Part shown: positions 1 to 64,000 of the stretch, piece by piece
Layout of the letters: every line of letters starts with the position of its first letter
Position numbering within the stretch: position 1 is the stretch's first letter
Origin: Escherichia phage P896
Sequence record: OL451225.1
Strand: one strand, 5' to 3'
DNA length: 64,000 nucleotides
Program-made: the position numbers and the translations under genes
Notes under the pieces: generated by a model
The model's database searches: none
Told to the model about the DNA's origin: nothing
What the model saw: the letters and a program-made list of their open reading frames with translations, nothing else

Positions 1-423
1 GCCGCCTGTTCGGAACCAGAAGCAGTATTGAAGAATTCCAGTGGGACGTCAAGCGCGATTTTGCGCATCGCATCATGGTAACAAAAAGCTTTGGTCTGAT
101 TCAATCTGACGATAGTCCTAGTCACATATTCCATTGCAGCAAAATCTCTGGCAATACCATAGTCTTCTGTAAAGGAGGTTATCCTTCCAAATTCAAAAGG
201 TTGCATTGATTCTTTTGCTTCATCTAACAAATCAATCTCTTGTTGGGTAACCCCGCGATACAAGACTGTATCGGGTATAGATAACCTTGACTTGATGATT
301 GAGTTAACGTTTGAATGCAAGGTCTTATCAACCTTTGATGTGCGGCATTCAAATAATGAAGCTATCTCCATTTCATTAAATTTTAACTGGTTGGGTTCGG
401 TATCAGATTTGATGATGTTCATA
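1..423 (-). CDS. Partial CDS (N-terminal ~141 codons; 3' end beyond window edge); possible R-S-E-type ADP-ribosyltransferase (ModA/ModB-like)
   Basis: Minus-strand ATG at 421-423, open to position 1; translation MNIIKSDTEPNQLKF... contains LYRGV and ITSFT motifs resembling ART Arg and STS motifs. Confidence 0.4.
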
Positions 424-478
424 ATGGCCTCTCTGTTGTAAGAAAGACCATTATGTCATTAGGAGGGGAGTAAGTAAA

Positions 479-712
479 CTACTTAAATACTCCAAGTGGG
501 ACGCCAAAGACTGCAATGTCTACGGCCATGCCAATCGGAGATTGATATGATGAGTAAGAACTTTTCGATTCTGGCGGTCGTTCGGCTTTAATTGTCTTGG
601 ATTCAGTCTTAATCCTTTGTAAGCGATTAATTTTTTGTTGCTCAATTTCCTTATGAGCATGTTTACGGTCGATATCCAGTGCCGATATGGGGATATTTGT
701 TAACCAGTTCAT
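479..712 (-). CDS. Hypothetical protein (~77 aa)
   Basis: ORF track 479..733; probable start at MNWL with ATGA overlap to upstream small ORF. Confidence 0.4.
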   Translation of the reverse strand: MNWLTNIPISALDIDRKHAHKEIEQQKINRLQRIKTESKTIKAERPPESKSSYSSYQSPIGMAVDIAVFGVPLGVFK

Positions 713-887
713 CGTTTCACCCATGGTGCCCATGGAGGTGGGTCGTCGTAATATGAGGCCAGGTCGCGCAGAACTTCCGTTGGGAGACTAAAACCATGCT
801 TCTGTATAATCGCATCAAGTTCGTCAACTAGGTCCACACGGGCTTCCGTATGAGCTTTAGGCTCTTCAAAAAGTTCAAATAAATCCA

Positions 888-1376
888 TTAGTAACCACCA
901 ATCGGACCGTAACCATACATACGAGCACGCATTTTAGTATCTTGAATAGCTTCTTCTGTTAAAGTAAAGCGTAAACCAATATCAAAGTGCTTCCAAATCT
1001 GACGTTCAACTTCAGCAAGGTCGTCGGTAGTGGAAATCAGATATGTGCGACCTTTAAGTCGTTCTTCCGAAATTCTATCGGTATCTTTATAGAAAATATC
1101 CGCAGTACCTTCTGCATACGGGTCCGGGTGGCGATAGCCTTTGATGTGTAGAGCTTCGGAAACAGTAAACGGACACCCTTCAGCCACATTAACGTTTTTG
1201 TTATGATATACCTTCAACATAATATTTTCTGGCATCGTCAGGTTCATTAATTTTGTTTCCAACTCAGTAACCGAATCCATGCCATTATATGCAAAGATAA
1301 GACAGGCTGTTGCATCGTAAGGCCGTGTTTGCCCAGCAGAATCACGGACATAGAATTCTAATTCATATACTTTCAT
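888..1376 (-). CDS. Hypothetical protein (162 aa)
   Basis: Long minus ORF, tightly coupled to neighbours (TAATG junction). Confidence 0.6.
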
Positions 1377-1518
1377 AATGTTTTCCTCTTACCAACTAAT
1401 GGACCATCAGGAACTTTATTTTCCTTGATGTACTTTTCATTTTCTTCCATCATTTTACTGCCAATTTTCAAAAGCAAATCCAGTGCTTCTTTTGCCTGAC
1501 GTTCAGCTTCTTCTTGTG

Positions 1519-1713
1519 TCATGATTTATCTCCGTAGATATCACGCATCAGTTTAAGCACAGCTCGTTCAGCCTTCTTTTCCTGCATGACTTTAAGCCCT
1601 GTAGCCGCCCATTCTTCCGCTTCGCGCTGCATTTCTTCCTCGGCTCTGGCCACCCAAGAATCATCAATCCCTGGAGTAACCAACCAATCTTTAAGCCAAC
1701 TTGTAATTCTCAT
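1519..1713 (-). CDS. Hypothetical protein (64 aa)
   Basis: ORF track; contiguous with neighbouring minus-strand genes. Confidence 0.4.
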
Positions 1714-2073
1714 TTAATCACACGAGCTGGAAGACGAATCGCAGCTTCCTGAATCATAGGAGGAATAAGACGAATCACCAGTCCACGAACTGACAGCGGC
1801 CGCAGTAACCACAATCGGAGTGGTATCTATAATCGGAGTAGTATCAACATGACTCGTAGAACGTCTTGAATCCAGATGCTCTTTTAACTTTTTCGAATTC
1901 AATGGCAATGCACCTGGTCCGACATTACCGGCTTTTTCTGGTCGGCGACGAACTTCTTCCATCATACCATCGCCCATGTAAACATATTCTCTTAGCTTGA
2001 CATCTGGTAGGCTAACAGGAACCACACCTTCATTCGGTTTAGTCTTGAATAAATTCTTGAGCCAACTAATCAT
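1714..2073 (-). CDS. Hypothetical protein (119 aa), Ser/Thr-rich C-terminus
   Basis: ORF track; no recognised domain. Confidence 0.5.
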   Translation of the reverse strand: MISWLKNLFKTKPNEGVVPVSLPDVKLREYVYMGDGMMEEVRRRPEKAGNVGPGALPLNSKKLKEHLDSRRSTSHVDTTPIIDTTPIVVTAAAVSSWTGDSSYSSYDSGSCDSSSSSCD

Positions 2074-2267
2074 AGGAAACCTCGTTTAAATTCAACTTTA
2101 CCATCATCACAACGGATTTCAATATTGAATTCTAAAGAATCATCATCGTGCATCATGAACGAGTGTACGACAACCTCATCAAACACACCCAGACCATACT
2201 TAAAATGTACATCATGGGCAATAACTTCGTCTAAAGTTTTGTTCGGTTTAATCCAACGGTTTAACAT
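2070..2267 (-). CDS. Hypothetical protein (65 aa)
   Basis: ORF track; 4-nt overlap with downstream gene. Confidence 0.5.
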   Translation of the reverse strand: MLNRWIKPNKTLDEVIAHDVHFKYGLGVFDEVVVHSFMMHDDDSLEFNIEIRCDDGKVEFKRGFL

Positions 2268-2310
2268 AGTATTCTCCTCTGTAGTTGAGATAATTATACC
2301 ATCTCTATTA

Positions 2311-2338
2311 AAAGCAAAAAGGGAACCCGAAGGTTCCC
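2311..2338 (-). terminator. Rho-independent terminator downstream of soc
   Basis: Hairpin GGGAACC-CGAA-GGTTCCC followed on minus strand by T-run. Confidence 0.7.
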
Positions 2339-2343
2339 TATAA

Positions 2344-2577
2344 TTAAACTACTGGGGTAGGCGTAAACATTGCCGCGTTCTTAGTTCGCCAATCGGCTGC
2401 ATCAGTCACTACAGTAGTATATGCTGCAACGGCCGAAGGGAAAGTCTGATAGTGCGCATCAGCAATACGGTGCTCGTTCGAATAGATTTCAAACGGAACT
2501 GATACTTCAACGCCTTTAACTTCTTTACCTTCACCAGCTGGATGCGTGAAGGTTTTGATATTAACGAAACCACCCAT
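2344..2577 (-). CDS. soc: Small outer capsid protein Soc
   Basis: 77 aa; GFVNIKTF...HYQTFPS matches recalled T4 Soc; late promoter upstream. Confidence 0.85.
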   Translation of the reverse strand: MGGFVNIKTFTHPAGEGKEVKGVEVSVPFEIYSNEHRIADAHYQTFPSAVAAYTTVVTDAADWRTKNAAMFTPTPVV

Positions 2578-2608
2578 AATAAACTCCTTTGTTGTTTAAT
2601 TACAGGTG

Positions 2609-2616
2609 TATTTATA
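2609..2616 (-). promoter_or_regulatory. T4-type late promoter (TATAAATA) for soc
   Basis: Plus-strand tatttata = minus TATAAATA, ~30 nt upstream of soc ATG. Confidence 0.6.
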
Positions 2617-2618
2617 AC

Positions 2619-2900
2619 TTACAATTTGGCGGCTTGGACTGCTTTATTGGCTTCAGTCATTTTAGCTAGATTTTCAGCAGTAGGATTGGCAATGTATTCG
2701 GCTGTAGCTTGAGCAAAAACATTATGAGTTTCGATTACATTTTTAGCATTTTCAGTATTCATATCAATTTCTTGTTTAGATAAATTTTTTAGTTGATTGG
2801 CTAAGAGTTCTACAAAGATTTCAACATTAGCGTTTTCAATTATAGCATTAATATGCTTCTTACGAGCTTTCTTAAGTTGACGTTTATTTAAACGAGCCAT
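2619..2900 (-). CDS. Hypothetical protein (93 aa)
   Basis: ORF track; Lys-rich N-terminus. Confidence 0.5.
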   Translation of the reverse strand: MARLNKRQLKKARKKHINAIIENANVEIFVELLANQLKNLSKQEIDMNTENAKNVIETHNVFAQATAEYIANPTAENLAKMTEANKAVQAAKL

Positions 2901-3418
2901 TAATAACCTCGGTCTTGGCGAGCAAAGTTCTCGGCATTTTTCAGGTAATACAGTTTAAAGATTTCTTCTGCTGTCAGACCAAGACCATGGAACATATTCA
3001 GAACAAAGTGCAGGATATCAATCATTTCGAATTTAATTTCGAGCTGGTCTTCAGGAGACAATTCATCAATACGACGATTACGGAATTCAGCATGTTGCGC
3101 TTTCCACGGCTTCCAGCAACTGGATGCGGCTTTCTCACCATTAGACATGCCACCGAGCGAAGTCAGAAGTTCACGGAATTCGTCGTCGACATAATCTTTC
3201 TGGTTACGAAGCCATGCAACAACATCGCCTGCGGTTGCCAATTCATCTGGATGTGTGTTATATTCTGGTTTTTCTGTAGCCAGACGAACCTGCAAAGATT
3301 TCTGCATATCAAGCATAATCTGCAGAGGGTCATCATTGCCTTTTAGGACATCATTATACGCATCTTGCGCTTTATCAACACCAGCAATCAGTTGAGAACA
3401 CTCGTTAAAATGAGCCAT
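2900..3418 (-). CDS. 56: dCTP pyrophosphatase gp56 (MazG-like dCTPase/dUTPase)
   Basis: MAHFNEC...DPLQIMLDMQ...ETAGDVV...SPEDQLEIKFE...LYYLKNAENFARQD matches recalled T4 gp56; start set at second Met. Confidence 0.9.
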   Translation of the reverse strand: MAHFNECSQLIAGVDKAQDAYNDVLKGNDDPLQIMLDMQKSLQVRLATEKPEYNTHPDELATAGDVVAWLRNQKDYVDDEFRELLTSLGGMSNGEKAASSCWKPWKAQHAEFRNRRIDELSPEDQLEIKFEMIDILHFVLNMFHGLGLTAEEIFKLYYLKNAENFARQDRGY

Positions 3419-3502
3419 TATATTTTTCCTTATCAATTCATATTGTTTGTATGTTAATTATATCATATTGGTTTAAAGCATAAATACAAGAAAGGAGGAT
3501 GT

Positions 3503-3700
3503 ATGCTCAAACTATCTAGTCTAATTCAAGCCATCAAAGGCAGTCGTAAGCGAACGATTCTGGTCCTTTCGATACTCTGTTTTGTTCTACTCTGGAATTT
3601 CATTGTTGTCCCTATTGCATTGGCACATGGTGTTATATTGCCAGTCGTCGCGCTCGAATCAGTTGTAGATGTTTCACTGGCATTAATCGGCCTTATATAA
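3503..3700 (+). CDS. Small hydrophobic protein (65 aa), plus strand
   Basis: Strong RBS AAGGAGG 7 nt upstream of ATG; two predicted TM segments; only plus-strand ORF with good start signals in this interval. Confidence 0.35.
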   Translation: MLKLSSLIQAIKGSRKRTILVLSILCFVLLWNFIVVPIALAHGVILPVVALESVVDVSLALIGLI

Positions 3701-3808
3701 ATGGAACTTACTGGTTGTGCCTATCGCTGCAACACAAGGGGTGCACTTACCCCAGGTCACAATAGAACATATTCATTCCATCATCGGTTACTTTACCGGA
3801 ATCCCTTC

Positions 3809-4837
3809 CTAAACTTTTGCGTACTTCGAAAGTCGCATTCTCGCCATCAATCCTTGAGCAACGTTATCGGCCATATATGATTCGATTTGTTCAGGGGTTG
3901 CCCCTTCTGATTTAACCATCTCATTTATGTCTTTCGTATGCCATGGTGCATTGTCCCAGAACATAACAGCTTCGCCAGCTTCAACGAGCTTCTTCATACG
4001 TTTAATCGTATCCGGATGTCTTGGCTCGTTGTCCATTACCCATACTCTTGTTTCAGCATAAGGAACAGCTTCCAATGCCAATGTGCCACCGGTTATCGCA
4101 ATGCTGTTAGGGATAAACAAACTATCAATTGGACCTTCCATTACCCATACGCGTTTACGCTCATCAATCTTGTCTACTCCATAGACTTTGGAAGCTTCTG
4201 GGTGAGCTTTGATTGTGATATATTTTTGTGGTGCATCTTTGCGAAGAGCTCGTCCTTGGAAAGATTCGATTTCTTTTTTGCCGTTGAAGATAGGAATAAC
4301 CAAGCGTGGTTCATTCGTTTCATTCTTATACGTCCCAGGATTGACGGAGTTAACTAATGCAGGCCATTTGTTTGTAAACCATAACCGGTTCCAAACATTG
4401 CTAGGAATACACCGACTTTTTACATACTTAATTATCGGATGTGCTTCTGGTAAAGTATCGAGTCTTTCACAAAAAGCAAGCTGCTCGATAACCGGAGTTT
4501 TTTCTGGTTCTTTCGGAGTTTCTGCAACTTCATTGCGCTGTCTGCCAAAGGCATTCTCCTTATACTTCTCAACCATATATTCCCGGTGTAAATCCGGCTC
4601 AAACTCTTTTATGTATTTGCTTATATGCGTGGAGTAGTCACAGTTAAAACATTTCACGTAAACCGCGCCATCAGACGGATTGGTATACGCCCAGAATCTG
4701 GCTTTATGTGAATCTTTCTGGGAGTCGCCACAAACTTTACATCTGCAGTTTGCCTTAAATGTGCTCCCGGTGACTTCTCTATAACGTGGTTGATACGATA
4801 AAGCTCTGATTGCAAATTCTCTATCAATATATGACAT
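3809..4837 (-). CDS. 61: DNA primase gp61
   Basis: 342 aa (same as T4 gp61); N-terminal Cys4 zinc ribbon (CRCKVCGD...CFNC), TOPRIM-like core. Confidence 0.93.
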   Translation of the reverse strand: MSYIDREFAIRALSYQPRYREVTGSTFKANCRCKVCGDSQKDSHKARFWAYTNPSDGAVYVKCFNCDYSTHISKYIKEFEPDLHREYMVEKYKENAFGRQRNEVAETPKEPEKTPVIEQLAFCERLDTLPEAHPIIKYVKSRCIPSNVWNRLWFTNKWPALVNSVNPGTYKNETNEPRLVIPIFNGKKEIESFQGRALRKDAPQKYITIKAHPEASKVYGVDKIDERKRVWVMEGPIDSLFIPNSIAITGGTLALEAVPYAETRVWVMDNEPRHPDTIKRMKKLVEAGEAVMFWDNAPWHTKDINEMVKSEGATPEQIESYMADNVAQGLMARMRLSKYAKV

Positions 4838-4869
4838 AGTTTCCTCATTTCAATGGCCCCGAAGGACCA

Positions 4870-5037
4870 TTATACTGTAGGTTTATCGTCTTTGTTCTTA
4901 CGCTTTTTTGATGGGATTTGTTCAGGGCCTTTATTGACAACTGCCCCGGAAGTGGTACCTGTTGTGATATTAGTTGGGTTTCCACCTGCATCACCTGCAA
5001 CCATATCTTCGTTGATAAAATCTTTGAATGTTTTCAT
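4870..5037 (-). CDS. Small protein (55 aa) with internal-protein-like N-terminus MKTFKDFINE
   Basis: Own translation; RBS GGGGG upstream; below the ORF-track length cutoff. Confidence 0.4.
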   Translation of the reverse strand: MKTFKDFINEDMVAGDAGGNPTNITTGTTSGAVVNKGPEQIPSKKRKNKDDKPTV

Positions 5038-5056
5038 AACACCCCCTTTCCGCTAT

Positions 5057-5248
5057 TTATACAACAAAGATAGCTTTATCACCATTTGCATCAGTCACTT
5101 CATAAGTGTCTTCATGATACAACGGAATAATCCAGGTAACACCATCATCAGCGATAACATGGATTGCTTCTTGGTCTTGCGACACGATTTCATATTCTTC
5201 AAAAAGCTGGAAGACCGAAATCTTAGAGCCCGTACACATTGCACTCAT
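5057..5248 (-). CDS. Hypothetical protein (63 aa)
   Basis: ORF track. Confidence 0.4.
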   Translation of the reverse strand: MSAMCTGSKISVFQLFEEYEIVSQDQEAIHVIADDGVTWIIPLYHEDTYEVTDANGDKAIFVV

Positions 5249-5444
5249 ATTGTTCCCTTCTTTTAATCAATTGACGATGTGCCTTTTTAAGTTTACGAAT
5301 CTGACGTTTAGTCGGTCGCGCAACGTAAGCTTGTGTAGTTACTCGTCCAAAAACACCATACTTAGGCGAAGGAGTATCAATAAAGACTTCCCACTGGCAA
5401 GAGTAACTATATATTGCTTTAGAGAATTGGGTCAAAACAAACAT
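5223..5444 (-). CDS. Hypothetical basic protein (73 aa)
   Basis: ORF track; start in TAATATG junction copied from the upstream paralog junction. Confidence 0.45.
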   Translation of the reverse strand: MFVLTQFSKAIYSYSCQWEVFIDTPSPKYGVFGRVTTQAYVARPTKRQIRKLKKAHRQLIKRREQYECNVYGL

Positions 5445-5445
5445 A

Positions 5446-5805
5446 TTAACCTCGCTTCATGAAGGCATTAAAAATCTGGTCATCAATATCAGTAGGCGGT
5501 TCTTGAGCTTTGACCCAAGCCCCTTCCAGAATGTCATTTGCTTCAGTAGATATCATGACCCCAATTTCAGGGTTTCCGGTTATCCAGGCTGCACAATCGC
5601 GGACATTCTTTTTATCAAATGGATAACCACGATTATCTTCACAAGGCCCATTCATTGTCATAAATGAACGAGCCTTTATGATAACATCATCTTTAACGAT
5701 AATATAACCAATCGCCTGATTAAACCGTGGCTCACGAAATTCATAATGGGCATTACCATCATTATTGCTCGCCAGTTCAAAATTCAGAAAATTATAATAA
5801 CTCAT
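5446..5805 (-). CDS. Hypothetical protein (119 aa), paralog family ending DDQIFNAFMKRG
   Basis: C-terminal 13 aa and ~45 nt junction near-identical to 5807..6241. Confidence 0.6.
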   Translation of the reverse strand: MSYYNFLNFELASNNDGNAHYEFREPRFNQAIGYIIVKDDVIIKARSFMTMNGPCEDNRGYPFDKKNVRDCAAWITGNPEIGVMISTEANDILEGAWVKAQEPPTDIDDQIFNAFMKRG

Positions 5806-5806
5806 A

Positions 5807-6241
5807 TTAATCTCGCTTCATGAAAGCATTAAAAATCTGGTCATCAACTGAATATACAGGGGTTTCCAGAAGTTTCAAAAGACTGTTTTTGATGTACTTA
5901 CCCGGGATACCCTTAACAATACTGTCATTCAACTCATTATCAGGGTTGATGTCTTTAAATTCAAACCCGTCAAACTCAACCTTGTCAGGAATACCGTCAG
6001 CGAAAAAATAAACCAATTGGTGCATTGTATTGCGCGAAAATAATTTAGACTTGACCGCAATAAGTTCTTGCCAATGGTTTAATTCTTTGTTAAGAAGTTT
6101 ATGAGCAAACGTAATTCTATTATCACTATCAACAAGAAAATAACCCAGGTATTGAATCTCGTCGCTCCAAAACACCCTGTATGCCTGCGCATTTGGATTT
6201 TTACAACGAAGTTTTTTGATAACCAAATTTCTGTTAATCAT
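5807..6241 (-). CDS. Hypothetical protein (144 aa), paralog family ending DDQIFNAFMKRD
   Basis: Start set at MINRNL (TAAAATG coupling to sp); shared C-terminus with 5446..5805. Confidence 0.55.
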   Translation of the reverse strand: MINRNLVIKKLRCKNPNAQAYRVFWSDEIQYLGYFLVDSDNRITFAHKLLNKELNHWQELIAVKSKLFSRNTMHQLVYFFADGIPDKVEFDGFEFKDINPDNELNDSIVKGIPGKYIKNSLLKLLETPVYSVDDQIFNAFMKRD

Positions 6242-6242
6242 T

Positions 6243-6536
6243 TTATTCACCTGTAACCCATTGAACAATTTTGCTATTGTCAAATGAAGCATCGCAATAC
6301 AGAATATAGTTATACTGCATAACGTCACCAGAAGACAATTGGTCAGATACTTCTTTAACCATATCAGGGCGGTCACGTTTGGTTATGTTCATGATATCAG
6401 CACGAATCTGGGTTTCAACTTCAGATTGCTCTGCTGTCATAGACCATTCACAAAGGTTTTTATCAAGCCCAGCAGTAACTGGAGCTGTACCACATGATGC
6501 TACGGTAAGAATTGCTGCAATAATTAACTTTTTCAT
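6243..6536 (-). CDS. sp: Spackle (Sp) periplasmic superinfection-exclusion protein
   Basis: 97 aa; signal peptide; LCEWSMTA...VETQI...DIMNI.KRDRP...MQYNY.LYCD matches recalled T4 Sp (61.3). Confidence 0.8.
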   Translation of the reverse strand: MKKLIIAAILTVASCGTAPVTAGLDKNLCEWSMTAEQSEVETQIRADIMNITKRDRPDMVKEVSDQLSSGDVMQYNYILYCDASFDNSKIVQWVTGE

Positions 6537-6600
6537 AATGTTCTCCTCAGTAGTTGATATGGATAATATACTGCATTATCCCTTTGATGTAAACTGTTAT
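6537..6600 (-). promoter_or_regulatory. T4-type early promoter + conserved leader (family A)
   Basis: Minus strand GTTTACA...TATATTATCC...ACTACTGAGGAGAA-ATG. Confidence 0.6.
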
Positions 6601-6800
6601 TTTTCGTTAGAACGATAATCACATTCAAAAACTTTATTGTCATTAACAAAGGCTTTAACCAGCGCATTATTCACTTCTGCATACTGCACTGTAACCCATT
6701 CAATCATATTTTTGTCACTGACATCCAGCGCGGTTTCTTTGGTAAACATATTACCATTTTCAAACCAACCAATAAACAATACGTTCTCTAATTTATACAT
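6597..6800 (-). CDS. dmd: Dmd antitoxin (discriminator of mRNA degradation, anti-RnlA/LsoA)
   Basis: 67 aa; GWFENGNMFTKE...QYAEVNNALVKAF.ND.KV.E.D matches recalled T4 Dmd (61.5). Confidence 0.8.
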   Translation of the reverse strand: MYKLENVLFIGWFENGNMFTKETALDVSDKNMIEWVTVQYAEVNNALVKAFVNDNKVFECDYRSNEK

Positions 6801-7118
6801 TTAGATTTCCTCACAAAACGCCCAGGCAGCGTGATAAACTGTTGCGCCTTTAGTATCATTTAAACAAACCACGTCAACAGGTGCAATCACACGATAAAGA
6901 CGGGGTTCTCCTCCATATGAGCGAGCTGCTCTTCCTGCATAGATACGCGCCAAACCAATATCTTCAGTAAAAAACACACGCCCTAAATTTTTCTTACGCC
7001 CAACTTCTGACAGAACACCAGTTGCATCAGGAGGACAAAGCATATTTTGGATTCCAGCATTAGAGCTTGACCCATGATAATAAACTTTGTATTCTGCCTT
7101 GCAATCAATGGTTTTCAT
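6801..7118 (-). CDS. Small protein (105 aa) with diphtheria-toxin/PARP-like NAD-binding motif (putative ADP-ribosyltransferase-fold)
   Basis: VYYHGSSS motif (cf. SYHGT of DT, GYHGT of exotoxin A) followed by aromatic-x9-Y (FFTEDIGLARIY); preceded by family A promoter. Confidence 0.45.
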   Translation of the reverse strand: MKTIDCKAEYKVYYHGSSSNAGIQNMLCPPDATGVLSEVGRKKNLGRVFFTEDIGLARIYAGRAARSYGGEPRLYRVIAPVDVVCLNDTKGATVYHAAWAFCEEI

Positions 7119-7186
7119 TTTATTCTCCAGTAGTTGATAGGGTCATTATAACATAAGAAAAAGGGGCTGTAAGCCCCTTTGTTCAC
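7119..7186 (-). promoter_or_regulatory. Terminator hairpin + early promoter/leader (family A variant)
   Basis: GGGGCT-GTAA-AGCCCC hairpin then CAGTAGTTGATAGGG leader. Confidence 0.5.
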
Positions 7187-7489
7187 TTACGCCAACTCAT
7201 AGTTGTGCATAGTCAGACAACGAATTTTCCCAGTAGTTGGGTGCATAACAGTCACACTAATTGTGTAATCATCGCACACGTTAACAAAAGGTTCAGCGAT
7301 AACATATACTGCCCCGCCTGCAAGCAGATACTCACGAAGAGAGCTGCGAACAGATGAAGGTTGAACATCGCTTTTGAGCTTTATTAATTTACCAGTTTGA
7401 ATGCCTGATGCGATAAGAGCAGCACAGTTTTCATCACGGCGAGCGAATTGTCCAAAATAGTAACGATTCATATCGGTTTGATTAAACAT
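7187..7489 (-). CDS. Hypothetical protein (100 aa)
   Basis: ORF track; family B promoter upstream. Confidence 0.55.
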   Translation of the reverse strand: MFNQTDMNRYYFGQFARRDENCAALIASGIQTGKLIKLKSDVQPSSVRSSLREYLLAGGAVYVIAEPFVNVCDDYTISVTVMHPTTGKIRCLTMHNYELA

Positions 7490-7567
7490 ATGGTTTTCCT
7501 TTTAACAGTTGGTTTATTGTGTAACTCAGTATGGAATCATTATGTCCTAAGACAAGGGGCTTGTACA
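7490..7567 (-). promoter_or_regulatory. T4-type early promoter + conserved leader (family B)
   Basis: Minus strand GTGTACA...CATAATGATTCCATACTGAGTTACAC...ATG. Confidence 0.6.
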
Positions 7568-7816
7568 CTATTTTAATTCATTAATTAAATGAAAATCTTG
7601 TGCATTGAAAGTAATGAAAAAATAATCATTCCCTTCAACTGAAGCATGACAGGCAACACTACACCAGCGCCTTGCTCTGTTCAAGGAGCAATCCAAAATT
7701 TTAAAAGGCTTCAGACCAACAATGGCAGCTGTTCTTTTATTATGCTCACAAATATCAGCATACTTTTGGAGAGCTTCTTCAGATTTGAACTGGTAATGCA
7801 CATTAACTAATAACAT
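7568..7816 (-). CDS. Hypothetical protein (82 aa), Cys-containing
   Basis: ORF track; family A promoter upstream. Confidence 0.55.
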   Translation of the reverse strand: MLLVNVHYQFKSEEALQKYADICEHNKRTAAIVGLKPFKILDCSLNRARRWCSVACHASVEGNDYFFITFNAQDFHLINELK

Positions 7817-7906
7817 TTTATTATCCTCATCAGTAGTTGATGGGATAATAGTACACCCTTTTTATGAGGATGTAAACCCCTAAATGAAAAAAGGTCCACC
7901 CGAAGG
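7817..7906 (-). promoter_or_regulatory. Terminator hairpin (after gene 41) + early promoter/leader (family A)
   Basis: AAAGGTCCACCCGAAGGGTCTTT hairpin; GTTTACATCCTCAT...TATTATCCCATCAACTACTGATGAGGA. Confidence 0.65.
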
Positions 7907-7910
7907 GTCT

Positions 7911-9350
7911 TTAGAATTTCATTTGAGCAGCAAGGTCGTCCAGGTCGCTCCTGTTGACCCTGGTTTGTCTATTCATTTCAGCCTGGCGATTCATCTCACC
8001 GGTGGCTTCTTTAACCGTAGGGCCTTGTTTAGGAGCTGAATCATCATCAACCTCGTACCAGCGCTGATTACCTTTCTTAACACCCATCTTGAATTTATTA
8101 TAGTAGTTCTTATCGCCATAACGAGACTTAAGCTGTTTGATTAACTGCAGACCCATTTGAGCGAATTCTTCAGTCTCAACAACACCCAACATAAAGTCGG
8201 CCGTGTGAGCAATACCAAAGGATTCTGCGATGTCAGCCATATCAATCTCAGCTGCAACGTTCGCGCCCCTGGTTGTCTGTGCTGCAGTCCACAGGACCAC
8301 ATTTTTCTCAACAGCCAGACCACGAAGTTCTTCTGCAACCATCTTAATCAGGCCGTAACTGTTTTCGGTAAACGTTTTCAGTCTTGAGCTTGCACAGATT
8401 GCCAGGTAGTCAACAATAATCACATCCGGCACAAACCCTTGCTTCAGTTTGTATTCATTCAATAATGCACGGAAGGTATCTGCATGAGCACCGCCAGTTG
8501 GATATTGTTTTATCTTCAGAGTCCCAAGAGTCCCTGATGCCCGCCATTTTTCCATCTTAGCTTTGTATTCTGCCCATGATATATGACCTTCATCAATATC
8601 ATCCAGAGACACATCCAGCAAGTTGGCATCAATACGTTTGGCACATACTTCTTCAGCCATTTCCATGCTTATATAAAGCACGTTATGACCAGTCTGAAGA
8701 TAGTCGGCCGCTAACGAACAAAGTCCCAGAGATTTCCCGACGTTGGTCCCGGCCAGTAAAACGTTCTCTGTGCCATACTCAACCCCACCCTTTGTGATTT
8801 TATTCAGGATGTTAATACGGAACGGAACCTTCTTCGATTTGTTCAGATAAGTCTGGAATCGAGCCTCGTAATCGTTTAACCAGTCATGGCCGAGGGCAGA
8901 ATCAAAACAGATGGACAATGCATCACGCATGATGTCAGGGATAGCACCGATATCCGGGATTCGTTTATCACGTTTATCTTTCGGAAGTTCGGCATTACTC
9001 TGGATTTCGATAATCCTGGATGTGGCATTGAACATCGCAGATTTCTGCACATACTTCTCGGTTTCTCTAACCAACCATTCTTGGTCTTCTGGAGTATCGG
9101 CCAGGACTCCTAAGAGTTTCTTTGTGCCTTCATATTCGACTTCAGAAAGGTCAGAACTGTCGAGCGCGATATCAAGTGCAGTCTTAGTTGGTACCGCTTG
9201 ATATTCTTTTACGTGTTCGTTAATCGTATTAAAAAGAGTCTTCGCGGGACCCTTTTCAAAATATGTGTTATTCAGATACGGCCAGACTTTAACAAAATAT
9301 TCCTTGTTAAAGAGTAGCTGGGATAAAATAGTTTCTACCACTTCCACCAC
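7911..9350 (-). CDS. 41: Replicative DNA helicase gp41 (DnaB-like)
   Basis: 479 aa; Walker A GTNVGKSLGL, RecA-like core; position between 61-region and 40/uvsX as in T4. Confidence 0.93.
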   Translation of the reverse strand: MVEVVETILSQLLFNKEYFVKVWPYLNNTYFEKGPAKTLFNTINEHVKEYQAVPTKTALDIALDSSDLSEVEYEGTKKLLGVLADTPEDQEWLVRETEKYVQKSAMFNATSRIIEIQSNAELPKDKRDKRIPDIGAIPDIMRDALSICFDSALGHDWLNDYEARFQTYLNKSKKVPFRINILNKITKGGVEYGTENVLLAGTNVGKSLGLCSLAADYLQTGHNVLYISMEMAEEVCAKRIDANLLDVSLDDIDEGHISWAEYKAKMEKWRASGTLGTLKIKQYPTGGAHADTFRALLNEYKLKQGFVPDVIIVDYLAICASSRLKTFTENSYGLIKMVAEELRGLAVEKNVVLWTAAQTTRGANVAAEIDMADIAESFGIAHTADFMLGVVETEEFAQMGLQLIKQLKSRYGDKNYYNKFKMGVKKGNQRWYEVDDDSAPKQGPTVKEATGEMNRQAEMNRQTRVNRSDLDDLAAQMKF

Positions 9351-9679
9351 CTCTTTTTCATTTTAATTTTATCAATTTCATCTTGTATTTGCATTGTAAC
9401 ACACTTTTCTACATGCACAGCAAGCTCCGCTTTGCGGTCTTCAGAAGGGGTGCCGAAATCAACTGAAACTTTTCCAGATGGTTCAATTTTAATTCCGGTT
9501 ACGTACACAATGTGACTGGACCCATCAGGGAGTGATAACAGAATTTCCTGCCGTACAGTTCCCATGGATTGCCGGATAATCTCCAAACTTTTTTCGTAGT
9601 AAGGTACAGAAGGAGCCTTAGCTCCCTCCGCATCTTTCTCGAAATTATCTAAATCAGATAAATCGATATCATTCATCAA
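9335..9679 (-). CDS. 40: gp40 head vertex assembly chaperone homolog
   Basis: 114 aa ORF between 41 and uvsX; call by synteny and size. Confidence 0.6.
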   Translation of the reverse strand: MMNDIDLSDLDNFEKDAEGAKAPSVPYYEKSLEIIRQSMGTVRQEILLSLPDGSSHIVYVTGIKIEPSGKVSVDFGTPSEDRKAELAVHVEKCVTMQIQDEIDKIKMKKRWWKW

Positions 9680-10847
9680 GGTCTTCCATCATATCTAAAT
9701 CGTTTTCGATATCTGCCGCAGACGGTTTTGTCTTACCTTCAGGAGCAGTGTATTTTTCAACCTTGGAGGCAATAAGCGCATCAACTTCGGCATCAACAAC
9801 AGCATTGCTATCGATTGCACCCAGTTGGTAATGGCGTTTGATTGCATCACGGAAAGGTTCGTGCTTGAACAGCGGGCCCCAGAATTCGGTGCAGTTAGTA
9901 TCTTTTGCGCGCCATGATTTTTCTTCGCGGACCATTTCACCGGTCTCAACATCAAGATATTCACGGTTATACCAACCAACTTTTGGTTTCACCACAAATC
10001 CGATTTCCATTGCCATATCAAGCAGGCCAGAATACGGGTCAATACCCCCATCGAATTTTACATCAATGAAGAATTTACTTTTCTCTTTGACCATACGAGA
10101 TTTTTCGGCGTTCAGAACAAATTGGAAGCCTTCAAGTTCTTTACCAGTTTCTTTAATCTGGCGTTTGCCGATAATGAATACGGTGTCCGCAGAATACATA
10201 ACACCTGTACCGCCGGTCATAACGGTTTTACTGTACATCTCAATCGTCTCGATTGTATGGTTAACCGCGACACAAGGAATATCCTTGATGCTAAAATACG
10301 GGGTAACAATACGGAACAGAGATTTCAGGGATTTGGCACGAGTCATATCACCAACGACTTTTTCGTTCATCGCATCTTCTGTTTCTTTTTTCGACGCCAT
10401 GTTACCGATTGAGTCAATAAAAATAATGACTTTTTCACCACGCTCAATTGCTTCAAGCTGGTTAACCATATCAACTTTCAATTGTTCAACCGACTGGATT
10501 GGTGTATGGATAACACGTTCCGGGTCAACTTTCATTGCACGAAGATATGCTTCTGTGATACCAAATTCTGAATCATAGAACAAACAGATTGCATCGGGGT
10601 ATTTGTTCATATATGCAGAGACCATCGTTAAACCCATATTGGATTTAAAGTGTTTTGACGGACCAGCAAAAATAGTCAAACCTGACTGCATACCACCATC
10701 TAGTGCACCGCTGATTGCAATGTTCAGCATCGGGATTTTTGTACGAACTACATCTTTACCATTAAAGAACTTGGACTTGGTAAGAGTCGCGGTCATTTTG
10801 GATGTAGAAGCTTTAATCAAACGGGATTTCAAATCTGCAATAGACAT
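9669..10847 (-). CDS. uvsX: UvsX recombinase (RecA-like)
   Basis: 392 aa; RecA-fold Walker A FAGPSKHFKS; synteny 40-uvsX. Confidence 0.93.
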   Translation of the reverse strand: MSIADLKSRLIKASTSKMTATLTKSKFFNGKDVVRTKIPMLNIAISGALDGGMQSGLTIFAGPSKHFKSNMGLTMVSAYMNKYPDAICLFYDSEFGITEAYLRAMKVDPERVIHTPIQSVEQLKVDMVNQLEAIERGEKVIIFIDSIGNMASKKETEDAMNEKVVGDMTRAKSLKSLFRIVTPYFSIKDIPCVAVNHTIETIEMYSKTVMTGGTGVMYSADTVFIIGKRQIKETGKELEGFQFVLNAEKSRMVKEKSKFFIDVKFDGGIDPYSGLLDMAMEIGFVVKPKVGWYNREYLDVETGEMVREEKSWRAKDTNCTEFWGPLFKHEPFRDAIKRHYQLGAIDSNAVVDAEVDALIASKVEKYTAPEGKTKPSAADIENDLDMMEDLDE

Positions 10848-10894
10848 TCATTTTTTCCATAGGCACCATCATATTTTTCTCACAGGTTTAAGAT

Positions 10895-10930
10895 ATGATA
10901 ATTATATCACTGTATTTTTAGAGCAATTAA
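10895..10930 (-). promoter_or_regulatory. Candidate middle-mode promoter (MotA-box-like + -10) upstream of uvsX
   Basis: Minus strand AATTGCTCTA ...~13 nt... TATAAT upstream of uvsX ATG. Confidence 0.4.
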
Positions 10931-10932
10931 TG

Positions 10933-11436
10933 TTAGTTAATACCTTGGCGTGCTTTCTCTTTAGCTACACATTTATTAATATAGCTCAGACGGTTTTGAG
11001 CAGAACGCTGATACATATCGCGGTACTCATTAGCTTTTGGAGAACCCGTCTCCGCTGCCTGATAAGCTTCTGCGCGCATGATGTTTATCTGCATATTGAT
11101 ATATGACATGCAGACCTGCGAAATCTGGTTAACAGTATCCAGGTCATTTTGTCGCTTGGTTTCTGCTTCCAGCTTGGCAATGATTTCGTCATGCTTCGCA
11201 GCTTGCTCGCGTTTGTACTCAATTTCTTGTTGAGCATATTTCGCGCAGTTGTTTCCACATTGATTGTTGTCGCGTTTGTAGATAAGTCCAGTACCACCTT
11301 TGAAATCAAAGGAACCATTATGCACCTGACGGTCTGCAGCAATTCGCGCTTTACCAATCTCGTTGGCATTAACAACATCACCCTGGTAAGCACAACCAGA
11401 TAGCAGCATAACAGCTGCGATAGCTAACTTTTTCAT
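10933..11436 (-). CDS. Putative lipoprotein (167 aa)
   Basis: MKKLAIAAVMLLSGC signal peptide + lipobox Cys; occupies the slot where T4 has beta-gt/42. Confidence 0.65.
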   Translation of the reverse strand: MKKLAIAAVMLLSGCAYQGDVVNANEIGKARIAADRQVHNGSFDFKGGTGLIYKRDNNQCGNNCAKYAQQEIEYKREQAAKHDEIIAKLEAETKRQNDLDTVNQISQVCMSYINMQINIMRAEAYQAAETGSPKANEYRDMYQRSAQNRLSYINKCVAKEKARQGIN

Positions 11437-11442
11437 TGTATT

Positions 11443-11586
11443 TTCCTCAATTAAAACATTCATAGCGGGCTTGGAGCCCCAAAAATACCCAACCCAAAAT
11501 TAAAGTTGGAATCATATGTGGAGTCATTATTGCCCAGTAGATTGACATACTAAAAAATGCAATCAGTACAATAATTGTAATTATCT
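11443..11586 (-). CDS. Small membrane protein (47 aa)
   Basis: Own translation MKIITIIVLIAFF...; single hydrophobic helix. Confidence 0.35.
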
Positions 11587-11829
11587 TCATTTTGCTTCCT
11601 TGATGATAATTACTTGTGCATTTGATTTACGTTCAGCAACGAGTGCCCAGATAAATGCAATAAACCATCCGACCATTGTCCAACCTAACAGGAGGTTAAC
11701 AAAGAAGATTCCGCAATTACTTTTGGTTCCACGCAGTAGCGCGATAATCCACGGCAGAAAATATACCAGTGCAGCCAGGAAGAAAGAACCAGCCCCAAGA
11801 ACAACAGTACCCGCAATTAATGCTTCCAT
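11587..11829 (-). CDS. Two-TM membrane protein (80 aa), Imm-like by position
   Basis: Start at MEALIAG (upstream extension in track is read-through of promoter leader); 2 TM helices; immediately upstream of gene 43 as T4 imm. Confidence 0.5.
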   Translation of the reverse strand: MEALIAGTVVLGAGSFFLAALVYFLPWIIALLRGTKSNCGIFFVNLLLGWTMVGWFIAFIWALVAERKSNAQVIIIKEAK

Positions 11830-11901
11830 TTTAATATCCTCAAGTTTGTAATCAGTAGTTGATGGAACAATCATACGGCAATCCTTTGCCGTTGTAAACA
11901 C
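11830..11901 (-). promoter_or_regulatory. T4-type early promoter + leader (family A variant)
   Basis: Minus GTTTACAACGG...CCATCAACTACTGATTACAAACTTGAGGATATTAAAATG. Confidence 0.5.
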
Positions 11902-14616
11902 TTAAAAATCAAACATATCAAAAAGAGTTGCTTTCTTTTCGTAATCAACCTTTGCAGCTTCGGAGAAACCTGTTAATGGCTTAACAAAAGTCTTCTGGAA
12001 CAGTGTGTTGTAGTCCATCCACTGCAGAACCTGGTCACGGATTTCAATCGGGAGTTCAATCCCAGATGGCCATGCAATCACGGTTTCACCAAACGGGTTG
12101 CCGACTTTGAGCGGAAGTACATACACCTTTTCCCCTTCCATGATTTGCGGAACAGTCTTCAGACCTTTAGTTGCACGCATATATGCAAGCACACCTTTGA
12201 TATGAGCCGGACACTTAAATCCAGGGAAACCGCCTTCATTATATTTCTGGATGTTGTTAACCGATGATACACCTGCGATGGTCATGTAGTTAAGCTCATT
12301 AAATTCCTTATTGAATTCCTTGAAGTATGTCTGCAGAGATTCTTCACCTTCTTGCAGCATACGGCGGATACATTCTTTCAGAGCTTTCTGACATGCCTTT
12401 GGAGTACTCGACTTTTGAGTTTCCAGACCCATGATTTTCAGTTTCGGAACAGCATATCGTGTGCCTTCCATATCGTACACGTTCAACGCATAACGCTTCT
12501 TCGCTGTCCAGAATCCACCAACACCCTTCGAACCCAGTGGAGGACATGCAATCGCCTCACGGTCCATAAACATAAGGTGCTGTTTGTTGTTCATGTATTC
12601 AGCCAGCTCACGGAAAGCTTTATCGATTGCCGGTTCCAGACGGTCTTTCGCAAACTTGTCCATGAAGTCAACCAGGTGGTTTGTATCGCGGAATTTAGAT
12701 TCACCACCAACCTTTTTAATCAGGTTATCGCACTGGATATAAATGGAGTCAGTGTCACCATAGAATACGTAGGTTTCGCCGCTTGTCCCACAGACACTAT
12801 CGAAGTATTCGTTAACTTTACGCTCAATCCACTGCAATGCAAGTTGTCCGAAAGATGTAATCGCGGTTGCATTTCGCAGGTCAAAGTAACGGAACCATAT
12901 ATTGCCCAGAGCGCCATAACAACTGTTGATAAGCAGTTTACGGTTAATCTGTGCGGTCATGCCTGCAACTTCTTCCATCTGCGCTTTGTACAGCATACCA
13001 TTTAGGACTGTTTGATTCAGACCATGCAGGGCCGTTTTCATATTGTCATCAAAGTCATGACGATAATCAACTTCAGGCTCGGTTGTACCAGTTCCTGGAT
13101 TACGCAGAGCTTCCTTAATCAGTTCACCATTACGTTGAGCCGCAAGCATATAGCCTTTGTGTTCTTTACGCTGATTAAACACCTTGGTGACTTCTGTCGG
13201 AATAATACCCGCAACATCTTTAAAATACATCATACCATTTGGAGCACAACTAAATGTATCAGATGGACGGTCAGCAGTTCCTGCAATGTATTCGTACATC
13301 GGCGCTGGCGCAAATGACCCGGCAATCGTTTCTGGACTGATGTTAATCTGTCGGATAATGCTTGGATACAGAGATGTTAAGTCACAGCTCATTACATATT
13401 TGTATGCGTTCGGAATCGGTTCCTTAACAAATGCACCAGGGAACGATTGGCGAACATGTGATTTGGTTTCCGGAATGACTTTGTTTTGAGTCTTCAGGCT
13501 GTTAAAGATAATCGCATCCCAAGTTTTGATTGGGCTGAATACAGACTGAATCTGCATTTTTGCATAATAACCCATTGACTGGCTCAGGTTAATAAACTGC
13601 CGCTTACGGTCAATCTGCACAACACGATAAACGTCGATGATGTTATAAGAAATATACCGCTGGTGATTTGATTCACGCAGTTTAGAAATCGGGCCATCAT
13701 ACGGGAGTTTACCAACACCCAGTTCAGATTCCGCAACATAATCCAACGAATAAGACGGTTGGTTTGTGAAGCTGAACTTTTTATACAGGTCCAGATAATC
13801 CAGAACAGAGATACCCAGAATCTGAATGATTTCTTGTTCTTCACCAAAGCCGTTGTTAATGACTTTAACTTTTGTACGACGATGTGGGCTCAGACGTTTT
13901 GCCGTAGCTTCACCAAATACATTTTTAAGGCGGTTGTAGATATATGGAATATCAAACTTCTCGATGTTCCAACCAGTTAACATAACCGGAGTTTTCTCGT
14001 TCCAGAATACCAAATACTGCTGGAGCATTTCTTCTTCTGAATCGAAAGCCATATAAACAATTTTTTCCAGGATTTCTTCCGGGACTTCATCACCACCATC
14101 TTCCTGCAGCTTAGCAGCAATATCAATAGACCATTGCTCCACAGTGGCGTATGGTGAGCCCAAAAGGTCAAAGACATAGAATTTATCGTCTACCGAATCA
14201 TAGTGCGTCAGGGCGTCAATAGGGTGACGTGCTTCAGACGGCTCAGGGAACCCATCAGGAGATGTCACCTCGATATCGAAGTTAGCCACACGGATTTTAC
14301 TTGAATCGTATTTGATTTCGTGCGGGTAACGGTCGGACAAGTATGCGAGTTTAAAGTCGTCCATGCCCATGGCTTCGAGGCCCATGTCATTCATTCGCTT
14401 CATCCACTGGGATGCATCACGCATGGAATCGAATTCTTTTTTCACACAACCTTTATTATAGATGTCTGTATACTTTGCAGCTTGGTCTTCACGGGCGTGC
14501 ATAAACAAGCATGGAGCATAAGGGATTTCACGAACACGTTCATGACCATTCTTGTCAATATATCGTTCGTGTAGGTTGTCACCGATTTGTTCGATAGTTA
14601 AATAAAATTCTTGCAT
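11902..14616 (-). CDS. 43: DNA polymerase gp43 (family B)
   Basis: 904 aa; exonuclease motifs (FDIE), polymerase motifs (DxxSLYPS, YGDTDS). Confidence 0.97.
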   Translation of the reverse strand: MQEFYLTIEQIGDNLHERYIDKNGHERVREIPYAPCLFMHAREDQAAKYTDIYNKGCVKKEFDSMRDASQWMKRMNDMGLEAMGMDDFKLAYLSDRYPHEIKYDSSKIRVANFDIEVTSPDGFPEPSEARHPIDALTHYDSVDDKFYVFDLLGSPYATVEQWSIDIAAKLQEDGGDEVPEEILEKIVYMAFDSEEEMLQQYLVFWNEKTPVMLTGWNIEKFDIPYIYNRLKNVFGEATAKRLSPHRRTKVKVINNGFGEEQEIIQILGISVLDYLDLYKKFSFTNQPSYSLDYVAESELGVGKLPYDGPISKLRESNHQRYISYNIIDVYRVVQIDRKRQFINLSQSMGYYAKMQIQSVFSPIKTWDAIIFNSLKTQNKVIPETKSHVRQSFPGAFVKEPIPNAYKYVMSCDLTSLYPSIIRQINISPETIAGSFAPAPMYEYIAGTADRPSDTFSCAPNGMMYFKDVAGIIPTEVTKVFNQRKEHKGYMLAAQRNGELIKEALRNPGTGTTEPEVDYRHDFDDNMKTALHGLNQTVLNGMLYKAQMEEVAGMTAQINRKLLINSCYGALGNIWFRYFDLRNATAITSFGQLALQWIERKVNEYFDSVCGTSGETYVFYGDTDSIYIQCDNLIKKVGGESKFRDTNHLVDFMDKFAKDRLEPAIDKAFRELAEYMNNKQHLMFMDREAIACPPLGSKGVGGFWTAKKRYALNVYDMEGTRYAVPKLKIMGLETQKSSTPKACQKALKECIRRMLQEGEESLQTYFKEFNKEFNELNYMTIAGVSSVNNIQKYNEGGFPGFKCPAHIKGVLAYMRATKGLKTVPQIMEGEKVYVLPLKVGNPFGETVIAWPSGIELPIEIRDQVLQWMDYNTLFQKTFVKPLTGFSEAAKVDYEKKATLFDMFDF

Positions 14617-14628
14617 TTGGTTTCCTTT

Positions 14629-14646
14629 ATAGTCGAGTGATTGACT
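14629..14646 (-). promoter_or_regulatory. Candidate gp43 translational operator hairpin (4-5 bp stem, 8-nt loop) just 5' of RBS
   Basis: Minus AGTC-AATCACTC-GACT at -17 to -32 from ATG, followed by AAGGAAA RBS. Confidence 0.4.
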
Positions 14647-14677
14647 TTTGTTTTATGACTTGACGCTATTATACTAC

Positions 14678-14698
14678 AAAAGGGACCGAAGTCCCTTT
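14678..14698 (-). terminator. Hairpin terminator/attenuator between regA and gene 43
   Basis: GGGAC-TTCG-GTCCC + TTTTG on minus strand; followed by TATAAT. Confidence 0.55.
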
Positions 14699-14706
14699 GC
14701 TTTAAA

Positions 14707-15075
14707 TCAATTACCAATTGTATATTTGGCTACGAGCTTCCAGTCGTCTTTTTGTTTGAAGGAGATAACACGGAAGTTATTTGTTACTGCGAACAATTCA
14801 TTATGCTCTTCTTCTTTGATAGCGATTAAGCCCCAGTCTTCAAGCAGTTGAGCAATGGAATCACGGCGCTGATAGTCTTCGCCATCAATATCCACCTGAC
14901 GACCATCCATGCGCAGCATTTCTTTGAAGTGAACAATATAATAACGACCTTGCTTTTGGAGGATGTGGCAGCTCTGGTACAGCACACGGTCTTTATTATT
15001 TGCGATGCCCATACGGGTCAGAGTTTCTTTAACTTTCAGGAAGTCTTCAGGTTGCTTTAATGTAATTTCAATCAT
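14707..15075 (-). CDS. regA: Translational repressor RegA
   Basis: 122 aa; matches recalled T4 RegA size and position (between 62 and 43). Confidence 0.9.
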   Translation of the reverse strand: MIEITLKQPEDFLKVKETLTRMGIANNKDRVLYQSCHILQKQGRYYIVHFKEMLRMDGRQVDIDGEDYQRRDSIAQLLEDWGLIAIKEEEHNELFAVTNNFRVISFKQKDDWKLVAKYTIGN

Positions 15076-15076
15076 T

Positions 15077-15655
15077 TTACCATTCCAATATTTGTTTTTT
15101 AATTTCTTTTTGTTCTTTCACATTACTGGTAACGGTCTTTAAGAATTCATCCGTTACCAGACCTTTTGTCTTTTTCAAAACATCTTTAAGACTACCTTTG
15201 ACTTTCAATGTTTCCATATACATCAAAGCATCATCTGCATTAATTGTATAATATTTCATTAAAAGCTTGAGCACAAGCTGAACGCTGACTACATCCGGTT
15301 CAGACTTGGCCCATTTGCCATAACGCTTGCCTTGCGGAACCGCATGCAGCAAATAATTATAATGCTGCTGGTCTGTTAACCCGGAACCGATTAAGTTCAT
15401 CACGTTCACCTGCATGATGCAATCAACATGTTGACTCAATGCGTTATCCAGCCAGAATTTATTGTAGTTTTCCGATTGAATCAGGTTCCGTGGTTTTTTG
15501 CTAACGGTTATGTCGTTAAGAATCGCGAACAATTCATTTTCTGCTTTCTCTTTGTATGAATCGGACAATTCCTGAATTTTGTTAAAGTCGCGTGATTTCC
15601 ACGCAACCTCATGTTCGTTTAATTGAACGTCATCATCAAAGAGACTTACAGCCAT
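15077..15655 (-). CDS. 62: Clamp loader subunit gp62
   Basis: 192 aa; 44/62 overlapping pair as in T4. Confidence 0.85.
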   Translation of the reverse strand: MAVSLFDDDVQLNEHEVAWKSRDFNKIQELSDSYKEKAENELFAILNDITVSKKPRNLIQSENYNKFWLDNALSQHVDCIMQVNVMNLIGSGLTDQQHYNYLLHAVPQGKRYGKWAKSEPDVVSVQLVLKLLMKYYTINADDALMYMETLKVKGSLKDVLKKTKGLVTDEFLKTVTSNVKEQKEIKKQILEW

Positions 15656-16605
15656 TTCATTTCCCCAGCCAGTTGAGCAAACAAATAAGTCAAGTGAACT
15701 TCGGTATTGGCCGCAATGCCATGGTACTGATTATTCTCACCTACAATCTCATACATGCGGATGATACTTGCACCAGTCAGTTTGCCATACATTTCATCAG
15801 CCAGCTTTGCGATGAAGCTTGAATAATCATTTGCATGCTTAGGAGCCAGGCCACGGAGAACTTTAAAGTTACGGTCCTTAAGGGCATCAATCACATCATC
15901 AATTGGTGTGCGATTGTTTGTCACGATACTCAGAATACCAGAATCGATAACACCCTTTGCCGAGTAACGGTCAAGCTCGTTAATTGTCTTACGCAGGTCC
16001 GGGAAGTTATGCTTAACCAGAGCAGCAACAACTTTCAGGTCTTCGATTTCAACGCCTTCATTTTTACATACCGCAACTGCACGATGAATCATCTCTTTCA
16101 TCATGGTAGTCTGGTCAGCCGGAGTTGCTTCACCGAACTTAATGACGCGACAACGAGACTGCAACGGAGTAATGATGCCATCAATATTGTTCGCGGTCAT
16201 AATGATTGAACAGTTGCTCGAATAAGCTTCCATAAAGCTACGGAGGTGCCGTTGTGATTCAGCCAGACCTGCACGGTCGAACTCATCGATAACGATTACC
16301 TTGCGGCGACCTTCGATTGATTTGGATGATGCAAAGCGAGTCAATTCATTACGCACAAAGTCAATTCGACAATCGGAGCCGTTAACAAACAGCATATCAG
16401 AATTCGTATCTGCGCACATAGCTTTTGCAACTGTTGTCTTACCAGTACCAGGGGAACTACTGACCAGAATCAAGTTAGGAATCAAACCTTTTTTAACAAT
16501 CGCCTCTAATGTTTCTTTATCATGAGCCGGGAGAATACACTCTGATAATGTACCTGGGCGGTATTTTTGTTCCCACATGAATTCTTTGTCATTAACCGTT
16601 AACAT
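15646..16605 (-). CDS. 44: Clamp loader ATPase gp44 (AAA+)
   Basis: 319 aa; Walker A SPGTGKTT, DEFD Walker B, SRC motif. Confidence 0.95.
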   Translation of the reverse strand: MLTVNDKEFMWEQKYRPGTLSECILPAHDKETLEAIVKKGLIPNLILVSSSPGTGKTTVAKAMCADTNSDMLFVNGSDCRIDFVRNELTRFASSKSIEGRRKVIVIDEFDRAGLAESQRHLRSFMEAYSSNCSIIMTANNIDGIITPLQSRCRVIKFGEATPADQTTMMKEMIHRAVAVCKNEGVEIEDLKVVAALVKHNFPDLRKTINELDRYSAKGVIDSGILSIVTNNRTPIDDVIDALKDRNFKVLRGLAPKHANDYSSFIAKLADEMYGKLTGASIIRMYEIVGENNQYHGIAANTEVHLTYLFAQLAGEMKWL

Positions 16606-16661
16606 ATATTTTCCTCATATTAGTTTCTACTTTGTACTCCATGGGGTCAAAGCCCCATTTA

Positions 16662-17357
16662 TTAATCTTGGAATTCGTGGCTAGAGCCTTGTTCCATTGC
16701 AATCACATAGCTTGCTTGTGTGCCTTCAAACTTCGTAGCAAATTTATCATCTTTCGCCCAAAGCATAACACGGTAATCAGCCGGAATCATTTTCATGTTC
16801 AGTTTGTTAATGATAAATTTGAACGCTGCATCGCCTTCATAATCACCACACACCAGGGAATACAATGGACGCGTTAATTCTTTATCTTCGAGCTGGTTAT
16901 AACCATGGATAACAATCTTACCGTCTTTGTTGGTGATTGCAAAAGTATCCAGAGACAAACCACCAGCCACACGCAGAAGCTGCTGCAGGTCACTACCTTT
17001 CAGGTCGAAGATAACCTTAGCTACCGGGAAAGGAATCTTCTTAGCAGGGAACACGATAGTGCTCGGGTCAGCTGCAGGCCAGTGAATCGTTGAACGTTGG
17101 TCTTTGATAATGATATTCGATGCATCTTCAGCCAGGGATACTTCAGCTTGGTCAGTTACCAGGCCCAGAATACTTAAGAAGCCGTTCAGGTCATAAATTG
17201 CAGCTTCAAAGTCAATTGTATCATTGATTTCAGATTCACCATATGACGCTCCAGTTACAGAACGAGTCAGGATGGTATTACCCGGCTTAAGCATAATGCC
17301 AGAGTAAATGGAAGTGAAGTTTTTCAGAACTGCGATAGTGTCTTTAGAGAATTTCAT
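16662..17357 (-). CDS. 45: Sliding clamp gp45
   Basis: 231 aa; strong similarity to recalled T4 gp45 (MKFSKDT...LKNF...SGIMLK). Confidence 0.93.
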   Translation of the reverse strand: MKFSKDTIAVLKNFTSIYSGIMLKPGNTILTRSVTGASYGESEINDTIDFEAAIYDLNGFLSILGLVTDQAEVSLAEDASNIIIKDQRSTIHWPAADPSTIVFPAKKIPFPVAKVIFDLKGSDLQQLLRVAGGLSLDTFAITNKDGKIVIHGYNQLEDKELTRPLYSLVCGDYEGDAAFKFIINKLNMKMIPADYRVMLWAKDDKFATKFEGTQASYVIAMEQGSSHEFQD

Positions 17358-17387
17358 TTAATTACCTTTTATTCAAATCAAAATTAA

Positions 17388-17819
17388 TTAAGCAACAACT
17401 GCCATTTGTTTGCGGATAGCTTCTGGAAGAGATTCAATATACTCTGGAAGTTGCGCAGCAATAATAGAACCAGCTTGCACCAGATGGTCGTCAGAGTTAA
17501 CACAATAATCATCTTCAAGACGTTCGGAACCGTCGCGGTCGATAACCAGTTTAGCACCAGCAGCCAGTGAATCGTTGTAGTGATTGCGCATCAGTTCAAT
17601 CCACTTATCAGATACATCAGTATCAATCACACCATACAACATGAATTTAACTTCTTGAGGAAGTGATTTCAAACGGGTGGCAGATGCTTCATCACATGCC
17701 AGGACCCAGGATTTGCGGACGCGGTTTTGGTTATGTGGGTTGGCGTCGGTGCGGATGGTTTTAACTTGGATATCTTTAGCAGTTACGTTGTTCATAATAT
17801 TCTCTCTATTCATTATCAA
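17388..17819 (-). CDS. rpbA: RNA polymerase binding protein RpbA-like
   Basis: 143 aa ORF between 45 and 46 as T4 rpbA; call by synteny. Confidence 0.5.
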   Translation of the reverse strand: MIMNRENIMNNVTAKDIQVKTIRTDANPHNQNRVRKSWVLACDEASATRLKSLPQEVKFMLYGVIDTDVSDKWIELMRNHYNDSLAAGAKLVIDRDGSERLEDDYCVNSDDHLVQAGSIIAAQLPEYIESLPEAIRKQMAVVA

Positions 17820-18071
17820 TTAATCAAAGTATTCATATGCAAACCAGGCTTTGTGTCTGTTCGCGATTATTTTAACATATTCTTCACCGAAAGCGTTTTG
17901 TAAGTCACGTTCAGTAACAAGGTGTTCATCTTTCGAAAAGGTATTAACTAACACATACCGTTTAATTTCAGGGACAGCCAGTAAATGCTGCCCGGTTAAG
18001 AAGTCAGCCATAATAGCCTCTATTATAACATCCTTGTTTAAAGCATTATTCCATAACAGTGAATCGACCAA
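17820..18071 (-). CDS. Hypothetical protein (45.2-like position)
   Basis: ORF track; overlaps 3' end of gene 46, start may be internal. Confidence 0.4.
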   Translation of the reverse strand: MVDSLLWNNALNKDVIIEAIMADFLTGQHLLAVPEIKRYVLVNTFSKDEHLVTERDLQNAFGEEYVKIIANRHKAWFAYEYFD

Positions 18072-19740
18072 CTTTTTTCATCTGGAGATGTTGCCCGTAT
18101 GCTTCCGGGTCATGGTCTCGGTGACTGATAATAAAGATGTTGGTGTCTTCCAATTTGTTCAGGATGGTAGCAATTGCTTTAACCCCCTCTACATCAGTAG
18201 CTGAATCGAAAACTTCGTCCAGAATCAAGGTGTTAATATTAACACCAGATACTTTCGCAGCAATATCACGCCATGTAAACAGCAATGCAATATCGATACG
18301 AGCTTTTTCACCTTGGCTAAATGATGCATAGCTGAAGTCTTCACGTCCACGAGATTTAATCGTTTCGTTGAACTCTTCATCTAACGTAAAACTATAATCA
18401 GCTTCCATAACTTTAAGGTAAGCGTTTATCTGCTTATTAAAGATAGGAATATATTTCTTAATAATAGCACCTTTGATACCGGAATCTTTCAACATATCCG
18501 TTAGGATACCACGTTGATATTTTTCCATCACAAGGTCGGATTTCTGTTTGACTATTTTATCAAGCTGGTCTTGAAGCATTTTAATGTCTGCCGCATGGTC
18601 AATGAATTCTGACTTAGCTTGCTCGATTAATGCTTTAACCTTTTTAGCTTTTTCGACAGTCTGGACTAAGGTTTGTTTCTTAGTTTGAATGTCTTGAGCT
18701 ATTGTACGTTGTTTTTGTCTTGCAGCAGAATACGCATCAAATTGCTCCTGAACAGCGTTCTGGCGAGCTTTATGGTTATCAGCTGATACATTACATTCTT
18801 CAATCTTTGACTCAATCCTGGCGACAATGGGGTCTCCTGGATGCAACTGACTGGCACAAGTCTGACAACAACCACCTTTCTCGTACAGACCAACAACCTT
18901 TCGGTAATCGTCTATCTTCGACTTAATCAGGAATGATTCCTGCTTTAACTTCGTGAGTTCATGCTCAGGGTCTTCTCCCAAGATTATCTCGGTCAGTCTT
19001 GTCGTTGCTTCTTCGATAGTCGTTTTGATTCCACGTGCTTCCGTAGCAAGTTCATCATACATCGTTTGTAGCCGCAACAGATTATCACCTGATAATTTTC
19101 TTTGACGGTCTTCGTTGTCCTGATAGATTTTAATCTGTTGAACAATACCATCATGCTGCACATCCATCACCTGGATTTGACTATTGACTTCGCGGATAAG
19201 AGATTTGTTCAGCTTATCCATATCGGCCAGTACAGAAACCTCTAAAAGGTCTTCGACAAGTTTTCTTCTTGCAGGAGTGGATAGGCCCATAAAAGGGGTA
19301 TATCCAGCTGTGCCGAGTACGACAATCTGTTTGAAGCTTGCATAGGACATTCCGATAAGCTGTTCAAATTCCGCTTGGAAGTCTTTACTGCTGGCAGATT
19401 CATCAAGACGTTTACCGCCACAAGAGATTTCAAAAACATTGGGTTTTTGCCCGCGTTTGATATAGTATTCTTTTCCATCATATTCCATCCACAATTCAAC
19501 GAGCATATCTTTTTTGTTGCTCGAGTTAATCAACTGGCCTTTCTTTACATCACGGAAAGGCTTACCGAACATAGCAAAGGTAACCGCTTCAAGGAACGTA
19601 GATTTACCCGCGCCATTCTTACCGGTGACCAGAGTTTTTTGGACTTTATCCAGTTCAACAGTAATCGGTTGAGCACCAACCGACATAATATTTTTATAGA
19701 TAACTTTCTTAAGCTTAAAAGTCTTCATCGTAATAAGCAT
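18046..19740 (-). CDS. 46: Recombination endonuclease subunit gp46 (Rad50/SbcC-like ATPase)
   Basis: 564 aa; Walker A GKNGAGKST, coiled coil with CxxC hook (GCCQTCAS), C-terminal ABC signature. Confidence 0.93.
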   Translation of the reverse strand: MLITMKTFKLKKVIYKNIMSVGAQPITVELDKVQKTLVTGKNGAGKSTFLEAVTFAMFGKPFRDVKKGQLINSSNKKDMLVELWMEYDGKEYYIKRGQKPNVFEISCGGKRLDESASSKDFQAEFEQLIGMSYASFKQIVVLGTAGYTPFMGLSTPARRKLVEDLLEVSVLADMDKLNKSLIREVNSQIQVMDVQHDGIVQQIKIYQDNEDRQRKLSGDNLLRLQTMYDELATEARGIKTTIEEATTRLTEIILGEDPEHELTKLKQESFLIKSKIDDYRKVVGLYEKGGCCQTCASQLHPGDPIVARIESKIEECNVSADNHKARQNAVQEQFDAYSAARQKQRTIAQDIQTKKQTLVQTVEKAKKVKALIEQAKSEFIDHAADIKMLQDQLDKIVKQKSDLVMEKYQRGILTDMLKDSGIKGAIIKKYIPIFNKQINAYLKVMEADYSFTLDEEFNETIKSRGREDFSYASFSQGEKARIDIALLFTWRDIAAKVSGVNINTLILDEVFDSATDVEGVKAIATILNKLEDTNIFIISHRDHDPEAYGQHLQMKKVGRFTVME

Positions 19741-19978
19741 CCTTGATACATGATTCAGCCATATGGATTAATGCCTCTGGAGTATCATCTTCCATTACAT
19801 TAAAGCTAAATTCCACGGCCCAATCGGTGACTACATAGACTTTGATAAGTTGACCAGTTTCCCGGTCAGTGATAGCTTCAAACCAATACTTAATAGTATT
19901 CGGTTGATTATCGTCGTCAACCACATCACATTCGCGGATATGCTCAAGTCCCGCTTCATTAAAATCATAAAGTCTCAT
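19715..19978 (-). CDS. Hypothetical protein (87 aa)
   Basis: ORF track; between 47 and 46. Confidence 0.5.
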   Translation of the reverse strand: MRLYDFNEAGLEHIRECDVVDDDNQPNTIKYWFEAITDRETGQLIKVYVVTDWAVEFSFNVMEDDTPEALIHMAESCIKDAYYDEDF

Positions 19979-20996
19979 TGTTGCACCTCAAGATATAATT
20001 TGTTGGCCAATGCTTTGAGAGCTTTTGATTCTTTCTCATTGGCGTCAGGTAATGCATCGATATATTCTGCCATCATATCTGTTAAGCGTTTTATGTCTAA
20101 CTCTTCATCAGAGTCTGACGTATCAACACTGTTATCAACCTTATTGACAACACGCAATTCATGCACACGCTTTTCTAATTCAGATTCGAACTTGGTCAGG
20201 TCTTTATCGACTTTTTCTACAATAACACGGACTGATAAGTCTTTGAAGTCGTCGTAGTTAATAGTTTCGTTTGGATAGAAAATCTTCCGATGCCAGGTGG
20301 TTTCATTCGGAATAAATTTCATCTCTTCGGTTTCGGTATCAAATTCCCAGAACCCGCGCGGGTCGTTCTCATCACCTGCTGTTAATGTCCATGGTGTCCC
20401 GATGTACTTAACGTTTGCGGCTTCTGAAATGGTATGAAAGTGACCAGACCAAACTTGCTTGTACTTCTTAAGGAAATCAGGCTCAAGTCCGTGGGATTTC
20501 AATCCTTTATAGAAATAAAACCCGGTTAATTCCCAGTGACCGATGCAATATTCAGCCCCAGAAGTTTTGATGTGTTGATGAATGTCAGTTGCGTTCTCGT
20601 CACACATCCATGGAATCATATCAATCTGATAACCGTCAAAATCAACAGTCGTTGGCTTATCGTAGATTTTAACATGGTCATACTTATTCAGGAGTTCAGT
20701 GATAGCATTGGGATGAATCTTATTCTTCAGATTCATGTCATGGTTCCCGACTATCGTGTGCATAGTAATTCCTGCTTCACGAAGGAGTTCCATAATCTCA
20801 CGGCTGAATTCCATCGTCTTATGCGTTACGGCCTTACGGACGTCAAAAATATCACCATATTGAATCCAGACTTTAATCCCATTCGCTTTGGAATATGCAA
20901 TCGCCTGTAAAATACCATCGCGTTGAATGTTTTGAGCCCATGGGTCGTCAGCTTTGACACCCAAGTGCCAATCACCTAAATTTAAAATTTTCATAA
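19975..20996 (-). CDS. 47: Recombination nuclease subunit gp47 (Mre11/SbcD-like)
   Basis: Start at MKILNLGDWHLG (phosphoesterase motif I); 340 aa. Confidence 0.93.
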
Positions 20997-21134
20997 GCCA
21001 AGCACCGTTATCGCAATGCAAAATAAAATTATTGAAATGAACCCGTCAGGAGTGGAAAAGAATCCTATCCAACAAGCTCGTGTGAATGTATAGAATGCCA
21101 TGAATAGCACGACATATCCTAAAAATAATTCCAT
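20993..21134 (-). CDS. Small membrane protein (47 aa)
   Basis: Own translation MELFLGYVVLFMAF...; ATGA overlap with gene 47 start. Confidence 0.35.
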
Positions 21135-21180
21135 ATGTTCTCCTCAGTTGGTTCATTTTATCATCCCGAATATAAAGCAA

Positions 21181-21205
21181 AAAGGAAGCACTAGGCTTCC
21201 TTTCC
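21181..21205 (-). terminator. Hairpin terminator
   Basis: GGAAGC-ACTA-GGCTTCC palindrome flanked by A/T runs. Confidence 0.45.
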
Positions 21206-21422
21206 AATTAATACACCATACAGAGGTTCATGAGAAGACCTGAACTTGATAGGCTTATAGGTAATAGTACCTTCATTTTCTGCTTTAATACGAGCGGCTT
21301 CAAATTGAAGTATCATCTCATTTTTGTCAGATTTAATCTTATCAAAATCCGTCGAATTCGTCATTCATATGACCTCTTAAACTTTTTCGTATTCGTCGTT
21401 CATTAGCCTGCTGTCCATGTTA

Positions 21423-21629
21423 TCATCGTTGCCACCATTTCTTAAGTTGATGTGAGTCTACCCAAACTTTGGATGTCGGCTCAATTTTAACAATACCTTT
21501 TGGAACACCATAAGGGCCAAGGAGCTTACATTCGGTTTCGGACTGCTTGATACAGATATTACCGTATGAGCGAAGTCTGAAAGCGGCTCCAATAAGAAGC
21601 CGTTTAAAAGGTTTATTTACTAATGCCAT
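21423..21629 (-). CDS. Hypothetical protein (68 aa)
   Basis: ORF track. Confidence 0.45.
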   Translation of the reverse strand: MALVNKPFKRLLIGAAFRLRSYGNICIKQSETECKLLGPYGVPKGIVKIEPTSKVWVDSHQLKKWWQR

Positions 21630-21924
21630 TTACGATTTCCCAAATTTGTTTGCGAGTAGAATCCCACATCAACTTAATCAGGTCTTCCGTAACGGGTTGG
21701 CGGTAAATCCCACGCAGTTTAACTAAAGCGTATTTGTATGCTTCAAAATTGTTTTCCAGCACTGCGCCTTGAGCATGCTTATTCAGTCGTGCAATTTCAC
21801 GAGCATTCTTTTTCAGAATCTTCGCTGCTTGGCTGGTTGCTTCAAGTGCGTTCGCTTCTTCGAGACGTTCCTGTGCTTCTTCAATCTGCTTATCGGTCAG
21901 TTGAGAAATATCTGGAGCTTGCAT
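21613..21924 (-). CDS. Hypothetical protein (103 aa)
   Basis: ORF track. Confidence 0.5.
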   Translation of the reverse strand: MQAPDISQLTDKQIEEAQERLEEANALEATSQAAKILKKNAREIARLNKHAQGAVLENNFEAYKYALVKLRGIYRQPVTEDLIKLMWDSTRKQIWEIVNGISK

Positions 21925-21925
21925 A

Positions 21926-22177
21926 TTAATCCTTGGGAGTTAACTCAATTGTAAAATATAGATTAGCATTATCCACATGATAACGGTAATCAACGTTATT
22001 ATCCGGTGAAGTAAATTCCAGATTCCGGACGTTTAAAGGGTCGATATCAATTGGAAGACCTTTTATGTCTCGCAGATAAAGTTTAATGAAATATGGGAGC
22101 GCCGTAAAGTCTTCCTCGATTTTATCTAAAAAATCGGTAATATCAAATTGATGTTCCATATAAAAAATCCAAATCAC
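21926..22177 (-). CDS. Hypothetical protein (83 aa)
   Basis: ORF track. Confidence 0.5.
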
Positions 22178-22700
22178 CCTCTTTATCTTTGGCGCTCTTA
22201 TCAGACCCTGGCGCTTTAACTAAGGAGGATTCGTACTGTGTCATTTTGTCGTAGATGTCCTGGATAAATGTTTCATCAGCCAGAGCCACCATATCGTCAT
22301 CACGTGAATCGTATACGTTATGGACGAAGTAGCTATATTTCTTTGCCATTTCTTTACGTTCTTTTTTGATACGCTGAACGAAAGCATTGAAGCAAGCCAT
22401 TGTTATGTAAGCATGTGGATTATCGTATTTTGTTTCGTCGAAGTTGTGAAGACCTTTTATTGCGGCCTCAATTCCGTCCGCTATCATTTCTTGCTTCCAG
22501 GATTGGGTATATCCGGAGAAGTTGAAACGTTTGCTAAGACCTTCGGCTATAAGCATAATCGCCAGACCAATAACATCGTTCTGGCGAATAATTTTGTTCG
22601 GGTCAGTGTTCGCATTCAGCTTCTGTTTCCACTCCGAAATAGCTTTCAAAAGCTCTTTATTATTTACATAGTTATTCTTGGTTAATTTAATTTCGTTCAT
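22143..22700 (-). CDS. 55: Late sigma factor gp55
   Basis: 185 aa as T4 gp55; sigma region-2-like segment; position upstream of 47. Confidence 0.88.
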
Positions 22701-22748
22701 ATCGCCTCACTTAGTATATGAATATTATATCATCCTTTATACAAAGCA

Positions 22749-23015
22749 TTAGCGAAGTAAACAGTAAGCCTGGAAGACCTTCTCCATAATTGCCTTAAAT
22801 TCATGGATGTCAATATAAGGGATAACCTCGGCATCACTAATGAATTCCATCAGACGGTCATGCTCGTTGCGGTATTGTCCTTCATTCAACATGCCGATAT
22901 GGGACTCCCACGAGCCATACCCTTCTACGTGTGGGAAGAATGTTATTTTCATGAATTCATCCACCCAAAACGTTCCCAGGTCCTGGATGGATATCATTGT
23001 ATGATTGATGTGCAT
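22749..23015 (-). CDS. Hypothetical protein (88 aa)
   Basis: ORF track (55.x region). Confidence 0.5.
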   Translation of the reverse strand: MHINHTMISIQDLGTFWVDEFMKITFFPHVEGYGSWESHIGMLNEGQYRNEHDRLMEFISDAEVIPYIDIHEFKAIMEKVFQAYCLLR

Positions 23016-23281
23016 CAGTACACCAATTGAGCAGCTTCTAAAACATCATCAAGCTTATCAAACTGGTCAATATAATCAATCCCACCAACTTCATCTTTAG
23101 CATACAACCAATATTGGTGGAATTCATATTCAATAATAAAGTGGTCACCTTCAATCTGGAGAACCCCATCACCATTAAATTGAACTGCATAACCCGTAAA
23201 GCGGACATCATTCAGGAGTTCTTCTTTCATAGTAATCATTTCCAAGTTTTTATCGTAATTAGAGAGTTTTATTTTAATCAT
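23015..23281 (-). CDS. Hypothetical protein (88 aa)
   Basis: ORF track. Confidence 0.5.
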   Translation of the reverse strand: MIKIKLSNYDKNLEMITMKEELLNDVRFTGYAVQFNGDGVLQIEGDHFIIEYEFHQYWLYAKDEVGGIDYIDQFDKLDDVLEAAQLVY

Positions 23282-23537
23282 TTAAGTAGTCCAGGAATTC
23301 GTCTAATGTCATGCCTTCCGCCCAAGCTTCCCAAGCATCGATTTTAGTGTACTTGGTTTTAGTACACATAGGATAGATTCTGAATTCATATCCCATTGCA
23401 ATGAAATAATTTAAAGTCCTTTGTAAATAGTATCCTTGGCTAATTTTATGAGCTCGGCGAATTCCATTAGCATACGTATGTTTGTAAGATACTATCACCG
23501 CAACACCTTCAGGTAATTCAATAGCAGGACACATCAT
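23274..23537 (-). CDS. Hypothetical protein (87 aa)
   Basis: ORF track. Confidence 0.5.
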   Translation of the reverse strand: MMCPAIELPEGVAVIVSYKHTYANGIRRAHKISQGYYLQRTLNYFIAMGYEFRIYPMCTKTKYTKIDAWEAWAEGMTLDEFLDYLND

Positions 23538-23860
23538 TTCGCACCCTTAATAATTTTCAGGTCAACAAAACCTTTCTTACGCTGGGAATTCATGCGCTTG
23601 ATGGCTTTGTCAGAAACTTCTTTGTTTTCACGTGGAAGCGGCAGACCAAACGCTACTACATCAAATTCATTCAGGATATACTGGACAAGGCTTTCACGAA
23701 TACGCGCTTTACCCATTGTCTGACCTTCTGCAATAATTAGCTTCTGTACATCGCCTTCCCACTGGTCCAGAATTTCAGGGGTAACGAAACCAGATTTCAT
23801 CAGAGTGTTGACTTTAGCAAACGCGAAATTAGCGATGGTGTTAGTGATAGATGCAGTCAT
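23534..23860 (-). CDS. Hypothetical protein (108 aa)
   Basis: ORF track. Confidence 0.5.
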   Translation of the reverse strand: MTASITNTIANFAFAKVNTLMKSGFVTPEILDQWEGDVQKLIIAEGQTMGKARIRESLVQYILNEFDVVAFGLPLPRENKEVSDKAIKRMNSQRKKGFVDLKIIKGAK

Positions 23861-23932
23861 GATATATTCCTCAGTCTCATTAAATTAAAATTTTATTATC
23901 CTGGGGTCATTATACCATGACCCCGTTGGTTT

Positions 23933-24130
23933 TTATTGCGCTTTAGCCGCTTTCCAGCCTTCATACATCATTGCGGCTGATATTAATATCGCTCCTGAAC
24001 AACTTGAATACTTGTGATTCCAAAACCAGTTTAGAAAAACTTCGTCATCGATACCTTGAGCTATCATATTTTCAAAGAACTGACGACGAGCTTCAGCAAT
24101 TCGCTGTGATAATTTAGATTCAGGGTTCAT
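23933..24130 (-). CDS. Hypothetical protein (65 aa)
   Basis: ORF track. Confidence 0.45.
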   Translation of the reverse strand: MNPESKLSQRIAEARRQFFENMIAQGIDDEVFLNWFWNHKYSSCSGAILISAAMMYEGWKAAKAQ

Positions 24131-24269
24131 TTAAATTTTCCAGTTACCGTTTTCATCAATAAATTCAATCCAGTCATTTACTGACCACTTGGTTGTATCG
24201 CCTTTTGGAGCAGAATTTAAAGCGTATAATCCTTGTTTAAAAAGCATTCGTTTGATATTCATGTTTTCC

Positions 24270-24563
24270 TCAGCTGTAACGATAGCACTCGTTTGATTTA
24301 CGTTTTGCAACACGGTGAGAAGTATTATAATCAAAATCATCCTCAACGTATACATCTTTTTTCAACTGACGAACTTCTTTACGCAGTTGACGATTCATCT
24401 CATTCTTGACTTCTGAATCAACGCCACGCATACGCTTCCATTTGTCTGAACGGAAGATATTTTCTTCAACTTGTTCCTGACTTACACCATCAGGCGCTCG
24501 GCGACGCCCTGAATAATAAAAATCTTTTACAGACAATTCTTTGCGACGAATAGTTTTACCCAT
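24270..24563 (-). CDS. Hypothetical basic protein (97 aa)
   Basis: ORF track. Confidence 0.5.
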   Translation of the reverse strand: MGKTIRRKELSVKDFYYSGRRRAPDGVSQEQVEENIFRSDKWKRMRGVDSEVKNEMNRQLRKEVRQLKKDVYVEDDFDYNTSHRVAKRKSNECYRYS

Positions 24564-24565
24564 AG

Positions 24566-24820
24566 TTACCTCAGCAGTTTGTATCCAATAAGCTTTTTAA
24601 TGTACTGGATATCTTTGACATCCAAATCCAACTTAAGGTCTTTCAGACGGTCGACCAGGGTCAAAAAGGTTACATGTTTCCAATTCTTCACTGGGCAACA
24701 ATAAGTCTTAGGACCATTTGCAATTTCAATATTTTTATCTGTGACGGTGATAAAAATCAAACGTTCATCATCAAGATTAAGGGTGGCGACATTTTTCATT
24801 GAATGTAATTTCAGGCTCAT
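24566..24820 (-). CDS. Hypothetical protein (84 aa)
   Basis: ORF track. Confidence 0.5.
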   Translation of the reverse strand: MSLKLHSMKNVATLNLDDERLIFITVTDKNIEIANGPKTYCCPVKNWKHVTFLTLVDRLKDLKLDLDVKDIQYIKKLIGYKLLR

Positions 24821-24999
24821 AATTTAGGTCCTTTTGCAACTGTATTGAACAAGCTACGGTCACACACCATCAACGGAGCATCAGGCCATTTCAAAGGACG
24901 ATACCATACATCTTGGTCCGTCACTTTGGTTACTTGCACAGGATAGCCATTTACTGAATAATACTGGTCGGCTTTAATTTCTTTATCTTCAATAACCAT
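24817..24999 (-). CDS. Hypothetical protein (60 aa)
   Basis: Start at MVIEDKEIK; upstream extension in track is read-through of family A leader. Confidence 0.5.
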   Translation of the reverse strand: MVIEDKEIKADQYYSVNGYPVQVTKVTDQDVWYRPLKWPDAPLMVCDRSLFNTVAKGPKL

Positions 25000-25066
25000 T
25001 TTGTTTTCCTCATCAGTAGTTGATGGGATAATGATACACCGTTCAAAGGGGCTTGTACACCCCTTT
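25000..25066 (-). promoter_or_regulatory. T4-type early promoter + leader (family A)
   Basis: Minus TTGTACA...TATCATTATCCCATCAACTACTGATGAGGAAAAC. Confidence 0.6.
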
Positions 25067-25384
25067 TTAATCTTCAATTAAGTCCTGGTCATACCCCAGG
25101 GATATCAGTTTTGTTTTAAAGGCAGGAATATTTGTCATTTTTTCATCATTGACAAAAATCACTGGGTAACGAATGTTAAGGGTAGGATATCCAGCACGCT
25201 TAGCCAAAGACACGATTAATGGCCTGTCATAAGCGATTTCAGAGCCTTGTTTGTTAAGGACTGAATAGAATGTATAAGGAAGGTTTAAGGAGCCCAGAAG
25301 GCTCCTGACGTGCATACAACCTGGGCATCGACCGACTTCTTCGGGGATACCATAGATTTCAATCTTAGTCGAGTTTTGGTCCAC
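25067..25384 (-). CDS. nrdH: Glutaredoxin-like protein NrdH
   Basis: 105 aa; CPGC redox motif; position next to nrdG/nrdD. Confidence 0.7.
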   Translation of the reverse strand: MDQNSTKIEIYGIPEEVGRCPGCMHVRSLLGSLNLPYTFYSVLNKQGSEIAYDRPLIVSLAKRAGYPTLNIRYPVIFVNDEKMTNIPAFKTKLISLGYDQDLIED

Positions 25385-25664
25385 AGGAAATCACTCCTTG
25401 GTAGTTCCAGGTTTTAATAACTTCTTCATCGCTGGCAGTTGCGTACGGGACATAAACCTGAATAAGGAAACCCGTGTCATCGAAAGAGAAATAAACCGTC
25501 GGTTTGATTCCATGAATCTCAGACAATGCATAGATGTCTTTAAGGTCTTCTTCCTTACCGACAAAGAATTCCGGGTCCAGGTCACAGTCGTGGAAGTACC
25601 ATTCATCACCGAACTTGTCCCATGCGGTCCAATTAGTAGCTACATATTCTTCAAAACGTTTCAT
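25365..25664 (-). CDS. Hypothetical protein (99 aa)
   Basis: ORF track. Confidence 0.5.
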   Translation of the reverse strand: MKRFEEYVATNWTAWDKFGDEWYFHDCDLDPEFFVGKEEDLKDIYALSEIHGIKPTVYFSFDDTGFLIQVYVPYATASDEEVIKTWNYQGVISCGPKLD

Positions 25665-25900
25665 TCTTTCACCTTCAGCATTTTTGCAATGGTACTATGA
25701 ATAGTCTGGATTCTTTTGTTGAATTCAGAGCTTTCGAGGCCAGGATTGGTGCTTAACCAACCGATAATAACAAACAGCAAACCAAACGGGATAGCCAGAA
25801 TAAGCAGACAAACGATGAACAAAACAAGCGTTATGTTTGCCAGAATATCTGCTGTAGCATTACGAAATTTATTCATATTTACCCTTAATTGATTAACCAA
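25661..25900 (-). CDS. Small membrane protein (79 aa)
   Basis: ORF track; two hydrophobic helices. Confidence 0.5.
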   Translation of the reverse strand: MVNQLRVNMNKFRNATADILANITLVLFIVCLLILAIPFGLLFVIIGWLSTNPGLESSEFNKRIQTIHSTIAKMLKVKE

Positions 25901-25990
25901 GCATTGATAAACACTAAACTATACTGCGAATAAAATTCTGGACCAAAACGAAAAATCATATCATTTATAGTATCCATAATGTAATTCAAT

Positions 25991-26461
25991 TTAATCATGT
26001 TTCCACACCCCATCGGTATTTGACCAAAGTCGCTGATTATCCGACCCTCGCCACAGTTTTTTGGTCGGAAGATTTTTCTCATACTTCCCATCAATAATAA
26101 CATCAACATATTTAAGCATTTCTAGTTGTTTAATATCTTCAAACTTATATCCTGTCCACATCCAAATGCTTTTATTGGGATAAAGATTTTTAATAGTTTG
26201 AACCACAGAGTGAATAACATCTCGGTTATCAGGATAGAGAGGGTCTCCTCCGGTTATAGTTAATCCTTCTATATAATCATTATTCAAACATTCAATTAAT
26301 TGTTCTAGTGTTTTACCAGTAAATGGAACACCATTTCTAGCATTCCATGTTGATTTATTATAACACCCTTCGCATTTATGCAAACAACCTGTAACGAAAA
26401 GAACGACCCTGCATCCAGGGCCATTCACAAAATCGCAAGGATAAAATCTATCATAATTCAT
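25991..26461 (-). CDS. nrdG: Anaerobic ribonucleotide reductase activase NrdG (radical SAM)
   Basis: 156 aa as T4 NrdG; CxxxCxxC-type cluster (GCLHKCEGCYN). Confidence 0.9.
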   Translation of the reverse strand: MNYDRFYPCDFVNGPGCRVVLFVTGCLHKCEGCYNKSTWNARNGVPFTGKTLEQLIECLNNDYIEGLTITGGDPLYPDNRDVIHSVVQTIKNLYPNKSIWMWTGYKFEDIKQLEMLKYVDVIIDGKYEKNLPTKKLWRGSDNQRLWSNTDGVWKHD

Positions 26462-28275
26462 TGGTGTTTAACCCTATGCATGATTTCTTTATTTTTGCCG
26501 AGATTAAATCCGCGTTCGTTCGGATTTCCCAAATAACCACAAGTTCTTCTTATTGTGTTCATCTTTTTAGGGTCAGTTTCTCCACAAATAGAACAAACAA
26601 ATCCGTTTTCAGTAGGAGTCATTTCATGGGTACTTCCACATGTAAAACATTTATCTACTGGCATATTAACACCAAAATAATCTAAATGTTGTGCAGCATA
26701 ATCCCACACAGCCTCAAGACCTTTTAGGTTATTTTTCATATCAGGAAGTTCAACATAAGAAATGTGACCGCCTGTCGCAATGAAATGATACGGTGCTTCG
26801 CGAGAAATCTTTTCAAACGGAGTAATATTTTCTTCTACTGAAACATGGAAACTATTAGTGTACCAGCCTTTATCAGTAACATCTTTTACACTTCCATATT
26901 TTTCAGTATCAAGTTTACAGAAGCGATAGCACAGGTTTTCAGCAGGAGTAGAATACAAGCTAAAAGCAAAACCGGTTCTTTCGGTCCACTGCTTAAGACG
27001 AGCATTCATTTTAGTTAAAATTTCTTGCCCAATATCACGACCGACAAGAATATTCAATTCGTGAATACCAATGTATCCCAAAGACACTGAACTTCTACCG
27101 TTTTTAAATAACTCAATTATATCATCATCGGGTTTAAGACGAACCCCGAATGCACCTTCTTGGTAAAGAATAGGAGCAACAGTCGCTTTAACTCCTTTTA
27201 AGGAATTAATTCTACACATCAAAGCTTCAAAACACAAATCCATTCGCTCATTGAACAATTCAGTAAATTTCTGTTCATTGAACTGTGTTCCAATATAAGA
27301 ATCTAACGCAATACGAGGAAGATTCAGTGTTACAACGCCAAGATTATTACGCCCATCAAGAATTTCATTACCAGCCGAATCTTTCCATACGCTCAAGAAA
27401 CTACGGCAACCCATCGGAGAAACAGGAACTGAAGAACCGGTAATAGCTTTATTATTCTTAACCGAAATAATGTCAGGATACATTCTTTTGCTTGCACACT
27501 CTAAAGCAAGCTGCTTAATATCATAGTTCGGGTCGTCTTTATAAAGATTAACACCTTCTTCAACGAACATAACAAGTTTAGGGAAAATAGGAGTTATCCC
27601 ATCACGACCAAGACCTTTAATACGATTTTTCAGAATTGCTTTCTGAATCATTCGTTCGGTCCAGTCAGTTCCGGTACCAAATGTAATTGTCACAAAAGGA
27701 GTCTGACCATTTGAGCTAAAGAGAGTATTTACTTCATATTCATAAGCTTGGAATGCGTCGTATACGTCTTTTTCTGTTTTAGATTGTGCATAATTCAACG
27801 CATCAGTGATTTGCCATTTTTCCGCGTCCTCAATATGTTTCGCATAGGTACGTTTAACATAAGGAGAAAGTACTTTATCTACATTCGCAAAAGTCGTTCC
27901 GCCATATTGATGGGAAGCAACCTGTGCAGTAATTTGTGCCATAATTGCAGTAGCAACACTGATTGATTTAGGAGTTTCAATCTGTGCATTACCGAGCTTA
28001 AACCCGTTCTCAAGCATTCCTTTTAAATCTACTAAACAGCAATTAGTAAATGGAAGAGCAGGGGAATAATCAATATCATGGAAATGAATAATTCCACTTT
28101 CATGTGCTTTCATAATAAAAGACGCGACCATATTTTTGGCAATGTGTTTAGATACAATACCAGCCATAAGGTCCCGTTGAGTTGGAAAAACACGAGAATC
28201 TTTATTAGCATTCTCGTTTAAAAGGTCTTTATTAGTTTTATGAATCAATCCTTCAATTTCGTTTTCAATTGTCAT
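26458..28275 (-). CDS. nrdD: Anaerobic ribonucleoside-triphosphate reductase NrdD
   Basis: 605 aa as T4 NrdD; C-terminal glycyl-radical motif RTCGYLG and Cys4 Zn site; contiguous ORF (no intron). Confidence 0.93.
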   Translation of the reverse strand: MTIENEIEGLIHKTNKDLLNENANKDSRVFPTQRDLMAGIVSKHIAKNMVASFIMKAHESGIIHFHDIDYSPALPFTNCCLVDLKGMLENGFKLGNAQIETPKSISVATAIMAQITAQVASHQYGGTTFANVDKVLSPYVKRTYAKHIEDAEKWQITDALNYAQSKTEKDVYDAFQAYEYEVNTLFSSNGQTPFVTITFGTGTDWTERMIQKAILKNRIKGLGRDGITPIFPKLVMFVEEGVNLYKDDPNYDIKQLALECASKRMYPDIISVKNNKAITGSSVPVSPMGCRSFLSVWKDSAGNEILDGRNNLGVVTLNLPRIALDSYIGTQFNEQKFTELFNERMDLCFEALMCRINSLKGVKATVAPILYQEGAFGVRLKPDDDIIELFKNGRSSVSLGYIGIHELNILVGRDIGQEILTKMNARLKQWTERTGFAFSLYSTPAENLCYRFCKLDTEKYGSVKDVTDKGWYTNSFHVSVEENITPFEKISREAPYHFIATGGHISYVELPDMKNNLKGLEAVWDYAAQHLDYFGVNMPVDKCFTCGSTHEMTPTENGFVCSICGETDPKKMNTIRRTCGYLGNPNERGFNLGKNKEIMHRVKHQ

Positions 28276-28745
28276 TTTAAACTCTTTCTAAGCTGCTTCT
28301 TAAATGAAGCCATTAATTGTGTTTTTGTGTCAGATTCATTATAATTCATACCGTTCAAAAGCATTTCCCGAATCATTTCTTCTTTCCCCAGGCGACCGAA
28401 CTCTTTGGCTTTGTCTGCCACAAAATTAGGGTGAATATTGTTTTCGGTATAATCAGATTTCAGATAGACAAGCAAACTCTCTAACCATTCCAGGTAGTCA
28501 ACATCGCGACCTTTTAGACCCGAACGGCTGAACTTATGCTTCATTTGTCCTTCTGTTCCATTGCACAGATTGCATAGTAACCCGCGAACCTTACCGGCTT
28601 TTGGTCCGTTCAATTCGTGGTCATGGTCAAGATGGTTGGCCTGAACATCAGAGTCCAAATCACGGTGGCAAATTGGACACTTACCAGCTTGTGCATCATA
28701 AAGTTTTTGTTTTTCTTCTTTGTATAATTTGCCAGTCAACAACAT
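28272..28745 (-). CDS. 49: Endonuclease VII (Holliday junction resolvase) gp49
   Basis: 157 aa; near-identical to recalled T4 gp49 (MLLTGKLYKEEKQK...HLDHDHELNGPKAGKVRGLLCNLCN). Confidence 0.95.
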   Translation of the reverse strand: MLLTGKLYKEEKQKLYDAQAGKCPICHRDLDSDVQANHLDHDHELNGPKAGKVRGLLCNLCNGTEGQMKHKFSRSGLKGRDVDYLEWLESLLVYLKSDYTENNIHPNFVADKAKEFGRLGKEEMIREMLLNGMNYNESDTKTQLMASFKKQLRKSLK

Positions 28746-28780
28746 AATAAACCCTTACCATTATTAGATAAGGGTATTTA

Positions 28781-28966
28781 TTATTTTTCAAATGTGCTAT
28801 AGAACGAACGATGCAACCGTTTAAATTGACGAATCATCTTTTTGGTAGGACGAGTATACAATCCTACACAGGTGGCCATAAACTGGTCAGTAGGACTTCC
28901 TTTGATAAGAAGTTTCCAGACCTTGTCACCGTTTAACTTTTCGGTATAGACTAATTTAGTTTTCAT
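28781..28966 (-). CDS. Hypothetical protein (61 aa)
   Basis: ORF track. Confidence 0.45.
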   Translation of the reverse strand: MKTKLVYTEKLNGDKVWKLLIKGSPTDQFMATCVGLYTRPTKKMIRQFKRLHRSFYSTFEK

Positions 28967-29235
28967 TAAACAATCCTAAAACAAGGATAATGGCAGTCAA
29001 CGTTACCATTATCAATTATCATATACTCAGTGATACAGGTCCATGACCCTTCAATTTCTATGGTATCAAAAAGGTATTCATCTGTTTCAACAACGTCCCA
29101 AACATTACATTCAACGTCAGGGTCAAAACGTTGTCTTAACGCATGGATAACATCACCATTTTTAAATCCTGCGTCTTGAAGCTCTTTCATAAAACCTGAT
29201 TGAGCAGCATGAATATTAACAATTTCTAAAAACAT
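28966..29235 (-). CDS. Hypothetical protein (89 aa)
   Basis: ORF track. Confidence 0.5.
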   Translation of the reverse strand: MFLEIVNIHAAQSGFMKELQDAGFKNGDVIHALRQRFDPDVECNVWDVVETDEYLFDTIEIEGSWTCITEYMIIDNGNVDCHYPCFRIV

Positions 29236-29525
29236 TAAAAGACCTCATCAGAAAAGCGGAGTTGAGCTTCAAGCCAATGAATGTAGTCAGCTGCAGCAAA
29301 AATTAAAGCAGATTCTTCATCAGGTAACTTACGGGAATCCGACAATTCGTAAAGTGAATGTTCAATCAGACGGCCTTTATGACGGCCAACTTCAATTTTG
29401 GTACTCATATCCAAACTCCATATCGATTAAATCATTGTTTGAAGGTTCATTATAATCTATTTCGGAATCGTTGTAAACCGGTTCCTCTGGCTCGACGGTT
29501 TCCCATCGAGCGGTATACCATGGTT

Positions 29526-29846
29526 TTATAGCGTAATCCATTCTCGGATAGTTTGGGTTACGACACGTTCTTGGAGCTTAACCAGTTCAACAGTCGGGAC
29601 CATATGGTCCCAGTCGGTATGATAAGAGCCGGTACGAGTTTCGTTTACAGCCACATGCACATTATGTTTTTTGCTGAAATAAATTGCCTGGCGATATTGG
29701 TATTTGCCGGTTTGTGTCCATTCGCCTAATTCAACCGGAACCAGGTAGTCCGAAAATTCAAACTCGTATGATTCAGTAAACGCATCATGGTCTTCAATGA
29801 TTTCGCTTAAAACAGCATCAACATCTAATTCATTTTCAATAGTCAT
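29526..29846 (-). CDS. Hypothetical acidic protein (106 aa)
   Basis: ORF track. Confidence 0.5.
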   Translation of the reverse strand: MTIENELDVDAVLSEIIEDHDAFTESYEFEFSDYLVPVELGEWTQTGKYQYRQAIYFSKKHNVHVAVNETRTGSYHTDWDHMVPTVELVKLQERVVTQTIREWITL

Positions 29847-30151
29847 TGGTCACTCCAATAGCTTGATACTTCAAAATCAGGCTCGCCGTTTTCCCAGTAC
29901 CAAGGACCAACCGGATGCCAATCGCCATGCTTATCTTCTTCATATTCTTCAGATTCAAGCCCAACGTATTGCCATTGGACTTCATAAGCAGTGCCGCCGA
30001 TTACAACAGTGTTCTCACCATACGGGTGAGCCACAGCAAAGTCAATACCTTCTGCTTTAGCCAACCAAACCATATATTCGTATAGTTTATATTCCAGGTC
30101 ATCTTCGGTACCATCACCTAGAAAAATGGTTTGTTCGTTTAATTCAATCAT
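29843..30151 (-). CDS. Hypothetical acidic protein (102 aa)
   Basis: ORF track. Confidence 0.5.
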   Translation of the reverse strand: MIELNEQTIFLGDGTEDDLEYKLYEYMVWLAKAEGIDFAVAHPYGENTVVIGGTAYEVQWQYVGLESEEYEEDKHGDWHPVGPWYWENGEPDFEVSSYWSDQ

Positions 30152-30336
30152 AATTCCACCATAAATTCAAATAGCTGGTCACGTACACAAGTATCAGTCC
30201 AACCCCATTCGTTGGCTTCTTCTTTTAACCAATCCGGGAGATTTGCCAATACGGTTTCTTTACTAGGCGCGGGAGTATCAAACTCTCTCGTCAACTCTCT
30301 TGCGCAGGTTTTATAGGCCATATCAAATTCAGTCAT
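30148..30336 (-). CDS. Hypothetical protein (62 aa)
   Basis: ORF track. Confidence 0.45.
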   Translation of the reverse strand: MTEFDMAYKTCARELTREFDTPAPSKETVLANLPDWLKEEANEWGWTDTCVRDQLFEFMVEL

Positions 30337-30490
30337 TTAAAGTTCCAGAATGAAGCACCAACCAGAAATAAAGGCCAACAAATCATAGACGTCAGCCACC
30401 AACAAAAGTCACCTGAATCATCTAATTTAGCTAGGGTCTTAGCATAACCAATACCGATGATAAGATACAAAACAACCAACATTAATTCAA

Positions 30491-30754
30491 TCATTTGAAA
30501 TACGCTCGCAGTTGGTCAAAGCCACCAATATGACTTCCATCAGGGGCAAATACCTGTGGCAAGGTCAAACCAATTTGAGATTCACGACCAAGTGCCGCCA
30601 GGAGTTGAGCAATCTTCTCATCATCAAACACACCTTTTTCTGGCATAACGTTGATGAACTCGTAAGGTTGTTTTTTAACATCCAAAAAACGTTTTGCATT
30701 ATCGCAGAATACACAGCGATGAATAGATGAATCATAACCATATACTTTAAACAT
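30491..30754 (-). CDS. nrdC: Glutaredoxin/thioredoxin NrdC
   Basis: 87 aa; MFKVYGYDS.IH.CV.CDNAKR...QVFAPDGSHIGGFDQLR.YFK near-identical to recalled T4 NrdC. Confidence 0.93.
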   Translation of the reverse strand: MFKVYGYDSSIHRCVFCDNAKRFLDVKKQPYEFINVMPEKGVFDDEKIAQLLAALGRESQIGLTLPQVFAPDGSHIGGFDQLRAYFK

Positions 30755-30755
30755 A

Positions 30756-31013
30756 TTATTCCTTAATTCCTAATACTTGTTTGAAGGTCTCAGTATAATC
30801 GGGGTATTGACCGGTTTGTTCTTTATGTTTGACCATAATACCATAAACTTCTGAACGCATATTATTATATGAACGAGTTAAAGCAGATTTCAATACTGAA
30901 TAACTATCCGGAAGTTTACCGTGTTCTTTATAATAGGCCAGAGTTAATTCACGGACCGCCTTATCAGCAGTCTCAAGATATTCTTTACGCTTTGCCATTT
31001 TCTTCTCGCTCAA
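30756..31013 (-). CDS. Hypothetical protein (85 aa)
   Basis: ORF track. Confidence 0.5.
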
Positions 31014-31278
31014 ATTTGTGTTTGCAATGTCTGCATTTATAACGAAGATTACTAGTCTGCCAATGGACTAACTGGACCTGTTCAGTTCCACATTCTGGAC
31101 AGTTTGGAACGCTCTTAGAAGCACGTTCCCGGCGGCGAACCATAGCCATTACCATATCCCAATCAGGAACCTGACTATAATCATCAGTCCAGTTTATAAG
31201 ACCTTTATTAACCCCCGCTGCGGGGGTCCATTCTGGAAATGCAGTTTCTGCAATATCTTCAGCTAAACGTTGTTTCAT
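30985..31278 (-). CDS. Zinc-ribbon protein (97 aa)
   Basis: CPECG...CRHCKH Cys4 motif. Confidence 0.5.
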
Positions 31279-32264
31279 TTCAGCAGCTCCAGAGCTTGTT
31301 CCAGTTTATCCAGACGATTGGTTGATTCTTCCCAAAGTCGCTTGGCTTTAGTATAGTCTTCAGTTGCCTTTTTATTAACAGCAAGAGCTTTATTATACGC
31401 CATTTCCAGAGCAATAATTTCAGGCGCTTTTTGTTTCACTGGCTCATTGTTCAGATTATCAATCAGGTCTTCAAGGGTGGTTTCTTGTGGTGCATTCATA
31501 ATTTCCTCACTTTTCTTTTTATGGATTTCTGTAACAGTTGGTTGCTTTGCACATTTAACTTCGCGTAATGTCACCACAATTTTCCAACCTTTCCAACCAT
31601 GAGTACTGGTGATAGGGTCTACTTTAATTTTTTCAACAGTGCGCATATAGTTAAGGGCACACACCAGCTGATGAGTAAGCGTACAGGCAACATCAAGATA
31701 CTTTTTGACATTTTCTGGAGTAGCCACCGGCGTAAAGAACTCATGCTTAACTGTAATAATTACCTGGTTTTCACCAGACTCTTTAACCTTTATCATGTGC
31801 TCAGCCAAATGGGAGATAGTGCGAAAATCACCGCCCATCAATTTTGTCGCTGATTTTATGATAGACATTTTATTATCTCTGAATTCACGAGCCCAGCAAT
31901 GTGCGAATTCAGAAACAGTATAGCCTTGTTTATCAAGGTAGTATTTTTCAACATCGCCAAACCAATGATACCCAATTGTACCTTTACCGCGGTTGGATTC
32001 AACACCAAACTTATGAAGAAGGTCTTTATTAACCAGGTACGCCAGGACTCTGGAACCTTTAAAAGTTTTCTTGATATCATCATTACCGGCACGACTCGCA
32101 ATAGTTGCAATGTCTTTCTTGAAGCGACCAGATGCAACAATCGTCGAATCAATCTGATTTAACCAATAATTGATAATTAAAAGGATAGCCGATTCGCCTG
32201 TCAATGGTTTTACTTTTGTGTCGATAGTTGCGTTAAAGGCCTGGATATATTCGTTACGTGTCAT
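31275..32264 (-). CDS. Hypothetical protein (329 aa)
   Basis: Long ORF, no motif recognised. Confidence 0.65.
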   Translation of the reverse strand: MTRNEYIQAFNATIDTKVKPLTGESAILLIINYWLNQIDSTIVASGRFKKDIATIASRAGNDDIKKTFKGSRVLAYLVNKDLLHKFGVESNRGKGTIGYHWFGDVEKYYLDKQGYTVSEFAHCWAREFRDNKMSIIKSATKLMGGDFRTISHLAEHMIKVKESGENQVIITVKHEFFTPVATPENVKKYLDVACTLTHQLVCALNYMRTVEKIKVDPITSTHGWKGWKIVVTLREVKCAKQPTVTEIHKKKSEEIMNAPQETTLEDLIDNLNNEPVKQKAPEIIALEMAYNKALAVNKKATEDYTKAKRLWEESTNRLDKLEQALELLK

Positions 32265-32322
32265 AGTGTTCTCCTCATAAAGTAGGAATTCATTATACTC
32301 CCTCCATCCTTGGAAGTAAACA

Positions 32323-33228
32323 TTATTTTAATGCTAAAATCGCCGCCTGCAATTTATTGCGTTGTGTTTCCATGTTCTTGATGCGATTCAGAACATCCTG
32401 GATACCCTTTTTCTCATCTTCAATCAGACCATTTAAGCGGTTGACTGATTCCTGGATAGCATCAGCATGATGTTTCTCAATAGGCTTCATTGATGGGTTA
32501 AAGATTCCAAGAGAGCTAGCCGGTTTGACTTTCCATTGGTACATATTTTTAACGTCCAGCGGTGAAATAGGCTGTGTTTTATATTGACCTGCAAATGCTG
32601 GACCATATGATGCGGATGATGCGATAGGGGTACGTTCTGTCATTTCTGGTTCCTTTTTCTCCTGATAAGGAGCGTAAGACAAAAGATATTCTTTAGTCAA
32701 TTTAATATCAATGGTTATAGTTTTAAGGAATTTTTCCGTTTGGTGGATATAATTTGTATCTTCTTCAAACGTGTATGCTTCAACAGCATGGCGCATATAA
32801 AACAGCGCAATACCCATAACCTCTTTAAAGGTATCACAAAGAGCAACATCACCCTTGGTGGTTGGCTTGAACTTAATCTGCACACCATCATTCTTGATAT
32901 TGATAATCAAGTTACTGGAGGTAAAATTATAGTTCTTGATGTTAACTGGAGCTTTACGAATACGAAGTCCAGCTGCCAGGATTTCCTTGATACTCTTACG
33001 AACTGTGACACCAAACAAAAACGCAGGGCGGCGGCAGTAATCATTCAGAGAGTTAATTCTTACAATACGTTGACCATACCCCTGGGTGGCAGAACCAGAT
33101 TTGATTTTGCCAAAGTTAACCAGAGAATTCATCGCAATAAGACGGGTTGCACGTCCTTCACGCTGTTCAAATCGAGAATATTCTTTACGTGTTTTAATGT
33201 TCATATCAGAGTCCAAATAATTTTTCAT
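32323..33228 (-). CDS. Hypothetical protein (301 aa)
   Basis: Long ORF, no motif recognised. Confidence 0.65.
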   Translation of the reverse strand: MKNYLDSDMNIKTRKEYSRFEQREGRATRLIAMNSLVNFGKIKSGSATQGYGQRIVRINSLNDYCRRPAFLFGVTVRKSIKEILAAGLRIRKAPVNIKNYNFTSSNLIINIKNDGVQIKFKPTTKGDVALCDTFKEVMGIALFYMRHAVEAYTFEEDTNYIHQTEKFLKTITIDIKLTKEYLLSYAPYQEKKEPEMTERTPIASSASYGPAFAGQYKTQPISPLDVKNMYQWKVKPASSLGIFNPSMKPIEKHHADAIQESVNRLNGLIEDEKKGIQDVLNRIKNMETQRNKLQAAILALK

Positions 33229-33421
33229 AGAGTTTAGCGATAGGCCACAGAATTAGCATACATAACCAGGCAAAGCAAAATACTGGCCATACAAATGTAA
33301 TGAATACCGCATCATAGCTTGATTCAATTTTAACCGGGTTCCATGCGCCTGTTTTATGCGCAATCAAAGCAGTAATAAATCCTATCACAAGATAAGCAAG
33401 AATAAAACCAATAATTTCCAT
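33206..33421 (-). CDS. Small membrane protein (71 aa)
   Basis: Two hydrophobic helices. Confidence 0.5.
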   Translation of the reverse strand: MEIIGFILAYLVIGFITALIAHKTGAWNPVKIESSYDAVFITFVWPVFCFAWLCMLILWPIAKLYEKLFGL

Positions 33422-33423
33422 AA

Positions 33424-34269
33424 TTAATCCTTAAGAAGATTTAGGATATCGATATATTTCTGACGTTCAGCCTTGGCTTTAGCATTCAGACCGGAGAGTC
33501 GGAAAATCTCATCATCTTGTTGTTGAATTGTAACATTCAAGCAAGTAAGCAAATTGCTAAAATACTCAATCTGGGCTTGATGCTTCTCATTGCTTCGCAC
33601 TGGAACAGGTTCCATTTTAGGAGCTTGTTCTGAAGAGTCTTCAGCCAGGTCTTTAATTTTATAAAGTTTAATACGCTGACCTGCTCCAGTTTCGGCATCA
33701 CCAAAACTAAGAACACCATGCTGTTCTAATTCAGACAAGGCCAATCGGAGATGGAACTTCCAGTTGTCATATTGACAACCACTGTAATGGGAAATGGTAT
33801 ACTCATTTTCATTTCTGGGGTGGTTAACAATACTAAAGATAATCCAATCACCCGAACCATTGGTTTTAAAGGTCATTTGTTTATCTTGACCTTTTGCAAG
33901 GCGAGCACCTAGTGCTAGTAAACGTCGTTGGTTGGCATGAAGGTCTTTAACCACTTCATCAAACGTCATGGTGTTAATCGCACGACCATAAAGGTCGTAG
34001 CCTTTGTTATATTTTTTAAGAATAATTTTGGCATTAGCACGAGACAACATACCTGTTTTACGAAGAGTTTTCATGACTCGGTCTTCTAACGTAAACGAAC
34101 CTTTAGTCTTGTCAAAGATTTTAGTGAAGTCATTTTTAACAGTACAAACATTGAACTTGTCCCACATCATATATAGAACCTTTTCAACCACTTCTTTAGA
34201 ACTCGGGATACGACCAAATTTAATAACTTTTTTAACTTCAGAACGAATTTCATTAATTGCTTGTGACAT
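33424..34269 (-). CDS. Hypothetical protein (281 aa)
   Basis: Long ORF, no motif recognised. Confidence 0.65.
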   Translation of the reverse strand: MSQAINEIRSEVKKVIKFGRIPSSKEVVEKVLYMMWDKFNVCTVKNDFTKIFDKTKGSFTLEDRVMKTLRKTGMLSRANAKIILKKYNKGYDLYGRAINTMTFDEVVKDLHANQRRLLALGARLAKGQDKQMTFKTNGSGDWIIFSIVNHPRNENEYTISHYSGCQYDNWKFHLRLALSELEQHGVLSFGDAETGAGQRIKLYKIKDLAEDSSEQAPKMEPVPVRSNEKHQAQIEYFSNLLTCLNVTIQQQDDEIFRLSGLNAKAKAERQKYIDILNLLKD

Positions 34270-34332
34270 AATAATTTCCTCAATAGATTAATCAAAGGTC
34301 AGAACCATTATACCATCCTTGGTATAAAGCGT

Positions 34333-34857
34333 TTATGCGAGAACCGTCTTTAAACGCTCTTCAAACTTCTGAAGGAGTACCTGGCGCTCTGCTCTTTGTT
34401 TGGTATAGGTTTCAATACGCTCTGAAGTGAGATTGTATTGTTCATTAACTGATTCCCTCATGAATTCAGGAATCTCTTTACACGCCTTGATTTCATTGAA
34501 CTTATCAAGCACCGCTTGTTGTTCAGCAATCAGACCATCATAATATTGGATATCTGATTTGATGTTTTGTACATCAGATTCAGTAGGCATATTTTTCTTC
34601 GCTCTTGTCGCTTGATATTCTGCATTAGTCTCTCTTGACCAGAACAAAGAGCGGTTTTTGTTGGTGTTTTTATACACATCAACAATACCAACTGAATCAA
34701 CAGTCACAATCCAGTTCCAGGCGTTTTTATAAGTCTGACCACCTGATACTGTAATCTCACCTGCACAAGCAACATCATTAAAGAACTTGCTTTGCGCTTC
34801 TGATTTAAAATTACCATTATTGTAATTAATCAGATTAAAGATTGATTTTGCGTCCAT
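34333..34857 (-). CDS. Hypothetical protein (174 aa)
   Basis: ORF track; family B promoter upstream. Confidence 0.6.
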   Translation of the reverse strand: MDAKSIFNLINYNNGNFKSEAQSKFFNDVACAGEITVSGGQTYKNAWNWIVTVDSVGIVDVYKNTNKNRSLFWSRETNAEYQATRAKKNMPTESDVQNIKSDIQYYDGLIAEQQAVLDKFNEIKACKEIPEFMRESVNEQYNLTSERIETYTKQRAERQVLLQKFEERLKTVLA

Positions 34858-34925
34858 TTTATTCTCCAGTATTTGGTAACTCAGTATGGGAACATTATAC
34901 GTCTATCCCCATACTATGTACACAT
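34858..34925 (-). promoter_or_regulatory. T4-type early promoter + leader (family B)
   Basis: Minus ...TGTACATAGTATGGGGATAGACGTATAATGTTCCCATACTGAGTTACCAAATACTGGAGAAT. Confidence 0.6.
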
Positions 34926-35228
34926 TTAATTAAAAGTTCTTTCAGTATTTTCACCACTGAACCAGACGCTCTTAACGGCTTGCTGGGCACGATGAAGCTG
35001 CTCTGCCATATAAACACCAAGGGCCTCGGCTTTACGTGTCCTGTGAGCTTCTGCGGCGACCATTTGCAGCTTATCCATCATGATAAGAGCTTTACATTTC
35101 TCCTTCAGAGCATATCGCTTCTTCTCTTCTGGAGTTTTGACCATTCCTCTTAACTTGTGCATTTTCAGCTTAAAATGGTCAGCAGATTTCAGACATGCAT
35201 CAATCATGTCAAGTTCATACTTCTTCAT
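34926..35228 (-). CDS. Hypothetical protein (100 aa)
   Basis: ORF track. Confidence 0.5.
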   Translation of the reverse strand: MKKYELDMIDACLKSADHFKLKMHKLRGMVKTPEEKKRYALKEKCKALIMMDKLQMVAAEAHRTRKAEALGVYMAEQLHRAQQAVKSVWFSGENTERTFN

Positions 35229-35234
35229 AATTCC

Positions 35235-35441
35235 TCACTTGCGACGACGTTTTGGTAATGGTTTAGGGAAGAACATTGCTTTACCTGCAGGGGTCAAAGT
35301 CACACGCAAAGCATTACCAATACCAAGGGATGCTTTAACCAGACCTTTGGCTTTTAACTCACCAAATGCTTGACGTTGTTCAGGGTCACGAGTGTTAACC
35401 ATCAGACCTTTTTCACCAGCAGCTTTGATTAATTCTAACAT
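35235..35441 (-). CDS. Hypothetical basic protein (68 aa)
   Basis: ORF track. Confidence 0.5.
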   Translation of the reverse strand: MLELIKAAGEKGLMVNTRDPEQRQAFGELKAKGLVKASLGIGNALRVTLTPAGKAMFFPKPLPKRRRK

Positions 35442-35550
35442 TTTATTCTCCGTTTGTTTATTTGGTAACTCAGTATGGAATCATTATGCCTCATGACCAT
35501 CTGGTTGTACATTACTTTTTAAAATAAAAAAGGACCCCGAAGGGTCCTTA
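35442..35550 (-). promoter_or_regulatory. Terminator hairpin + early promoter/leader (family B)
   Basis: AGGACC-CCGAAG-GGTCCT hairpin (35525-35545) then TGTACA...CATAATGATTCCATACTGAGTTACC. Confidence 0.6.
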
Positions 35551-35554
35551 GAAT

Positions 35555-36565
35555 TTAACGATAATAGGAATTATGGTTGTCAAGATATACCTCTTCAACA
35601 AACTTGTCCCAGAACTTCATGTCCACCTTCGCAGGCATACCGTTCTTAGCAGCCTGAATGGCCAGGACTTCAACTTCATCGACGGTATTTTCCAACAGGC
35701 CTTGGACTACTTTAAAAGGCATATCACCAGCTTTTATTGCTTTAATAACAGAAGCATTTTTAAGCGGATAAACCAAATCGCCGGTTTGATAGATTTCCTT
35801 CAACTGGTATCCAGCACGATAAGCATGGCTCAGAGCTTTCCAGTCAATACCTTCATTGGCTTCTGCCTTACGAGCACGTTCACCATATTCGGCATCGAGC
35901 TTATTCAGAGATTGCTTGAGCTCGATTAAAGACAGGGTGGTTTGGTACTTACGTCCAAGAACAGTATAGAACGTTTGAGGACCTGTTTTCTCGTGGTTAT
36001 GGAATACCCATTCACAGAACTCATTTTCAGGGAGTCTGTGTTTGATATCTTCTACCTTAGTGCGACGTTGCTTAGTCGAACCGTCTTCTTGATAATCGAC
36101 CCACTGTTCAGGAATCTGGTTAACGATTGTCAGTACACCACGCAGTGCAGCCAATCGAGAACCTTTAACACCATATTTGGAAGCTTGCTTACGGACATAC
36201 CCCAAATAGGCTTTCATGTTAGTTGTATAGAACCGCGAACGGTTATCCTGAATAAACTTCCATACATCTGGTAAATCGGATTTGACAACCAGGTCAGCCG
36301 GTGTGTGAATCATGTCCAGGGCAACGGTTTCGCCATCGGCTGCCAGTTTAAAGAAATATTTCAGACTATAAAGTTCATGGTCAACATCATCTTTTGTATT
36401 TTTGGTAGCCGTGTTATTCGTGTTCAGGTTTGTATGGTTCATCGCGGTTCCGAGCAGGATATCTCGCGGATGAGGAACGAAGATTTCTTTAAAATCAACA
36501 TCAGATTCCGGAGTACTTGTTCCATAAAGGTGGGAGCCAAAATATCCCTTCATAACAGTTCTCAT
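35555..36565 (-). CDS. Pol-beta-superfamily nucleotidyltransferase-fold protein (336 aa)
   Basis: N-terminal GYFGSHLYGTSTPESDVDF = G[SG]-x9-13-DxD NTase signature; ATGA-coupled to upstream multi-TM gene. Confidence 0.6.
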   Translation of the reverse strand: MRTVMKGYFGSHLYGTSTPESDVDFKEIFVPHPRDILLGTAMNHTNLNTNNTATKNTKDDVDHELYSLKYFFKLAADGETVALDMIHTPADLVVKSDLPDVWKFIQDNRSRFYTTNMKAYLGYVRKQASKYGVKGSRLAALRGVLTIVNQIPEQWVDYQEDGSTKQRRTKVEDIKHRLPENEFCEWVFHNHEKTGPQTFYTVLGRKYQTTLSLIELKQSLNKLDAEYGERARKAEANEGIDWKALSHAYRAGYQLKEIYQTGDLVYPLKNASVIKAIKAGDMPFKVVQGLLENTVDEVEVLAIQAAKNGMPAKVDMKFWDKFVEEVYLDNHNSYYR

Positions 36566-37014
36566 TTTTTGTCCTCGAAGTGGATTACCGGACAGACCTT
36601 AGATTTACGAGCTTTAATGTACTGGATAACAATGTTTTCTTTAATTTCCTTTCCTTCACGTTTAGCTTTAATTAGTTGCCATTCCTTTTCTTCTTTACGT
36701 AAATCATACCAGGCCCATAAACTCATTATACAATACACAATACCAACGGCTACCGCTAGAATAAGGGCCAGTGTAACCAGTCCTAAAATAAAACCTAAAC
36801 TTAAACCAACAGGAGTACTCAATACAAAGAAATGCTCTAATACACCAGCACCTGCAACAGTTAAGCCGAAAATAGTACTACCTGCAAGCACAGAACACAT
36901 AAAGCACGCCCAAACCATTTTCCAGAAGTATGCGCATAATGAGCGCGGACGCGAATAACTGGCATAAAAACGGTCGTGTAGTTTAACGTGCCAAGAGTTT
37001 GTATTGATAATCAT
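36562..37014 (-). CDS. Multi-pass membrane protein (150 aa)
   Basis: Three or more hydrophobic helices, basic C-terminal tail. Confidence 0.6.
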   Translation of the reverse strand: MIINTNSWHVKLHDRFYASYSRPRSLCAYFWKMVWACFMCSVLAGSTIFGLTVAGAGVLEHFFVLSTPVGLSLGFILGLVTLALILAVAVGIVYCIMSLWAWYDLRKEEKEWQLIKAKREGKEIKENIVIQYIKARKSKVCPVIHFEDKK

Positions 37015-37024
37015 AATATTTTCC

Positions 37025-37585
37025 TTAAGAGTTCATAGTTGGGATAACAGAGTTCAGATAAGAGACTAAAACTTTTAGCTCGTCTTTAGTAAATACAACT
37101 TCACTTTCACCGTCATGTCTTTGGACAATGGACAACAAGTCACGGCCGTTATGTTGATGCACAGTCAGTTCAGTATTATAATCTAATTCCTCTTCATCGC
37201 CTTCAAACGTTTCGCTAGAGCGAATCAGTGCGTCTTGACCAGGGACTTTCCATTCAACTTCTGGCTTGCATTCTTCCTGGAACAGTTTGAAAATACAATC
37301 AAAGAATTTATCAGAATCGCTGATGCTCAGACATTCAATACCATTTTCTAAATTAAACCCGTTTTCGTTTTTATAGATATAGGCATACATATCATCATTG
37401 ATATCAACAGGAGCACTAGCACGACCATTAAGATAATCGTGTCTATCCAAAACCATTAAATCATAAAGCGGTTTAATATCAGCGATAGTCAGTACGATTT
37501 TATCGTCTTCTTGACAAAGCTCAATTGCGTTATTAACTACTTCAGCGGTCAGTTCGCCAAACAATTCAGTTGTTTCAATAATCAT
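37025..37585 (-). CDS. Hypothetical acidic protein (186 aa)
   Basis: ORF track. Confidence 0.55.
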   Translation of the reverse strand: MIIETTELFGELTAEVVNNAIELCQEDDKIVLTIADIKPLYDLMVLDRHDYLNGRASAPVDINDDMYAYIYKNENGFNLENGIECLSISDSDKFFDCIFKLFQEECKPEVEWKVPGQDALIRSSETFEGDEEELDYNTELTVHQHNGRDLLSIVQRHDGESEVVFTKDELKVLVSYLNSVIPTMNS

Positions 37586-37595
37586 TTTCTGTTCC

Positions 37596-37886
37596 TCAAC
37601 GGTTATGTTTTAAAATACTATAAAGAGCTTCTACTTGGCTTGCATCCAGGTAAATAACATCATCATCTTGCTCAATGGAAATCCCACCAGTATTACCTTT
37701 AACAAAATTACATTCGCACACTTCAACTGGACGGTATACGTCACCAACTGGATGCTCAGGCTCCAGAACAATCACACCATTTTCAGAATTACCACTTGGG
37801 TCATATAACATTACAGTTTCCTCGCTAACCATGAAAAGAATAAACCAATTAAAACAGGCCCTACAGCCATTGTTAACCAAGCCCAA
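37596..37886 (-). CDS. Hypothetical protein (96 aa)
   Basis: ORF track. Confidence 0.5.
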   Translation of the reverse strand: MGLVNNGCRACFNWFILFMVSEETVMLYDPSGNSENGVIVLEPEHPVGDVYRPVEVCECNFVKGNTGGISIEQDDDVIYLDASQVEALYSILKHNR

Positions 37887-37902
37887 GGTTCAAGATAGTA
37901 AA

Positions 37903-38160
37903 TCATCTCATGCTCCTATGCCAACAGTTTCTTGGCTCACGTTTAAAAATTTCATCATGCATTGATTGACAACCAACACAATATATCACGCCTTTAATCG
38001 CTTGTCTCCGCGCTTCAGGAATTTTTTCGTCGCAGTCAAAACAGAATTCAGCAGACTCCCTTTCAACTGCAACTTGTGCTCTCGCATGGGTGATAGCGGC
38101 CTGTACAACCGCTTCCATCTCTAACTGTTCAGCACCATCTTTTGCAAATCCAACAGCCAT
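37903..38160 (-). CDS. DksA/TraR-family C4 zinc-finger protein (85 aa)
   Basis: CFDCDEKIPEARRQAIKGVIYCVGC motif. Confidence 0.55.
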   Translation of the reverse strand: MAVGFAKDGAEQLEMEAVVQAAITHARAQVAVERESAEFCFDCDEKIPEARRQAIKGVIYCVGCQSMHDEIFKREPRNCWHRSMR

Positions 38161-38342
38161 TATTCTTTCAACCCATTCAGATAAGCAATTAATTCTTCTT
38201 TAGAGCTCTTTAAATCGCGCTCACATACTTCTACCCCAGAATATGAATAACCTTCGCAATGTTCAACAGCTAGTTCATAAGAGTTGATTTCAACATCACG
38301 AGCAAGTTTAAGGATTTTTTCAATCTGTTCAATAGTTAACAT
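38160..38342 (-). CDS. Hypothetical protein (60 aa)
   Basis: ORF track. Confidence 0.45.
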   Translation of the reverse strand: MLTIEQIEKILKLARDVEINSYELAVEHCEGYSYSGVEVCERDLKSSKEELIAYLNGLKE

Positions 38343-38346
38343 AATG

Positions 38347-38583
38347 TCACCAGTATTTGTTAATGTTAGAAATCAATTCTTGGACTTGTGTGTTTTTCAG
38401 CTTGCACCCGCAACTTTTTAATGTTTCTTTAAAAAGCTCAACATCTTTAAGTTGTTCCTTTTCTAGGCGGATTCTATATCCTCTGTAATCAGCAAATATG
38501 CTTCTGTCATCAAATATCTTAATTTCAAGAATATGATTATTGGTTTCATATTCCAATGAAACCATGGTATTTGTAAGTTTCAT
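38347..38583 (-). CDS. Hypothetical protein (78 aa)
   Basis: ORF track. Confidence 0.5.
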   Translation of the reverse strand: MKLTNTMVSLEYETNNHILEIKIFDDRSIFADYRGYRIRLEKEQLKDVELFKETLKSCGCKLKNTQVQELISNINKYW

Positions 38584-38786
38584 TATTCCACCACATATGA
38601 TAATGAGAAAATTGCTGATGAAAGATGGGTAGCATCTTCTTCACACAGTTCAAATGGAGCTTTCTGTAAGAGTTCAACCACTTCTTCATCAGTGACACTG
38701 TCCATAAAGATTGCATAATCATTAAGATAGATAACAACCTCATCACCAGTATTAACTGCATCAATCTTGATATTTTTAATTCTCAT
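38583..38786 (-). CDS. Hypothetical protein (67 aa)
   Basis: ORF track; family A promoter upstream. Confidence 0.5.
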   Translation of the reverse strand: MRIKNIKIDAVNTGDEVVIYLNDYAIFMDSVTDEEVVELLQKAPFELCEEDATHLSSAIFSLSYVVE

Positions 38787-38885
38787 TGTGTTCTCCTCAG
38801 TAGTTGATGGGATAATAGTACACCCTTTTTATGGTGATGTAAACCCCTAAATGAAAAAAGGTCCACCCGAAGGCAGACCTTTTGA
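38787..38885 (-). promoter_or_regulatory. Terminator hairpin + early promoter/leader (family A)
   Basis: AAAAGGTC-[12 nt]-GACCTTTT hairpin; GTTTACATCACCAT...TATTATCCCATCAACTACTGAGGAGAA. Confidence 0.65.
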
Positions 38886-38886
38886 A

Positions 38887-39270
38887 TTACTCTAGTGTTA
38901 ACAGATACTTAGTCTGAAAGAAAACTCCAACGATATCGTCCAGAGTCGATTGAATAGCCTTGGGTACAACTTTATAGACTCTTTCCGAGCTTTTAATCAT
39001 TTCATCTAAAAACAAAATTGTATCTTTCGGCAAGTCCGAGGCGGACGGTAATGCAGCTTTGTATTGTTTCCCGCTGTAACCTAACCATTGCTCACTGAAC
39101 TGGTCGAGTGGACCTTGGATTTCTGTGAAGTAGAAATCATAAGCTTTATGGCGGGCGTAACTTTTGGTTTCAAGATGGGCGGACTTAAAATAAGCCAAAG
39201 AGACTAACAACCACCCAATATATGAATCCACCTCAGACCCACGACCCGTTACGAAATCATCAAATTTCAT
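38887..39270 (-). CDS. Hypothetical protein (127 aa), rI.-1 position
   Basis: ORF track; adjacent to rI. Confidence 0.5.
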   Translation of the reverse strand: MKFDDFVTGRGSEVDSYIGWLLVSLAYFKSAHLETKSYARHKAYDFYFTEIQGPLDQFSEQWLGYSGKQYKAALPSASDLPKDTILFLDEMIKSSERVYKVVPKAIQSTLDDIVGVFFQTKYLLTLE

Positions 39271-39553
39271 CTTCCAATTTTACCTTCATTAATTTAGCGT
39301 ACTCTCTCGCCGCAGCTTTACCATCGCTTTTGCAGGTAATTTCAGTTTCGCATTGGCTTTTGTTGTTCCATTCAGTCTTGATAAACGCCCAGAACTGTTC
39401 GGATTGGTGCACGCTTGGTTCTTTGAATTGCGAATAAATCTTCATCGCACTATCTGCATATTGGGTAAACTTCCCCTCTGTTGCAGAGGACAGATTTGGG
39501 CCTAAACAACCCAGGAGTATTAGACTTAATGAAAGTCCTCGAATAAGGTCCAT
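39260..39553 (-). CDS. rI: Lysis-inhibition protein RI
   Basis: 97 aa; signal-anchor then SEQFW.F.KT....C.....C...AA.EYAKLM.VKLE resembling recalled T4 RI; upstream of tk. Confidence 0.7.
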   Translation of the reverse strand: MDLIRGLSLSLILLGCLGPNLSSATEGKFTQYADSAMKIYSQFKEPSVHQSEQFWAFIKTEWNNKSQCETEITCKSDGKAAAREYAKLMKVKLEDEI

Positions 39554-39625
39554 AAGGACTCCTATTGTTGGTCATGATTACGCTTTGCAGCCTTAACATA
39601 GCGGAATACTAGTTAGTAACTGTAT

Positions 39626-39901
39626 TTATAGACGTTTAAAATTAAAGCAATACTCTGAAAATAAACTTGCAAAATTACGTTCAACCCAGACCCGTTGTTT
39701 TGGACTGGTAATCGTTGACAAATAGTATGCTTGTTGCAGGCTTATTCCGTTTTTATTGGGGCACTCTTTGTTGAACGAGTGATAGGTACTTGCAACGATT
39801 TCGACTTCGCGCTCATACCTTTCCTGGTCCTGTTGCATAGGAACAAAAACCAAAACCAGGAATATCAAAATAGAGATATACGTCCAAACCTTGTATACCA
39901 T
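39626..39901 (-). CDS. Membrane-anchored protein (91 aa), rI.1 position
   Basis: N-terminal TM helix; between rI and tk. Confidence 0.5.
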   Translation of the reverse strand: MVYKVWTYISILIFLVLVFVPMQQDQERYEREVEIVASTYHSFNKECPNKNGISLQQAYYLSTITSPKQRVWVERNFASLFSEYCFNFKRL

Positions 39902-39908
39902 GCGAACC

Positions 39909-40481
39909 TCAGCTTGTTAATTCGAGCCAATGTTTTCTGCACAAAGATACGTACGATTCATTCCCACCGACCAATACTTGCTCGCCGTCCTTTACAGCAG
40001 CACCGTCGATTACTCGAGCGGTCATGGTTGCTTTCCGGCCGCAATGACAGACGCCCTTTAATTCAACCAGTTTATCCGAAATAGCCAGAAGTCTGGCCGA
40101 ACCGGGAAATAATTGACCCCGAAAATCTGTTCTTAACCCGTAACACATAACGGGGATATTGTAATTATCAACCACTTGAGCTAACTGGTCAATTTGCTCT
40201 GGTAACAAAAATTGAGCTTCATCGACCAGGACACAATGGATATCCTTTTGAGACTCGGCCCATTTATAGAATTCAAACAGGTTCATGTCGGCCGTTACCA
40301 GGTTTGCTTCCTGGCTAATACCAATGCGTGATTTAATTTCAGATTCCGAGTCCCGATTATCAATAACAGGTTTTAGCAAAAGCACACTCATTCCACGCTC
40401 TTTATAGGAATAAGCTGCAGTCAGCAATGAAGCTGTTTTGCCTGCATTCATTGCTGCGTAATGATAAATTAAACTCGCCAT
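39909..40481 (-). CDS. tk: Thymidine kinase
   Basis: 190 aa; MASLIY.YAAMNAGKTASLL (P-loop), CHCGRKA zinc motif; matches recalled T4 Tk. Confidence 0.93.
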   Translation of the reverse strand: MASLIYHYAAMNAGKTASLLTAAYSYKERGMSVLLLKPVIDNRDSESEIKSRIGISQEANLVTADMNLFEFYKWAESQKDIHCVLVDEAQFLLPEQIDQLAQVVDNYNIPVMCYGLRTDFRGQLFPGSARLLAISDKLVELKGVCHCGRKATMTARVIDGAAVKDGEQVLVGGNESYVSLCRKHWLELTS

Positions 40482-40490
40482 GTCACCTTC

Positions 40491-40676
40491 TTATTCTGTA
40501 ATACTTTCCAGATAATTTTCTAAATCGTCTGAAGCCTTATTAAGGGCTTCTAGCGCTTTATAATAGTCTTCACGGGAGTAATATTCTGTATGAAGTTCTT
40601 CGTCGTATTCGCTTTTAGCATCAACAACAGTTTCAATCATATCCAGAATTTTATTTTTCTGTTCTTTAGTAATCAT
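40491..40676 (-). CDS. Hypothetical acidic protein (61 aa)
   Basis: ORF track. Confidence 0.45.
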   Translation of the reverse strand: MITKEQKNKILDMIETVVDAKSEYDEELHTEYYSREDYYKALEALNKASDDLENYLESITE

Positions 40677-40684
40677 AATATACC

Positions 40685-40870
40685 TTAAAGAGTATTCACA
40701 TAAGCAATTAATTCGTTTTCTTTCTCATCAAACCGATTAGCAAATTCTTCCAGATGTTCGGCATCTATCGGGCCGTATTCATCATAAAAGGCGTTTGCTT
40801 CTGTATGCTCATCCAAAAGCTCATGGATAAGCTCAAATAATCTACTTTTCTGACTAATGCTTAAACTCAT
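40685..40870 (-). CDS. Hypothetical acidic protein (61 aa)
   Basis: ORF track. Confidence 0.45.
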   Translation of the reverse strand: MSLSISQKSRLFELIHELLDEHTEANAFYDEYGPIDAEHLEEFANRFDEKENELIAYVNTL

Positions 40871-41094
40871 TTCGGTTCCCCATATCGTACAAATTTAGGA
40901 TGTTCGCAATCACCAGAATGAAAACCTTCACCCTTATGATTAGAACATCCTTTATTAGAACAGTACCACCAGTAATCATATTCGCAATTCATTTCATCGT
41001 TGCATAAAGCTGCGATTACTGGCCATTCACATTTTTCACATTTGGCCGTTTTAAGAATTCGGGCTTGGCTCATAACCATTGCACCTTTAAGCAA
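40867..41094 (-). CDS. Cys-rich small protein (75 aa)
   Basis: CEKCEW...CNDEMNCEY...CSNKGCSNH...GDCEH; likely metal-binding. Confidence 0.5.
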   Translation of the reverse strand: MLKGAMVMSQARILKTAKCEKCEWPVIAALCNDEMNCEYDYWWYCSNKGCSNHKGEGFHSGDCEHPKFVRYGEPK

Positions 41095-41282
41095 TATTCT
41101 TCTACGTGCTGTTTACGTTTATTTTTATCTATAAAAGTATATTCAACATATTCACCGATATACCATTTATCAGTGTTGTGCTGACTTTTTATAGGACATT
41201 TGGTTACTCGAGTTTCGGTCCAGCGTCGAATAATTTCCGCTTTGTTTTTAGGGTCAAACGGATGTGGGTAATGTGCTTTCAT
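41070..41282 (-). CDS. Hypothetical protein (70 aa)
   Basis: ORF track. Confidence 0.45.
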   Translation of the reverse strand: MKAHYPHPFDPKNKAEIIRRWTETRVTKCPIKSQHNTDKWYIGEYVEYTFIDKNKRKQHVEEYCLKVQWL

Positions 41283-41733
41283 AATCCACCACTATTAAAT
41301 CAATGTCAGGAGTAAACATATCAATTAATTGAGATACCTTATCCCAATCACCACCAGCAATACCACAACCAATACGAGGAATATAAATTACCGGTTTAAA
41401 CAAAAGGGTTTCTGCTTGTAGATTTAATTCTATCATACAATTTACTAAAGCGCCATAATCAAGATTAGGGCCTGGCTCGTATTGCGTATACAAGTTATAG
41501 CACATGCCAAAACCTGTCGGCTTATGTTTAAAAACAATAGACATATCGCCTAATTTATCGCGAGAACCATATTCAGTAGTGGTTTTATCTATTTCTAAAA
41601 CTTTTGGATAAGCCTTCGCCAACTGTCCAGCTACGCCAGAACCCATTGTGTGAAAGCAGTTACAACCATGTGCAATAATATTGCCTTGAAGAAAGAGGGC
41701 GACGATATCGCCCTTAATATACTGGGTAATCAT
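41254..41733 (-). CDS. Macro-domain protein (putative ADP-ribose binding/hydrolase), 159 aa
   Basis: GDIVAL...GNIIAHGCNCFHTMGSGVAGQLAKAYP resembles macrodomain N-terminal Gly-rich ADP-ribose pocket; later IGCGIAGG. Confidence 0.6.
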   Translation of the reverse strand: MITQYIKGDIVALFLQGNIIAHGCNCFHTMGSGVAGQLAKAYPKVLEIDKTTTEYGSRDKLGDMSIVFKHKPTGFGMCYNLYTQYEPGPNLDYGALVNCMIELNLQAETLLFKPVIYIPRIGCGIAGGDWDKVSQLIDMFTPDIDLIVVDYESTLPTSV

Positions 41734-42089
41734 TTAGAGTTCAATCCTCTATTATATGAATCCACTAACCTGTCAACCATACTGGTGCAGGCCGCCTTAT
41801 ATTTTGCACTTGACAGAATGCAATCCATTTCAAATAATTTCTTTTCATATTTGTTGGATAATACATTCTTTTTCAAAAGCGTATGTTCAACATCATTTTG
41901 ACCATCTTTATAGGCTGCGGTGAGCTTGGCACTGAACCGGATTACACAATCCACATTGCTTGATGCGCAATAATCTTTAGCCGTCCTCGTTGCATATTCT
42001 ACGATGCTGTTGTTGTCGTCGCTCTGTACTGAAGCTATTCCTCCCGTGCTGAATACTAACCCTATGGCTAAAGTGATAACTCTTACCAT
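41730..42089 (-). CDS. Secreted protein (119 aa)
   Basis: N-terminal signal peptide MVRVITLAIGLVFSTGGIASVQS. Confidence 0.55.
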   Translation of the reverse strand: MVRVITLAIGLVFSTGGIASVQSDDNNSIVEYATRTAKDYCASSNVDCVIRFSAKLTAAYKDGQNDVEHTLLKKNVLSNKYEKKLFEMDCILSSAKYKAACTSMVDRLVDSYNRGLNSK

Positions 42090-42091
42090 TT

Positions 42092-42634
42092 TTAATCCAC
42101 CGTTTTTAATAGGCCTCGTGATTTTAAGTAGTTAGCTTTTTCTAGGACCTGTGAAGCATACTTATTACCAGCTTTCACATTCCACCCTGCGTTATATGAT
42201 GATAGTGTTTTCCTTATATCCCCCTTATGAATATTTAACCAATATGAAAGCTCAATATAAGCCCAGCGTGCACTGTTCTCTCTCTTGCTTATCATCTTGA
42301 TTATTTCTTTATCTGTCATTGTCCACCCAACCTGTTTCACGCGTTCGCGCACGGTTGGAAGATAATTTTGGAATATACCATATGCATGATGCTTATCTTT
42401 ATTTAATCCAGTATTAACCCCAGCAGAACTTTCCTGCCAGGTTAAACCAGCCATGATATATCCCAAACCATTATGTTGGTGCGGATTTTCTTTGTACTTG
42501 CCATTTTTCTGGAACTGTTCTCCAAACGCATAAGCATATTGGAGGTTCTCCATTTGTTCATTACTGAAAGTAGGCTCTACGCTATGGGCAGACATACTAA
42601 CTGTCAATAGTAAGGTGGCGATTACTTTTTTCAT
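42092..42634 (-). CDS. Secreted lytic-transglycosylase-like protein (180 aa)
   Basis: Signal peptide; E-S...AYGIFQ pattern reminiscent of SLT/lysozyme-like domain. Confidence 0.5.
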   Translation of the reverse strand: MKKVIATLLLTVSMSAHSVEPTFSNEQMENLQYAYAFGEQFQKNGKYKENPHQHNGLGYIMAGLTWQESSAGVNTGLNKDKHHAYGIFQNYLPTVRERVKQVGWTMTDKEIIKMISKRENSARWAYIELSYWLNIHKGDIRKTLSSYNAGWNVKAGNKYASQVLEKANYLKSRGLLKTVD

Positions 42635-42644
42635 GAATTCCCCA

Positions 42645-43103
42645 TTAGATATAAATCACTTTTGTGCTAATTTTTCCTTCCAGACGATTAGAGTTAACAA
42701 ACGCCATACGACAACACATGGTCGGAGACTTCCCAGGAAGAGCTGGGTTAACTGTCATTCCTAACCATAGGTTCTTGTCTGTGATTTCCAGACGAAGTGG
42801 ACGATAGTTCACATTCGGGTCAATTTGTGCTTCAACTTCCGGGAGTGGTTTCATCTCCAGGAATTCAACGATTTCTTTTACATGTGGTGTGATTTTTCCA
42901 AACAAATCAAAAACATATTGTTCATCAATTTCACGTTGGATTGCACGGTCCAACAGGTGTGGACTGTACTTAATGAAGAATGCCTCAAGGCCTGCTTCTT
43001 TACAAGCCTTGTTGATAGCATTATTAATTTTGAGGAACTCCGTTTCAAAAATGCGACGAAGTTTATTGCGGCGAATGTAAACACTTGAATCGATAGTAGT
43101 CAT
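42645..43103 (-). CDS. regB: Endoribonuclease RegB
   Basis: Start at MTTIDSS; IRRNKLRR.FE.EF...HLLDRAIQREIDE...YRP.RLEITD.NLWLG matches recalled T4 RegB. Confidence 0.88.
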   Translation of the reverse strand: MTTIDSSVYIRRNKLRRIFETEFLKINNAINKACKEAGLEAFFIKYSPHLLDRAIQREIDEQYVFDLFGKITPHVKEIVEFLEMKPLPEVEAQIDPNVNYRPLRLEITDKNLWLGMTVNPALPGKSPTMCCRMAFVNSNRLEGKISTKVIYI

Positions 43104-43159
43104 GATTATCTCCTTTTGTTTGATGGGATAATCATAACTCATTTCAATCTGCTTGTACA

Positions 43160-43160
<1 letters not shown>
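43104..43160 (-). promoter_or_regulatory. T4-type early promoter + leader (family A variant) for regB
   Basis: Minus GTAGTGTACAAGCAG...TATGATTATCCCATCAAACAAAAGGAGATAATCATG. Confidence 0.55.
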
Positions 43161-43739
<579 letters not shown>

Positions 43740-43743
<4 letters not shown>

Positions 43744-43973
43744 TTCACTTCCTCGCCAGTTGCGATATCATATTCTACTAAACGAAGGCCTTCAGTCCAA
43801 CCTTGCACGGAGATATAGGTAGACGGGTAAATCATTTCTTTACCATTCCACCGACCGCCATCCCAGACTTCCAGAAAGTCTTGTTCACCTGGTCCATTAA
43901 ACCATTCAACAAATCTTTTCAGAGCTTCATCAGAGCCTTCAATTGTCAATTTAGACATATTTTTTCCAATCAC
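43740..43973 (-). CDS. Hypothetical protein (77 aa)
   Basis: ORF track. Confidence 0.5.
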
Positions 43974-44250
43974 TAATTAATCGCACATCCTGGTCATAGG
44001 TCAGGAGGCTACGAGTGATAATACCCTTACACGGTCCAGAAATAAATTCCAGAGTAAAGTAAGGAACCAACTTCATCAAGCGAATACTCGGAGCAGTGCA
44101 ACGAAATCTGGACCCAATAAAAGGCCCAGACAAAAACACATACTCAAAGAAATTTGCTTTATTAAAGATTTCAAAATTCTTTACGAAATCTTCTGACCTA
44201 ACCTTTGGAATAAAATAGATTTGGTCAAAAAGCTCTTCATGGGTCATCAT
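43951..44250 (-). CDS. Hypothetical protein (99 aa)
   Basis: ORF track. Confidence 0.5.
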   Translation of the reverse strand: MMTHEELFDQIYFIPKVRSEDFVKNFEIFNKANFFEYVFLSGPFIGSRFRCTAPSIRLMKLVPYFTLEFISGPCKGIITRSLLTYDQDVRLISDWKKYV

Positions 44251-44774
44251 TGCATTCCTATCACAAAGAACAGTGGCAAAGGCTTATCACCTTGACACAT
44301 AAATTTATTCATCATTACCTGATAAGCTTCATAGAACTTATCCATTGCAGGGAGGCGAATAGGTTCTTCAATAATGATTAAAAGACGCGTAAAACGCAAT
44401 CCACGGTACTTATGGAAATTATCTTCATCAAGGAAACTGCGTACAGTATCATAGACAACGAATCCAGGTCGTTCAACATTAAGATGTGGTTGGGCCTTAG
44501 AAACCTGTTTTATTACATTACAAATTTCTCGTGAGCGATGTGAAGAACTCGACATAACAATCACATCATTACCTTTAGAAACCCAATCAGCTGCGAACTG
44601 TGCAATGGCACTTGTTTTACCTGTTTGTCTTCCACCGTCAAGTCTCAGAGTGCCAAACTCTTGCATTCTTGAAGCGGGTTCATACCAGGTGTATTGGTCT
44701 GAATCTAATCGTTCAATGGCGCGTTCAGCGAAGGCGTGCATTAAGGTTAGATAAATGGGAGTTAAAAATTTCAT
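44247..44774 (-). CDS. P-loop NTPase-like protein (175 aa)
   Basis: Walker A-like GGRQTGKTSA. Confidence 0.55.
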   Translation of the reverse strand: MKFLTPIYLTLMHAFAERAIERLDSDQYTWYEPASRMQEFGTLRLDGGRQTGKTSAIAQFAADWVSKGNDVIVMSSSSHRSREICNVIKQVSKAQPHLNVERPGFVVYDTVRSFLDEDNFHKYRGLRFTRLLIIIEEPIRLPAMDKFYEAYQVMMNKFMCQGDKPLPLFFVIGMQ

Positions 44775-44934
44775 AATTGTCTCTTAGTTGTGGGGCCATT
44801 CCTTGGCACATAATTCGTCCATGTATCCGTATGTAAACCCTTTACCGCACTTGGGCTCGACCTTATTACAGGTAGGGAAAGGCCCATCACTCAGAGGACA
44901 CGAAGTTCATGAGGAGAGGGTCGGCTTGCCTTTA

Positions 44935-45234
44935 TTAGAAAGAACCAGAACCTTTAATTGTGTTCTGGCGACCTTTATTTTCCAATTCAGAATGGTCAAT
45001 TTCATATGCTTGTGCCACGCCAAAAGCCTTTTTAACTTTAGCTAAAGAACCTTTAGATGTAACAATATTAAAAGTATTACCTTTGGTAAAATCAACCAAA
45101 TCCACTTGTACACCTTGTTTACCGAGGCTTGCGACAATAGCATCAACATATTGTTGGTCTAAATTGCCCTGGACTCCAATTTGGAATGCTTTAGGAGCTT
45201 TGGCTTCAGTAATAAATTCTTGATAAGTTTTCAT
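44935..45234 (-). CDS. Internal head protein (capsid-targeting sequence), 99 aa
   Basis: N-terminus MKTYQEFITEA = T4 internal-protein CTS. Confidence 0.7.
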   Translation of the reverse strand: MKTYQEFITEAKAPKAFQIGVQGNLDQQYVDAIVASLGKQGVQVDLVDFTKGNTFNIVTSKGSLAKVKKAFGVAQAYEIDHSELENKGRQNTIKGSGSF

Positions 45235-45291
45235 TTTATTCTCTCTAAGTTGATGGGATAATTATGCACTATCCCATCAAAAAGTAAACAG
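45235..45291 (-). promoter_or_regulatory. T4-type early promoter + leader (family A variant)
   Basis: Minus GTTTACTTTTTGATGGGATAGTGCATAATTATCCCATCAACTTAGAGAGAATAAAATG. Confidence 0.55.
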
Positions 45292-45555
45292 TTATGCTTT
45301 ACCGCCAGAAACAATACCAAAGGTCTCAAAGTCCCATTCAATATCGTCAACATCAACTTTCTTACCAGCAACCACGAATGCGATTTCGCGACGTTTTGCA
45401 TAGGTGACAATTTCTTTACCATCGCCGCCAAAGAAAGAATAACCATTGCGCTTCATGGTGCCAAAGTCTTCAGCATCACCAGCGAATGCGCGGACTTTAA
45501 AGGAACCAGCAGGAGCTTTGGCAGATTCAGTAATAAATTCTTGATAAGTTTTCAT
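45292..45555 (-). CDS. Internal head protein (CTS), ~87 aa
   Basis: Start at MKTYQEFITES; shares DAEDF..KRNGYSF motif with 59552..59851. Confidence 0.65.
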   Translation of the reverse strand: MKTYQEFITESAKAPAGSFKVRAFAGDAEDFGTMKRNGYSFFGGDGKEIVTYAKRREIAFVVAGKKVDVDDIEWDFETFGIVSGGKA

Positions 45556-45603
45556 TTTATATTCCATTGTTTGGTTGATAAAATCATTATACAACCTTTT
45601 TAG

Positions 45604-46020
45604 TTAAGCGTACACAGCTTTCCCATAGTATTTGTACCAGGTAGGCTTTTGAGAAATTTTCTCATTCAGTCTGGCTTGACTGATTTCAATTGACCAGATT
45701 GATGGTTGATAATCATTCTTCCATTCATCAGGAATATCATTTAAATCTTGGGTAGAAATATCTTTTATGTTAAACCCTCGCTTTAAACATTCCGCAATAA
45801 GTTCTTGATGACGGTTTTTAAGGAACAAAAGCTTATCATAAAAGAAGGTGACATGACCAGTCCCTAAAAGAAAAGATGATGGGATTTTAAAGTCAGAAAC
45901 CTTTTTACCATTTTGCACATGCTTACGAACAGCACCAAACACGCGAGGAAGTTCACGATATTCGGCCATAAGATGTTGGTCAGCAAGTTCAGATACCAGG
46001 GTCAAATTAATGCGAGTCAT
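45604..46020 (-). CDS. denV: Endonuclease V (pyrimidine dimer DNA glycosylase) DenV
   Basis: Start at [35 protein letters not shown]; near-identical to recalled T4 DenV. Confidence 0.93.
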
Positions 46021-46079
46021 GTTTGTTCTCCTATGTTTGTAGGAGAACATTATATCACACGTATCGTGGAAGTAAACTG

Positions 46080-46382
46080 TTATTTACCTTTAATTGCTTT
46101 AGCTGCTTCGATAGCCGCTTGCTGAAGGTCATCCATAGACATGCCGAACTTAGAAGCAAAGTTATCAATTTTCTTTTCGACAGAATTCAAAGGCTTGGCC
46201 TGTTTACCTTCGTTAGCGCCAGGGAGAGCTAGAATACGCTCTTTGTCAATATAAAGGCTTACAAGTTTCTTACGGTCTTTATCTGGTAAATCATGAAATG
46301 AATGGGCCTTTTTATTTACAGCGGCTTCTAATTTACCTGCACTTACGCGCGCTTCGGTGATAAATTCTTTATACGTTTTCAT
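46080..46382 (-). CDS. ipII: Internal protein II-like (CTS-bearing), 100 aa
   Basis: [23 protein letters not shown] with gp21-type L-x-E cleavage site; between denV and e. Confidence 0.7.
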
Positions 46383-46390
46383 ATTTTACC

Positions 46391-46882
46391 TTATTTGTAT
46401 GCGCTAAAAGTTCCGGTACGGAACGTTTCTATAACTCGTTTGGCTCGGTTCGGAGTCTGGACTTTATACCATCTCGAGTCGGCCAGTTCTTTGGCGGCGG
46501 CTTCCCACGATTTGGCCTTCAACAATCGCATACCCTTAGGAAAACCAGCAACACCAGCAACACCCATCTGGAATACCATATTAATGAGTGCACAACGACG
46601 AACTTCATCTAGCACATCATAAACAGGTTTTAAGACAGGGTGTCTCAAGATTCCGGCTTTAGCTTTTTCGACCGAACGGTTAAACAATGTTTCAGCTTCG
46701 TGCTGGGTTATGCGACCATTACAGACGCGACCCATGAGCTTGTCGAGCTCGGCACGAGCAACATCTTTTGATGGGTTCTTAGTTATCAGTTGCCCGATAC
46801 CAATGGTCCAAAAGCCTTCGGTATCTTTATACAAATCCAACTTACAACCTTCATCTATGCGTAACATTTCGAATATATTCAT
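46391..46882 (-). CDS. e: Lysozyme (endolysin) gpe
   Basis: 163 aa; [12 protein letters not shown]...YKDTEG..TIGIG...[18 protein letters not shown]...[19 protein letters not shown] matches T4 lysozyme. Confidence 0.95.
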
Positions 46883-46908
46883 AATACCCCCTTATATAGG
46901 GGTATTTA

Positions 46909-47361
46909 TTATCCGAAAATTTGAGTCATTACCTTGTACATCGATTTACCCATCACGTATTGCCATTGGCTCGGTTTAATCAGAGCAAATGCATCAAACT
47001 CTGGGACTGTACTGCCATCCGGAAAGGTATGATAGGCAGAGCATTTACTGTGTCTGAATTGTTCATGCTCGACAGGAACCGTATACAAAAACAGGTGAAG
47101 GTTTTTGTTATCTGAATAACGGAACTCACCGAGGTCTTTTAAGAATGCCGGGTCGTATTGGGTAAACCCAGTTTCTTCTTCGGTTTCACGAATAGCCGCT
47201 TCAATTGGGGATTCATCAGCTTCAACATGACCCTTAGGGATGTCCCATTTGTGTGCAGGCATACCTGGTTTACGAGAACCGGTCACACGACCCATGAATA
47301 ACTCTTTATCTTCGGTCATGAAAATAATGCCAGCAGATAATTCCTTCACTTTCTTACTCAT
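46909..47361 (-). CDS. nudE: Nudix hydrolase NudE
   Basis: Nudix box GHVEADESPIEAAIRETEEETGF; position next to e as T4 e.1/nudE; start set at MSKKVKEL. Confidence 0.85.
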   Translation of the reverse strand: MSKKVKELSAGIIFMTEDKELFMGRVTGSRKPGMPAHKWDIPKGHVEADESPIEAAIRETEEETGFTQYDPAFLKDLGEFRYSDNKNLHLFLYTVPVEHEQFRHSKCSAYHTFPDGSTVPEFDAFALIKPSQWQYVMGKSMYKVMTQIFG

Positions 47362-47590
47362 CGTCACGTTCCCAAGATTTTTTAAAGATTTCGGCCATAA
47401 TAATTTCAACGCGTGTTTCTGTTGATGGGCTTTCACTATCAGTTATTTGCACCATATAGTCAGAAATCGGGCAGAACATATCCAAGTCAGTTTCTAAATC
47501 ATCTTTGATTTTCTCTTCTGATGTACCTGTATCATAGGAATACAGATAAGAATCACATGACTCGGATTTAATATAAATTGCAATACTCAT
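47354..47590 (-). CDS. Hypothetical acidic protein (78 aa)
   Basis: ORF track. Confidence 0.5.
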   Translation of the reverse strand: MSIAIYIKSESCDSYLYSYDTGTSEEKIKDDLETDLDMFCPISDYMVQITDSESPSTETRVEIIMAEIFKKSWERDDE

Positions 47591-48171
47591 TTACGGCATT
47601 CCTCAATAAAAGAGTTTAATGTATTTTTCTTGGCGATATCATCATATACCTTTTTAACTTTAGAAATACGAAAAGGTACTTCAATAGCCATAGTCCATAA
47701 AAATGATGCAATAAGTCCAACAGCAGCAGAAGAAATGCACGCGCCCATTACAGCCACAGGTGCTTCATTTTTACCCGTCAAGAAAAACCACAGGATTGGT
47801 AAAAATAAGATTCCAGCCCAGGCATAAAACCTGGAACAAATTAACTTATCAAATTCATCTTTCCAGGTACGAAATCCATATTTCTTGCTATAAGAAATTA
47901 ATGGGTCGGGTGTCTGTTCTTTGAGTGGTTCCGGTTGATACCCATTAACAATATATCCCATTTTATATTCCTTAATTAAAAGCTCTTTCACATGACGATT
48001 GCATCGCGACCAATCAACATTTTCCACCTTGATTCCTTCATCACCATCGTCAAGGTTCGCCCAATATTTTTTGGTAATCATAAATTCATCTCTTGATACA
48101 ATTATACCTGCATTTTCTGCCCGACGGATGAAGTTTACATCAACACCCATACAACCAGGTTCATACAGCAT
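47587..48171 (-). CDS. Membrane protein (194 aa) with C-terminal FIEECRK tail
   Basis: C-terminal TM helices; shares terminal FI.EC[RK] motif with 52421/52761/53095 ORFs. Confidence 0.55.
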   Translation of the reverse strand: MLYEPGCMGVDVNFIRRAENAGIIVSRDEFMITKKYWANLDDGDEGIKVENVDWSRCNRHVKELLIKEYKMGYIVNGYQPEPLKEQTPDPLISYSKKYGFRTWKDEFDKLICSRFYAWAGILFLPILWFFLTGKNEAPVAVMGACISSAAVGLIASFLWTMAIEVPFRISKVKKVYDDIAKKNTLNSFIEECRK

Positions 48172-48857
48172 TACCAGCCCTCCATAGGAAATTCCAGATA
48201 TACTTGAGCATTAACGCGGATTTCATTGGTGATTTTATTAACGCGGTCAGTTTTACGAGATACGCGACCAAACCAGCGCCAACCATTACCAACCGTTTTT
48301 GTTCCAGTATGCCAGGTCTGCCAGTTGAATTCACACAACGTGCGGTCAGGAGCTTCTTGAACTAAAAGTTCACCCGCCTTGATTTTTTCCAGAACTTCCT
48401 GATGCCACTGGCGATAGATAAGTTCGCCATCAGGAATCTGACTGAATTCTGAAGTTCCCAGAGCAAAATGAGTAGGGCAAACAGAAGCGTTAACCAGACC
48501 CAGGATGTGTTCAGAATGGTAACGAGGGTTATCATAATCAGGTTGTCCTGCTGTAATAAAATGTTGTCCTGCTGGAATATCTGGACGTGGTACATCATCA
48601 TGGTGATACCCAGGGATAGCAGGATACCAACCAGGCATCAACATATGGACGCGAGAGTCAAATACAACCTGGTCAGTGTTCCAATCATCCGGCAGGTTCA
48701 TGATGAAGCTGCGAGTAATAGGACCGCCATTATCAAAAGCGAAGGCTAACGAGCTGTTGAAGAACATAGTTTCGTTTTTGATTTTATCGTTAGAAATTTT
48801 ACCAGCAAATTGACCAACTTCACGCATTTGACTATTAAAAGTTTTTGAGCTATTCAT
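48171..48857 (-). CDS. Hypothetical protein (~228 aa)
   Basis: Start set at MNSSKTFNS with GAGGAAA RBS; His/Asp-rich segment GYHHDD. Confidence 0.55.
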   Translation of the reverse strand: MNSSKTFNSQMREVGQFAGKISNDKIKNETMFFNSSLAFAFDNGGPITRSFIMNLPDDWNTDQVVFDSRVHMLMPGWYPAIPGYHHDDVPRPDIPAGQHFITAGQPDYDNPRYHSEHILGLVNASVCPTHFALGTSEFSQIPDGELIYRQWHQEVLEKIKAGELLVQEAPDRTLCEFNWQTWHTGTKTVGNGWRWFGRVSRKTDRVNKITNEIRVNAQVYLEFPMEGW

Positions 48858-48867
48858 GATATTTTCC

Positions 48868-49104
48868 TCAGTATTCTTCATCATATTCAAAGTCTTCATC
48901 AAACTCGGGTTCCAGAGAAATTTCTTCTTCCGGGTGGAATTCACAAGGGAAGTATTCCACTTCACCACAATCGGCGTCATAGGACTGGAAATCAATTTGG
49001 ATTACGGTTTCGGATACAACAATAACTTCAGCAACCAAGTCACCTGCAATTTCCATTCCAACTTTAACATCTTTAGCTTTGATAGTATTCATTTTATTCT
49101 CCAA
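48868..49104 (-). CDS. Hypothetical acidic protein (78 aa)
   Basis: ORF track; family B promoter upstream. Confidence 0.5.
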   Translation of the reverse strand: MENKMNTIKAKDVKVGMEIAGDLVAEVIVVSETVIQIDFQSYDADCGEVEYFPCEFHPEEEISLEPEFDEDFEYDEEY

Positions 49105-49158
49105 TTTGGTAACTCAGTATGGAATCATTATGCACTGACTCCATACTGATGTACACAC
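49105..49158 (-). promoter_or_regulatory. T4-type early promoter + leader (family B)
   Basis: Minus GTGTACATCAGTATGGAGTCAGTGCATAATGATTCCATACTGAGTTACCAAATTGGAGAAT. Confidence 0.6.
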
Positions 49159-50118
49159 TTATTTTGTGAAAGGACGAATTAAATGTTGGTTAGCCTTAAA
49201 GCGTTTAACATAGTCTTCGCGACCCAGGGTGTTGTACATATTAACCACTTCCTGGTAATGTTCCCAGGCATACTCGCGGAACCATCCAGAAGTAATGGAG
49301 GTACAGACTTTTTCCAGCGCAATATGGAAGCTCACAGATGGAGAGATATTGAACTCATTAGGAACCTGCGAACGCTCCAGAGCGAGCACACATGCTTCTT
49401 CATAAACCCCTGCCAGTTTAATAATCTCAGGGAGTGCTTCAAATTTTTCACGCGAGGTCATGACTTCTGAATCATCCTTCATATAAAACTTATATGCAGG
49501 CTTATCAGCAAGCGCCACAGCCTCGTGGATGGAGTCATGGTCAAGGGTGTAGATTGTATCATTAAAGAAAGTTTTCTTGCCCACGTCTAGTTTAGGGTGA
49601 CTGTATGACAGTGTTTCTGCCTGACGCTGCAGCATGATTTTCTGCAGTTCATCATTAAGAACAATACCCTTATTGCGAAGGTAATTAATATGACTCATGG
49701 TCTTCAGGAAGAATGGATTGTTCTTCAGGTAACGATGAGACAATTTAATCGCCAGACAAATATCAGGCGTCGCCCAATAGAAACCTGTAAGACGGTCTTT
49801 CTTAATATGATTTTCAGCGTATTTCAAGAGACGATAACTTGAGGTGAAATCTTCGTCTTGAAGCTCACCAGTAATTTCTCGTACGTTGGTCAGGGCACGG
49901 ACAATATAAGCTTCAAAATAGGTTTCTTTGCCATTGTACATACATTTAAAAGCTTGGACATCAGGGTTATCCACAGGAACATGAGCACCGAACATACGTG
50001 CTTTAAAGTGGTTCCAAGAACCCTGGTCAGCGATAAAGTCCCAATCAGAGTTTTCAATTTTCTGACTTTCAATCAGACCAGCGTTATGTAATGCACGAGA
50101 ACCAATAACTAACATCAT
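49159..50118 (-). CDS. Hypothetical protein (319 aa)
   Basis: Long ORF, no motif recognised. Confidence 0.65.
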   Translation of the reverse strand: MMLVIGSRALHNAGLIESQKIENSDWDFIADQGSWNHFKARMFGAHVPVDNPDVQAFKCMYNGKETYFEAYIVRALTNVREITGELQDEDFTSSYRLLKYAENHIKKDRLTGFYWATPDICLAIKLSHRYLKNNPFFLKTMSHINYLRNKGIVLNDELQKIMLQRQAETLSYSHPKLDVGKKTFFNDTIYTLDHDSIHEAVALADKPAYKFYMKDDSEVMTSREKFEALPEIIKLAGVYEEACVLALERSQVPNEFNISPSVSFHIALEKVCTSITSGWFREYAWEHYQEVVNMYNTLGREDYVKRFKANQHLIRPFTK

Positions 50119-50309
50119 AATATTTTCCTCATTAGTAAAGACGAGTTACTTCATATTTTCCAAGTGCCGATTTTTTCGCTTCAATTCGTGAGGCAGCAAG
50201 ATTGGCGGCCTCTAGTGAAGAAAATTGAACCACTTGAGAAGTATTCTGTCTTACTCCACCTTGCGGGTGAGTGACAAAAACAATAAGAACATTATACATA
50301 ATATTTTCC

Positions 50310-50510
50310 TCAAATAATACCGTATGCGTAAATATCTCTTTTAATGCAGGAAACTACTTCTTCCAGAGAATCACAAACACGTTCTGTGACGCCTGCGTAA
50401 TCACCACTGATGGTTACTTTAATGCCATCAGAAACTTCCTGGAGATTAACCTCCAGTTGGTTGACTTTGGCTTCGTTCAGAACTTTGATTAATTCGTTTG
50501 CGATAGACAT
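50310..50510 (-). CDS. Hypothetical protein (66 aa)
   Basis: ORF track. Confidence 0.45.
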   Translation of the reverse strand: MSIANELIKVLNEAKVNQLEVNLQEVSDGIKVTISGDYAGVTERVCDSLEEVVSCIKRDIYAYGII

Positions 50511-50574
50511 TTTTATTCTCCTGTTCTGATAACGTGATTGTCATCAGTTGATAGGAGTATAGTAACACAGTTTT

Positions 50575-50919
50575 TTAGACTTGTATACTGCTTCTACAAT
50601 ATTCTAAAAATAATTTATCGTTGTCTACCGTATCCCAACGACGCCAAGATGGATTCCAGACCAGAGCGTTGTCACCGCAATCATTGAGCTTAAAATGGTC
50701 GTAGTACATAGCTATATGTCTGGTTTCGTCACCAGAGAACCCCAGTATAGGCTCACCGTGAGTATGATACATATGATGATGCATTGAGAGGTCGCATTTG
50801 TAAAACATCTCACGTTTACCACGAACGAACAAGAAGGCTTGCCCATTCATATAGAATTCTTTATCTGTTTTCAAAAGATATTTGAATACCGAATCTTTAT
50901 GCATAATTCCTCCTACCAC
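50575..50919 (-). CDS. His-rich protein (114 aa), possible metal-binding
   Basis: HHHMYHTHGEPILGFSGD cluster. Confidence 0.5.
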   Translation of the reverse strand: MVGGIMHKDSVFKYLLKTDKEFYMNGQAFLFVRGKREMFYKCDLSMHHHMYHTHGEPILGFSGDETRHIAMYYDHFKLNDCGDNALVWNPSWRRWDTVDNDKLFLEYCRSSIQV

Positions 50920-50934
50920 ATCCTTGTGATTAAA

Positions 50935-51162
50935 TTATTTTCCTAACGAAATGCGAGTAGGTTTTTTACCGAAATATTCTTCATAGGAACCATCTAAACG
51001 ACCCGCTTTAGACCGACAATACGAATCATACTTTTTGTAATAAGCCAACTCGGTATTGTAACGTGGATGTCTATCAGCCATAATAATACTTAACGGCCAA
51101 CCTTTGGCGTAATCACGAAGACCATTTATTTTACGAATATATCTTTTCTTTAATTTTAACAT
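50935..51162 (-). CDS. Hypothetical basic protein (75 aa)
   Basis: ORF track. Confidence 0.45.
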   Translation of the reverse strand: MLKLKKRYIRKINGLRDYAKGWPLSIIMADRHPRYNTELAYYKKYDSYCRSKAGRLDGSYEEYFGKKPTRISLGK

Positions 51163-51389
51163 GAACTTGGGTACCAGATTTTACCATCGGCACTAGCAAC
51201 GAAGGTGCGACCAGCTTCTTCCCCATAACAAGAGCTGTTCAACCAGTCTTCAAGACGGACTTCGCCGTCATAATCATCAAGCTCAACACCAAAATCTTGA
51301 GCAGAAGCCATATCTTTTACTTTCTTATACAGTGCAGCCAGTTCAAGGGCGGCTTTTTCTAATTCAGCACGTTCAACAGCAGTAGTCAT
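51156..51389 (-). CDS. Hypothetical protein (77 aa)
   Basis: ORF track. Confidence 0.45.
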   Translation of the reverse strand: MTTAVERAELEKAALELAALYKKVKDMASAQDFGVELDDYDGEVRLEDWLNSSCYGEEAGRTFVASADGKIWYPSSC

Positions 51390-51398
51390 TTTATCACC

Positions 51399-51626
51399 TT
51401 AGCAAGACATAGAGGAGTTAAACCAGAAACCTTTACCATCTGGGATACCGTAATCACCACGAATCCAGTCATACTCTTCGTATTCTGGACAACCCGCAGG
51501 AATATATCGTTGAAGACTGTCAGCATACACATGAAAGTATTCACCAGTTTTATCGGCCAGTTGTTCACCTTCACAGATTAGTGCACGGATTTGGTCTTCA
51601 ATTTCTTTAACAGTTTTAGCAGTCAT
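51399..51626 (-). CDS. Small protein, W-x-S-S-x-x-C C-terminal family member 1 (75 aa)
   Basis: C-terminus GFWFNSSMSC. Confidence 0.55.
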   Translation of the reverse strand: MTAKTVKEIEDQIRALICEGEQLADKTGEYFHVYADSLQRYIPAGCPEYEEYDWIRGDYGIPDGKGFWFNSSMSC

Positions 51627-51635
51627 TTTATTTCC

Positions 51636-51833
51636 TTAGCATTCATAAGAGGAGGACACCCAGGAGCCACCCGTAATTGTAATACAGCCATTGTAAATCG
51701 TGATATGACGGTCCAGATGGTTTTCACCTTCGATATAGATATCAGCTTCTTCACGCTCTTCTTTACAAATCTGGATAACGTTTTCAATAGCTGCCGCGGC
51801 AGTACGGATTGCACAATCTAGTTCACGAGACAT
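51636..51833 (-). CDS. Small protein, W-V-S-S-S-x-x-C family member 2 (65 aa)
   Basis: C-terminus GGSWVSSSYEC. Confidence 0.55.
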   Translation of the reverse strand: MSRELDCAIRTAAAAIENVIQICKEEREEADIYIEGENHLDRHITIYNGCITITGGSWVSSSYEC

Positions 51834-51842
51834 AATAATTCC

Positions 51843-52124
51843 TTAACATTCAGCAGAAGAGGACACCCAACCACCATTTTCCAGGTCAGTTGTATAGTCA
51901 TGAGTATTAACAATAGCCCATTCAGGATGACCATGTTCTTCCCAATGAGCAAGGTCAGCTTTCAGGGCACCAGGAGAATAATAGTCACCGCCCATACCGC
52001 GAGCAGGGTATATATTAAAATGAGTCTCATATTTGTCTGCAATTTCCTCGGCACGACGAATAGCTTTATGGATGTCATTTACTGCGTTAGCCAGTTCTTT
52101 ATTTTTACGGTAATCATTCATCAT
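51843..52124 (-). CDS. Small protein, W-V-S-S-S-x-x-C family member 3 (93 aa)
   Basis: C-terminus NGGWVSSSAEC. Confidence 0.55.
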   Translation of the reverse strand: MMNDYRKNKELANAVNDIHKAIRRAEEIADKYETHFNIYPARGMGGDYYSPGALKADLAHWEEHGHPEWAIVNTHDYTTDLENGGWVSSSAEC

Positions 52125-52133
52125 AACGTTTCC

Positions 52134-52424
52134 TTAGCACATTGCCGAAGAGGAGACCCAAGCACCAACTGTAACGACACCGTTTTCAACTTCACCGCCG
52201 TTGTTTTCAATTTCATTTTTAAACCACTGGGAGCATTCATAACCGACAGGATAATATGTACGGCCCGAACCATAATCACCGGTACCAAATTGGATACCAT
52301 ATTCATCTGCGATTTCTTCACAGTGTTTTTCAATTTCAGAGGTCTTATTTAGAAGAGAATAGATAGCTTTTTCTGCAGATTTCTCATCATAATACTTGGG
52401 GATAGCAATTTCAATTTTATTCAT
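52134..52424 (-). CDS. Small protein, W-V-S-S-S-x-x-C family member 4 (96 aa)
   Basis: C-terminus VGAWVSSSAMC. Confidence 0.55.
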   Translation of the reverse strand: MNKIEIAIPKYYDEKSAEKAIYSLLNKTSEIEKHCEEIADEYGIQFGTGDYGSGRTYYPVGYECSQWFKNEIENNGGEVENGVVTVGAWVSSSAMC

Positions 52425-52774
52425 GATTTACATTCCTTAATAAAGGTTTCAAGTTCATTGCGTTTTGTTTTGTCTAGGAACTTATTATACTCAGCCATTG
52501 CTGAAGCATATCTCTTCCGACTAGGAGCATTCACGGCATTTGTGTGACAGATATCATACACAACAGGGATAAAATAAGACACAACAGCCGGAGCGATTAT
52601 CATAAAGAAGCCCATCTCAATAGGCATCACTCCCTCGATTGCAGCCATAACCGTGGTCATTACCAGGCCAACCAGGCCGCCAAGCATGGCGGTGACAATC
52701 CCTAATAATAAATTGGCACCAATATCATATTCAGCCAATTGATAAACATGTGATGCAAGACTAGGCCGTTCCAT
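52421..52774 (-). CDS. Membrane protein (~117 aa) with C-terminal ETFIKECKS
   Basis: Start at MERPSL with AGGAGG RBS; TM helices. Confidence 0.55.
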   Translation of the reverse strand: MERPSLASHVYQLAEYDIGANLLLGIVTAMLGGLVGLVMTTVMAAIEGVMPIEMGFFMIIAPAVVSYFIPVVYDICHTNAVNAPSRKRYASAMAEYNKFLDKTKRNELETFIKECKS

Positions 52775-53120
52775 TACGAACCTCCTTAATAAATTCTTCG
52801 GCGCATTTAATTTTGTGCTCTTCTTGTAGGGAAACACATTTTTGTTCCCACTCTTTAACTCGTCCACGATATCCTTTATTCATATGATTTTGATGCCACA
52901 CATTTATCAATACCATACACAGGACTGTAATAAAAGGAGCTGCAATTACTAGCGTCCAGGCGACTCCAACACTAATGATATTCATATCCCCACAAAGCAC
53001 CATCATTATAACCCCAACGATGCACATGGACAAAGCTCCAAATGGAGGCATAAGGTCTTTATCAATCTTGTCTGCGTATACAAATTTTTCTGGTTTACTT
53101 GGCAGATATAACGTTCGCAT
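52761..53120 (-). CDS. Membrane protein (~119 aa) with C-terminal EEFIKEVRNG
   Basis: Start at MRTLYL with AAGGGG RBS; TM helices. Confidence 0.55.
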   Translation of the reverse strand: MRTLYLPSKPEKFVYADKIDKDLMPPFGALSMCIVGVIMMVLCGDMNIISVGVAWTLVIAAPFITVLCMVLINVWHQNHMNKGYRGRVKEWEQKCVSLQEEHKIKCAEEFIKEVRNGTA

Positions 53121-53667
53121 TTTTAACCCCTTTAGCATATTCACGACATTCAGCAATAAAACGATTAAGCTTACGTTTCCGTTTACGACTCTCTAATGTG
53201 TACTCAGCCGCCAAATCAAGAAGCTCATCTTTATCATAATTTTTAATATCAGTATAAGTTGGGCGGCGGTCAACCATTCCAAAGTGGTCACCATTTTCCA
53301 ACATCAAATAACACACCAAATGGTCATCATCGTTCGCATTAATAAGTTGCCTATAATCATCTGGGTCATTTAACGCATACACGGAATAACTCAGCCCACC
53401 GAATTCCACTCGTTGAATACCTAGATTTACATCAATAATTTCCAAGGCATCTGCAAAAGAAAGGTCTTCAGCTAAAGCAAAAATAAAAGGCAATTTTGTA
53501 GTATCACCGCGGCTAGTTGTTCTTCTTAAGAAATCATTGGAATAACCCAAGTCACCGCGGATTCTATAAAGAACTGTGTTAGTTTCAGTGGCAAGACCAC
53601 TACCGCCAAACCAGTCTACATTTGATAGAAGGTCAGTATATAAGCTCATAATTTTCTCCTCTCCCAA
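53095..53667 (-). CDS. Hypothetical protein (190 aa) with C-terminal RFIAECREY
   Basis: ORF track; GGGGC-AAAG-CCCCC hairpin upstream. Confidence 0.55.
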   Translation of the reverse strand: MGEEKIMSLYTDLLSNVDWFGGSGLATETNTVLYRIRGDLGYSNDFLRRTTSRGDTTKLPFIFALAEDLSFADALEIIDVNLGIQRVEFGGLSYSVYALNDPDDYRQLINANDDDHLVCYLMLENGDHFGMVDRRPTYTDIKNYDKDELLDLAAEYTLESRKRKRKLNRFIAECREYAKGVKNANVISAK

Positions 53668-53692
53668 TTAGGGGGCAAAGCCCCCTTTTATC

Positions 53693-54286
53693 TTACTTAA
53701 GTGAATTGATGTATTCTTCAATGTCAGCGGACGTGGTATCCACACCAACCTGTGGACCTTTGAAGGTTTCAACACGCATCAGAGTGTCTTCAATATCAAT
53801 CTTGGTCAATGCAGCGATTTCAACAACATCATCTGCGGTTGCAATACCTAGGGCAGACACCTTACGGGTTTCGCGGATGTATTCCAGTTTAACAGCTAGT
53901 TCCTGACGAGAGTCATCCAGCTCTTTAACTTTCAATTTAATTTCATTACGCATTTCAACATAATCATCTGCCTTCTTACGAAGTTGTTTAGCAGTGCGAC
54001 GATACAGGAGACCCAGTTTAGCATGGACCTGGACATCAGCACCATCAGCAATCAGTTTTCGGATTTCACGCTCTTTTGAAGCGGCAAGCTGGTCTTTTTC
54101 ATTCGCTAACTCGCGGATGCGTTTTTCTTCATTAACAGACTTAACATGGGCAGTCTGGAGCTCAGTAATCTTATCAATCAGGGTAGAAGCTGCTTTAGTA
54201 TACTGGTCTTCAATAGACAGGTTTTGCGCCATTGCAGTACCCAGTTTGGAGCGGATGAATTCAACAATTTTCTTTAAAGTATTCAT
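53693..54286 (-). CDS. Coiled-coil protein (197 aa), PspA/IM30-like in composition
   Basis: Long amphipathic helical heptad-rich sequence; assignment tentative. Confidence 0.45.
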
Positions 54287-54361
54287 GGTATTTCCTTCAG
54301 ATGGTTAAAGTTTTATTATCCAGGGAACATACTATCATGTTCCCAGAGGTATGTAAACATT

Positions 54362-54790
54362 TTATTTCATTTTTGCGAGGCAGATTTCATTGGCTTCCCA
54401 TTGAGCTTGCTTAATAATAGCTTTGGATACAGGAACCTTTTGACCATAAGTTTTTGACGTTGAGAGAACAATATATTTGTTTGCCTCATTATGCCAACCC
54501 CATGATTTTTCACCATGAGTACCTTTAACTACAGCTGACACCTCAACAGAACAACCATCAGCGCCAATCTTGGTATCAACAATCCATTCATTTCGCTTAA
54601 TTGCTTCTTCCAATGCTGCCGCTTCCGCCATCCAGTGCGTTTCAGGGTCTATTTGTTCAATCTCACGAGTTAACGCAGCTCCCAGGTCTTTTGCATATTT
54701 TTGTTGCTCTGGGGTTAATGAGTCATATAACTTTTTCATTTCTTTATCTTCAATATTCATAATATTTTCCTCAGGGGGCTTTCGCCCCAA
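54362..54790 (-). CDS. Hypothetical protein (142 aa)
   Basis: ORF track. Confidence 0.5.
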   Translation of the reverse strand: MGRKPPEENIMNIEDKEMKKLYDSLTPEQQKYAKDLGAALTREIEQIDPETHWMAEAAALEEAIKRNEWIVDTKIGADGCSVEVSAVVKGTHGEKSWGWHNEANKYIVLSTSKTYGQKVPVSKAIIKQAQWEANEICLAKMK

Positions 54791-54794
54791 TCAT

Positions 54795-55100
54795 TTAGAT
54801 TTTGTTTTCCTGCACACCATAATAAAGTTCATCAGACACAATATCCAGGATGCGGCGAACATATTCATCATGGTATTGGCAGTCAAAATCAAATGCAACA
54901 GTAGTTTCCGCTTCACGAGTGAATTTAACTTGCACATTCAGGTGATTAACAACGTTAGTTAATTTATCAGTAAAGAACTCTTTTGCTACCGCCTGTTGGA
55001 CTTGCACTTTGAACTTGGTGTTACGAATCATATTTTCAGCAGATGCGAAATTACCAGTTTTATCAAAGTCAACAAGCGCCAGGTTGATGATGAATTTCAT
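54795..55100 (-). CDS. Hypothetical protein (101 aa)
   Basis: ORF track; family B promoter upstream. Confidence 0.5.
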   Translation of the reverse strand: MKFIINLALVDFDKTGNFASAENMIRNTKFKVQVQQAVAKEFFTDKLTNVVNHLNVQVKFTREAETTVAFDFDCQYHDEYVRRILDIVSDELYYGVQENKI

Positions 55101-55181
55101 TTTATTCTCCAGTGTTTTATTTGGTAACTCAGTATGGAATCATTATGCCTTAAAGCAGGGGGCTTGTATACCCCTTTTTAA
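55101..55181 (-). promoter_or_regulatory. T4-type early promoter + leader (family B)
   Basis: Minus GGTATACAAGCCCCCTGCTTTAAGGCATAATGATTCCATACTGAGTTACCAAATAAAACACTGGAGAAT. Confidence 0.6.
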
Positions 55182-55625
55182 TTAAATTTCAAATTCTTTG
55201 CGGAAGTTGGAAGCATAAGACTGAACTGATGCTTTGTTGAATCCAAACTCACGCACAATCATATCAATAACAGCTCTGCGAGCAGCACCATTAGACATAT
55301 TAACAGTTTTGAACATATCATAGCATAAATCTTTGTTGCTCATACCGGAGCGTTTAGGTGCCTTACGTTCAGCTTTTGGTTCAGCTTTAGGAGTAGGTTT
55401 AACTTCTGGTTTAACCTGTCCATCATTCAGACCTTTAAAAATTTTACCTGCCAGAGTTGCCAGTTTAGCAGCTTCGCCACGAGTGATACCAAATACTGCC
55501 GGGTTAAATGAAATACCTTCAGCTGTCAGACGTTTGAAGAACATACGTGCTGCGGATTGTGCTTCAGCTTCAGAAGAGTTGTTTAATGCCAGTTTAACAT
55601 ACTTAACCAGTTTTGAAGTTTTCAT
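55182..55625 (-). CDS. Hypothetical protein (147 aa), shared C-terminal domain with 56078..56503
   Basis: C-terminus NGAARRAVIDMIVREFGFNKASVQSYASNFRKEFEI. Confidence 0.55.
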   Translation of the reverse strand: MKTSKLVKYVKLALNNSSEAEAQSAARMFFKRLTAEGISFNPAVFGITRGEAAKLATLAGKIFKGLNDGQVKPEVKPTPKAEPKAERKAPKRSGMSNKDLCYDMFKTVNMSNGAARRAVIDMIVREFGFNKASVQSYASNFRKEFEI

Positions 55626-55698
55626 TTTATTATCCCGTTTGTTTATTTGTTAACTCAGTATGGAATCATTATGCCTTAGTTAAATTCCAAAGTACATA
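55626..55698 (-). promoter_or_regulatory. T4-type early promoter + leader (family B)
   Basis: Minus ...CATAATGATTCCATACTGAGTTAACAAATAAACAAACGGGAT. Confidence 0.55.
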
Positions 55699-55995
55699 TT
55701 AATTTTCAGAAGTTGGGAAATAAACTTCAAAGTCATACATGTTTACTACTGCAGACGCGATTGCTTGGTACTGCATACCCAAGAAAGTTTTCTTGTTCTT
55801 ACGCCACAAGTTAACCATTTCTGTTTTGATGCATGCCAGGGAGTAGTTGGATGCAGGATACTGTTTGATGATTGCAACAACTTCTTCAGAAGCAGTTTCG
55901 CACAATTCATTCAGTTGAGCTTCAATTTTAGCAGAAATGATTGCTTTGTTTTCTTCTTGAGCTTGGGTAGCGTGCCATGCAGGTGCGTTGAACAT
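55699..55995 (-). CDS. Hypothetical protein (98 aa)
   Basis: ORF track. Confidence 0.5.
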   Translation of the reverse strand: MFNAPAWHATQAQEENKAIISAKIEAQLNELCETASEEVVAIIKQYPASNYSLACIKTEMVNLWRKNKKTFLGMQYQAIASAVVNMYDFEVYFPTSEN

Positions 55996-56077
55996 TTTAT
56001 TCTCCAGTGTTTTATTTGTTAACTCAGTATGGGATAATTATACACTATCCCACCTGGAAGTAAAACACTTTTCTCAA
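55996..56077 (-). promoter_or_regulatory. T4-type early promoter + leader (family B/A hybrid)
   Basis: Minus GTGTTTTACTTCCAGGTGGGATAGTGTATAATTATCCCATACTGAGTTAACAAATAAAACACTGGAGAAT. Confidence 0.55.
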
Positions 56078-56503
56078 TTATTTTTGAGCTTTGCGGAAGT
56101 TGGATGCATATGACTGAACAACAGTCTTTTTGATATCATGGGTGGTAACCAGAACATCAATCAGAGCGCGACGAGCTGCATTATCATTCATATCAATTTC
56201 TGCAAATGCCTGGAAGCAAATGTCACGAGCGTTACCAGATTTGGACTGGATTTTTTCTTCTTTAACTTCTTCAATTGGGAATTCAATCATTTCAGCTTGG
56301 ATTAATTCAATGATAGATTCTTTTGACTGTTTGGTGTTTACCTTCAGTTCAGAATTAAGGGACTTGGCGATGGCAACAATCTGGGTTGAAGTCAGATGAA
56401 TAAGTGCATCTTCACGAATGCAGATTTCACATACTTCGTCAGCAACCATTTTGTTAGTGATGCGGGTAACAGAGAATGCAGAGGTCAGGGTCAGGAAGTT
56501 CAT
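56078..56503 (-). CDS. Hypothetical protein (141 aa), shared C-terminal domain with 55182..55625
   Basis: C-terminus NDNAARRALIDVLVTTHDIKKTVVQSYASNFRKAQK. Confidence 0.55.
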   Translation of the reverse strand: MNFLTLTSAFSVTRITNKMVADEVCEICIREDALIHLTSTQIVAIAKSLNSELKVNTKQSKESIIELIQAEMIEFPIEEVKEEKIQSKSGNARDICFQAFAEIDMNDNAARRALIDVLVTTHDIKKTVVQSYASNFRKAQK

Positions 56504-56600
56504 TTTATTTCTCCAAAGTTTTGTTTTGATTCAGTGTGTAACTCAGTATGGAATCATTATGCACCCGGTCAATCCGGATGTACACTACTTTTTGAAGAAA
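56504..56600 (-). promoter_or_regulatory. T4-type early promoter + leader (family B)
   Basis: Minus GTAGTGTACATCCGGATTGACCGGGTGCATAATGATTCCATACTGAGTTACACACTGAATC. Confidence 0.6.
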
Positions 56601-56623
56601 ATTTCAAATTTATTCGGGGTATA

Positions 56624-56660
56624 AAAAAACCCCAACCTTTCGGAAGGGGCCATACCTTGT
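56624..56660 (-). terminator. Rho-independent terminator
   Basis: Minus GGCCCCTTCCGAAAGGTTGGGGTTTTTTT (interrupted stem + T7 run). Confidence 0.6.
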
Positions 56661-56688
56661 CGGGGTTCCACCTGCAAGGCAAGTGTTC

Positions 56689-57072
56689 TTATCCGCGAGC
56701 AAAGGCCATTGCAGCGCGTTCGTTGGCACGGTCAGTGATGTTCAAGAATTTATCACGAGCGATTTCGATTGGAGCACCAACCCAGTCAGCGGCACCATTA
56801 CCTGGAGACTGTTTAGGACGAACCATATAAGTTGAAACTTTGGAACCAGCTAGTTTAGCACCAGGTGCTGCTGCGTTTTTAACATCTTTAGCTTTGATGC
56901 CAAACCCAGTTACGATACCCCAAGAAACGCCATTAACTGGTTTCTTGAACATAACACGGTCACCAATTGAAACACCGGCTTTTTCTGGAGCCACTAAAGA
57001 AAATTTGCCAGCTTCAGTCAGTACGGATTCGGTGATGGTATTGCGATTTAAAAATTCTGCATATGTAAGCAT
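56689..57072 (-). CDS. Internal-protein-like late protein with variant CTS (127 aa)
   Basis: N-terminus MLTYAEFLNRN resembles MKTYQEFI CTS; TATAAATA late promoter ~35 nt upstream. Confidence 0.55.
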   Translation of the reverse strand: MLTYAEFLNRNTITESVLTEAGKFSLVAPEKAGVSIGDRVMFKKPVNGVSWGIVTGFGIKAKDVKNAAAPGAKLAGSKVSTYMVRPKQSPGNGAADWVGAPIEIARDKFLNITDRANERAAMAFARG

Positions 57073-57103
57073 TTTGTTTTTCCATTATTAGGGTTGTTGT
57101 TAA

Positions 57104-57111
57104 TATTTATA
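57104..57111 (-). promoter_or_regulatory. T4-type late promoter (TATAAATA)
   Basis: Plus tatttata = minus TATAAATA upstream of 56689..57072. Confidence 0.55.
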
Positions 57112-57114
57112 TTC

Positions 57115-57300
57115 CATAGTACCGGATGCACCATCCGCTCGGATTTCTCATACTACCGGACGCACCGTCCGCTCTGGAAAAACTCCGTAAAAGGGTGCGC
57201 CGTTTCTGCTGTGATATAAGGGGACATCAACAAATCGTAAAGATTTATTAATGCCAGTCCTTAAACAGGGAACATCAGTCCGACGACTTACCGGTAGCGA
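57115..57300 (-). ncRNA. Candidate structured small RNA region downstream of tRNA-Arg (cf. T4 stable RNA species C/D)
   Basis: Non-coding; tandem near-identical hairpins CGGATG-CAC-CATCCG (57123-57137) and CGGACG-CAC-CGTCCG (57157-57171). Confidence 0.3.
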
Positions 57301-57309
57301 CCCGGTTTC

Positions 57310-57549
57310 TCATTCAATTGTAATAGCTAATTTGACTTTAACAACCTTATAATTGGAATCAAGGTCATTGAATTCCATAAAATTTGTTGCTAATCTGCGA
57401 GTCGGGAAACTTAGATATTTATTATGCTCAGGTGGAGCAGTTAATGCAAACCATGGGACTTGTTTATCATTTTCATCAAACTCATCAAAGCTATAAACCA
57501 GCTCGTTGCTGGTTATATCCATAACTGCATATGATTCACTAATAACCAT
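57310..57549 (-). CDS. Hypothetical acidic protein (~79 aa)
   Basis: Start set at MVISESYAVMD so as not to overlap tRNA-Arg. Confidence 0.45.
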   Translation of the reverse strand: MVISESYAVMDITSNELVYSFDEFDENDKQVPWFALTAPPEHNKYLSFPTRRLATNFMEFNDLDSNYKVVKVKLAITIE

Positions 57550-57564
57550 AATATCCTCAGTAAT

Positions 57565-57641
57565 TGGTCGGGGTGGTGGGATTCTAACCCACAACCTACG
57601 GTTTAGAAGACCGTTGCTCTATACAATTAAGCTACACCCCG
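57565..57641 (-). tRNA. tRNA-Arg (anticodon TCT), CCA encoded
   Basis: Cloverleaf read by eye: acceptor CGGGGTG/CACCCCG, anticodon arm ACGGT-CTTCTAA-ACCGT, T arm GTGGG-TTAGAAT-CCCAC. Confidence 0.7.
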
Positions 57642-57643
57642 GG

Positions 57644-57717
57644 TGGCCCCATCCGGACTTGAACCGGAAACCTGCCAGTTATGAGCCGGATGCTCTAACC
57701 AATTGAGCTACAGGGCC
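57644..57717 (-). tRNA. tRNA with CAT anticodon (Ile-lysidine type as in T4, or Met)
   Basis: Acceptor GGCCCTG/TGGGGCC, D arm GCTC-AATTGGTTA-GAGC, anticodon loop CTCATAA, T arm TCCGG-TTCAAGT-CCGGA; directly abuts tRNA-Arg. Confidence 0.8.
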
Positions 57718-57722
57718 TAAAA

Positions 57723-57998
57723 TTAAATTACAAATCCAGCGGGAGCATTATCATCTTTAGCCATATGCTGAATTGTATGATAAGTCATTTCTTCTGGTGC
57801 AACCAGATAAGCCGCCGTATTAACCAACGGGATTAATTTGACTTTATTGAATGTTGAACAACCAATTGACATAAAGGTTTCGCCTGTTGGATGCTGAATT
57901 TCGCCAAATTGACACTCATACGAAATAGAGCAACGTTTGGTAGTGGTTGTCTTTGTTTTAGGGTCATAAAAAGCTAATTTTAATACTAACATAAACAC
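57723..57998 (-). CDS. Hypothetical protein (91 aa)
   Basis: ORF track; immediately upstream of tRNAs. Confidence 0.45.
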   Translation of the reverse strand: MFMLVLKLAFYDPKTKTTTTKRCSISYECQFGEIQHPTGETFMSIGCSTFNKVKLIPLVNTAAYLVAPEEMTYHTIQHMAKDDNAPAGFVI

Positions 57999-58113
57999 CT
58001 CAAGTAAAATTAAGTAAAGTAAGTTTGATTAATAGCACATGCTATTATGAAAGGTTCTTTGAGGGAAGAACCTTTGGTAATAGAGGGTACTTATTAATAA
58101 TAACGCGTTTTTG

Positions 58114-58590
58114 TTAAAGCATATCAAGCGCTTTAACAGATGGGATTCGGATTTCTTCTTCGATTATATATAGCTTAACATAAGAAATTACACGCATGAA
58201 ATCGCCATCATATTCGCAAGCCATACCAAGGAGCTCAGTAAGGGATTCATTCAGGTAGTATGCTTCTTCATCATCATTCAGCAATGCATCTAAATCTTCT
58301 ACACCCAGAACCTTACTTAAAAATTCATGGGTTAACTGGCCAGATTTTACGCCAGATGCAATGTGGGCAATAACCAAGTGTTTAACCACATCCCATTCTG
58401 AATTACCACATTTATTGCGGTTGTTACAATGTGAACCATGGAAAAGTTCCAGGATATATTTGTACTGTTGGATTTCTTGTTCTTCTACGCCAAATACCGT
58501 TTGGGTTTTATAGTTGTCACCATCATTTTCCCAGGTTTCAATTTCAATCACATAACCTTTAGGGATGGTCTGACCAAATTTAATATTCAT
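58114..58590 (-). CDS. Hypothetical protein (158 aa)
   Basis: ORF track. Confidence 0.55.
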   Translation of the reverse strand: MNIKFGQTIPKGYVIEIETWENDGDNYKTQTVFGVEEQEIQQYKYILELFHGSHCNNRNKCGNSEWDVVKHLVIAHIASGVKSGQLTHEFLSKVLGVEDLDALLNDDEEAYYLNESLTELLGMACEYDGDFMRVISYVKLYIIEEEIRIPSVKALDML

Positions 58591-58592
58591 AA

Positions 58593-59021
58593 TCAGCCCT
58601 CATCAACAATAGTATGTGTATTGGCATTAACAATCTGCCACCAGTCAAAACGGTTGGAACCATAACAAGACTTCTTCTCGTTTTCTTTAATGATATCACG
58701 CAGTTCATCTTCAGTCGCAGCTTTTGCAATTAAGTCAGCATAACCGCCACGAGGATAATAGTTATCACCAGCAAAGAGCAAAAAGTTTGTTTTGATATTC
58801 TTGAATTCTTCAAGAGTAATAACTGTTCCACCAGGTTGAACAATATCTACATAACTATACCCTAATTTTTGAGCTTCATCTACCGCTTCAAGCAGGGTGT
58901 CATGTGCCCACCCAATTTGACAATCTGGTTTTTCAGATGGATTTGCCTGATAATCCGCATACACTTTATACATTTTACTCACCTTTAGAGATTTTATCCA
59001 TAACGAAAGAGATTGAACCAA
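58593..59021 (-). CDS. Hypothetical protein (142 aa or shorter from MYKVYADY)
   Basis: ORF track. Confidence 0.5.
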   Translation of the reverse strand: MVQSLSLWIKSLKVSKMYKVYADYQANPSEKPDCQIGWAHDTLLEAVDEAQKLGYSYVDIVQPGGTVITLEEFKNIKTNFLLFAGDNYYPRGGYADLIAKAATEDELRDIIKENEKKSCYGSNRFDWWQIVNANTHTIVDEG

Positions 59022-59160
59022 TTAAAAATGCAACTACTAAAGAGATTATATTCTCAGAAGTTGAAAGCATATTCAACATAAAGCCAGCAAACATGCTAAA
59101 ACCAAAAGCGGTAACAGCAACAAAGGCAGTAACATTTCTAATTAATTCGCAACGTTTCAT
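58975..59160 (-). CDS. Small membrane protein (61 aa)
   Basis: Start at MKRCELI; upstream track extension is promoter-leader read-through; two TM helices. Confidence 0.5.
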   Translation of the reverse strand: MKRCELIRNVTAFVAVTAFGFSMFAGFMLNMLSTSENIISLVVAFLIGSISFVMDKISKGE

Positions 59161-59217
59161 TTTATTCTCCTCAGTAGTTGATGGGATAATCATACTACAG
59201 TTATCCCATCACGTACA
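59161..59217 (-). promoter_or_regulatory. T4-type early promoter + leader (family A)
   Basis: Minus GTGTACGTGATGGGATAACTGTAGTATGATTATCCCATCAACTACTGAGGAGAATAAAATG. Confidence 0.6.
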
Positions 59218-59496
59218 CTAAATTTTTGTATATTGTCCAGCTTTAACTTTTTTCAGTTCACGAGGGCTTACCGCGTAAGTGAATGGAGCATTCCAGGAAG
59301 AACTGACTTTGTAACCTTTAGTCAACATCATTGCTGAAACTTTCTTGTTATCAGGACCGTTTTCGCCTTTAACAAGAAACAACTCAAATGCGCCCCCATC
59401 AACCGGTTTGGCCTTAACCATCAGATGTCCTTTCAGGTCTTCCAGCATATCCGGGTGACTAATTGATTCGTTAATAAATTCTTGATAAGTTTTCAT
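59218..59496 (-). CDS. Internal head protein (CTS), 92 aa
   Basis: N-terminus MKTYQEFINES. Confidence 0.65.
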   Translation of the reverse strand: MKTYQEFINESISHPDMLEDLKGHLMVKAKPVDGGAFELFLVKGENGPDNKKVSAMMLTKGYKVSSSWNAPFTYAVSPRELKKVKAGQYTKI

Positions 59497-59551
59497 TAGT
59501 AGCTCCAGTAGTTGATGGGATAATTATACTGCAACTATCCCATCGTGTACA
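59497..59551 (-). promoter_or_regulatory. T4-type early promoter + leader (family A)
   Basis: Minus ATGTACACGATGGGATAGTTGCAGTATAATTATCCCATCAACTACTGGAGCTACTAATG. Confidence 0.6.
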
Positions 59552-59851
59552 TTACATTTTTGAACCACGAATTACACCATAAGCGGCGAAGTCGTCAGAA
59601 ATATCTTTAGGTGAGTTCTTACCAGTTTCAATGAAGGCAATGCTTGACTTCTGACTAAAAGAGGTAATTTTGTTATAGTTGGAGTCAAGGAAGGTATAAC
59701 CATTTTTGCGTAGCTGGTCAAAGTCTTCAGCGTCGCCTTTGCCTTTGAAGTCAACCCATTTGTAGGTGTTTTTCTTCTGAAGACCCAGAGGCCAGGTTTT
59801 TGCTTCTGCCAGGTAATTGTTTTCTACCAAAAATTCATGAAAAGTTTGCAT
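59552..59851 (-). CDS. Internal-protein-like (variant CTS MQTFHEFLVEN), 99 aa
   Basis: Shares DAEDFDQLRKNGYTF motif with 45292..45555. Confidence 0.55.
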   Translation of the reverse strand: MQTFHEFLVENNYLAEAKTWPLGLQKKNTYKWVDFKGKGDAEDFDQLRKNGYTFLDSNYNKITSFSQKSSIAFIETGKNSPKDISDDFAAYGVIRGSKM

Positions 59852-59859
59852 TTGAAATC

Positions 59860-60132
59860 CTATTTTAGATAAATTGCATATTTTTTATAACCAGCTGTCT
59901 CATGACGGAGACCCTTGTCATTGGCAAAACGCTCAATGTTATTAATTTGGTTCTGGTCAAGTTCTGAAATGTCAAACGCGAAAAAGTTGCGTTTGTTACC
60001 AATTGTTATATGGTCAGTCAAGTCAATGCTATACAGGTGATTGATATTGTCAATCATAGCTTTGACTGCTTTACTAATTTTTACTTCTTCATTCAGTTGG
60101 GACTCGTTGAAAAGTTCATTGAAAGTTTTCAT
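59860..60132 (-). CDS. Internal-protein-like (CTS MKTFNELFNES), 90 aa
   Basis: CTS-like N-terminus. Confidence 0.55.
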   Translation of the reverse strand: MKTFNELFNESQLNEEVKISKAVKAMIDNINHLYSIDLTDHITIGNKRNFFAFDISELDQNQINNIERFANDKGLRHETAGYKKYAIYLK

Positions 60133-60140
60133 AAGAAACC

Positions 60141-60473
60141 TTATTTATATAGTTTTGCCAGTTCTTTACGTCCGCGAGCAGACATAATAAATTGTTCATC
60201 GCCAATTTTAAAATAAGCCATACCACCGTCAACAGCGATACCAATTTCTTTAGTACCTTCTTTGCCTTTCCACTTGCCACCAGATTTCAGAACAGCTTCA
60301 ACTGCAGCTTTGGAATATTTGGACGTTTGAAAACGTTCATTACCAATCTGAAAGAAAACACCATCTGCATTTTTGGTTAAACCAAATTTCAGAGAGCCTT
60401 CACTATCATCAATTGATTTGGTCTCATTGATGGCGGATTCGGCTAAAAACTCGTTGTAAGTTTTGATGTTCAT
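60141..60473 (-). CDS. Internal protein I-like (CTS MNIKTYNEFLAES), ~110 aa
   Basis: CTS-like N-terminus; adjacent to 57B as T4 ipI. Confidence 0.6.
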   Translation of the reverse strand: MNIKTYNEFLAESAINETKSIDDSEGSLKFGLTKNADGVFFQIGNERFQTSKYSKAAVEAVLKSGGKWKGKEGTKEIGIAVDGGMAYFKIGDEQFIMSARGRKELAKLYK

Positions 60474-60533
60474 ATTAACTCCGTTTGTTCGTTGGTGTAG
60501 GAACATAATACTGCGCCTACACTCATTTGTACA
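60474..60533 (-). promoter_or_regulatory. T4-type early promoter + leader (variant)
   Basis: Minus GTAGTGTACAAATGAGTGTAGGCGCAGTATTATGTTCCTACACC. Confidence 0.45.
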
Positions 60534-61218
<685 letters not shown>

Positions 61219-61219
<1 letters not shown>

Positions 61220-61896
61220 TATATTACCTTATTAATTTTATCAAAAAGTTCATCGAGTGTGCCATCGTTTTTAATAACAATGTCACTAGCTAGTGGTGGA
61301 AGTCCAGCTTCCGTAATGTGTGTATCAGTAGAATGATTTGCTTCATCGCGTTCTACAAAGATTATTGTAGCACCCATCGCCCGAAGCGAATCAAGTTCGT
61401 TCTTTTGGCGAACATCTGGGACAACGTAATATTTATATCCAGAATAGAGGTTGTCAAGATAGTCGCATGCAAAAGTTTTAATCCAAAACATGCTGTCGAA
61501 CTCTGTACAAACGATGTCAGTTCCAAGGGTCTGCATGAAACGTCTAACTGTCCAGGGCTCAACATTATTTAGTGTGTGAAATTCAATAATTTTACGAACC
61601 ATATCTGGATTCGGAAGGTCAAGATTATATTGTTGTTTCAACCATTCAAGAGCATCAACCAGAAGAATATAAGCTTCGGTGTTGTTCATTATCAAGGTTT
61701 TTTCACGGTCATAACCTTGCCCGTCAAAATTTTCCAGGGTCAAATTGTGTGGCAGGTCTTGACGAATCCACGCTTTATAAAGCGCTTCTTTAATCGGACC
61801 AGCAAGCTGCCACTTTGTTCCATTTTGACTAATAACATAATCAGCAGTCGTATCTTTACCGCTGCGTTTTTTACCCACAATCGCAATTAATTTCAT
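61219..61896 (-). CDS. 1: Deoxynucleoside monophosphate kinase gp1
   Basis: 225 aa; P-loop GKKRSGKDTTAD as T4 gp1. Confidence 0.9.
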
Positions 61897-62492
61897 ACGT
61901 TTCTCATAGATGGATGCATTGACTTAGACCTGATTTCCTGTTGCATTGCTGCATTACTATCAATCTGTGGTCTACCTTCTATTATTATACCATCAATTTC
62001 TACAGCAAAAGACTTAAAGTTAAAAGTTGCTGTTGCATTGATAGCCGGGTCAGAATCTTCTTTATACGAATACTGAATCTCTGACAGGTCGGACGGCCAT
62101 GCTCCATAGTAATGGATTGACATGACAATTTTGTCCTTGTTGTTATCTAAGATATGAAGCGTGACCGCTTCGGGACGACCCTTCGGATGCCATGCTTTTG
62201 ATTCGTGTGTGATGTAGTTGTTGAGCGAGAGCATCCATTTATAGATGTCAAGCCATGCTCTTAGGTCTTTGTCACACAGAAAGTTAACAATCAGGGGGTC
62301 GAATTCTATTGTACTACCAGGAAGACTGGAGCGATTTATACCTTGTGTTCCCCCAGGGACATCCGTTACAGGAATGTGAACTCCAGGGAGGGTAACGTCT
62401 TGAACGTTTAGTTTAAAGGTCTGTGTGAGGTTTGAATCGCTTACCTCTAATATAAAGTTAGTCGTGTTAGTTTGATTATATAAACCTGACAT
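61893..62492 (-). CDS. 3: Tail completion/sheath stabiliser gp3
   Basis: Start at MSGLYNQTN; synteny 1-3-2-4. Confidence 0.75.
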   Translation of the reverse strand: MSGLYNQTNTTNFILEVSDSNLTQTFKLNVQDVTLPGVHIPVTDVPGGTQGINRSSLPGSTIEFDPLIVNFLCDKDLRAWLDIYKWMLSLNNYITHESKAWHPKGRPEAVTLHILDNNKDKIVMSIHYYGAWPSDLSEIQYSYKEDSDPAINATATFNFKSFAVEIDGIIIEGRPQIDSNAAMQQEIRSKSMHPSMRNV

Positions 62493-62577
62493 AATGCACC
62501 TTGTTTGCTTTAAAACAATCAGTGTTATAATGGTTCTAGACCTTTTGTCCTTACAAATAACACTGACCGATAATAGA

Positions 62578-63402
62578 TTATGAATTTCTCCATACTTTCT
62601 GGGAAGAGAATCTTTTGCCTTTCGACATAAATTGTTGCAATGGAAGCATAACAACGTTTGCCCAGTCGCTGGGCTTGATTTCAGTAATAGTACCTTTTAT
62701 ATTGCCAGGTATATATGCTTTAATCATCTGGTCAGCCCCTTTAAATCCCTTCACCTTTGACCAATCAATTTTCAGATGAGTCTTGTTCGTAATCGTAGGA
62801 GTATTAGCATATTGCTTAAGAAGTTCCTCAAGGAATTCTTGACGTGCCTTTGGTGGAATATAGTGCAAGTTCAAACCATACATCAAATTGTGCTTACCTA
62901 GTCCAAGATAAATGATTAACGGGTATTTGTCCCAGTACGGAAGAGTATCCTTATGCTTTGCATCATAGATATAAGCATAAATCTTACCTGGTTGAGGTTT
63001 AGCCGTTACGTGGCCACGAACTGATTTCTTAATTGTCTCGGCGAACCATCTGGCAGATTTGGTGTTGCTTGCAGCACCTTCGTTAGCAATCTTATCTCTT
63101 ATGCTCTTCCTAAAACTATTCACCATTATCAGCTGGCGTTCAGCCTTCGTAAGTTTACCAGCAGGTTTCTTTTTGAGCTTGGATACTTTATAAGCAGTCT
63201 GAATTCTCGAATGGTATCTTGACATGCTTTTGGTAAAGGTCGAATAGTTGATTCCTTTCTCTTCAGCAAACTTCTTCGAGGTCATTCCCTTTTCTTTTGC
63301 TGTATAAAATTCAACCCCTATCTCAACCCATTGTTGTTCGGATTTACTGGGTTTCGGACCCGGTTTATCTGCAGATTCATTGATAAATGTAAAAATACTC
63401 AT
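62578..63402 (-). CDS. 2: DNA end-protector protein gp2
   Basis: 274 aa from MSIFTF (same length as T4 gp2); ATGA overlap with gene 4 stop. Confidence 0.85.
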
Positions 63403-63848
63403 CCTTTCCATCCTAATTTTTTCAGTGAGTTTTCAGTGATTATCCTGAACGTTATACCCATCTTATCAGCTGTAGCTTGCGCAGCTTTCCATTTGTCAGA
63501 GTTAACGCTCCAGGTGTACATCTCATTAATAAATCTCTTTTTACTCGCAGTGGTATTATTGGCCGGTTTGGTTGGGGGTCTTGTTTCTTTTAATGGCTTA
63601 ACTTCGAAAAAGAACTGTTGCCCCGTATCGAACTTAACCCAGAAATCCATATAATATCTGCGTTTTTTCCCTTCAGCGTTGCAGAAGTATGGAATAATCA
63701 CAGTCTCAGAACCCCATTGAACAACGTTCGGATGGTTGTCGAGCCATCTCATCAGCCACGCCTCCCAGCTTGACCGGTATTGTATTTTCTTCCAGTCGCC
63801 CTTATATTTTTCTATATTAGTGGGCTTGAATTTCCCGGAGTATGCCAT
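63399..63848 (-). CDS. 4: Head completion protein gp4
   Basis: 149 aa; synteny; GGAGG RBS. Confidence 0.88.
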
Positions 63849-63876
63849 ATAGCCTCCTAATAAATATTGATATACT

Positions 63877-63884
63877 TATTTATA
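63877..63884 (-). promoter_or_regulatory. T4-type late promoter (TATAAATA) for gene 4 in divergent 4/53 intergenic region
   Basis: Plus tatttata = minus TATAAATA ~29 nt upstream of gp4 ATG. Confidence 0.5.
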
Positions 63885-63896
63885 AATGGAGGCTTT

Positions 63897-64000
63897 ATGC
63901 TTTTTTCATTTTTTAACCCAATTGATTATGATGCGAAAACAATCAGAAAAAACTCGGCATCATTGACGAAAGAAGACGTCTTAAGCATTCCAATGACTGA
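63897..64000 (+). CDS. 53: Baseplate wedge protein gp53, N-terminal fragment (continues beyond window)
   Basis: Plus-strand ATG at 63897 with GGAGG RBS; MLFSFFNPIDYDAKT... resembles recalled T4 gp53 N-terminus; divergent from gene 4. Confidence 0.7.
   Translation, partial: MLFSFFNPIDYDAKTIRKNSASLTKEDVLSIPMT

Follow-up and report, generated by a model that had tools for sequence, protein, structure and literature searches.

The question raised by this locus is whether a protein of 105 amino acids, encoded immediately upstream of dmd in a T4-type phage, is an ADP-ribosyltransferase (ART) and, if so, what it might act upon. We addressed it by computational analysis of a 64,000-nucleotide stretch of DNA from Escherichia phage P896 (sequence record OL451225.1), referred to below as the window, the closest relatives of which are the Gaprivervirus members SP18, VR20 and vB_EcoM_RZ (96-98% identity). 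An initial annotation, made from the letters alone, had recognised in this protein an H-G-S motif and an aromatic-x9-Tyr segment of the kind found in NAD-binding toxins, and had put it forward as a candidate mini-ART. The open reading frame is present in the ORF listing at positions 6801..7118 on the minus strand, the strand being a detail that had gone unstated; it has an ATG start and a TAA stop (6803-6801), and its sequence (MKTIDCKAEYKVYYHGSSSNAGIQ...RVFFTEDIGLARIY...) is the same as that quoted originally. The aromatic segment, FFTEDIGLARIY, comprises residues 49-60 and accommodates both F49-x10-Y60 and F50-x9-Y60. The tetrapeptide [FYW]HG[ST] alone is non-significant, with 2 matches against 0.76 expected over all stop-free stretches of the window. 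The combined pattern [FYW]HG[ST]-x25-45-[FY]h[ST]-x8-Y occurs once in the window and was seen in none of 200 residue shuffles. A second ORF containing 'FHGS', at 58114-58590, is without the further motif elements and was set aside.

An AlphaFold2 model built from a 34-sequence alignment (mean pLDDT 85.7, pTM 0.79) has a strand-loop-strand-helix arrangement followed by four strands, which as predicted would form the split beta-sheet of the ART fold with an NAD+ cleft. A Foldseek search of the PDB with this model ranked Arr first with a probability of 1.0. The structural matches of the model also contain a near-unbroken run of ARTs that includes Rhs/Tre toxins, PARPs, pertussis-like toxins, DarT, RES/ParT, Scabin and others. 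In BFVD the third-ranked match, behind two members of the family itself, is a phage protein of 94 aa that bears the name 'Rifampin ADP-ribosyl transferase' (36% identity, TM 0.72-0.80).

At the level of sequence the relationship to Arr emerges by way of profiles and intermediates. The single 105-aa protein has no match in Pfam, even at E<=10, nor in NCBIfam or among PDB sequences, and nothing was found in the PDB with a profile of its close homologues (A1). A broader profile (A2) matches Arr-ms (2HW2/9IAF) with E 3.5e-4, and its alignment by hhalign with Arr-2, the sequence of which was checked against 9IBA, has a probability of 95.6% and E 1.3e-8. Among the divergent members of the family, 23 of 34 match the Pfam Arr-ms family individually at E<0.01 (best E 2.6e-8), and larger proteins that are recognised by the family profile with E ~1e-25 to 1e-29 match Arr-ms over the identical segment. 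Three fused members exceed the Pfam Arr-ms gathering threshold, which the window protein does not, and one member of the broad family matches an annotated genuine Arr by tblastn. Homology to Arr would appear to be established by these routes, and we regard it as close to certain that the 105-aa protein is an ART-fold homologue of Arr; the phage-specific family belongs next to Arr (rifampin ART) as its divergent sister.

The alignment of the A2 profile with Arr-ms pairs H15 with H19, F49 with Y49, E38 with E40 and R41 with R43. In Arr, H19 and Y49 are experimentally critical NAD-binding residues, and the loop between them is the proposed NAD site (PMC6092378). The assignment of the H-G-S motif and of the aromatic element in the initial annotation was therefore correct, because H15 and F49 fall on precisely these two residues. 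We also looked for a predicted structure lacking an ART-like NAD pocket and for a confident match to an unrelated family, the two outcomes that had been named as fatal to the proposal, and encountered neither; the reading as a candidate mini-ART is supported both by the Arr profile homology and by the predicted fold.

Residue conservation was assessed over 215 sequences, made up of 116 T4-like proteins and 99 distant domains and spanning less than 50% identity. All three of the elements expected of an ART, namely H-G-[ST], an aromatic-x-[ST] strand and a second Tyr, are present. The NAD-binding motif H15-G16-S17 (codons 7068..7076, minus strand), at the end of strand 1, is close to invariant, with His in 214 of the 215 sequences, Gly in all 215 and Ser or Thr at position 17 likewise in all. 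The aromatic/Thr strand and helix Tyr, F49-F-T51...Y60 (codons 6939..6974, minus strand), which would supply the nicotinamide-stacking elements, are retained to a similar degree (F49 213/215, with Tyr in the other 2; T51 212/215; Y60 215/215), as is G91 (210/215). Between strands 1 and 2 lies a conserved, basic and flexible loop, E38-V-G-R41-K-K-N-L45 (codons 6984..7007, minus strand), in which E38 is found in 211 and R41 in 212 of the 215 sequences. The loop is modelled with low confidence (AlphaFold2 pLDDT 63-74 over E38-L45) and is a putative NAD-phosphate or substrate loop.

The catalytic acid is the one element for which the window protein departs from expectation. The position concerned lies in D82-V83-V84 (codons 6867..6875, minus strand), where residue 84, at the start of the strand that follows the EPxG turn, aligns with E82 of Arr-ms and E89 of Arr-2. 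Distant members have Glu here in 54 of 99 cases (~55%) and virion-fused copies have Glu or Asp in 40 of 53. In the T4-like copies, the window protein included, the residue is Val in 82 of 116 and Glu in 11 of 116. Position 82 is acidic in 100 of the 116 T4-like copies, and in 10 of them an acid is missing at both 82 and 84. Since Val84 is so prevalent and some copies have no acid at either site, the T4-like clade may have altered or lost transferase activity. This clade has in addition acquired residues of its own, with D/E88 in 96, H96 in 111, W99 in 97 and E103 in 114 of the 116 copies. The C-terminal Glu residues had been suggested as catalytic candidates, which is now doubtful, and we have downgraded E103 because its codon lies within the ribosome binding site of dmd and conservation of the residue does not extend to the wider family beyond the T4-like clade. 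There are precedents for activity with such an active site. AcrIF11, another phage ART, is active with H-F-H-D as its key residues in place of H-Y-Y-E and so offers a precedent for Phe in the Tyr position as well (PMC12421852), and ARTs that are devoid of the Glu can employ substrate-assisted catalysis, some of them, including PARP10/11/15 and TRPT1, ADP-ribosylating RNA 5'-phosphates (PMC8883491). These precedents make an active enzyme plausible, and on balance our analysis leads us to think that the 105-aa protein probably is catalytically active.

Comparison with characterised ARTs helps to define what the protein is and what it is not. Homology to Arr (PF12120; PDB 2HW2, 9IAF, 9IBA) is detectable over residues 7-84. 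Arr and the family have in common the H-G-[ST] motif, the aromatic strand and the E-x-G-R loop, and in the wider family also the EPxG turn; Arr and the candidate are both small single-domain ARTs. They differ in that Arr has 143-150 residues rather than 105, that Phe49 of the candidate takes the place of an Arr Tyr, that the basic loop (RKKN) of the candidate is longer by 4 residues, and that Arr is a bacterial resistance gene whereas the candidate is a phage early gene. In Arr the catalytic residue D84 lies within a DPN[VL] motif, and rifampin is contacted by residues 87-99 and by a C-terminal M[RK][DE]xL helix (PMC6092378). The DPN motif is missing from the candidate, in which the residues that follow position 84 are C-L-N-D, and Arr residues ~100-143 have no counterpart in it. 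We therefore reject its identification as a rifampin ART, because the alignment with Arr ends before D84 and the drug-contact region; with those regions missing, the label 'rifampin ADP-ribosyl transferase' is an over-transfer of the family name.

The likeness to diphtheria toxin and exotoxin A that was originally drawn does not hold up. These toxins and PARP (the H-Y-E ARTDs) are far larger, with extra strands and loops, have no detectable sequence relationship to the candidate, and in the case of diphtheria toxin, exotoxin A and PARP1 conserve the Glu; the nearest relatives are instead Arr and the NAD lobe of KptA/Tpt1, along with AcrIF11. KptA/Tpt1 is an RNA 2'-phosphotransferase (PDB 9LD3, 7KW9) than which the candidate is ~75 residues shorter and to which it has no match at the sequence level. 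In chain 9ld3_A, 75 of 179 residues were matched; these represent the NAD lobe alone, with no second lobe, and identity with KptA was rejected. The N-terminal RNA-binding lobe of KptA bears a catalytic Arg-His-Arg-Arg tetrad. AcrIF11, an anti-CRISPR mono-ART (PDB 6KYF, 8DWQ), likewise has no detected sequence similarity to the candidate; its own features are a D/E loop that is conserved and a helical insert, itself variable, with which Csy is recognised. Its target, N250 of Cas8f, is irrelevant to most T4-like hosts, and nothing in the analysis linked the candidate to CRISPR. Another counterpart is the 'p0068-like' ART, which in the same group of phages is encoded, as is the candidate, immediately upstream of dmd and belongs to a family that is frequent among viral ARTs (PMC9503650). 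Its H-[Y/F]-[E/D/Q] pattern agrees with what is seen in the wider family described here, in which E84 is common, whereas the window copy has Val. The arrangement in the window fits that of Iyer et al. and no other ART-like gene flanks dmd there; we therefore infer from gene context that the two are the same gene, and that the window family is probably the 'p0068-like' family of Iyer/Aravind.

The genetic setting of the candidate is summarised as follows. The initial annotation placed the gene between dmd and gene 41, behind a family A early promoter of its own. Its adjacency to dmd (6597..6800, minus strand; Pfam Dmd E 3.9e-20, PHROG 2102 E 2.1e-33) is exact, with the dmd ATG directly abutting the TAA of the candidate ORF (TGT GAG GAA ATC TAA ATG). 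On the upstream side the description needs amending, as two more ORFs intervene before gene 41 (7911-9350, minus strand): a goF-like ORF (7568-7816, minus strand; PHROG goF E 3.6e-20) and, between this and the candidate, a 100-aa ORF of unknown function (7187-7489, minus strand) that has no PADLOC match. The order on the coding strand is thus gene 41, goF-like ORF, 100-aa ORF, candidate, dmd and sp, which places the candidate in the variable 61-41 region close to dmd, goF and sp. A sigma-70/T4-early-type promoter-like site, CTTACA-17-TG-TATAAT (7173..7145, minus strand; 10/12 match, extended -10), has the top score in the region, and a leader/RBS motif, TATCAACTACTGGAGA (7124..7139, minus strand), lies upstream of the candidate start codon. 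The window has this motif (TATCAACTACTGRRGA / TATCAACTACTGGAGA) 9 times where 0.08 would be expected, and each copy lies on the minus strand. This is consistent with the promoter family of the initial annotation. An intrinsic-terminator-like hairpin (7180..7160, minus strand; 9-bp stem with 5 GC pairs and a T-rich tail) comes after the 100-aa ORF and overlaps the -35 of the promoter-like site; it may, as a terminator-like element, end the upstream transcription unit. The E103-E104 codons, GAGGAA (6807..6812, minus strand), double as the Shine-Dalgarno sequence of dmd, and from the layout of the sequence dmd is probably co-transcribed with, and translationally coupled to, the ART gene. Abutting genes, or a 4-nt overlap, are seen for ART and dmd in Mosigvirus and other Tevenvirinae as well (SP18, mogra).

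The family is widely distributed in phages. The 105-aa protein is matched end to end by PHROG 2110 (unknown function; E 1.3e-58), and tblastn identified the ART in 609 phage records with identities from 100% down to 35%. By host these comprise 215 records from Escherichia, 116 from Klebsiella, 68 from Acinetobacter and 62 from Aeromonas, with further ones from phages of Enterobacter, Shigella, Cronobacter, Vibrio and others. With a word-indexed search 121 matches were obtained, of which the 120 listed all had at least 53% identity. When 1.84 billion representatives were searched in full with an HMM, 245 clusters were found at E<=1e-3, and in uncultured phages the domain is encoded by solo genes of ~100 aa that adjoin genes for terminase, DNA polymerase B and RecA-like proteins. 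A scan of genome contigs found 4 loci only, one phage-contig-like and two in Patescibacteria MAGs, which offered no informative cellular setting; the plasmid search returned genuine Arr alone, and PADLOC gave no match for the ART or its relatives. The ART domain is essentially absent from cellular genomes and plasmids, and together with the silence of PADLOC this marks the family as a phage effector domain. In metagenomic phage proteins of the family, as distinct from the window copy, the domain is fused to virion or effector modules. These include a portal protein followed by the domain and a 2H/Acb1-like phosphoesterase (P0160), ART-PolyVal with the domain and NUDIX (P0149), GNAT and Toprim with the domain (P0180), a 3924-aa minor tail/tape-measure-type protein (P0135), a 2892-aa CHAP protein (P0171), and a combination of DUF7178 with the domain. 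Such 'polyvalent' architectures for virion-delivered effectors have been discussed by Iyer et al. 2022 (PMC9503650). The fusions suggest an effector that is brought into the cell, or made there, as infection begins.

Taken as a whole, we favour an effector directed at the host, to which we assign a probability of about 0.6, over four other explanations. Iyer et al. 2022 described a 'p0068-family ART toxin + Dmd antitoxin' in phages of Escherichia, Shigella and Salmonella (PMC9503650), according to which the ART would be a toxin, perhaps RNA-modifying, and the downstream Dmd its cognate antitoxin, the two forming a superinfection exclusion or addiction module. This is a published proposal for exactly such a gene arrangement. 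In the window the genes are adjacent and co-oriented, the ART stop abuts the dmd start, the dmd Shine-Dalgarno sequence lies inside ART codons, and the like adjacency or 4-nt overlap recurs in Mosigvirus and other Tevenvirinae. A toxin-first gene order is also that of rnlA-rnlB, which the present order resembles. However, tight packing and start/stop overlap are usual in T4 early clusters, so that adjacency alone is weak evidence, and the phyletic distributions of the two genes are largely independent. There are 797 phage records with dmd, nearly all from phages of Escherichia, Shigella, Yersinia or Salmonella and mostly of Tequatrovirus type without the ART, while at least 246 of the 609 ART records are from phages of Klebsiella, Acinetobacter and Aeromonas, genera that are absent among the dmd matches listed. 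We considered whether, in phages of those three genera, the small ORFs that follow the ART are cryptic Dmd homologues and rejected this, since by Pfam and PHROG they belong to unrelated families. Moreover, the gene for P0125, a canonical homologue with D82 as well as E84, stands alone on the plus strand amid minus-strand genes in four uncultured-phage contigs, a Vibrio phage copy has no co-oriented gene downstream, and a role of Dmd against RnlA/LsoA is already established. The ART and dmd do not co-occur as a unit across genomes, an obligate toxin-antitoxin pairing of ART and Dmd is weakened by these observations, and we consider the module unlikely for this locus. Less likely still is a small-molecule ART after the manner of Arr, which would ADP-ribosylate rifamycins or another diffusible compound, whether an antibiotic or a chemical anti-phage agent, and thereby protect the infected cell. 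Arr is the closest sequence family, some GenBank records carry the name 'rifampin ADP-ribosyl transferase', and reviews have proposed other small-molecule substrates for Arr (PMC8883491, PMC9503650). Against this, the Arr alignment stops at residue 84, the candidate ends at residue 105 with no counterpart of the catalytic D84/DPN[VL] or of the rifampin contacts, the portal and tail fusions indicate intracellular macromolecular targets, and rifamycin resistance is of no obvious benefit to a lytic phage.

The remaining two explanations turn on the chemistry of the active site. If the T4-like clade, in losing the Glu, had become a non-catalytic binder of NAD+ or of ADP-ribose ligands, the protein could act as a binding module that depends on NAD, or it could soak up NAD-derived immune signals in the manner of a decoy or sponge. 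The use of sponges against NAD-derived signals is well established in phages, the NAD-pocket residues are kept, and Val at position 84 in 82/116 of the T4-like copies stands out against Glu in 54/99 distant and an acid in 40/53 fused ones. The acid that persists at position 82 in 100/116 copies argues against it, as does the very strong conservation of E38/R41/K42/K43 and H-G-S, which resembles that of an enzyme active site; furthermore, activity is common among ARTs that have no Glu, and AcrIF11 is active although its motif is non-canonical. We view a purely binding role as improbable. A nucleic-acid ART directed at phosphates, similar to KptA/TRPT1 or PARP10, would instead modify terminal RNA or DNA phosphates or produce ADP-ribose-phosphate derivatives, protecting phage transcripts or disabling host or defence RNAs. 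For a phosphate acceptor a hydrophobic third catalytic residue suffices in place of the Glu (PMC8883491), and RNA substrates have been speculated upon by Iyer et al. (PMC9503650). The basic loop R41-K42-K43 is conserved, the 2H phosphoesterase and NUDIX modules found in fusions process ADP-ribose derivatives, and goF and dmd, which lie nearby, both act in the metabolism of mRNA. Yet the candidate is without the N-terminal RNA-binding lobe of KptA and its catalytic Arg/His residues, only the NAD lobe being matched, and is not similar to KptA in sequence; the modules found in fusions may be effectors in their own right, and the pI is just 8.4. It seems doubtful, accordingly, that phosphates are the acceptor. 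A more elaborate version is that the T4-like clade, having exchanged Glu84 for Val and gained H96, W99 and D88, is a 105-aa phosphate-directed ART that, as infection begins, acts on RNA/DNA termini or makes an ADP-ribose-phosphate product and, with Dmd and goF, protects the mRNA of the phage against RNases of the host or against defences that target RNA. We rate this as a long shot; if true, no smaller nucleic-acid ART would be known, and phage counter-defence would have gained a new chemistry.

A model for the host-directed effector that we favour is as follows. Members of the family either enter the cell along with the phage DNA or, as is apparently the case here, are transcribed from a promoter-like site of early type. 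Once infection begins, the ART would bind NAD+ in the bent ART conformation, release nicotinamide and pass one ADP-ribose to a host macromolecule, acting in host takeover or counter-defence. Because the canonical Glu position is occupied by Val84, catalysis would depend on D82 or on the acceptor itself, in a substrate-assisted manner like that of the Glu-less mono-ART PARPs. Our best guess, which is speculative, is that the acceptor would be a component of host RNA metabolism or of an RNA-targeting defence, either a protein or an RNA end; it is prompted by the goF and dmd neighbours and by the basic R41-K42-K43 loop. It should be noted that a guess at the target from gene neighbourhood is weak evidence in the densely packed early regions of T4 phages, and this part of the model remains speculative.

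Genes of this type have already been predicted to encode ARTs and their arrangement with Dmd has already been described (PMC9503650), and some GenBank records name homologues 'putative ADP-ribosyl transferase' or 'rifampin ADP-ribosyl transferase'; our literature search found no experimental characterisation of the ART family. To this our work adds the statistical link to Arr, the mapping of residues, the unusual Val84 of the T4-like clade, the caveat arising from the overlap of E103 with the ribosome binding site, and the phyletic evidence against an obligate ART-Dmd pair. The case is a solid one for a widespread putative phage enzyme, which is no new kind of system and is unsurprising to a specialist.

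In the conflict between phages and their hosts, ADP-ribosylation serves either party as a first-line weapon, as illustrated by Alt/ModA/ModB, DarT, CmdT and AcrIF11. The present family is carried by ~600 sequenced phages of the T4-like group, which infect Escherichia, Klebsiella, Acinetobacter, Aeromonas and Vibrio and include many candidates for phage therapy; it also forms part of virion proteins in many uncultured phages. With ~95 core residues the domain is close to a minimal ART. Definition of the acceptor would correct the misleading, antibiotic-resistance-like label 'rifampin ADP-ribosyl transferase' that is spreading in phage annotations, and would provide a tractable model of how a minimal ART chooses its substrate and carries out catalysis without the canonical Glu.

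Upstream of the gene for the candidate ADP-ribosyltransferase-fold protein (ART; window positions 6801-7118, minus strand), terminator and promoter overlap compactly within positions 7145-7180 of the minus strand. The -35 hexamer of the promoter-like site (CTTACA) sits inside the terminator-like hairpin of the preceding unit, AAAGGGGCTTACAGCCCCTTT. That preceding unit, which is separate from the ART and has the terminator at its end, is a 100-aa ORF (7187-7489, minus strand) belonging to PHROG 17014, a family of unknown function, and searches of Pfam and PADLOC returned no match to it. The slot it occupies, flanked by the goF-like gene on one side and by the ART on the other, is variable, since in the Mosigvirus 'mogra' the same position is filled by a different ORF of 124 aa (PHROG 10668).

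A 16-nt leader/RBS motif, TATCAACTACTGRRGA, lies at 7124, between this promoter-like site and the ART start codon, and recurs at 2275, 6544, 7827, 25010, 34863, 38794, 59168 and 59502. The nine copies compare with 0.08 expected by chance in the window, and all are on the minus strand, shortly 5' of start codons. The motif is probably the downstream portion of an early promoter/leader family.

At the other end of the gene, the codons for Glu103 and Glu104 of the ART (GAGGAA, 6807-6812, minus strand) also form the Shine-Dalgarno sequence of dmd. In the KLB15 record the ribosome-binding site of the downstream gene is likewise annotated within the ART 3' end (positions 3308-3311 of locus L001). 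Because a ribosome-binding site is embedded here, conservation of the ART C-terminus may in part reflect constraint at the nucleotide level.

Elsewhere in the window, the tetrapeptide pattern [FYW]HG[ST] occurs outside the ART only in a 158-aa ORF (58114-58590, minus strand) as LFHGS; the other ART motif elements are absent from this ORF, and the match is probably coincidental. Two neighbouring minus-strand ORFs of 119 aa (5446-5805) and 189 aa (5807-6376) are otherwise dissimilar but have in common the C-terminal peptide DDQIFNAFMKR[G/D], their C-termini being identical at 14 of 27 positions (E 1e-6), which may reflect a C-terminal module common to both or a joint left by recombination.

Homologues of the ART are also found in bacterial assemblies. 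One, with 70% identity, is encoded at 4001-4315 of locus L012 from Flagellimonas marina (NZ_JBHSCL010000010.1); the contig is 178,077 bp, a size as in T4-like phages, and is probably a Straboviridae genome that was co-assembled with, or contaminates, the bacterial assembly. Two candidate-phyla-radiation metagenome-assembled genomes carry homologues with 48-49% identity, one of Ca. Kaiserbacteria (OY969413.1; L013, 4001-4297, the match lying within a 148-aa ORF at 3902-4348) and one of Patescibacteria (L014, 4001-4288).

In Aeromonas phage AS-gz (L005, 2501-3574) an 81-aa ORF (PHROG 7668) comes directly after the ART homologue, and the next gene carries the annotation guanosine-3',5'-bis(diphosphate) 3'-pyrophosphohydrolase, by that label another nucleotide-signalling enzyme in this early cluster. 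The domain is also found fused within larger metagenomic phage proteins, accompanying a lambda-type portal and a 2H/Acb1-like phosphoesterase in P0160 (954 aa), ART-PolyVal and NUDIX domains in P0149 (1955 aa), and lying within a minor-tail/tape-measure-type protein in P0135 (3924 aa). P0149, P0131 and P0181 each carry two ART domains in a single polypeptide, and this pairing suggests that the two domains have distinct targets.

Follow-up and report, generated by a model that had tools for sequence, protein, structure and literature searches.

T-even phages related to the one examined here keep genes for the modification of cytosine in the interval that separates uvsX from gene 43, and in the genus Gaprivervirus only the conserved neighbours of these genes remain there. 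In phage T4 the genes of this region follow one another in the order 43, imm.1, imm, 42, beta-gt, segA and uvsX. JS98 and VR5, which belong to Dhakavirus, the sister genus of Gaprivervirus, show the order 43, imm, a small ORF (annotated in JS98), the gene of the lipoprotein that is also found in Gaprivervirus, five further genes and uvsX. These five genes comprise, in JS98, orf42, whose product combines a nucleotidyltransferase with a kinase, orf41, for which the annotation is phosphoheptose isomerase, orf40 (a P-loop kinase), orf39, which encodes a protein of the thymidylate synthase (TS) fold (Pfam 3.6e-13) that is 25% identical to T4 gp42, and orf38. The JS98 record gives the genes of this cassette as counterparts of RB69 orf045c-052c. 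RB69 gp48, which the JS98 record gives as the homologue of orf39, has been shown to make 5-hydroxy-dCMP, and the modified base receives arabinose once it is in DNA (PMC13326640, 2026). Outside the T-even phages, 5-methylcytosine fully replaces cytosine in Xanthomonas phage XP12, where thymidine nucleotides are obtained from the deaminated methylated cytosine nucleotide (10.1101/2024.12.05.627091).

In Gaprivervirus, the dCTPase, Alc, DenB, DenA and Ndd are found while a gene for hmC synthesis is reported to be absent, and an unknown base has been proposed (PMC8056088, PMC12115623). The absence of gene 42 beside dCTPase, Alc and DenB is real, and as a puzzle it is already in the literature. Restriction analysis of the DNA of phage VR7 with enzymes that included EcoRII, SalI and Csp6I, carried out with and without T4 beta-glucosyltransferase, showed that its cytosines are modified and unglycosylated (PMC6326788). 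The literature that could be searched gave no chemical identity for the base of Gaprivervirus.

The cytosine-modification cassette is absent from the uvsX-43 interval

We analysed a stretch of 64,000 nucleotides of Escherichia phage P896 (OL451225.1), referred to below as the window. Its source genus is Gaprivervirus, to which Shigella phage SP18 and Escherichia phage VR7 also belong, and over the 5.1 kb compared the uvsX-43 region of the window is 98.2% identical to SP18 and 94% identical to VR7. The genes of this region all lie on the minus strand, and the same layout with an empty slot is common to 32 phage records. The lack of cytosine-modification genes is an observation of gene content, to which no chance model applies.

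The slot is bordered downstream by the uvsX recombinase gene (9669..10847, minus strand), encoding a protein of 392 aa that is 80% identical to T4 UvsX and 73% to JS98 UvsX, and upstream by the gene of the gp43 DNA polymerase (11902..14616, minus strand; 904 aa, 78% identical to JS98 gp43 and 60% to T4 gp43). According to a preliminary description of this DNA, nothing lies between them but a lipoprotein of 167 aa, a membrane peptide of 47 aa and an Imm-like protein of 80 aa, and both the ORFs and the Pfam searches bore this out. The lipoprotein (10933..11436, minus strand), whose 167 aa are counted from Met10 of the ORF, carries a signal peptide and the lipobox LLSGC. It matches phrog_1754 at 5e-47, is 98% identical to VR7ORF049c and 46% to JS98 orf43, and no Pfam family matched it. 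The 47-aa hydrophobic peptide (11447..11590, minus strand), with a VR7 counterpart annotated as 'gp42.1', gave no family match, and the 80-aa superinfection-immunity membrane protein Imm (11587..11829, minus strand) matched PF14373 (Imm_superinfect) at 9.4e-18.

Between the lipoprotein gene and uvsX lies an intergenic junction of 85 bp with a TATAAT-like box upstream of uvsX (10848..10932, minus strand), and it is here that the cytosine-modification genes of relatives are located. At the DNA level, the window and JS98 are homologous up to window position 10911 (position 9930 of JS98 locus L006) and again from 11144 (position 14510 of L006), so that ∼4.4 kb of JS98, comprising orf38-42, are without counterpart at the window junction. 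The cassette is cleanly absent and has not been replaced. The lipoprotein, the peptide and Imm are conserved neighbours and not replacements, because in JS98 and VR5 the same neighbours adjoin a full modification cassette; for this reason, the preliminary wording that the slots are 'occupied by' a lipoprotein and small membrane proteins is misleading. An extra 145 bp at the VR7 junction was considered as a remnant of the cassette and rejected, since all that it encodes is a small peptide which JS98 has as well. Phage JK45 carries in the slot a 5-hydroxy-dCMP synthase together with arabinose-activation and transferase genes, like JS98 and VR5. We rejected its weak gp42 match as a Dhakavirus gene, given that the phage is filed under Tequatrovirus and has an arabinose-type cassette.

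Known modification genes are not found elsewhere in the window, nor a TS-family gene other than td in the VR7 loci scanned

When T4 gp42, beta-gt and alpha-gt were compared by tblastn with the whole 64-kb window, only matches at chance level were obtained (E of at least 0.16), and JS98 orf38, orf39 and orf42 gave no match in it. T4 gp42 and the same three JS98 proteins were also compared by tblastn with VR7 loci that account for ∼86% of that genome, the scan covering all of it except 1-2883 and 98138-119299. Results showed a match to td only, which is the sole gene of the TS family in the loci scanned. The segment 98138-119299, located between genes 20 and 29, we take to be a block of structural genes.

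The interval between genes 47 and 55, which had been claimed to lack alpha-gt, does so: it contains small genes only, and tblastn found no match to T4 alpha-gt in it. These genes, all on the minus strand, correspond to a 47.1-like peptide (20991..21134), a-gt.2 (21191..21364), a-gt.3 (21423..21629), a-gt.4 (21613..21924) and a-gt.5 (21926..22159), and the Pfam families matched among them (20991..22159) were DUF5486, DUF2654 and DUF5491.

Genes for the exclusion of cytosine are kept

The preliminary description was also right that the dCTPase is retained. The gene of the gp56 dCTPase/dUTPase (2900..3418, minus strand) encodes a protein of 172 aa with 84% identity to the gp56 of JS98, 70% to those of T4 and VR7 and blocks of conservation along its whole length, and it gave a weak match to Pfam dUTPase_2. 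The deoxynucleoside monophosphate kinase gp1 (61219..61896, minus strand) matched PF21448 DNMK with 258 bits. The window thus holds both the dCTPase and the dNMP kinase that belong to the T4-type hmC pathway. Outside the window, VR7 and SP18 are annotated with cd, alc, denA, denB, ndd, td and frd, and in these two phages alc is accompanied by a short N-terminal alc duplicate. Neither dam nor arn is annotated in VR7 and SP18.

Td of Gaprivervirus has Asp in place of Asn177

The td locus lies outside the window, and its link to the window is made through relatives with which the window shares 94-98% identity in the region compared. In enzymes of the TS family, Asn177 is the established determinant of the choice between dUMP and dCMP, and the mutants N177D and N229D act as dCMP methylases (PMC8670742). 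At position 143, Leu is correlated with a methyl product and an acidic residue (Asp or Glu) with a hydroxymethyl product, while D169N marks the 5-hydroxy-dCMP synthases (PMC13326640). Such residue rules for the TS product are correlative, and the XP12 methylase appears to be without Leu at 143. When TS homologues were predicted by residues of this kind, five out of seven made 5-methyl-dCMP, which by way of T4 gp1 ended up in DNA (10.1101/2024.12.05.627091).

Sequence comparison showed that the motif at 177 reads GLPFNIASYA in JS98 Td, E. coli ThyA and T4 Td (1TIS), and GLPFDIGSYG in the Td of SP18 and VR7. Asp also stands in the 177 column (E. coli numbering) of T4 gp42 and JS98 orf39. SP18 Td matches PF00303 at 305 bits, scores 430 bits to the T4 TS 1TIS and is 49% identical to E. 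coli ThyA. Leu143, Cys146, His147, Asp169 and the full TS C-terminus are all kept in the SP18 and VR7 enzymes, which read MALPPCH in the 143 region, with the catalytic motif PPCH kept, and RSVDVF in the 169 region. The Td of the relatives therefore combines the features expected of a TS-family dCMP methyltransferase, that is, the TS fold with Cys146, Asp177, and a hydrophobic residue at 143 together with Asp169. Because Asp177 occurs with Leu143 and Asp169 kept, 5-methyl-dCMP is the product predicted by the published residue rules, and the Gaprivervirus Td probably turns dCMP into 5-methyl-dCMP. The overall divergence of Td was considered as a standalone sign of a new function and dropped: SP18 and JS98 Td are 69% identical, which is low yet within the mosaic range (UvsX 73%, gp43 78%, NrdA 90%), and taken by itself this value says nothing, as the identity of neighbouring genes varies between 64% and 90%.

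Asp177 accompanies the empty slot

We then compared residue 177 in the 120 closest protein clusters. Asp was present in four Gaprivervirus clusters (P0001-P0004) and in one protein encoded at the frd-td locus of a metagenomic T4-like contig, and Asn was present in the other 115, which belong to further T4-like phages, Tequatrovirus and Dhakavirus among them. This type of Td occurs in 32 records, of which SP18, VR7 and the four cluster representatives are those where the Asp itself was read, and every one of the 30 named records in which the slot is empty is found among these 32. The Asp and Asn groups differ by fixed residues at 28 positions, many of which are shared by the metagenomic protein.

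The Td of the Acinetobacter phages 133 and ZZ1 also has Asp at the 177 position. These two phages have been listed together with Gaprivervirus as having DenB, Alc and dCTPase and none of the known base-synthesis enzymes (PMC8056088). Asn was found at this position in the controls, namely KARL-1 (a relative of 133 and ZZ1), the Krischvirus JEP8, JS98 and T4; Krischvirus is described as lacking the hmC gene, Alc and DenB (PMC12115623). A neighbour-joining tree placed the switch from Asn to Asp at least twice within T4-like Td.

A proposed route to 5-methylcytosine DNA

The preliminary description had suggested that this phage might use a different cytosine modification pathway, and with the slot empty and the dCTPase kept this is the likely answer. 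From the gene content, the residue switch and the phage distribution observed here, and from the modified, unglycosylated cytosines of VR7 known from the literature, we infer substrate, product and flux as follows. The gp56 enzyme would turn dCTP into dCMP and so keep dCTP out of the pool, and Td with Asp177 would convert dCMP into 5-methyl-dCMP, the dihydrofolate being recycled by Frd, whose gene overlaps td in VR7 and SP18. Then gp1 and the host NDP kinase would take 5-methyl-dCMP to 5-methyl-dCTP, which gp43 would put into DNA, giving 5-methylcytosine with no sugar. Alc and DenB would in turn act solely on the cytosine DNA of the host. As to dTMP, its source would be either the methylated nucleotide, deaminated by Cd, or the host ThyA, a supply that has to be assumed in phages with no canonical Td.

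We lean slightly towards the reading that the Asp177 enzyme encoded at the td locus supplies the missing step, and that the outcome is DNA with 5-methylcytosine and without sugar. The wider proposal, to which we would give an even chance, is that Gapriverviruses and, independently, phages 133 and ZZ1 replace all of their cytosine by 5-methylcytosine by means of a Td with a natural Asn177-to-Asp change, having lost a gp42-type cassette and kept Alc, DenB and gp56, with thymidylate obtained by deamination or from the host. DNA with 5-methylcytosine is the expected target of McrBC, McrA and Mrr of E. coli, and this counts against the proposal. That gene 42 is missing was already known, and so is replacement of cytosine at the nucleotide level by enzymes of the TS family; we found in the literature no report that names Td as the source of the Gaprivervirus base or explains it by the Asn177-to-Asp change of Td.

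Alternative sources of the modified base

The same Asp177 might also be read as that of an enzyme that acts on dCMP and releases 5-hydroxymethyl-dCMP, in which case the DNA would contain non-glucosylated hmC, as it does in T4 glucosyltransferase mutants. The exclusion genes are indeed of the T4 type and the DNA of VR7 is modified and unglycosylated, both of which agree with this explanation. We nevertheless consider it unlikely, since Td retains Leu143 as well as a complete TS C-terminus, whereas hydroxymethylases have Asp or Glu at 143, and since frd and td have kept their joined arrangement, which fits a reaction that makes dihydrofolate. Moreover, in the BREX study, in which T4 beta-glucosyltransferase was used, the same figure calls VR5 and T4 glycosylated and the T4 mutant alone hydroxymethylated, and VR7 just 'modified' (PMC6326788).

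A second explanation is that the base is made by an unrelated enzyme that has gone unrecognised, possibly the product of one of the window ORFs of unknown function, and that the change in Td is incidental. Many ORFs of the window are without an assigned function, and earlier surveys left the question open (PMC8056088, PMC12115623). The preliminary description had pointed to the ORFs of 280-340 aa. These are the counterparts of VR7 NrdC.4, NrdC.5, NrdC.6, NrdC.11 and ORF136c (a DUF7275/DUF7277 protein), and as modification enzymes they were rejected, Pfam giving only DUF7235, DUF7275/DUF7277 and a RlaP-type nucleotidyltransferase. They are poor candidates because the annotation of the VR7 record assigns them homologues in T4 or JS98, each of which has a dCMP-modifying enzyme of its own, and the suggestion is thus unlikely to hold. 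A 228-aa protein (48171..48857; phrog_1843) with an HxD...H motif was examined as a dioxygenase and also rejected. It has no Pfam match, and tblastn finds it in 471 phage records, among them Dhakavirus, Mosigvirus, Klebsiella and Aeromonas phages and mycobacteriophages; because of this spread, which includes phages with a known pathway, the protein is not specific to phages without gp42. The same fate befell VR7ORF147c, for which the record notes similarity to cytidine/deoxycytidylate deaminase: the window counterpart (56078..56503) contains neither the HAE nor the PCxxC motif and matches PHROGs of unknown function only. As for the VR7 ORFs with no stated homologue, they measure ∼160 aa or less, with the exception of ORF006c (231 aa). 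Finally, an unrecognised enzyme would not account for Asp177 tracking the loss of gp42 in three lineages, and we give this explanation a low probability.

It is very improbable that the DNA contains ordinary cytosine and that the roles of gp56, Alc and DenB have shifted, on the model of Krischvirus, which retains a gp56 homologue. Krischvirus and Pseudotevenvirus do have a dCTPase/dUTPase homologue without gp42 (PMC12115623), and SP18 Alc is just 49% identical to JS98 Alc. However, the cytosines of VR7 are modified by restriction analysis (PMC6326788), and Krischvirus is without Alc and DenB (PMC12115623) and has a Td with Asn, whereas the exclusion genes of Gaprivervirus are intact. The suggestion that gene 42 and the glycosyltransferases lie elsewhere in the genome, of which (roughly 170 kb) the window represents ∼38%, is hardly credible, given that the tblastn scan of ∼86% of VR7 (T4 gp42 and JS98 orf38, orf39 and orf42) found td alone and that independent surveys report the absence of the gene (PMC8056088, PMC12115623).

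Comparison with known systems

The proposed 5-methylcytosine pathway offers a specific and directly testable answer, which comes down to a single residue in an enzyme that is annotated everywhere as 'thymidylate synthase'. If true, it would add a third cytosine chemistry to the T-even-like coliphages, beside glucosyl-hmC and arabinosyl-5-hydroxycytosine, and it would imply that Td was retooled convergently in two or more phage clades as well as flag a systematic annotation error. It would also change what is expected of these phages, which are candidates for therapy, with regard to BREX and type IV restriction sensitivity, transduction risk, sequencing and cloning, and it would provide an E. 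coli phage as a source of DNA fully substituted with 5-methylcytosine.

Among the systems described, the glucosyl-hmC system of T4 shares with Gaprivervirus the genome architecture and the logic of cytosine exclusion, and the T4 modification genes lie in the same uvsX-43 slot. In contrast to T4, no gp42 was found in the window or in the VR7 loci and neither the alpha- nor the beta-glucosyltransferase in the window, and the DNA of VR7 has been shown to be without sugar (PMC6326788). The arabosyl-5-hydroxycytosine system of RB69 and JS98 is close in another way, as the Dhakavirus cassette sits in exactly this slot beside the same lipoprotein and Imm. The difference is that the whole 4.4-kb cassette is missing in the window, and that orf38, orf39 and orf42 of JS98 had no match in the window or in the VR7 loci scanned. 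The pathway is marked by a TS homologue with N177D, L143E and D169N and by kinase, sugar-activation and transferase genes; the candidate Td, unlike the 5-hydroxy-dCMP synthases, keeps Asp169 and Leu143.

The 5-methylcytosine system of XP12 resembles the one proposed here in having Asp at 177, a TS gene that adjoins the DHFR gene and a dCMP deaminase in the genome, as in Gaprivervirus, and by analogy with it complete replacement of cytosine at the nucleotide level would be predicted. XP12 is an unrelated siphovirus without Alc, DenB and gp56-type exclusion, and the enzyme of its TS-deaminase-DHFR operon is just 29% identical to SP18 Td and of independent origin, whereas the Gaprivervirus enzyme is a near-canonical T-even Td. 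The engineered enzymes E. coli ThyA N177D and L. casei TS N229D are likewise complete TS proteins in which the discriminating Asn has been changed to Asp. Compared with these laboratory mutants, the Td of Gaprivervirus would be a natural enzyme of this kind that has become fixed in a phage genus, with 27 further lineage-specific substitutions.

Junction beside the slot and mosaicism within the genus

We compared the junction between uvsX and the slot (the uvsX-43 interval) at window positions 10911..10932 with the corresponding region of VR7 (locus L001, 21331-21476). A small peptide gene of ~36 aa, located between uvsX and the slot, is kept in VR7 and JS98 but is missing from P896; in the SP18-like lineage, trimming of the junction has therefore gone a step further. 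The gp56 protein (2900..3418, minus strand) showed 84% identity to JS98 gp56 and only 70% to that of VR7, while UvsX (9669..10847, minus strand) was closer to T4 (80%) than to JS98 (73%). This pattern is one of mosaicism within the genus.

Other genes in the window

A 228-aa phrog_1843 protein (48171..48857, minus strand) carries an HHDD...WHTG pattern that is reminiscent of a metal-binding oxygenase. The protein occurs in 471 phage records spanning T4-like phages and mycobacteriophages, and no Pfam family was found for it. Also on the minus strand, a 319-aa protein with DUF7277 and DUF7275 domains (49159..50118; E-value 1e-75) is common to the window and JS98 (ORF122c).

Two pairs of neighbouring ORFs, all on the minus strand, resemble each other. 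The 147-aa and 141-aa ORFs (55182..55625 and 56078..56503) look like paralogues because both contain a C-terminal block ending in VQSYASNFRK; the deaminase-like label given in VR7 to the 141-aa ORF was unsupported by its sequence. The adjacent 93-aa and 96-aa ORFs (51843..52124 and 52134..52424) have similar terminal motifs, GGWVSSSAEC and GAWVSSSAMC respectively, which suggests a tandem duplication. Finally, adjacent tRNA Arg(TCT) and tRNA Met(CAT) genes lie at 57565..57717 (minus strand); only tRNA-Met is annotated in the corresponding region of the VR7 record.

Comparison with related phages

Glucosylated hydroxymethylcytosine has been reported for the Krischvirus phage SAP, without a recognisable synthase, and plain cytosine for TB34, which is 99.96% identical to SAP (PMC13390438). 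In the one Krischvirus Td examined, that of JEP8, the residue is Asn177, and thus the explanation proposed for Gaprivervirus, a Td with Asp at this position that would yield 5-methyl-dCMP, leaves the SAP case uncovered.

In Gapriverviruses, outside the window, alc is accompanied by a second short ORF similar to the N-terminal part of Alc (both genes, SP18 locus L008, 2072-2822; VR7 locus L004, 17197-17944). Between SP18 and JS98, Alc shares only 49% identity, compared with 90% for NrdA, a divergence that could be an adaptation to a modified base of another kind.

Follow-up and report, generated by a model that had tools for sequence, protein, structure and literature searches.

RlaP nucleotidyltransferases of the Pol-beta superfamily were named by Burroughs and Aravind (2016, cited in PMC12776372) for their linkage to RNA ligases, and those encoded by phages have been predicted to restore nucleotides lost from RNA ends prior to ligation, for example after the action of RloC (Iyer et al. 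2021, PMC7824862). Enzymatic activity has been shown for two Pseudomonas members of the family, PfRlaP and PaRlaP, which add one or two NMPs to an RNA 3'-OH, prefer Mn2+ and mimics of cleaved tRNA, show little NTP specificity and do not act on DNA or protein, RNA alone being labelled among E. coli macromolecules (Carruthers, Fatma and Huang, bioRxiv December 2025, PMC12776372). According to the same work, RlaPs extend RNA 3' ends by 1-2 nt, full-length tRNA-sized species included, and the Pseudomonas enzymes partly restore aminoacylation to a tRNA repaired with one nucleotide of the anticodon loop missing. The crystal structure of PfRlaP comprises a nucleotidyltransferase (NTase) domain, a helical domain and a C-terminal helix that packs back on the NTase domain. 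NrdC.11 of phage T4 is listed as a RlaP family member 'of unknown function', and a sequence-similarity network places it in cluster 5, whereas the Pseudomonas RlaPs belong to cluster 1a (PMC12776372). A minimal Pol-beta NTase is also known from the Hailong system (PDB 9dbh; Tan et al. 2025), in which HalB, according to a review, primes poly-dA synthesis from one of its own tyrosines.

The nrdC.11 locus of phage P896

The window analysed here is a stretch of 64,000 nt from Escherichia phage P896 (OL451225.1), a T4-like phage of the Tevenvirinae, whose DNA in this region is approx. 90-93% identical to that of Escherichia phages 212, P479 and VR20 and of Shigella phage SP18. A preliminary description had delineated three ORFs, with an ATGA overlap between two of them, a G-S...DxD motif in the 336-aa product and multi-pass membrane and acidic proteins as its neighbours, all of which are confirmed in the sequence (Table 1). 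The 336-aa protein begins with MRTVMKGYFGSHLYGTSTPESDVDF and contains the motif, and the ATG of its gene (36565-36563) shares ATGA with the TGA of the 150-aa ORF. The acidic protein has a pI of 4.18 (40 D+E vs. 14 K+R residues) and is 33% identical to T4 MobD.1. By tblastn, the NTase turns up in 1535 phage records and the membrane protein in 782; these ORFs are real genes rather than chance reading frames.

Table 1. Features of the nrdC.11 region and other elements of the P896 window
Feature	Position	Strand	Remarks
336-aa nrdC.11 ortholog, RlaP-family (PF10127) Pol-beta nucleotidyltransferase	35555..36565	-	ORF as delineated in the preliminary description
NTase domain of the 336-aa protein	approx. 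residues 1-131 (36565-36173)	-	Contains G10-S11, D22, D24 and D62
C-terminal domain of the 336-aa protein, divergent	residues 132-336	-	Beta-sheet insert at approx. 154-208
150-aa membrane protein, three predicted TM segments	36562..37014	-	phrog_944; stop overlaps the nrdC.11 start
MobD.1 (y05I) ortholog, acidic, 186 aa	37025..37585	-	Pfam T4_y05I_N (E=6e-37) and T4_y05I_C (E=2e-19)
Shine-Dalgarno sequence GAGGA, located 6 nt before the nrdC.11 ATG	36572..36576	-	Read from the sequence; within the 3' end of the membrane-protein gene
Intrinsic-terminator-like hairpin AAGGACCC-TTCG-GGGTCCTT, then T-run	35530..35549	-	A few bases past the nrdC.11 stop
Terminator-like hairpin (38883-38856), then sigma-70-like promoter match (38843-38815)	38815..38883	-	Consensus matches only
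85-aa ORF with a CxxC...CxxC motif (CFDCDEK...CVGCQ)	37903-38160	-	Resembles a protein encoded at a comparable place in phage CC31 and annotated there as DksA/TraR-type C4 zinc finger
Adjacent tRNA gene pair, tRNA-Arg(TCT) and tRNA-Met(CAT)	57565-57717	-	

The terminator-like hairpin at 35549-35530 would mark nrdC.11 as the final gene of its transcription unit. Judging from the signals listed in Table 1, this minus-strand unit of approx. 3.3 kb probably starts near 38815..38883 and ends with nrdC.11, an operon structure that we infer from consensus matches.

On sequence grounds, the 336-aa gene is the ortholog of T4 nrdC.11. The two proteins are of the same length and share 81% identity across all 336 residues (T4 NrdC.11, NP_049709.1), the gene occupies the same place between nrdC.9/.10 and mobD.1, and the RefSeq product name of the T4 protein is 'nucleotidyltransferase'. 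The question whether T4 carries a homolog, which the preliminary description had left to a BLAST comparison, is thus answered; no unrelated function is known for T4 NrdC.11 by which the NTase reading would be refuted, and its family assignment agrees with that of an NTase. The surroundings of the gene differ between the two phages. In T4, the homing endonuclease gene mobD lies directly upstream of nrdC.11 and the 150-aa membrane gene is missing, whereas the P896 region, unlike T4, has no nrdC.10 between nrdC.9 and nrdC.11; none is annotated there in SP18 either. NrdC.11 is the best-conserved protein of its neighbourhood (33424-39553, minus strand), with 82% identity to its RB18 ortholog and approx. 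81-82% to that of T4, compared with 31-35% for the membrane protein, MobD.1, NrdC.9 and rI and 46-68% for NrdC.6, NrdC.8 and rI.-1 against their RB18/T4 orthologs.

Two further observations concern the orthologs as a group. Close relatives differ in the central segment of NrdC.11 (approx. residues 140-215, the beta-sheet insert), of which three or more alternative versions exist in a mosaic distribution; in one homolog (P0075), termini like those of the window protein flank the centre of another clade, which suggests recombination inside nrdC.11. In addition, many orthologs in GenBank/UniRef (e.g., P0001, P0017, P0021 and P0063) are named 'thioredoxin' or 'HNH homing endonuclease', and the former label is also attached to the 100%-identical P896 protein. 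These labels appear to be annotation errors inherited from the gene names nrdC and mobD.

RlaP family membership and predicted fold

The Pol-beta NTase signature, i.e., hG[GS] and DxD followed by a third carboxylate on a later strand, is present in the 336-aa protein. The Pfam RlaP model (PF10127, 'RNA repair pathway DNA polymerase beta family') matches residues 8-134 with 44.5 bits, vs. a cut-off of 23 (E=2e-11), and PHROG 388 ('nucleotidyltransferase') matches the protein with E=9e-130. PF10127 is precomputed for all 120 of the 120 listed homologs, and a whole-library HMMER search with NrdC.11 retrieved 3087 cluster representatives at E<=1e-3. In 39 representatives of 34-51% identity, there is no change at G10, S11, D22 or D24, and the conservation of D62 is 90% or higher. 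When NrdC.11 is compared with 15 canonical bacterial RlaPs by hhalign, residues 2-131 align with 93.8% probability (E=1.7e-7), and D22, D24 and D62 fall on the RlaP catalytic aspartates. The short G-S/DxD motif can therefore be trusted, given the Pfam RlaP match, the match to the canonical RlaP profile and the predicted fold; together with the conserved catalytic residues, these bear out the earlier assignment of the protein to the Pol-beta superfamily. Another class of Pol-beta enzymes, the MNT/HEPN type VII toxin-antitoxin systems, was considered and rejected: the NCBIfam MntA score falls well short of the cut-off, and no HEPN partner bearing the Rx4-6H motif was found.

The fold was modelled with AF2. 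With a shallow alignment (A1, 65-96% identity), the pLDDT of the NTase domain stayed below 50; a second run, on diverse representatives (A2), gave a model with a pLDDT of 92.8 and a pTM of 0.76. In this model, an N-terminal alpha/beta NTase domain is followed by the small beta-sheet insert and a helical C-terminal domain. D22/D24 lie where strand 23-30 begins, and D62 belongs to strand 61-67. The model resembles the minimal Pol-beta NTases HalB, 3c18 and kanamycin NTase, with weak E-values in the Foldseek search against the PDB. Other close solved folds are lincosamide and aminoglycoside NTases and the protein AMPylator DrrA, and the matches in a BFVD fold search are phage 'nucleotidyltransferases'. 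Kanamycin NTase/ANT(4') and the NTase-like protein 3c18 are nonetheless different proteins (8-12% identity, TM-scores of 0.24-0.32), whose substrates are small molecules or unknown. cGAS, CD-NTases, OAS and CCA enzymes are absent from the fold-search match lists. Thus, of the NTase families against which a fold or profile comparison had been suggested, the minimal Pol-beta NTases were recovered, whereas the CD-NTase, OAS and CCA-adding families were not. A RlaP structure was not found in the PDB by sequence and profile searches, the PfRlaP coordinates being absent from the PDB copy searched.

The comparison with the RlaPs of P. fluorescens and P. aeruginosa shows both shared features and clear differences. 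The NTase domains are homologous and share G-S, DxD and the third Asp, and in both proteins, for NrdC.11 as modelled, this N-terminal domain is followed by a helical C-terminal domain. However, NrdC.11 has 336 aa, whereas the canonical RlaP neighbour taken for comparison has 262, its C-terminal half carries a beta-sheet insert, the Pfam model covers residues 8-134 only, and in T4-like phages the gene has no RNA ligase gene next to it. In profile-profile comparison, no alignment with canonical RlaP was obtained for residues 132-336, and NrdC.11 is therefore a divergent RlaP subtype. Because these C-terminal approx. 200 residues are unalignable even at the profile level, the substrate could differ from that of canonical RlaP.

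The membrane-protein neighbour

On the Kyte-Doolittle scale, the 150-aa protein and its close orthologs have three hydrophobic segments each; its PHROG match is phrog_944 'membrane protein' (E=1.3e-54). No Pfam family or known domain was found for it, and its homologs occur in phages only. Searched against all PDB sequences, the family profile matched unrelated ion-channel pore constructs best, with E=0.16, and did not match HalA. Within the family (36562-37014 on the minus strand of the window, L004:4501-4962, L005:4501-4953 and L167:5986-6408), the TM segments vary, and H9, P23, C27, Y29 and C141 are invariant in the N- and C-terminal (cytoplasmic) tails, which bear the motifs NSWHxK..P..LC.YF and KARK.K.CP. 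These residues might form a metal or redox site. A relocated T4 NrdC.7 was also considered as the identity of this protein and was rejected, as BLASTP shows no similarity and RB18 carries both genes.

The preliminary description had treated the NTase and the membrane protein as a translationally coupled module, a view that does not survive comparison across phages. Among 78 IMG/VR phage loci encoding NrdC.11 homologs, in which the membrane gene was sought by tblastn and with a family HMM, this gene directly abuts nrdC.11 in approx. 10 (the P896 clade and RB18-like and phiE142-like phages), lies 0.3-2.6 kb upstream with up to seven called ORFs between in approx. 30, and is undetectable in 38. 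The 38-62 kb region of T4 contains no homolog of it, the slot upstream of nrdC.11 being filled by mobD. Klebsiella phages account for 286 of the NTase records and Acinetobacter phages for 69, and the ten most frequent names obtained with the membrane query include neither genus. The membrane family also extends beyond T4-like phages to the Vibrio phages ICP1 and Va1; the 123-kb genome of ICP1, searched in six frames, gave no NrdC.11/RlaP match even at E<=10. Furthermore, in many loci nrdC.11 shares a 4-nt or 1-nt stop/start overlap with the preceding gene, which mostly encodes a non-membrane protein. Since the overlap is seen with many different upstream genes, the ATGA arrangement reflects generic dense packing of phage genes and not a dedicated pair. 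From its distribution and divergence, we conclude that the membrane gene is an unrelated, fast-evolving and lineage-specific neighbour in a hyperplastic early-gene region.

The junction immediately upstream of nrdC.11 looks like a hot spot for insertions. In T4, the HNH endonuclease gene mobD is located just upstream of nrdC.11 (L003:1430-2209), and at another locus a 267-aa ORF (L008:5198-6001) separates the membrane gene from nrdC.11.

RNA-repair context and possible functions

The genomic context of the cellular homologs was analysed in 80 bacterial and archaeal loci encoding full-length NrdC.11-type proteins (33-52% identity), whose neighbours were clustered and the cluster representatives scanned with Pfam. 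A canonical RlaP (approx. 260 aa, Pfam E=9e-71) is encoded immediately downstream, on the same strand, in 15 of the 80 loci; RtcB (E=2e-132) is found in six, TROVE/Ro60 in four and a Pnkp ligase in three. At least one repair-type neighbour within 4 kb is present in 20 loci, a methyltransferase neighbour being counted too. In phages, RtcB lies within 6 kb of a NrdC.11 homolog in three distant loci, and no RNA ligase or RNA-repair gene is adjacent to nrdC.11 in the P896 window or in T4-like phages. In SP18, pseT and rnlA are located at 136-140 kb, approx. 87-91 kb from nrdC.11; in T4, these two genes are not at 158-169 kb. As to gene order, the tandem of the two RlaP subtypes seen in bacteria (L085-L164, e.g., L136:5001-5954 and 5982-6770) often has RtcB, TROVE/Ro60 or Pnkp nearby.

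Of the functions offered in the preliminary description, a tRNA- or RNA-repair factor is thus the best supported, whereas a signalling synthase/effector pair finds no CD-NTase, OAS or cGAS signal and is at odds with the variable linkage. A module of the latter kind could be CBASS-like, with a nucleotide signal gating the effector, or Hailong-like, with oligonucleotides keeping a channel closed. The fold of the model recalls HalB, and in P896 the two genes abut; however, the pair is not conserved, T4 and 38 of the 78 loci having the NTase but no TM gene and ICP1 the TM gene but no NTase, and because each gene occurs without the other a synthase/effector module is not supported. CD-NTase, SMODS, OAS and CBASS families gave no Pfam match, and PADLOC gave none at E<=0.1. 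Nor was a conserved adjacent effector with a nucleotide-sensing domain found, the TM neighbour being absent or separated in most loci. Neither protein is related at the sequence level to HalB or HalA, HalB is a 217-aa oligo-dA synthase whereas the NrdC.11 family extends RNA, and the obligate HalA/HalB-type operon has no counterpart in NrdC.11 and its TM gene. Taken together, we regard a signalling or guard module as very hard to credit. A tRNA 3'-CCA adding or repair enzyme, serving phage or host tRNAs, is only slightly less improbable. Membership in the Pol-beta superfamily and the tRNA-Arg and tRNA-Met genes of the phage (Table 1) would suit such an enzyme, but the protein has no Pfam/NCBIfam match to PolyA_pol (PF01743) or to the body domains, and none is in the fold lists. 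Some T4 tRNAs need the host CCA-adding enzyme to mature, which argues that T4 has no CCA enzyme of its own. The properties of characterised RlaPs bear on both sides, as the addition of 1-2 nt to RNA 3' ends, tRNA-sized ones included, would be compatible with CCA repair, whereas the low NTP specificity of the Pseudomonas enzymes is not what it would predict (PMC12776372).

An anti-defence activity unrelated to RNA repair, in which the NTase would act on another substrate by nucleotidylating a host protein or a small molecule or by making a defence-blocking oligonucleotide, deserves more weight than these two, although it too is unlikely. The nearest solved folds include small-molecule NTases, DrrA and HalB, the C-terminal domain with its beta-sheet insert is peculiar to the NrdC.11 subtype, and the gene lies among host-takeover accessory genes and not beside pseT or rnlA. 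Against this, RNA was the sole E. coli macromolecule to be labelled by the Pseudomonas RlaPs (PMC12776372), the cellular homologs of the NrdC.11 subtype have their genes in operons with RtcB, Ro60 and Pnkp, and a context of small-molecule resistance or signalling was not found.

What the analysis shows for NrdC.11 is its orthology and family membership, the conservation of its catalytic residues, a predicted NTase fold and the RNA-repair context of its cellular homologs. From these, together with the biochemistry of the Pseudomonas RlaPs, we infer that the phage protein has an activity like theirs and a role in tRNA repair. Its most likely function, and one to which we assign a reasonable probability, would be to fill in the 3' ends of RNA, in particular tRNA, before ligation by the phage Pnk and Rnl1. 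In such a mechanism, an active site formed by G10-S11, D22, D24 and D62 with two divalent metal ions would extend the 3'-OH of damaged RNA by one or a few NMPs in a template-independent manner. Its substrate is expected to be mainly the tRNA halves left by nucleotide-excising host anticodon nucleases of the RloC type. The phage polynucleotide kinase (PseT) and RNA ligase 1, whose genes lie elsewhere in such genomes, could afterwards join the halves into a functional tRNA of full length. The nrdC.11-mobD.3 segment has been lost from T4 in the laboratory without loss of viability (PMC9825161); this dispensability fits an accessory counter-defence role, while lending it no positive support.

The idea of gap filling has already been published (Burroughs and Aravind 2016, cited in PMC12776372; Iyer et al. 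2021; Carruthers et al. 2025), and the gene itself is already known as a catalogued T4 gene and as part of a described enzyme family; what is added here is one more ortholog and evidence that its membrane neighbour is irrelevant. A more far-reaching proposal, which we put forward only tentatively, is that the NrdC.11 type constitutes a structurally distinct RlaP subfamily with its own C-terminal domain and that its phage members may be the third enzyme missing from the T4 tRNA-repair pathway, restoring the nucleotide cut out by RloC-like anticodon nucleases so that Pnk and Rnl1 can rebuild the tRNA. The repair of tRNA by T4 Pnk and Rnl1 is the textbook phage counter to RNA-targeting defence, and RloC-type nucleases have been proposed to beat it by nucleotide excision. 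If NrdC.11 does fill this gap, its gene, conserved in over 1500 phage records, would make the repair pathway complete, which would also explain why it is the most conserved gene in a hypervariable region.

Follow-up and report, generated by a model that had tools for sequence, protein, structure and literature searches.

What does a 159-aa protein encoded in the tk-regB interval of Escherichia phage P896 do? The original prediction described it as a macrodomain protein that could reverse host ADP-ribosylation-based defenses (DarT-type DNA ADP-ribosylation or ADP-ribose-derived signals) or tune the phage's own Alt/ModA/ModB modifications. We examined the ORF in the window, the whole 64-kb stretch (64,000 nucleotides) taken from sequence record OL451225.1.

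Identity and genomic context of tk.4

The ORF was confirmed in the sequence. It runs from an ATG to a stop codon on the minus strand, and its translation contains the motif strings quoted in the prediction (Table 1). The gene had been left unrecognized there, but it is already known: its name and annotation as tk.4 go back to the genome records of T4 and SP18, and the record of this phage names tk.4 too. At the DNA level, the tk.4 region was 98.3 to 98.7% identical to those of Shigella phage SP18 and Escherichia phage 212 (Gaprivervirus, Tevenvirinae). Nine of the 480 positions of tk.4 differed from SP18, and all of these differences are synonymous because the two proteins are 100% identical. 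In an ungapped alignment of 155 aa with T4 Tk.4, 57% of the positions were identical and 74% positive, indicating full-length orthology. T4 tk.4 has recently been given the name adfM, for anti-DarT factor, macrodomain, and the ORF is its orthologue in Gaprivervirus. The two proteins are alike in size, single-domain architecture, the place of their genes between vs and tk.3, and the invariant residues found in the alignment. They differ in the C-terminal tail, which is 4 residues longer here and of low confidence in the structural model, and the 3' end of the gene overlaps tk.3 by 29 nt here versus 4 nt in T4.

Relatives of the protein were found in 2,751 of 50,697 phage records, where they carry labels as diverse as "hypothetical protein," "macro domain protein," "Poa1p_like family protein," "O-acetyl-ADP-ribose deacetylase," "phosphatase," "RNase III inhibitor," and "non-structural polyprotein." The RefSeq label of T4 Tk.4 itself is "phosphatase; Tk.4; contains A1pp phosphatase motif." When 1.84 billion proteins were scanned, 18,531 relatives were found at an E value of ≤1e-3 and 1,135 at ≤1e-30. 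Macrodomains are present in about 41% of myoviruses (PMC9503650).

The gene order here is regB, vs.1, vs, tk.4, tk.3, the gene of a small Zn-binding protein, tk.2, tk.1, and tk. In T4 and SP18, tk.4 likewise has vs and tk.3 as its neighbors within the tk-regB interval, and the whole order is that of T4 except for the Zn-binding protein, at whose position T4 has no gene. The prediction that the macrodomain gene is flanked by two signal-peptide proteins, one of them SLT-like, held only in part. Both proteins exist (Vs and Vs.1), but both are encoded upstream, with tk.3 downstream, and the match of Vs.1 to SLT was weak, with an E value of 0.02 that falls below the threshold.

The stop codon of vs (TGA, 41732-41730) shares the sequence ATGA with the start codon of tk.4 (ATG, 41733-41731), and GAGGA is found at 41749-41745, 11 nt upstream of the start. 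This arrangement suggests that vs and tk.4 are cotranscribed and translationally coupled. In the region from 39800 to 44300, a sigma-70 promoter scan, with T4 middle and late promoter types outside the scope of the tool, gave 13 promoter-like sites versus 13.5 expected, and a terminator scan gave 4 terminator-like sites versus 3.2 expected. Being close to expectation, these counts carry no information on the transcription signals of the tk.4 region. Two plus-strand ORFs (41650-41901 and 41106-41315) were dismissed as mechanical, being embedded in well-supported minus-strand genes.

Several observations were made on other genes of the window. The N termini of T4 Vs and Vs.1 are also Sec-signal-like (MTKILVLCIGLISFSASASA... 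and MRKALLAGLLAISMMAHS..., respectively). In the SP18 GenBank record, the starts of vs and vs.1 are set further downstream, so that the signal-like segments are cut off. A secretion signal on Vs is odd, given its claimed modification of a cytoplasmic tRNA synthetase. Neither SP18 nor any other of the listed close relatives has the Tk.1 homologue, which explains why the megablast matches are interrupted by a gap of about 195 bp. Genes linked to conflict with the host, namely, dmd, nudE, and 57B, are located elsewhere in the window, the start of which corresponds to the modA.2/modA.3 region.

Table 1. Positions of tk.4, its sequence motifs, and other genes of the window
Feature	Position	Strand	Description
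tk.4 (adfM orthologue)	41254..41733	minus	159-aa single-domain macrodomain protein
tk.4 start region	41730..41749	minus	ATGA overlap and GAGGA, read from the sequence
H22-G-C-N25-C26 motif	41656..41670	minus	Last part of beta strand 2 (E19-25); lines the pocket on the side of the distal ribose
Phosphate-binding loop 1, M30-G-S-G-V-A35	41629..41646	minus	Aligns with TARG1 MGAGIA and DarG MGKGIA
N80-L-Y-T-Q84	41482..41496	minus	End of the central strand; AAC TTG TAT ACG CAA on the minus strand
Phosphate-binding loop 2, I121-G-C-G-I-A-G-G128	41350..41373	minus	Aligns with TARG1 PRIGCGLDRL and DarG PPLGVGNGGL
tk.3	41070-41282	minus	Downstream neighbor of tk.4; Pfam DUF7202
Small Cys-rich protein between tk.2 and tk.3	40867-41094	minus	Pfam "Phage zinc binding domain" PF23895, E 5e-29
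Tk.1 homologue, 61-aa ORF between tk and tk.2	40491-40676	minus	40% identical to T4 Tk.1
Vs ("valyl-tRNA synthetase modifier")	41730-42089	minus	Sec-signal-like N terminus MVRVITLAIGLVFSTGGIASV...
Vs.1	42092-42634	minus	Sec-signal-like N terminus MKKVIATLLLTVSMSAHS...
dmd	6597-6800	minus	Antitoxin against RnlA/LsoA; mapped from the SP18 annotation
nudE	46909-47436	minus	Nudix hydrolase, reportedly active on ADP-ribose; mapped from the SP18 annotation
57B	60534-60989	minus	T4 anti-CBASS Acb1; SP18 label "RNA ligase"; mapped from the SP18 annotation

Fold and active site of the Tk.4 protein

A search against macro-family profiles had been proposed as a check of the prediction. The Pfam Macro profile (PF01661) matched residues 22 to 136 on positions 2 to 117 of its 118-position model, with 33.2 bits against a gathering threshold of 22, and PHROG 335 matched the protein at 6.9e-71. 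An AlphaFold2 model, built from a 65-sequence alignment from which T4 Tk.4 was left out, had a mean pLDDT of 93.9 and a pTM of 0.88, with low confidence in the last nine residues only, and displayed the alpha/beta/alpha macro fold. The best Foldseek match of this model was TARG1 (E value of 4.2e-10, TM of 0.72 to 0.83). TARG1 was also found in a profile-to-PDB sequence search (E value of 4.5e-17), whose top group agreed with that of Foldseek. The nearest neighbors in both structure and sequence belong to the ALC1-like class (TARG1, DarG, Poa1p, and SCO6735) and not to the MacroD, PARG, or viral types. Therefore, the protein is a single-domain member of the ALC1-like class, and its identification as a macrodomain, as first claimed, is practically certain. 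A MacroD/YmdB-type O-acetyl-ADP-ribose deacetylase was ruled out on the family profile score, and an RNase III regulator and a PARG-like enzyme were both ruled out on their scores.

Both Gly-rich ADP-ribose phosphate-binding loops are present, and the Gly-rich pocket on which the prediction depended aligns with those of TARG1 and DarG at invariant or nearly invariant positions. The fully invariant loop residues are G33 and A35 in loop 1 and G122 and G124 in loop 2; M30 and G31 of the former and G127 and G128 of the latter are nearly invariant. Loop 2 has A126 in place of Asp125 of TARG1. The residues conserved without exception in 65 relatives, the least similar of them at 39% identity, were H22, G23, N25, C26, G33, A35, D49, G62, N80, Y82, Q84, P119, G122, G124, and W130. 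A larger set of 259 sequences combined the relatives with the best 150 cluster representatives of the 1.84-billion-protein scan. In this set, A35, D49, Y82, and Q84 were each found in all 259 sequences and N80 in 258, and none of the 259 had a Lys in the column of Q84. N25, which together with H22 and C26 is invariant (257/257 aligned for N25), aligns with N22 of DarG and N23 of PhiKZ AdfM, and a change of the latter to Ala lowered activity (PMC13309987).

The most informative position is Q84. An hmmsearch profile alignment placed T83-Q84 on T83-K84 of TARG1, and A126 on D125. With hhalign, N80-L-Y-T-Q84 fell on N76-F-P-T-K80 of DarG from Mtb, whose query sequence was checked against PDB 5m3i. 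Therefore, an invariant Gln stands in place of the catalytic Lys known from DarG and TARG1, and the Asp of TARG1 is missing. A seven-sequence MAFFT alignment, in which a 2-residue gap after T83 put Q84 on Arg/His, was dropped in favor of the two independent and concordant profile alignments, in which the strand is ungapped. In SCO6735, the residue equivalent to K80/K84 is Gln85, and both Q85A and Q85E were inactive (PMC9411070). This enzyme efficiently cleaves thymidine-linked ADPr-DNA and protects against DarT, with a proposed water-mediated mechanism (PMC9411070). Since SCO6735 is active with a Gln, the missing Lys is no sign of inactivity in the Tk.4 protein. These alignments group the Tk.4 clade with the Gln-type enzymes, and its chemistry is probably unlike that of DarG. 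Asp49 (in helix 44-52) and Tyr82, present in all relatives of the 259-sequence set, have no counterpart in DarG or TARG1; roles in catalysis or in thymine recognition are possibilities for these two residues.

The same residues bear on the historical "phosphatase" and "A1pp motif" labels, according to which the protein would be a Poa1p-type ADP-ribose-1''-phosphate phosphatase that clears a by-product of the RNA 2'-phosphotransferase KptA/Tpt1 or a related small derivative of ADP-ribose. The N-terminal HxCNC motif is indeed common to the Tk.4 protein and Poa1p, the Appr-1''-p phosphatase of yeast. Two active-site residues, H23 and S30, have been probed in Poa1p structures; by our numbering of the alignment, H22 falls on the His, within the HSCNC motif of Poa1p, and T29 on the Ser. 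However, the central strand of Poa1p reads LFTS against NLYTQ in the relatives of Tk.4 (CC-LFTS against YNLYTQ), which puts a Ser at the position of Q84, and the invariant N-x-Y-T-Q signature is not Poa1p-like. Moreover, sensitivity to DarTG2 is the sole phenotype reported for the T4 orthologue, and the substrate itself is not made by T4-type RNA repair: to our knowledge, repair by Pnk plus RNA ligase yields no Appr-1''-p. Weak in vitro Appr-1''-p phosphatase activity is common among macrodomains without being their role. We thus consider a phosphatase role very improbable.

The rank of TARG1 as the best Foldseek match, together with its match in the profile search, could also point to a TARG1-like eraser, which would act on ADP-ribosylated protein or RNA (such as CmdT-type mRNA marks), trim Alt/ModA/ModB modifications, or deacetylate O-acetyl-ADP-ribose. 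ADP-ribosyltransferases are encoded by this phage family, and the window starts in the modA region. However, the Lys84/Asp125 dyad of TARG1 is replaced by Q84 and A126, and no phenotype supports such a role. Alt, ModA, and ModB make arginine-linked ADP-ribose, and we know of no macrodomain of the TARG1/DarG class that cleaves this linkage. Reversal of these marks by Tk.4 is therefore unlikely, and the tuning of Alt/ModA/ModB modifications put forward in the original prediction found no support. On the other side, the Gln-type relative SCO6735 is active on both DNA and Glu/Asp-linked protein (PMC9411070). Overall, an eraser of this kind appears improbable as an alternative, and such a function may rather be an extra activity.

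Proposed role against DarT2

The evidence that bears most directly on function comes from T4. Transposon sequencing of T4 on a host expressing DarTG2 gave tk.4 as the single significant hit, and a clean tk.4 knockout was sensitive to DarTG2, after which the gene was renamed adfM (bioRxiv 10.1101/2025.11.20.689424, Nov 2025, preprint). Removal of ADP-ribose from DNA by T4 AdfM was proposed by the authors on genetic evidence, without biochemistry (bioRxiv 10.1101/2025.11.20.689424). Among the functions first suggested, reversal of DarT-type DNA ADP-ribosylation is thus the one with experimental support, which comes from an orthologue that is 57% identical and syntenic. The anti-DarTG2 phenotype is known from T4 only; we infer that it carries over to this phage. 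Since the identity is 57%, specificity could differ here.

The Tk.4 protein probably removes DarT2-made ADP-ribose from phage DNA, as an ADP-ribosyl-DNA glycohydrolase, a role to which we give good confidence. In the proposed sequence of events, the protein would be made from the vs.1-vs-tk.4-tk.3 gene string before or during DNA replication. The host toxin DarT2 attaches ADP-ribose to thymidines of single-stranded phage DNA and thereby blocks replication. The two Gly-rich loops form the cleft in which the protein would bind the ADP-ribose, and it would then cleave the ribose-thymine bond, restoring normal DNA. In effect, the phage would carry an orphan antitoxin. The chemistry of the protein would probably be unlike that of DarG, with the invariant Q84 for Lys and an Ala for Asp125 of TARG1, the same arrangement as in SCO6735, for which a water-mediated mechanism has been proposed.

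An alternative is that the protein counters DarT2 mainly by noncatalytic means, through toxin binding or shielding of ADPr-DNA, or that it degrades or sequesters Thoeris-type ADP-ribose-derived signals. There is a precedent for the former in dead mutants of SCO6735, DarG, and TARG1 (PMC9411070). However, the C-terminal DarT-binding domain of DarG is missing from the Tk.4 protein, and the strict invariance of H22, N25, Q84, and the Gly loops among the 259 relatives suits an enzyme better than a binder. As for the Thoeris signals named in the original prediction, we found no evidence for a link. We regard these possibilities together as having a very slim chance of being correct. Nevertheless, Q85A of SCO6735 still inhibited DarT without catalysis (PMC9411070), and therefore binding may contribute alongside hydrolysis by the Tk.4 protein.

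A broader idea, which we put forward tentatively and consider rather unlikely, is that the Tk.4-type AdfM proteins form a large Gln-type clade with Lys-independent, water-mediated chemistry and with substrates possibly beyond the products of DarT2. Candidates for such substrates could be ADP-ribosylated RNA and, as with SCO6735, Glu/Asp-linked proteins. The elements still missing for catalysis or base recognition could be D49 and Y82, which are invariant and specific to the clade. If the substrate range is indeed wide, one small phage enzyme could disarm several ADP-ribosylating defenses.

As a discovery, the result carries little weight, since a role of the T4 orthologue against DarTG2 was already reported in 2025. 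What the present analysis adds to the known gene is the mapping of the active site by sequence alignment, with Gln for Lys, which predicts Q84 and N25, and not a Lys, as the key residues for enzymology. It is also of value for annotation: the closer relatives among those in the >2,700 phage records could be relabeled as AdfM-like, probable ADP-ribosyl-DNA glycohydrolases.

Comparison with known macrodomain systems

DarG (Mtb, 5m3i; Thermus aquaticus, 5m31) has Lys80 where the Tk.4 protein has Gln84 and Asn19 where it has His22. DarG also has a C-terminal DarT-binding domain and an adjoining darT gene, both of which are lacking for Tk.4. With the NCBIfam DarG model (NF048014), the protein scored 28.2 bits against a cutoff of 250 and matched positions 3 to 141 of 338; likewise, it covers only positions 4 to 144 of the 329 in the PADLOC DarG model. 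By these comparisons, the Tk.4 protein is not a DarG but a separate stand-alone lineage predicted to work like the DarG macrodomain. TARG1/OARD1 differs by its Lys84/Asp125 dyad, absent here.

The closest parallel in the active site is SCO6735 of Streptomyces coelicolor (PDB 5e3b), matched with E values of 3.4e-7 with the single sequence and 1.2e-15 with the profile. It is likewise a stand-alone ALC1-like macrodomain with a Gln for the catalytic Lys and no Asp partner, and it hydrolyzes DNA and Glu/Asp-linked protein substrates alike (PMC9411070). The correspondence of Q84 to Gln85 is a transitive alignment, via TARG1 and DarG, and this one enzyme is the Gln precedent. SCO6735 differs in being cellular and DNA damage regulated and in having a longer mobile loop with Lys89 and Lys94. 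A further member of the Gln-type clade is a homologue from Pelagimonas phthalicica (GCA_004364805.1, L005 5001-5459), about 40% identical and encoded by a stand-alone chromosomal gene. When its neighborhood was inspected, no gene for DarT or another ADP-ribosyltransferase was found nearby, so that the locus offers no hint of the substrate; in both respects it resembles SCO6735. BT1257 of Bacteroides thetaiotaomicron (PDB 2afc/2fg1) has neither Y82 and T83 (NMIGQ) nor the C-N-C motif (ICND).

Among phage proteins, AdfN (T4 30.3) is also an antitoxin-like eraser of DNA ADP-ribosylation (PMC11825919). It differs from Tk.4 by its NADAR fold, its locus, and its target, the guanine-linked ADPr made by DarT1 of DarTG1, and this enzyme counters the guanine-specific DarT1 in T-even phages (PMC11825919). 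PhiKZ gp104, like the Tk.4 protein, is a phage-encoded stand-alone macrodomain; it strips DarT2-made ADP-ribose from DNA in vitro, rescues DarT2 toxicity, and protects the phage (PMC13309987). However, it is DarG-like, retains the Lys (FPTKDNW), and is a remote relative of the Tk.4 protein (hhalign E value of 2.2e-9). Moreover, import of gp104 takes it into the phage nucleus, which has no equivalent in T4-like phages. The name AdfM was given by two groups to these different proteins, T4 Tk.4 (Gln type, NLYTQ) and PhiKZ gp104 (Lys type) (bioRxiv 10.1101/2025.11.20.689424; PMC13309987). By their sequences, these AdfM proteins represent separate lineages within one class, and the difference in their active sites would make these lineages mechanistically distinct as well.
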